Positions 1-4,110 of a stretch of DNA of 4,110 bases are shown here, one piece after another. Source of the DNA: a virus (Duplodnaviria; Heunggongvirae; Uroviricota; Caudoviricetes); the IMG/VR virus record IMGVR_UViG_2713896768_000025; one strand, 5' to 3'. Each line of letters opens with the position of its first letter. Within the stretch, counting starts at the first letter, position 1. The translations under genes and the position numbers were made by a program. The notes under the pieces are model-generated. The model had not been told where the DNA came from. It searched no databases and saw nothing but the letters and a program-made list of their open reading frames with translations.

Positions 1-192
1 TCCATCCGACGGCTTCACCAACACAGGTGTGGTGACATCACCTTCCGCCGCAATGGCCTGCATCAGAGTATAAGGCGTGATGGCCACCGGGCTGCCAAAT
101 GGCTGCCACCCCTCCTTCAGTTTTTGTGTCAGTCGTTCAGCAAGGTCTGACGGCGACGCCGCCCTGACCACGTCATAGTGTTTAAATGCCAT
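1..192 (-). CDS. 5' part of a late-region gene with a DUF1737-type N-terminal domain (candidate NanS-p-like prophage esterase); continues past the window start
   Basis: Absent from the ORF track because the window edge truncates it. Minus-strand ATG at 192-190, with GGAGG (rc of 197-201) 4 nt upstream. All 64 codons are open to position 1: MAFKHYDVVRAASPSDLAERLTQKLKEGWQPFGSPVAITPYTLMQAIAAEGDVTTPVLVKPSDG. From memory this resembles the DUF1737 N-termini of prophage proteins found downstream of the tRNA/stx slot in Stx phages. GC is high (36 of 60 nt in 1-60). Confidence 0.7.
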   Translation of the reverse strand, partial: MAFKHYDVVRAASPSDLAERLTQKLKEGWQPFGSPVAITPYTLMQAIAAEGDVTTPVLVKPSDG

Positions 193-292
193 GAATCCTC
201 CCGGCCGGGATAATGTTGTGAGTCAGATAAGGGGCGGGCTGAAGTCCGGAAGTTACAGGACAATGACAGAAGGAAGACTACAGCCCGCAATA

Positions 293-319
293 CGAAAAAG
301 GCCGCGCAGTTGCGCAGCC
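293..319 (-). terminator. Rho-independent terminator, minus-strand orientation
   Basis: Positions 300-319 (ggccgcgcagttgcgcagcc) form an 8-bp stem with a 4-nt loop. The 303/316 position is a C.A mismatch in plus-strand RNA but a G.U wobble in minus-strand RNA. On the minus strand the hairpin is followed by U5 (rc of a295-a299). Confidence 0.75.
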
Positions 320-379
320 TTATAAACCCTGGTTAAAATCCACACGATAAAAATGACAATGCAAGTATCTCATGCTGTT

Positions 380-404
380 GCCCGAACCTACTCGGGCTTT
401 TTTT
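380..404 (+). terminator. Rho-independent terminator, plus-strand orientation (orphan; no plus-strand gene upstream)
   Basis: GCCCGA (380-385), loop acctac, TCGGGC (392-397): a perfect 6-bp stem followed by T7 (398-404). Confidence 0.7.
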
Positions 405-410
405 GCATGT

Positions 411-435
411 AAAAAGGCTCCTGCGATGAGGAGCC
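411..435 (-). terminator. Rho-independent terminator, minus-strand orientation
   Basis: GGCTCCT (416-422), loop gcgatg, AGGAGCC (429-435): a perfect 7-bp stem. On the minus strand it is followed by U5 (rc of a411-a415). It sits back to back with the plus-strand terminator at 380-404. Confidence 0.75.
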
Positions 436-722
436 TGGATATATGCCTAATCTCTGTATACAGCATGATGCCGGGTGCCTCCCGGTGAATTCTGCAATGA
501 CCAGACAGAATCCGCAACTTGCCTATACAATACGCAACCAAACATCTGTCATTATGCCCCGCCGCCCAGGGGGATTCATCATGCAGGATTTTTTTAACAA
601 ACGCTCAGCATGTCAGGCAACAGTCAACTGCCTGAATTGTGAGGCATTTAACATTTCACTGCCCGGTGTCTTTCCTGTAATAAAAAGCCCGAAAAAGAGA
701 GTCAGGGCAGATAAGTGTGGTG

Positions 723-799
723 TGGCGCGTTGTACTGGATTCGGACCAGTGACCGATTGCTTAGAAGGCAATTGCTCTGTCCGGCTGAGCTAACAACGC
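723..799 (-). tRNA. argO: tRNA-Arg, anticodon UCU (reads AGA/AGG)
   Basis: The reverse complement folds as a 77-nt cloverleaf: GCGTTGT TA GCTC AGCCGGACA GAGC A ATTGC CT-TCT-AA GCAAT CGGTC ACTGG TCCGAAT CCAGT ACAACGC G CCA. All stems are fully paired and CCA is encoded. The symbol comes from its position in the ileZ-argN-argO order known from Stx phage 933W. Confidence 0.93.
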
Positions 800-812
800 T
801 GAATACCAATAA

Positions 813-889
813 TGGACCGCCATCGGGGACCCGAACCCCGCGCAGCCAGCTTCGAAGGCTGGCGCTCTGTCCCGATGAGCTAATGGCGG
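813..889 (-). tRNA. argN: tRNA-Arg, anticodon UCG (reads CGA/CGG)
   Basis: The reverse complement folds as a 77-nt cloverleaf: CCGCCAT TA GCTC ATCGGGACA GAGC G CCAGC CT-TCG-AA GCTGG CTGCG CGGGG TTCGGGT CCCCG ATGGCGG T CCA. All stems are paired and CCA is encoded. The C1-G72 first pair is unusual. Confidence 0.9.
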
Positions 890-898
890 TATCTGATA

Positions 899-974
899 TG
901 GTGGCCCTTGCTGGATTTGAACCAGCGACCTGGCGATTATGAGTCGCTCGCTCTCACCACTGAGCTAAAGGGCC
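899..974 (-). tRNA. ileZ: tRNA-Ile2 type, anticodon CAU (lysidine-modified class, reads AUA)
   Basis: The reverse complement folds as a 76-nt cloverleaf: GGCCCTT TA GCTC AGTGGTGA GAGC G AGCGA CT-CAT-AA TCGCC AGGTC GCTGG TTCAAAT CCAGC AAGGGCC A CCA. The body closely resembles E. coli ileX (tRNA-Ile2) as I recall it, rather than the elongator or initiator tRNA-Met. Confidence 0.9.
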
Positions 975-1002
975 GAGCCAAAAAATAATAATCAGATGAA
1001 AA

Positions 1003-1716
1003 TCAATAATCAAGCCCTTGCCTGGATACATATCTGTCTGGCGGGAAGCCATAATAGCGGTGAAATACAGAAATAAAGTAGGACCTGCTTGAATAACCGC
1101 ATTTTTCTGCTACAGCCTGTCCATATCCATACCGGGAACATAACATATTTACAGCAACACGCATCCGCTCTTCCAGCAACAAGCGACTGAACATGCCCCC
1201 TTCATTTTTCAGTTTTGTCTTTAACAAACTCTCACTCATATGCAACTGTAGAGCAATCGCACCAAGCGTCCAGCTTGCTGATATATCTGTCTGAATTATC
1301 GCCCTGACTTTGACACTTATGCTGGATAAACATCCACTTAAAAACAATGACATCCGTTCATCTGTTTCAAACAGAGACAGGCAGGCCATCATAAGAAACA
1401 TATCCGTGGCCTCTCCGGAAAATCCCTGGCTGGTAATTAAAGCCGCAGCCAACGCAGGATTGTTGGGTTCCAGCAACAGGTAAAGCGGAATGTCAGTCAG
1501 ACGAGTCCTCGTCAGCTTATGCTGACTTTCCAGATATTGACTTACGACGGATTCGCTTATATCAACAATTTTAACTTTGCCATAATGCATAAGGAAAAGC
1601 TCCCTGATGCATTTGGTGGCCAGAACAACTGAGCCTGGCTTAAGTGACAACGTATCCTTTTCAAGAAAAATATTAATTGGGGAGCAAACCATGATAACTG
1701 AACAGACAACAGCCAT
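1003..1716 (-). CDS. AraC/XylS-family transcriptional regulator, AppY/YdeO/GadX-like (the class of prophage-borne regulators such as PatE and PsrA/B)
   Basis: 237-aa ORF. The C-terminal roughly 100 aa form a typical double HTH of AraC type (WTLGAIALQLHMSESLLKTKLKNEGGMFSRLLLEERMRVAVNMLCSRYGYGQAVAEKCGYSSRSYFISVFHRYYGFPPDRY). The N-terminus MAVVCSVIMVCSP...KVKIVDIS parallels that of AppY (MDYVCSVVFICQS...KLRIVDID, from memory). No clear SD precedes the ATG at 1716, so the start is less certain than the frame. Confidence 0.88.
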   Translation of the reverse strand: MAVVCSVIMVCSPINIFLEKDTLSLKPGSVVLATKCIRELFLMHYGKVKIVDISESVVSQYLESQHKLTRTRLTDIPLYLLLEPNNPALAAALITSQGFSGEATDMFLMMACLSLFETDERMSLFLSGCLSSISVKVRAIIQTDISASWTLGAIALQLHMSESLLKTKLKNEGGMFSRLLLEERMRVAVNMLCSRYGYGQAVAEKCGYSSRSYFISVFHRYYGFPPDRYVSRQGLDY

Positions 1717-1751
1717 TATAATTTTACTTTCATTAGCAATTGGTTAGCTCA

Positions 1752-1782
1752 ATTATAGCCCCAAAAGGTAAATTATCATCAA
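1752..1782 (-). promoter_or_regulatory. Candidate sigma70 promoter for the AraC-family gene
   Basis: On the minus strand there is a perfect TATAAT (rc of 1752-1757) and a TTGATG -35 (rc of 1777-1782). The spacer is a long 19 nt. The predicted TSS lies about 30 nt upstream of the ATG at 1716. Confidence 0.35.
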
Positions 1783-1837
1783 CACATAAGCAAAGGACTG
1801 ACAGGTGTCGCCCCCCACCAGCCGCCCATTCACCACA

Positions 1838-1863
1838 AATAAAAAGCCTTCAGGACTGAAGGC
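1838..1863 (-). terminator. Rho-independent terminator, minus-strand orientation, overlapping the stop of the 65-aa ORF
   Basis: Positions 1846-1863 (gccttcaggactgaaggc) are self-complementary, giving a 7-8 bp stem with a tight loop. On the minus strand the hairpin is followed by UUUUUAUUU (rc of 1838-1845). The TGA stop (rc of 1850-1852) lies inside the stem. Confidence 0.75.
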
Positions 1864-2047
1864 GTCTGTAACAACCGCACTGATAGTCTGCCAGACCCGC
1901 CATAACAAGCTGGGTCAGTATTAACTGGCAGCGTTCGCGTGAAAGGTAAGTATTCTGCGCAATCTCCCCGACTGTCGCCGGTTCGGTAACGCTTAATTCA
2001 TCAAACACAACTCTGGCGGTTTCTGTCATATCCTGCTGTTTCAGCAT
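1850..2047 (-). CDS. Small (65 aa) winged-helix/HTH-like protein, PapI/FaeA-like in size and pattern
   Basis: ATG at 2047 is preceded by GGAAAGGG about 10 nt upstream. The segment ATVGEIAQNTYLSRERCQLILTQLVMAGL fits the helix-turn-helix plus recognition-helix pattern of small wHTH regulators (compare PapI ..[29 protein letters not shown], from memory). The gene ends in its own terminator. Confidence 0.6.
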   Translation of the reverse strand: MLKQQDMTETARVVFDELSVTEPATVGEIAQNTYLSRERCQLILTQLVMAGLADYQCGCYRRLQS

Positions 2048-2094
2048 GTCTTTTTACCCTTTCCGGTTAACGTGACATACCAATAACTCTTGTC

Positions 2095-2121
2095 TAAAAA
2101 GCCAGCAAGATAAAAAGCCAG
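2095..2121. repeat. Perfect 11-nt direct repeat TAAAAAGCCAG x2, 16-nt period
   Basis: TAAAAAGCCAG occurs at 2095-2105 and again at 2111-2121, separated by caaga. The repeats lie 48-75 nt upstream of the 65-aa gene start, in the divergent intergenic region. Confidence 0.8.
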
Positions 2122-2144
2122 TATTCACGACCACCAGCGTGTTT

Positions 2145-2173
2145 ACTGTACTGCACAAGGTTTACAGGTACAA
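2145..2173 (-). promoter_or_regulatory. Candidate minus-strand sigma70 promoter (possible displaced late promoter pR' or promoter of the 65-aa gene)
   Basis: Minus strand: TTGTAC (rc of 2168-2173), exactly 17 nt of spacer, then TACAGT (rc of 2145-2150). The two hexamers sit inside an imperfect direct repeat on the plus strand, GTTTACTGTAC at 2141-2151 and GTTTACAGGTAC at 2160-2171. Confidence 0.3.
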
Positions 2174-2191
2174 AAAACCGCTCAGCGGCGG
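2172..2191 (-). terminator. Weak terminator-like element, minus-strand orientation
   Basis: Only a 4-bp GC stem: CCGC at 2178-2181 pairs with GCGG at 2185-2188 or 2188-2191. On the minus strand it is followed by U6 (rc of a2172-a2177). Marginal stability. Confidence 0.25.
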
Positions 2192-2229
2192 GTTTAAGTT
2201 GTGTGGCGAAGTAACCACTCTTAACACGA

Positions 2230-2269
2230 TATAATACTTTTTGCGTACGCGTTAGGATTTTTATAAACT
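2230..2269 (+). promoter_or_regulatory. Candidate sigma70 promoter(s) for the AT-rich two-gene cassette
   Basis: Option 1: TTGCGT (2241-2246), 17 nt, TAAACT (2264-2269), or TATAAA (2262-2267) with a 15-nt spacer. Option 2: a perfect TATAAT at 2230-2235 with no good -35. An 8-bp palindrome GCGTACGC (2243-2250) overlaps the -35 of option 1. The ATG at 2314 has only a weak SD (tGGAAtacac). Confidence 0.35.
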
Positions 2270-2313
2270 ATGCGTCCCCATTCTCGCTATCTTTAGTCGG
2301 TCCTGGAATACAC

Positions 2314-3159
2314 ATGAAAGTTAGAAGCATAGGATTTACAATAAATAACAATAACAAAAATATTAATACCGTTGACGTAATGAATGCTTTTATCAACGCA
2401 TCAAACAGAGAACACAGTCGCACAGACTATACTCGTAAAATTCTCATTTCGGATGTGAATGATTTCTATTATGGATTAGTTGTCACATTCAGAAACCAAA
2501 AAAAGAACTGTAAGTCGCAATTTGTTGATGGTAAATTCCAGCTTAAAATTGAAGATCTTCAAGGAAGTGACAAACTTGCTAATTTCAACTTTTTCTTAAT
2601 TAAAAAATCTAATCTTTCTGGTCTCTATATGTATCACCACGGTTCATGCAGTCTGAACACTCTCTTTTCTCATTTAGAAACAATAAGTAATGAATTTATC
2701 AGAAATCAAAATAAAGAAGAAATAAAAAAACTTGGTGATAAACCAAAACAAAAAGAAGTAACTGCAATAAATAAAAAATACAAAGAAAGACTGACTTTCA
2801 GCCTTATGACAAATAAAAACAACATTCAGAGTGTTTTATGTCAATTCAAAGAGATTAAAAGCACAAGCTTTAAATTTAATTATATAGATTTTAAAGGTGG
2901 ACCAATGACTGCGCTTGAACAATTTGTTAACACCACCACAATAGATATGAATTTTAATTCTAGCGACAGAACAAAAGTGCAACAACTATCTCAGAATCTT
3001 TCAAATATTTATAATTCTATGAGTGGAGTTGCTAAAGCACAGGTTATTGCAGTAAACCATGCAGGAATAGAAAAAACCATTGATTTTATGAACTGCCCTG
3101 TTTTTGATATGATAAAAGAAGAAATGCTGAACGGGACGAATAAAAATGCCTTTATATGA
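2314..3159 (+). CDS. 281-aa soluble protein of an AT-rich cassette; candidate distant RexA-like phage-exclusion sensor
   Basis: Long uninterrupted ORF in DNA of about 22-30% GC, where random stops would be frequent, so it is very likely real. No TM segments; Lys-rich central linker (aa 130-160). Size (281 vs 279 aa) and several motifs resemble lambda RexA as I recall it. Examples: aa 79-121 IEDLQGSDKLANFNFFLIKKSNLSGLYMYHHGSCSLNTLFSHL vs VEDIKNSLADDESLGFPSFLFVEGDTIGFARTVFGPTTSDLTDFL, and aa 158-188 ERLTFSLMTNKNNIQSVLCQFKEIKSTSFKF vs ERVQIEPLMRGTTKDDVMHMHFIGRTTVKV. CDS existence about 0.9; family call about 0.5. Confidence 0.7.
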   Translation: MKVRSIGFTINNNNKNINTVDVMNAFINASNREHSRTDYTRKILISDVNDFYYGLVVTFRNQKKNCKSQFVDGKFQLKIEDLQGSDKLANFNFFLIKKSNLSGLYMYHHGSCSLNTLFSHLETISNEFIRNQNKEEIKKLGDKPKQKEVTAINKKYKERLTFSLMTNKNNIQSVLCQFKEIKSTSFKFNYIDFKGGPMTALEQFVNTTTIDMNFNSSDRTKVQQLSQNLSNIYNSMSGVAKAQVIAVNHAGIEKTIDFMNCPVFDMIKEEMLNGTNKNAFI

Positions 3160-3694
3160 ATGGCTAATAAATAAAAGATTGAGGTATCAGTACCTTACAC
3201 TGCTTGCATTCTCGATCCTGGCATTGCTTGCACTTTACCTATTGTACAGAAACACACCTAAAGTAAGTGTTAACTTTTTTGAGTTTTATCATAAAAACTT
3301 ACGAGGCTATCTCTTCTCCGGTTTTATTTCCGTGGGCTCATTTTTATTGAGCCTGCATACCTTTGTCATAATAAATTTACGCGATAAGGTTTTTGCAACT
3401 CAGGAATATAAGGAAATTTATAGCATTGCCACTGGTATACCTATTGACAAAATCAATGATAGTGTACTTTATAAACCTTTAGACAATTTATCCTCATTTA
3501 TTAATACATCAATATTATGTTCTATCACAACAGCAATTGCACAATTCACTATTGGACTTTCAACTAATTTATATGCATGCTTATTTTGCGTATGGCTTGC
3601 AATACTAACGGTATTTCTTTTATTACATTGCCTCATCATAATCAGACAAAATATTAAAATTTTATTAAAGCAACAGAGAAAAAAAGGGGGGTAA
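3146..3694 (+). CDS. 182-aa four-TM inner-membrane protein; candidate RexB-like effector/partner
   Basis: Its ATG at 3146 lies 14 nt inside the upstream ORF (stop at 3157-3159), suggesting translational coupling. Hydrophobic segments at about aa 14-34, 55-78, 115-138 and 143-166. K/R clusters at the N-terminus, in the aa 79-114 loop and in the C-tail (RQNIKILLKQQRKKGG) indicate N-in/C-in topology. Motifs recall lambda RexB (four TM, 144 aa, from memory): YLLYR / YLLFR after TM1, and TFVIINLRDKVFATQEY / TFLIGSRTRRLAKIREY after TM2. Confidence 0.7.
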   Translation: MPLYEWLINKRLRYQYLTLLAFSILALLALYLLYRNTPKVSVNFFEFYHKNLRGYLFSGFISVGSFLLSLHTFVIINLRDKVFATQEYKEIYSIATGIPIDKINDSVLYKPLDNLSSFINTSILCSITTAIAQFTIGLSTNLYACLFCVWLAILTVFLLLHCLIIIRQNIKILLKQQRKKGG

Positions 3695-3701
3695 TTCCCC
3701 C
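3679..3701. terminator. Shared convergent terminator between the cassette and Q; strong in the minus direction, weak in the plus direction
   Basis: A7 (3679-3685), G6 (3686-3691), taatt (3692-3696), C5 (3697-3701). Minus-strand RNA reads GGGGGAAUUACCCCCC followed by U7, which is canonical, and starts 5 nt after the Q stop. Plus-strand RNA has the same stem followed only by UAAUAUUAC. The TAA stop of the 182-aa gene (3692-3694) is in the loop. Confidence 0.75.
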
Positions 3702-3706
3702 TAATA

Positions 3707-4048
3707 TTACAACATTGAAAGCACACCATCCAGAAAACCAAGAGCTGTTTGCAACTCTTTTCTTATTGTCCCATCAGAACACTTCTGCTTCTTTGCAATA
3801 GTTCTTAGTGAGATGCCGATAACAAAATGAGCAATAACCAACTCATACTCTTCGGGCTTATATTTCCGCAATCGCGCAACACAGCTGTCAATCATGATTC
3901 CTTCATCATCATCGCATTGTTGGCGTGTTTTCTTTCCATGAGGTAGTAAACCTTTAAACCCTGCAGCAACAGGCTGCCAGTCCACACCACTGTTATCTGC
4001 TGCAGCCCATGCACCCCAGCGGTCCAATACTTCATACATATCACGCAT
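3707..4048 (-). CDS. Q: Late-gene antiterminator Q (short QuuD/phage-82/21-type, Phage_antitermQ family)
   Basis: MRDMYEVLDRWGAWAAADNSGVDWQPVAAGFKGLLPHGKKTRQQCDDDEGIMIDSCVARL... closely parallels E. coli DLP12 QuuD ([34 protein letters not shown]...RPQCCDDDAMII.., from memory). The track start at 4063 is a TTG codon. I place the start at the ATG at 4048-4046 because GGAGA (rc of 4055-4059) lies 6 nt upstream, giving 113 aa. Confidence 0.9.
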   Translation of the reverse strand: MRDMYEVLDRWGAWAAADNSGVDWQPVAAGFKGLLPHGKKTRQQCDDDEGIMIDSCVARLRKYKPEEYELVIAHFVIGISLRTIAKKQKCSDGTIRKELQTALGFLDGVLSML

Positions 4049-4065
4049 CAACTTTCTCCACAAAA

Positions 4066-4110
4066 TCAGGCCAGCACGCCAATTGCCAGTGCACGATCGA
4101 TAAAACGAAA
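4066..4110 (-). CDS. 3' end of an upstream nin-region gene (unidentified); enters from beyond the window end
   Basis: The minus-strand frame is open from the window edge: ...FRFIDRALAIGVLA, then TGA (rc of 4066-4068), 17 nt upstream of the Q start. Only 14 codons are visible, so the product cannot be called. Confidence 0.35.
   Translation of the reverse strand, partial: FRFIDRALAIGVLA

Follow-up and report, generated by a model that had tools for sequence, protein, structure and literature searches.

A psrB moron and a conserved winged-helix gene, probably an ancestral companion of an adenine methyltransferase, in the late operon of a lambdoid Escherichia coli prophage

PsrB, encoded by z2104 of OI-57 (as it is named in two reviews), is a prophage regulator of EHEC O157:H7. 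According to the literature, PsrB (i) binds the gadE and hdeA promoters and raises acid resistance; and (ii) represses LEE type III secretion via GadE and YhiF. Both activities are known, from reviews, for the EDL933 proteins. PatE, GadW, YdeO, AppY and GadX all feed the GadE/AR2 acid-resistance circuit (again from reviews). The adenine methyltransferases M.EcoGI and M.EcoGII, in turn, have been published as prophage-borne proteins of 349 aa that are silent in the lysogen and harmful if constitutively expressed, and M.EcoGII requires no partner for its activity in vitro.

The window analyzed here, that is, the whole stretch of 4,110 nucleotides from a Caudoviricetes record (IMGVR_UViG_2713896768_000025), corresponds to the part of a lambdoid E. 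coli prophage that runs from Q to lysis, as read on its minus strand. The antiterminator Q (3707–4063, minus strand; PF06530, Pfam E 2.5e-45, and RefSeq annotation) sets the direction of late transcription. Three tRNA genes, i.e., Ile2 (CAT anticodon), Arg-tcg and Arg-tct, occupy positions 723–974 of the same strand according to ARAGORN, Rfam and RefSeq. Two minus-strand open reading frames lie between Q and the tRNAs: one of 237 aa (1003–1716), coding for an AraC/XylS regulator, and one of 65 aa (1850–2047). The first-pass annotation had reported both frames, upstream of the tRNAs, and both are real genes so placed, annotated by RefSeq in genomes 100% identical to the window. In the DEC9B prophage, the AraC gene has Q upstream and the tRNAs, nanS-p, lysis and head genes downstream, and this same allele is carried by DEC9B-type and other non-O157 strains. 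The overall picture that we draw from the locus, and which we regard as probable, combines a moron encoding PsrB with a conserved late-operon winged-helix gene, together with a methyltransferase as the ancestral partner of the latter, an expression logic and a control role.

Judged from its sequence, the AraC gene is the ortholog of psrB, in other words, an already studied prophage regulator and not a new mechanism. Its product is identical to WP_000301797.1 of EDL933 at 235 of 237 aa (99%), the two substitutions being A103V and V135A (window residue first). Within the interval that OI-57 occupies in EDL933 (NZ_CP008957.1; OI-57 coordinates taken from PMC8565820), WP_000301797.1 comes from the sole AraC-family gene, and it was equated with z2104 by its position in OI-57 of this re-sequenced assembly, not by a locus-tag table.

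More broadly, homology makes the protein a member of the clade of GadW, YdeO, AppY, GadX and PatE. Pfam recognizes its C-terminal double HTH (HTH_AraC, PF00165, E 2.9e-13; HTH_18, PF12833, E 2.4e-09), and a PDB match is the GadX DNA-binding domain (3MKL, E 2e-18). By BLASTP, residues 1–230 are 37% identical to PatE, 35% to GadW (E 2e-39), 31% to YdeO and 29% to AppY, and all four share with it the N-terminal motif MxxVCSVI, while the top NCBIfam model is YdeO (E 2.9e-30, model positions 1–230 of 253). The earlier description of the gene as an AppY/GadX-like regulator is thus borne out by full-length homology and the shared motif, and the sequence and profile comparisons lead both to this clade and to the 99% identical gene of OI-57. 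It could be argued that the gene is instead a distinct member of the AppY/YdeO/GadX group with a regulon of its own: the NCBIfam scores fall far below the equivalog cutoffs (105.7 bits against 348 for YdeO; 87.8 against 500 for GadX), the name Psr is absent from the source names of the protein clusters that contain the protein, so that no database source calls it PsrB, and its PHROG (1450) is labelled "unknown function." Against this stand the 99% identity to the one AraC gene that EDL933 has in OI-57, the shared gene order (Q, the 65-aa gene, the AraC gene and tRNA-Ile) and the fact that the window and EDL933 proteins fall into one 90% cluster of 2285 sequences, which leaves a separate identity highly improbable. 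As for psrA, neither an AraC gene nor a tblastn match was found in the OI-50/CP-933N interval of the re-sequenced EDL933 assembly, and a 90%-type psr locus used as query returned no O157 record among its top matches; in consequence, a second O157 copy of psr was not located.

The first-pass annotation had further regarded the AraC gene as a moron with a TATAAT of its own, and this is indeed a genuine moron, although an already known one. Homology to methyltransferase-type loci (the first OI-57 prophage of EDL933, SfV) ends at about 1780 and resumes at 976, at the gene for tRNA-Ile, and the intervening 803 bp (977–1779, minus strand), which replace the methyltransferase cassette of related prophages, have a GC content of 41.6%, compared with 48.7% in the module of the 65-aa gene and 57.1% in the tRNAs. 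The segment opens with a predicted sigma-70 promoter (1752–1779, minus strand) made up of ATGATA (1779–1774), a 16-nt spacer and TATAAT (1757–1752), which matches the consensus at 10 of 12 positions, begins exactly at the upstream swap junction and is invariant across 31 psr loci (10 sequence variants). With 9 promoter-like matches in the region against 10.1 expected from shuffled sequence, such matches are no commoner than by chance and, hence, the motif by itself is weak evidence; it is the swap segment, the lower GC content and the invariance of the site that, taken together, identify psrB as a moron. Since the moron brings its own promoter-like site, low-level expression of psrB in the lysogen may be expected, and Q-dependent read-through of the upstream terminators would give high expression of psrB and the tRNAs after induction. 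The first tRNA begins 28 nt downstream of psrB, and the scan for terminator-like sites found no strong terminator between them. Among 5426 E. coli genomes, 830 carry genes of the psr type, and 725 carry psr paired with the 65-aa gene, as many as there are records with a psr gene of at least 90% identity. In the 34 informative species-level loci, psr was absent outside this context.

The 65-aa gene (PHROG 331, of unknown function; the family of SfV orf47 and phiP27 L23) had been described as coding for a small winged-helix protein with its own Shine-Dalgarno (SD) sequence and terminator, and this much holds true. An AlphaFold2 model built on a 33-sequence alignment (pLDDT 92.4; topology H1-S1-H2-H3-S2-S3) confidently predicts a minimal winged helix, bare of any extra domain; the single-sequence model, with a pLDDT of 52, was unusable and was set aside. 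The best fold matches are winged-helix domains of the MarR, ArsR, IclR and BlaI types, and others include the MotA activation domain, SelB and Z-alpha. Substitution rates against Salmonella and Kluyvera (dN of about 0.1, dS saturated) indicate that the gene is under strong purifying selection, and the recognition-helix motif RCQLILTQL is almost invariant from E. coli to Plesiomonas. The family is small: in a set of 1.84 billion proteins, it counts 61 representatives at the 50% identity level. PGAP names it "TrmB family transcriptional regulator." The TrmB profile scores 17.8 bits against a cutoff of 25.6, and all Pfam matches of the query lie under their cutoffs; among 33 family members, TrmB was matched by 26, DprA_WH by 24 and MarR_2 by 20 (matches counted without their bit scores). 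No PDB sequence match was obtained at E <= 10. PADLOC returned a weak stray match to SWIM_XIII (E 0.0034), which was disregarded.

On the contrary, the proposed likeness to PapI did not survive closer comparison. In such a reading, the protein would be a co-regulator of the PapI/FaeA type, acting with Lrp at methylation-sensitive sites as a host-directed moron. Its size is near that of PapI, it is likewise a stand-alone small winged helix, hhalign pairs its helices H1–H3 with those of PapI (sequence verified against 2HTJ; probability 45%, identity 19%), and the adenine methyltransferase that is its usual neighbor recalls, if superficially, the Dam-dependent pap switch. Nevertheless, none of the 33 family members matched the FaeA/PapI Pfam family at E <= 0.1, and PapI is not among the top fold matches. 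The PapI/FaeA reading is largely refuted, and we give it next to no credence.

Nor is the 65-aa gene a moron, as had been supposed: it is a conserved gene that comes first in the late operon of the phage. It always lies downstream of Q and in the same orientation, behind at least four unrelated types of Q, its position is fixed in at least 12 genera, and its module occurs in 2846 of 5426 E. coli genomes, often in several copies. Rather than cargo, it is a fixed part of the late-operon leader in Enterobacterales, with a methyltransferase as its usual partner. Among 75 informative viral loci, the next gene codes for a methyltransferase in 41, for an AraC protein in 30 and for neither in 4; selection of these loci required high identity with the winged-helix gene, and decayed copies would therefore be invisible among them. 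In genomes, the informative species-level loci number 34 and range from Escherichia to Providencia and Plesiomonas; a methyltransferase follows in 32 of them, and the pairing holds down to 41% identity of the winged-helix protein. The partner (349 aa, beta class, PF01555) fits the published description of M.EcoGI/GII and, in O104:H4 strain C227-11, it stands behind the same Q, cassette and winged-helix gene as in the window. Here, then, psrB has taken the place of the methyltransferase, and the winged-helix gene stays within its conserved leader module. The ancestral partner would be an adenine methyltransferase of the M.EcoGI/GII family.

That module is delimited by several cis elements, all on the minus strand. 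It is opened by a tR'-like intrinsic terminator (2177–2189; GCCGCTGAGCGGT followed by TTTTTTG), which was recovered by the scan and recurs, with other stem sequences, in almost every aligned locus across the different types of Q. From there to the winged-helix gene runs a leader (2065–2176), conserved in alignments of 5 phages and of 20 sequences from diverse genera, that contains a near-invariant motif (CTTGCTG..CAGAGTTA..TGTATGTCACG, 2071–2109) and a Chi octamer (2131–2138). An SD-like GGAAAGGG (2057–2064) precedes the ATG by 9 nt, and the corresponding position in most aligned loci is a purine-rich stretch, mostly AAGG or GGA. At the other end, an intrinsic terminator overlaps the stop codon (1846–1863): a 7-bp stem, read from 1863 to 1846 as GCCTTCAG-TCCT-GAAGGC and followed by TTTTTATTT. 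The hairpin at the stop is kept in other genera with different stem sequences. Further downstream, the terminator-like scan revealed the remnant of a second hairpin (1796–1823) that carries another Chi octamer (1815–1822) and a tract of six G (1811–1816), the length of which ranges over about 6 to 9 in the set of psr loci. Where the locus is of the methyltransferase type, this hairpin has undergone compensatory changes. Terminator-like sites are enriched in the region (16 found, 3.0 expected), and so are Chi octamers (2 found, 0.09 expected), which flank the 65-aa gene; of 36 genome loci, 25 retain the downstream one, as do 75 of 78 viral loci. Just outside the module there are mosaic junctions on both sides.

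Upstream of the module, positions 2195–2265 (minus strand) are a candidate for a Q-specific late promoter and qut region, an assignment that we infer from its distribution. It is common to prophages with a similar Q (89% aa) and a differing insert between Q and this point, and phiP27, Salmonella and Mangrovibacter loci whose Q is of this family have a similar sequence there, while loci with other types of Q have a different one. Neither 2195–2265 nor the conserved leader contains convincing sigma-70 hexamers and, for this reason, no late or leader promoter is claimed; nor did the scan detect a promoter-like site in the stretch that separates the upstream terminator from the start codon of the 65-aa gene.

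The two-gene cassette at 2314–3694 diverges from the 65-aa gene across a shared intergenic region of 266 bp (2048–2313), a layout that had led to the suggestion that the small protein is the local regulator of a RexAB-like cassette, acting via that region. The first-pass label "RexAB-like" found no backing, as neither cassette protein has a Pfam, NCBIfam (E < 0.03) or PADLOC match. With regard to regulation, of the 107 loci with the 65-aa gene (73 viral and 34 from genomes), just 3, all of them viral, also carry the cassette, which argues that the protein is not its dedicated regulator. Besides, phages without the cassette conserve the part of the intergenic region on the side of the winged-helix gene (2048–2194), and cassette-specific DNA starts only at about 2266. 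A dedicated role in the cassette is, therefore, very unlikely, and the divergent arrangement in the window gives us hardly any reason to believe in it.

What the winged-helix protein does may be sought, more profitably, within its own module. We tentatively propose, with less than even confidence, that it binds an invariant nucleic-acid element of this module and thereby tunes the late expression of the downstream gene, which in most phages is the methyltransferase. It would act from a position framed by the tR'-like terminator and the leader upstream, and by the terminator and the conserved hairpin downstream. The identity of the genes, their architecture and their co-occurrence are observed, and from them we infer what the protein may bind and how it may regulate. 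The near-invariant recognition helix and the invariant non-coding motifs point to a fixed nucleic-acid target. On the methyltransferase side, a conserved and covarying structure of the leader RNA encloses the start codon; compensatory changes affect 10 of its 33 pairs (z = -3.4). Neither the leader of the 65-aa gene nor the region between it and the methyltransferase gene has an Rfam family. A more specific version, which is speculative and, on balance, unlikely, would have the winged-helix protein, the leader, the Chi hairpin and the structured RNA form a hitherto undescribed control module for a toxic M.EcoGII-type hypermethylase, co-opted before PsrB. Such a module would time or limit the expression of a non-specific adenine hypermethylase in lambdoid phages, and the winged-helix protein could couple the output of PsrB, the tRNAs and the downstream late genes to phage induction.

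Alternatively, the protein may have a function independent of the neighboring gene (e.g., as a protein-protein adaptor, an anti-defence factor or a general late-phase DNA-binding protein), or the module may be a Chi-bearing linker for the exchange of Q and cargo. The gene is intact next to psrB in 30 viral loci and next to neither partner in 4, and its persistence beside psrB in hundreds of genomes without an adjacent methyltransferase could mean a methyltransferase-independent function; M.EcoGII, moreover, needs no partner in vitro, and winged helices such as the MotA activation domain, SelB and Z-alpha also bind protein or RNA. The two flanking Chi octamers, the frequent retention of the downstream one and the mosaic junctions immediately beyond the module on either side would suit a linker. 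However, a pure linker has no need of an open reading frame under purifying selection, and the apparently fixed nucleic-acid target and the pairing with a methyltransferase in nearly all species-level loci speak against both variants, so that we deem them doubtful, albeit worth keeping in mind.

The presence of PsrB in a further prophage background is an epidemiological detail, its role in EHEC acid resistance and type III repression being already published. The 65-aa gene, for its part, warrants annotation neither as PapI-like nor as a cassette regulator: it is a very common, uncharacterized late-operon gene, found in about half of complete E. coli genomes. If its product did control the hypermethylase, this would (i) help us to understand the use by phages of a methylase whose constitutive expression harms the cell; and (ii) reveal a conserved control point just upstream of the stx/tRNA/psr cargo slot of Shiga-toxin-type phages.

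Regarding known systems, the closest to the window is psrB of OI-57/CP-933O in EHEC O157:H7, with the same succession of genes up to tRNA-Ile. The EDL933 prophage differs in that its Q belongs to DUF1133 instead of PF06530 and in that the window has the additional cassette. Variants of psr of about 90% identity stand behind other types of Q, including that of 933N, which fits the 90% identity reported for PsrA (z1789) and PsrB. PatE (z0321, OI-8) and, among regulators of the chromosome or DLP12, GadW, YdeO, AppY and GadX have in common with the window protein full-length homology, the MxxVCSVI motif and the double HTH but, given just 29–37% identity (PatE, GadW, YdeO and AppY) and NCBIfam scores under the equivalog cutoffs, they are to be considered paralogs.

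For the 65-aa protein, the nearest relatives are SfV orf47, phiP27 L23 and other members of PHROG 331 (92–97% aa), also encoded right after the terminator of the Q region, and no function has been reported for members of that family. In SfV and phiP27, a DNA methyltransferase comes next, where the window has psrB. Similarly, C227-11 shares with the window an identical Q (WP_001205460.1), the 308-aa cassette protein (WP_000868396.1), the winged-helix gene and the tRNAs, but holds the 349-aa methyltransferase in the psrB slot. PapI and FaeA are also small stand-alone winged helices; they differ in the lack of any family match by sequence or profile, in a fold no nearer than that of hundreds of winged helices, and in context, as PapI is the divergent partner of a fimbrial operon regulator, whereas the 65-aa gene is the first after Q in late regions. 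Finally, the control proposed here may be likened to that exerted by the C proteins of restriction-modification systems, in which a small DNA-binding protein is encoded just upstream of a methyltransferase that is harmful if untimely. C proteins have an Xre-type HTH and are not winged helices; and, unlike in those systems, the phage loci have no restriction enzyme, and a terminator and a structured leader lie between the winged-helix and methyltransferase genes.

The 4110 bases of the window are found at 100% identity, save for an 81-nt gap, in four complete E. coli chromosomes (DEC9B, JB2, F2_407_2_2 and 7_33_46A); the DEC9B copy sits within a lambdoid prophage. The minus strand encodes, in this order: (i) an antiterminator Q (3707-4063; PF06530, E 2.5e-45); (ii) a 65-aa ORF (1850-2047) and an AraC ORF (1003-1716), both reported in the first-pass annotation and both confirmed by ORF calling and RefSeq annotation; (iii) tRNA-Ile2(CAT), tRNA-Arg(tcg) and tRNA-Arg(tct); and (iv) a nanS-p esterase gene, followed by lysis and head genes. 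A two-gene cassette (2314-3694) lies between Q and the 65-aa ORF on the plus strand, opposite to Q. This gene order is the Stx-type phage arrangement minus stx. Between the tRNAs and nanS-p there is a strong full-length match to the STnc100 sRNA of Rfam (405-613, minus strand; 175.6 bits vs. a gathering score of 47, E 4e-41). AgvB, a prophage anti-sRNA (anti-GcvB), is matched at 345-404 on the plus strand, opposite to the late genes (56.2 bits vs. a gathering score of 56, E 4e-9), and is overlapped by a weaker match to AsxR.

The AraC ORF product carries an AraC double HTH (Pfam), and its scores against the best NCBIfam models, YdeO (full length, E 2.9e-30) and GadX, fall far short of the equivalog cutoffs. 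Its proposed membership of the AppY/GadX group was borne out by alignment with comparators taken from MG1655 and EDL933: full-length identities are 37% for the PatE candidate, 35% for GadW, 31% for YdeO and 29% for AppY, all of which share with it an N-terminal MxxVCSVI motif, and GadX is 41% identical over the C-terminal half only. According to two reviews, PsrB is z2104, in OI-57 (1,849,324-1,929,825; PMC8565820), and PsrA, with a reported 90% identity to PsrB, is z1789, in OI-50. A scan of OI-57 from end to end in re-sequenced EDL933 found a single AraC-family gene (1,905,274-1,905,987), preceded by Q(DUF1133) and the 65-aa gene and followed by tRNA-Ile; its protein is identical to that of the window at 235/237 residues, and the preceding 65-aa protein at 63/65. 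On these identities, the window gene can be recognized as psrB, an already known and characterised regulator, itself among the proteins cited as relatives in the first-pass annotation. PsrB reportedly activates gadE and hdeA directly, raises acid resistance, and represses type III secretion indirectly through GadE and YhiF (reviews). Of the 5426 complete E. coli genomes, 830 carry the psr family, mostly with identities of ≥ 99%, and O157 genomes have it at two places per record. Variants of ~90% identity occur behind other Q types, the 933N type included, as expected for PsrA. A search for psrA in OI-50/CP-933N of re-sequenced EDL933 (L005, NZ_CP008957.1:1630000-1679000) gave no AraC gene and no tblastn match; Q is followed in that interval by a TerB pseudogene and DUF3927.

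The junctions of psrB were set by comparison with relatives that carry a methyltransferase gene in its place, namely, the first OI-57 prophage and SfV. Homology to them spans window positions 1780-2154/2194 and restarts at 976, at the tRNA-Ile gene. The 803-bp segment in between carries a promoter-like site and psrB, nothing else, and has a GC content of 41.6% vs. 48.7% and 57.1% in the flanks. By its junctions (~1780/976), composition and promoter-like site, psrB is a true moron, as first proposed. The TATAAT attributed to this gene is indeed present and, with ATGATA at 16-nt spacing, makes up a site at 1779-1752 (minus strand; 10/12 consensus positions). Promoter-like matches are not commoner than chance in the region (9 found vs. 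10.1 expected from shuffled sequence); support for the site comes instead from its invariance across 31 related loci and its position at a mosaic junction. Terminator-like sites are enriched (16 vs. 3.0). Since the tRNAs begin only 28 nt past psrB, with no strong terminator in between, the moron promoter may also drive their transcription in the lysogen. A G tract (1811-1816; G on the minus strand, C on the plus) some 35 nt ahead of the -35 element differs in length, from ~6 to 9 residues, across 31 psr loci that are near-identical in other respects, and one variant has the ancestral GGGTGTTAG instead; the tract could be slippage-prone, or could reflect decay of a hairpin no longer needed.

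The 65-aa gene has, as had been noted, its own SD and terminator: an SD-like GGAAAGGG lies 9 nt ahead of its ATG, and its end falls inside a good intrinsic terminator (1863-1846). Its relatives number 295 in 90% clusters, but in a set of 1.84 billion proteins only 61 representatives remain at 50% identity; wherever a source is named, it is one of the Enterobacterales or a phage of these. Compared with Salmonella or Kluyvera orthologs, dN is ~0.1 and dS is saturated. AlphaFold, with a 33-sequence alignment, predicts a canonical H1-S1-H2-H3-S2-S3 winged helix (pLDDT 92.4), and the recognition helix RCQLILTQL.MAGL is near-invariant from E. coli to Plesiomonas. The gene thus encodes a real, conserved protein with a predicted winged-helix fold (hereafter, wHTH), in agreement with the first reading. 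Its assignment to the PapI/FaeA family did not hold: none of 33 family members matches the FaeA/PapI Pfam model at E ≤ 0.1, neither the single sequence nor the profile matches a PDB sequence at E ≤ 10, and hhalign pairs 43 columns with PapI (sequence checked beforehand against 2HTJ), at 45% probability and 19% identity. Hence, the likeness to PapI is limited to the fold class.

In the phage database, the gene is found after Q in every occurrence, including SfV (orf47), phiP27 (L23), many Stx2 phages, and Klebsiella and Citrobacter phages. Neighbours were assigned by tblastn in 80 viral loci and 36 loci from one-genome-per-species contigs, the latter extending to Proteus, Providencia, Mixta and Plesiomonas (wHTH identity down to 41%). 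In all of them, the gene is downstream of and co-oriented with Q, the Q proteins being of at least four unrelated types. With this fixed position across species and Q types, the 65-aa gene is not a second moron. Within 400 nt downstream, the next gene in viral loci is a DNA methyltransferase (41), psr (30) or neither (4); in the species-level set it is a methyltransferase in 32/34 informative loci and psr in none. The wHTH module occurs in 2846/5426 E. coli genomes, in up to nine copies, and the psr-plus-wHTH pair in 725, which is also the number of records with psr genes of ≥ 90% identity; in consequence, psr is always behind wHTH, and wHTH is mostly without psr. Both versions reside in two adjacent prophages of EDL933 OI-57 (L092:11682-13204 and L006:24942-26092), ordered Q, wHTH, methyltransferase, tRNA-Ile and Q, wHTH, psrB, tRNA-Ile, respectively, and so lend themselves to a comparison of the two cargo types. 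The divergent cassette accompanies wHTH in only 3/73 viral and 0/34 genome loci, so the suggested role as its local regulator is not sustained.

This cassette is very AT-rich (31% GC) and encodes proteins of 281 aa (308 aa in matching genomes) and 182 aa, the latter with long hydrophobic stretches. Neither matches Pfam, NCBIfam or PADLOC; the first belongs to PHROG 2802 (unknown function). The missing 81 nt fall in frame within the first ORF, relative to every matching genome (junction 3096-3105; genome copy L001:14314-15240); two 10-bp direct repeats CCCTGTTTTT bound this deletion exactly, a pattern that slipped misalignment would produce. Prophages whose Q is related (89% aa) share homology with the window up to 2265 and carry a different insert between this point and Q, which places a candidate late promoter in 2195-2265; no convincing promoter hexamers were identified there. 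The cassette is, therefore, inserted between Q and this candidate promoter. Five nt beyond the stop codon of Q, the minus strand has a GC-rich hairpin AGGGGGAATTACCCCCCT (3685-3702) followed by a T-run; the plus-strand 182-aa ORF also ends within this hairpin, so that a late promoter cannot fit immediately behind Q.

The conserved module begins with an intrinsic terminator (2189-2177, minus strand; from alignments), behind which the wHTH gene lies. The sequence upstream depends on the Q present, which fits Q-specific pR'/qut regions; where Q is of the 933N or SfV type, several loci carry here AACGATGGG, the lambda pR' pause element. Then follow a leader of ~110 nt with the near-invariant motif CTTGCTG..CAGAGTTA..TGT.TGTCAC, the wHTH ORF, a hairpin or terminator over its stop codon, a second long hairpin (1823-1796, minus strand; the one containing the variable G tract) and, in methyltransferase-type loci only, a further ~90 nt of structure. 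The window retains the module through the second hairpin, the psrB moron replacing the rest from ~1780. The wHTH-methyltransferase intergenic region (~150 nt; L096:3190-3345 and 29 other loci) forms a conserved RNA structure: RNAalifold predicts 33 pairs from 30 diverse regions, 10 with compensatory double changes, among them a long-range stem with TGATCT directly before the methyltransferase ATG, and the Salmonella region folds at z = -3.4. No Rfam family matches this RNA or the leader.

In the lysogen, late-promoter transcription would end at the tR'-like terminator, and psrB would be expressed from its own promoter. Upon induction, Q-modified polymerase would pass the terminators at 2189-2177 and 1863-1846, and wHTH, psrB, the tRNAs, nanS-p and the lysis genes would be transcribed. 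From the invariant recognition helix and neighbouring motifs, our tentative proposal, at somewhat less than even chances, is that wHTH binds a nucleic-acid element of its own module and tunes expression of the next gene. Two Chi octamers GCTGGTGG (1815-1822 and 2131-2138, minus strand; 0.09 expected) flank wHTH on the late-gene strand, the downstream one within the second hairpin and kept in 25/36 species-level and 75/78 viral loci. The mosaic junctions lie just outside these Chi-bearing elements, a hint of a possible role for the module in recombination, as a linker. A module serving mainly as a linker, or a wHTH function unrelated to the neighbouring gene, is an alternative only slightly less probable than regulation of the next gene.

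In any case, the observation is real and largely ordinary: psrB was already known, and wHTH, though common in phages, is an uncharacterised gene. What is new, modestly, is that wHTH belongs with an M.EcoGII-type methylase and a structured leader, an association worth a targeted experiment. The partner methyltransferase is of the beta class (PF01555; 349-352 aa). M.EcoGI and M.EcoGII have been described as two prophage-borne, non-specific adenine methyltransferases of O104:H4 C227-11 (349 aa, 95% identical), silent in the lysogen and deleterious under constitutive expression, with close relatives in phage 1720a-02, where wHTH is also found, and in other enterobacterial phages. The methyltransferase found with wHTH in C227-11 matches this description. 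Its prophage shares with the window the identical Q protein, the same 308-aa protein of the otherwise rare cassette and the same tRNAs, and has a wHTH gene, but carries the methyltransferase in the slot that psrB occupies here.

Follow-up and report, generated by a model that had tools for sequence, protein, structure and literature searches.

The window, a 4,110-nt stretch of a Caudoviricetes genome (IMG/VR record IMGVR_UViG_2713896768_000025), holds a gene for a late antiterminator Q that is followed by a hairpin and by genes running on the opposite strand, and so the question it raises is where the late promoter, pR', is located. The original prediction held that pR' and qut had been displaced from Q by this cassette, and pointed to a site at 2173-2145. 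We conclude, with a probability of roughly 0.8, that the window represents the late control region of a lambdoid E. coli prophage in which Q and its late promoter stand ~1.45 kb apart, around a slot for antisense, mostly anti-phage genes (features in Table 1).

Table 1. Coordinates of the features of the window, with the basis of each assignment or a remark.
Feature	Position	Strand	Basis or remark
Late antiterminator Q, short form, 113 aa	3707..4048	-	Q21/Q933W family
GC hairpin + T7 run	3679..3702	-	part of the exchangeable cassette, within swapped segment 2266-3719
Cassette gene 2, 182 aa, RexB-like position	3146..3694	+	ORF, hydropathy
Cassette gene 1, RexA/RdgC-fold protein, 281 aa	2314..3159	+	ORF, fold comparison
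Scar of 81-bp in-frame deletion between two CCCTGTTTTT repeats	3096..3105	+	comparison with homologous copies
Exchangeable cargo module: promoter-proximal leader, two genes and hairpin, GC 0.31	2266..3719	.	homology breakpoints vs Stx2a_1447
Candidate divergent cargo promoter TTGCGT-17-TAAACT	2241..2269	+	inferred; cargo-strand TAnnnT positioning
Late promoter pR' (probable)	2226..2255	-	alignment to annotated 933W pR', conservation, K-12 Cappable-seq homologue
Conserved late-transcript start AAGAGTGGTTACTTCGCCAC, small GTGG...CCAC stem	2203..2222	-	region annotated putative qut in 933W
First leader terminator, hairpin AAACCCGCCGCTGAGCGG + T6	2172..2195	-	conserved; homologue of 933W terminator 20726-20748
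Second leader terminator-like hairpin (GCTGGTGG...ACTGGC then TTTTTAT)	2110..2138	-	resembles 933W/Sp5 tR' stem-tail
First late-transcript ORF, 65 aa, weak TrmB-like winged helix	1850..2047	-	terminator 1863-1838 follows
AraC-family regulator gene	1003..1716	-	ORF and profile match
tRNA cluster: CAT, Arg-TCG, Arg-TCT	723..974	-	ileZ-argN-argO set of Stx-type phages

The product of the Q gene matched PF06530 (E 2.5e-45, 113 of 118 profile positions), was 45% identical to Q of 933W and matched the Q21 structures 6p18/6jnx at E 3e-4. It ends in ...DGVLSML and lacks the GVRLEMD... tail that a tail comparison found in cassette-less relatives, which also sets it apart from 933W, whose record annotates a Q of 157 aa. 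As predicted, a strong intrinsic terminator stands against transcripts leaving Q: a minus-strand hairpin, AGGGGGAATTACCCCCCT, followed by TTTTTTT (3702-3679) and beginning 5 nt past the Q stop codon. In the plus-strand direction this hairpin stands at the end of cassette gene 2, with a poor U tract (UAAUAUU). We had considered a post-Q terminator as a design rule of such junctions and rejected it, since a Q-strand terminator was present at only 25 of 100 distinct ones; the terminator directly 3' of Q belongs to the cassette of this window and is not a general feature.

Alignment to 933W, in which pR' is annotated, placed the late promoter at the far end of the cassette. Window positions 2232-2167 match 933W at 81% across its annotated pR' -10, qut and first terminator, and by sequence the segment 2255-2172 is homologous to the 933W/Sp5 pR' leader. 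The predicted elements are a -35 CTAACG (2255-2250), a -10 TATCGT (2231-2226) and a start at A2219, the last resting on homology to the 933W and K-12 cores, and we consider it highly probable that the late promoter is 2255-2219, ~70 bp nearer to Q than the site at 2173-2145. This promoter is weak by consensus (7/12) and was not listed by our promoter scan, and its conserved block occurs once in the window. Between the -35 and the -10, a palindrome (GCGTACGC, 2250-2243) is a candidate site for Q binding. Among relatives, structures are available for Q21 alone, and that protein binds direct repeats, not a palindrome. From the Q stop (3707) to the -35 (2255) the distance is 1,451 bp, so pR' here neither overlaps Q nor lies directly downstream of it.

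Besides the Q family, the window shares with 933W/Sp5 the position of the -10, the start region (AAGAGTGGTTAC.T.GCCAC), the first leader hairpin with its T-run and the downstream tRNA set. The two differ in the palindrome, which is ACGATCGT in 933W, and in the length of the leader to its second terminator, ~110 nt in the window versus 258 nt. In Sp5, dRNA-seq placed the pR' start next to Q and tR' 258 nt downstream (StxS paper), a start that can be positioned only approximately because the coordinates of the paper and of the sequence record differ; it agrees with the AAGAG start region. The 933W/Sp5 pR' is regarded as a constitutive promoter whose transcripts terminate in lysogens, and the short pR' transcripts of Sp5 act as sRNAs, StxS (StxS paper).

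The last codons of Q in 933W overlap the pR' -35, with a terminator no more than ~50 nt further on, and the strong terminator directly after Q in the window could be read in the same way: pR' would overlap the end of the Q gene, tR' would be the hairpin at 3702-3679, and Q-modified polymerase would read antisense through the cassette. We regard this as extremely unlikely, as the scan found no minus-strand promoter-like site in 3700-3800, the hairpin is inside the exchangeable cassette and three quarters of related junctions have none, and the homologue of the 933W leader, together with its start region, sits at 2255-2172 and not beside Q, on the far side of 1.45 kb of antisense cargo, in a block of which the window holds a single copy.

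The placement of pR' at 2255-2219 gained support from the defective prophage DLP12 (qsr') of K-12, which has the same order: Q (quuD), an antisense accessory gene, the same pR' core and the lysis genes (essD). Its core, AAGAGTGGTTAC, starts at NC_000913.3 577226, 2887 bp past quuD and beyond the antisense nmpC. A plus-strand transcription start mapped by Cappable-seq at U00096.2 576452 converts to U00096.3 577229, by an offset of 777 that we take to be the difference between the two versions, and this is the bracketed A of AAG[A]GTGG, the very base that matches the predicted start in the window. A second K-12 start site, moved by the same offset, lands 7 nt past a TATTAT, which backs the conversion. 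The start at the core is weak (relative read score 1.7). DLP12 differs from the window in its cargo, the porin gene nmpC, which is disrupted by IS5 and is not a defence-type cassette, and in its QuuD, which belongs to the 933W-like clade and goes with the palindrome ACGTACGT. Hybrid phages of the lambda-qsr' type are viable, and this would mean that Q need not be close to its promoter.

The same comparisons bear on the site at 2173-2145, TTGTAC-17-TACAGT, which had been proposed as the first plausible minus-strand promoter and thus as the Q-dependent late promoter. Its hexamers exist with a 17-bp spacing, TACAGT is retained in the four closest relatives, and several terminators lie downstream. 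We nevertheless judge it very unlikely to be the late promoter because TTGTAC forms the last part of the T-run belonging to the conserved terminator at 2195-2172, a hairpin that matches an annotated 933W terminator. Moreover, relatives that retain the rest of the region do not keep this '-35', which reads TTATGG in both 1720a-02 and Stx2a_1447; the sequence after the hairpin varies between downstream module types; the mapped K-12 start sits upstream, at the core; and the site scores 7/12 against the consensus and is absent from the scan list. The site had also been described as embedded in direct repeats. One 11-nt pair does exist (2095-2105 and 2111-2121), and it lies downstream of the site, not around it.

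With pR' placed at 2255-2219, we asked what separates it from Q. Alignment to relatives with another cassette or, as had been suggested, with none defined the boundaries of the intervening segment: at this position phage Stx2a_1447 has another antisense cassette, also of two genes, with swap boundaries at window positions 2265 and 3720, and in the cassette-less phage 1720a-02 the homologue of window position 2251 lies 12 nt past the Q stop. At one edge of the module the last codons of Q are replaced, and the other edge is an A-tract upstream of the pR' -35. The displacement of pR'/qut is thereby upheld: the opposite-strand cargo fills precisely the interval from the end of Q to the promoter. 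As some Stx2a phages have another cassette in this slot, the arrangement bears on the modelling of Stx and lysis timing.

Of 144 related loci, which came from many Enterobacterales, 131 likewise had cargo between Q and the core, a frequency that is not unbiased because the 160 loci were picked by similarity to the short Q. The gap spans 471-3784 bp (cargo of 0.5-3.8 kb) and is low in GC (0.35, against 0.44 for Q). Long-Q relatives have -4 to 49 bp between the Q stop and the core anchor, and one locus (L154) with a short Q of 112 aa has 85 bp. The cargo-separated arrangement is thus the standing one in this Q clade: the cassette had been taken for an insertion at the Q/pR' junction, and its location proved exact, but as the normal state of 131 of 144 loci it is not a one-off event. 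The suggestion that it could compromise Q loading found no support, the displaced arrangement being usual in the clade and present in DLP12 of K-12 as well; by analogy, Q may act far from its promoter as a matter of routine. Among 5,426 complete E. coli genomes, 911 have this type of pR'; the correction to the probable position of the late promoter concerns prophages of a kind common in E. coli and STEC.

An nhmmer profile found one core, on the same strand, in nearly every one of the 144 loci. Over 113 distinct cargo-bearing cores, there is next to no variation in CTAACGCGTACGCAAAAA, the TAnnnT of the -10, the -35 or an 18-nt block, and the palindrome between the hexamers follows the Q clade, being GCGTACGC, GCGGTCCGC or ACGTACGT. 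A block that delimits the cargo in every locus, is partly palindromic and adjoins a positioned -10 on the cargo strand might instead be mainly a recombination joint, or a promoter both for an StxS-like sRNA and for the cargo, given that the short pR' transcripts of Sp5 work as sRNAs, with the late genes driven from elsewhere or by read-through of the early operon. This we think quite unlikely: the homologous promoter of 933W/Sp5 is the late promoter that drives stx, the core invariably has Q on one side and the lysis genes, to which it points, on the other, and the palindrome switches with the Q clade. Such roles would in any case be compatible with the core being pR'.

The cargo of the window itself occupies 2314-3694 on the plus strand, in agreement with the ~1.4 kb of antisense cargo predicted, and consists of two overlapping ORFs (cassette GC 0.31 versus 0.44 for Q). 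Its resemblance to RexAB was borne out at the level of fold: gene 1 has a RexA-like fold, and directly downstream, overlapping its end by 14 nt, gene 2 encodes a small polytopic membrane protein with 3-4 hydrophobic helices (hydrophobic segments 14-37, 56-78 and 134-174). Like lambda RexA-RexB, the pair is prophage-encoded and transcribed against the lytic direction. The products of both genes gave no Pfam match at E<0.01, to RexA and RexB or to any other family, and no PADLOC match at E<1, the Kiwa profiles KwaA/KwaB included; structural alignments show 8-11% identity, and gene 2 is longer than RexB (182 versus 144 aa). The cassette lies between Q and pR', outside the immunity region and apart from the repressor transcript, whereas the Rex genes stand beside cI on the pRM transcript. 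By analogy, we describe it as a RexAB-like pair with a putative role in phage exclusion. True Kiwa sits in the same slot at other loci.

Gene 1 is 308 aa long in all other copies found and 281 aa here, owing to an 81-bp in-frame deletion; of 218 near-identical copies in E. coli, all those listed as best matches retain the extra 81 bp. The deletion removes 27 residues, including D271, A274, G279 and N284, which are invariant among homologues, and so the copy in this window is probably crippled. The cassette is present in 219 of the 5,426 E. coli genomes, and the RexA/membrane-protein pair was the commonest cargo of the sample selected by Q similarity (15 of 144 loci). An hhalign comparison of the gene 1 family with 28 other cargo clusters revealed no RexA-like superfamily (best probability 3%), which is weak negative evidence because the alignments are shallow.

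Across the 131 cargo-bearing loci we counted ~72 protein clusters in ~53 architectures and, by a crude calling of ORFs, 221 of 231 cargo ORFs (96%) were antisense. When 52 cluster representatives were tested, 24 matched PADLOC models of known or candidate defence systems, including KwaA (E 1.9e-83) and KwaB (9.9e-144), BstA (5.2e-116), PD-Lambda-5_A (1.5e-164) and PD-Lambda-5_B (3.5e-115), as well as NsnA, NsnB and several PDC candidates. With conserved flanks, highly variable content and known defence systems, the slot that separates the 3' end of Q from the core is a hotspot. It resembles those of P2-like phages and P4-like satellites (PMC9122126; bioRxiv 10.1101/2022.05.12.491691) in its conserved phage flanks, variable low-GC cargo and mixture of known defence systems with many unknown genes, and differs from them in lying in another type of phage, inside the junction of an antiterminator gene and its target promoter, in having cargo that is nearly always antisense, and in having a promoter, not a gene, as its right flank. 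A limited search of the literature on quuD/essD/nmpC antitermination or a hotspot at the lambdoid Q junction found nothing relevant, which does not prove novelty. Bounded by the Q 3' end and CTAACGCGTACGCAAAAA, the slot is compact and easy to recognise across Enterobacterales, and Kiwa, BstA and PD-Lambda-5 are already among its contents, along with dozens of gene sets yet to be characterised. For about half of its protein families there is no known match.

The slot may, furthermore, come with a promoter for its cargo. On the cargo strand, TAnnnT occurs at one exact offset in 30 of 53 different cargo architectures, compared with 0-7 at neighbouring non-core offsets, and the -35 of the candidate promoter falls within the invariant block. 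A plus-strand TATAAT (2230-2235) was dropped as a cargo promoter, for it lacks a usable -35 and other cassettes do not conserve it. We raise the possibility, which we ourselves hold to be doubtful, that the gap between Q and pR' is an undescribed docking site for defence genes that brings its own promoter, the invariant block being two overlapping promoters set back to back. If so, pR' would drive the late genes and the divergent TTGCGT-17-TAnnnT whichever cargo is present, and, as the palindrome presumed to be recognised by Q lies beneath the cargo -35, binding of Q at induction could turn the late genes on and the defence off in one step. The slot would then also be a rich and easily mined source of new defence systems.

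Downstream of pR', the late transcript must pass several terminators, the winged-helix and AraC-like genes and the tRNAs before it reaches the esterase and lysis genes. A path through the winged-helix gene, the AraC gene and the tRNAs had been predicted, and the layout supports it, with antitermination by Q putative. The three terminators given for it were confirmed (1863-1838, 436-411 and 321-293); those at 2195-2172 and 2138-2110 had been overlooked, as had the promoter core itself (2255-2203). The first of these two terminators ends ~48 nt past the predicted start, and in 98 of 118 distinct cores the leader forms a hairpin, with different compensating stems, whose T-run ends between +42 and +66; the second folds weakly (-7.4 kcal/mol, z -0.9). 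Terminator-like sites numbered 19 in the window against 3.7 expected from shuffles.

We propose that in the lysogen the cassette would be transcribed away from pR', possibly from the divergent promoter in the conserved block, and that its transcript would stop at the 3702-3679 hairpin, which would also keep transcripts exiting Q from entering the cassette antisense, while pR' would fire weakly from ~2219 and terminate at 2195-2172 or 2138-2110. Upon induction, Q would be produced and would locate pR' in trans, probably recognising the clade-dependent palindrome between the -35 and -10, and would take RNA polymerase past the leader, 1863, tRNA and sRNA terminators as far as the genes for the esterase and for lysis. 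Farther along this path, at 1779-1752 and just upstream of the AraC-family gene, lies the best sigma-70-like site of the window.

The original prediction that pR', the late promoter on which the antiterminator Q acts, is displaced from the end of Q by cargo DNA describes a real layout, with Q, the RexAB-like cassette and the conserved pR' block (hereafter the core) placed one after the other, though the promoter it proposed, TTGTAC-17-TACAGT (2173-2145, minus strand), did not hold up. In the record of the Stx phage 933W the annotated pR' overlaps Q at its end and is followed by a putative qut, then by a first terminator ~45 nt on and a second ~250 nt on, and window positions 2232-2167 (minus strand) match this pR'/qut/terminator stretch at 81% in the alignment, the common sequence being AAGAGTGGTTAC.T.GCCAC...AACCCGCCG..GCGG-T6/7-GTACC. 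The pR' hexamers of the window were aligned with the TTTACG...TATCAT of 933W. By this alignment the supposed "-35" TTGTAC is therefore the tail of the T-run in the leader's first terminator (2195-2172), and the "direct repeats" said to surround that promoter come down to one 11-nt pair, farther downstream. We place the late promoter at 2255-2226 on the minus strand, with a predicted start at window base 2219, and give this overall explanation a probability of about 0.8.

The same core is found in the K-12 prophage DLP12, where antisense nmpC comes after quuD and the core only after nmpC, 2,887 bp past the quuD stop and ~170 bp ahead of essD. Between U00096.2 and U00096.3 the coordinates shift by what we take to be 777 bp, on account of the IS1 and 1-bp changes that distinguish the versions; this offset is supported by a neighbouring transcription start site (TSS), which then sits 7 nt past a TATTAT. 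A plus-strand TSS is listed at U00096.2 576452 by Cappable-seq (PMC4782308, supplementary file 1). Once shifted, it falls on the bracketed A of AAG[A]GTGG, 7 nt past the -10 TATGCT, and the matching window base is 2219. In the Stx phage Sp5, the pR' start adjoins Q and the leader terminator tR' lies 258 nt downstream (dRNA-seq, Sakai; PMC7547250), which fits a start inside AAGAG. Beside the nmpC start there is also a strong plus-strand Cappable-seq TSS (score 90; ~4359 in our DLP12 locus L171, NC_000913.3 ~576858), ~370 nt upstream of the DLP12 core and directed toward it.

Conservation of the core was assessed in 160 loci with relatives of the window's Q, taken from viral contigs and one genome per species, a sample biased to the window's Q clade and whose proportions are not population frequencies. 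The profile search placed one core copy in nearly every locus, each time on the Q strand. Across 113 distinct cargo-bearing cores, AAAA..CTAACGCGTACGCAAAAA, TAnnnT at -10 and AAGAGTGG are near-invariant, and in 98 of 118 distinct leaders a hairpin is followed by a T-run whose end falls between +42 and +66, the hairpin stems varying with complementarity kept. The palindrome between -35 and -10 varies with Q clade (loci L011-L170): GCGTACGC accompanies Q proteins at least 61% identical to the window's Q, GCGGTCCGC those 50-57% identical, and ACGTACGT or ACGATCGT the 933W-like ones. Such co-variation is as expected of a Q-binding element, for which we infer the palindrome to be a candidate. Three Serratia loci carry tandem partial core copies directly after Q, in place of cargo genes.

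Q and core could both be placed in 144 loci and, far from the exceptional insertion originally proposed, a cargo gap is present in 131 of the 144 in this Q-clade-biased sample, with 471-3,784 bp (median 1,665) between Q and core and a short Q of 113-129 aa (median 115). The gap is at most 100 bp in 11 loci, where Q is mostly long (129-144 aa in ten, 112 aa in L154). GC content is 0.35 in the gap versus 0.44 in Q, 221 of the 231 gap ORFs lie antisense, and the ORFs sort into ~72 clusters and ~53 architectures. PADLOC models matched 24 of 52 cluster representatives, including Kiwa KwaA+KwaB, BstA, PD-Lambda-5 A+B, NsnA/NsnB, methyltransferases and several PDC candidates. NA37/YejK-like nucleoid-associated proteins, which had no PADLOC match, form three clusters (~20 loci) and mostly come with a partner protein of unknown function. 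The alignment with relatives that had been proposed as a check gave the joints: the Stx2a phage Stx2a_1447 carries another antisense pair in this slot, the homology breaking off at window 2265 and 3720, and the junction of phage 1720a-02 is free of cargo, its Q running on as ...MLGVRLEMDDWLLKK and the homologue of window 2251 lying 12 nt past the stop of this Q. The terminal residues of the short Q differ by cargo type, and the left joint therefore lies within the Q end. Separation of Q from pR' is the normal build of a widespread slot for defence genes, and the gap is a hotspot rather than an accident.

Of 53 different cargo architectures, 30 have TAnnnT on the cargo strand at one fixed offset (TAAACT, window 2264-2269), versus 0-7 at neighbouring non-core offsets; the sole comparable count, 28, falls inside the conserved -35. 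A spacer of 17 bp separates this TAAACT from TTGCGT (2241-2246), which is complementary to the invariant ACGCAA, an arrangement which suggests that the conserved block may hold back-to-back overlapping promoters, pR' and a cargo promoter. The A/T-rich bases at the cargo -10 position could instead be an UP element, and the palindrome could reflect two opposed -35 hexamers in place of a Q-binding element.

No other cargo is as frequent in the sample as the window's cassette (15 loci), which occurs in 219 of the 5,426 complete E. coli genomes and has a GC content of 0.31 versus 0.44 for Q. The label "RexAB-like" is apt for its fold and architecture, which resemble those of lambda RexAB, but not for its sequence family and genomic position, which differ. 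Gene 1 (RexA/RdgC fold) has homologues in Enterobacterales only, none of them named, and gene 2 encodes 182 aa with three to four hydrophobic helices. A scar at 3096-3105 marks an 81-bp in-frame deletion in gene 1 between two CCCTGTTTTT repeats; the 81 bp are kept in all E. coli copies examined, among the matches listed of 218 near-identical copies. The window's copy is probably non-functional, because the deletion costs gene 1 27 residues, of which four do not vary between homologues. Gene 1 is also truncated or split in further genomes (271 aa, 258 aa, or pieces of 148 and 111 aa) and is therefore often inactivated, a pattern consistent with a costly or toxic function.

The window's Q is 45% identical to 933W Q, with Q21 a distant relative (E 3e-4). 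As originally noted, a strong minus-strand terminator stands directly behind it: AGGGGGAATTACCCCCCT then T7 at 3702-3679, starting 5 nt past the Q stop, is a textbook intrinsic terminator on this strand, the plus-strand reading having a poor U tract. A Q-strand terminator follows Q in only 25 of 100 distinct junctions. The hairpin is part of the exchangeable cassette, and its most likely roles are to shield the cassette from transcripts coming out of Q and to end the cassette mRNA.

Features of the window and of selected loci
Feature	Position	Strand	Remark
DUF968 gene	beyond window edge	-	precedes Q
Q	4048-3707	-	PF06530, E 2.5e-45
Two-gene cassette	2314-3159, 3146-3694	+	
Candidate cargo promoter TTGCGT-17-TAAACT	2241-2269	+	offset conservation
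pR' -35 CTAACG	2255-2250	-	aligned with 933W
Palindrome GCGTACGC	2250-2243	-	between pR' hexamers; aligned with 933W
pR' -10 TATCGT	2231-2226	-	aligned with 933W
Winged-helix ORF	2047-1850	-	65 aa
AraC-family gene	1716-1003	-	
Three tRNAs	974-723	-	
sRNA STnc100	405-613	-	Rfam, 175.6 bits, full length
AgvB, anti-GcvB sRNA	345-404	+	Rfam, 56.2 bits, just at family threshold
SASA/NanS-type esterase	after the two sRNAs	-	start only
Serratia tandem cores	L136 5451-5850; L137 5451-6252; L140 5451-5725		up to 7 profile matches in L137
Truncated or split gene 1	L012, L013, L017; L004 4424-5349		
NA37/YejK-type cargo	L057 6541-7575; L111 6621-7796; L068 6380-7498		

Several E. coli strains, JB2 and DEC9B among them, harbour lambdoid prophages that are 100% identical to the window, bar one 81-bp gap. 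The phage genes on the minus strand run DUF968 gene, Q, (plus-strand cassette), winged-helix ORF, AraC-family gene, tRNAs, sRNAs and esterase, and the holin and lysozyme genes come next in the full record. Terminator-like sites number 19 in the window versus 3.7 expected, and a terminator scan recovered all three downstream minus-strand terminators of the original prediction. STnc100 has its 3' end at the minus-strand terminator 436-411 and AgvB at the plus-strand terminator 380-397, so the originally predicted 435-411 terminator closes an sRNA gene. The top sigma-70-like site of the window, ATGATA-16-TATAAT (1752-1779, minus strand, 10/12), lies directly upstream of the AraC-family gene; lysogens may express this gene separately from the late transcript. 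The CAT-anticodon tRNA at 899-974 (minus strand) is called Met by ARAGORN, and its homologue is annotated as tRNA-Ile (ileZ, AUA-reading) in RefSeq and in the 933W record.
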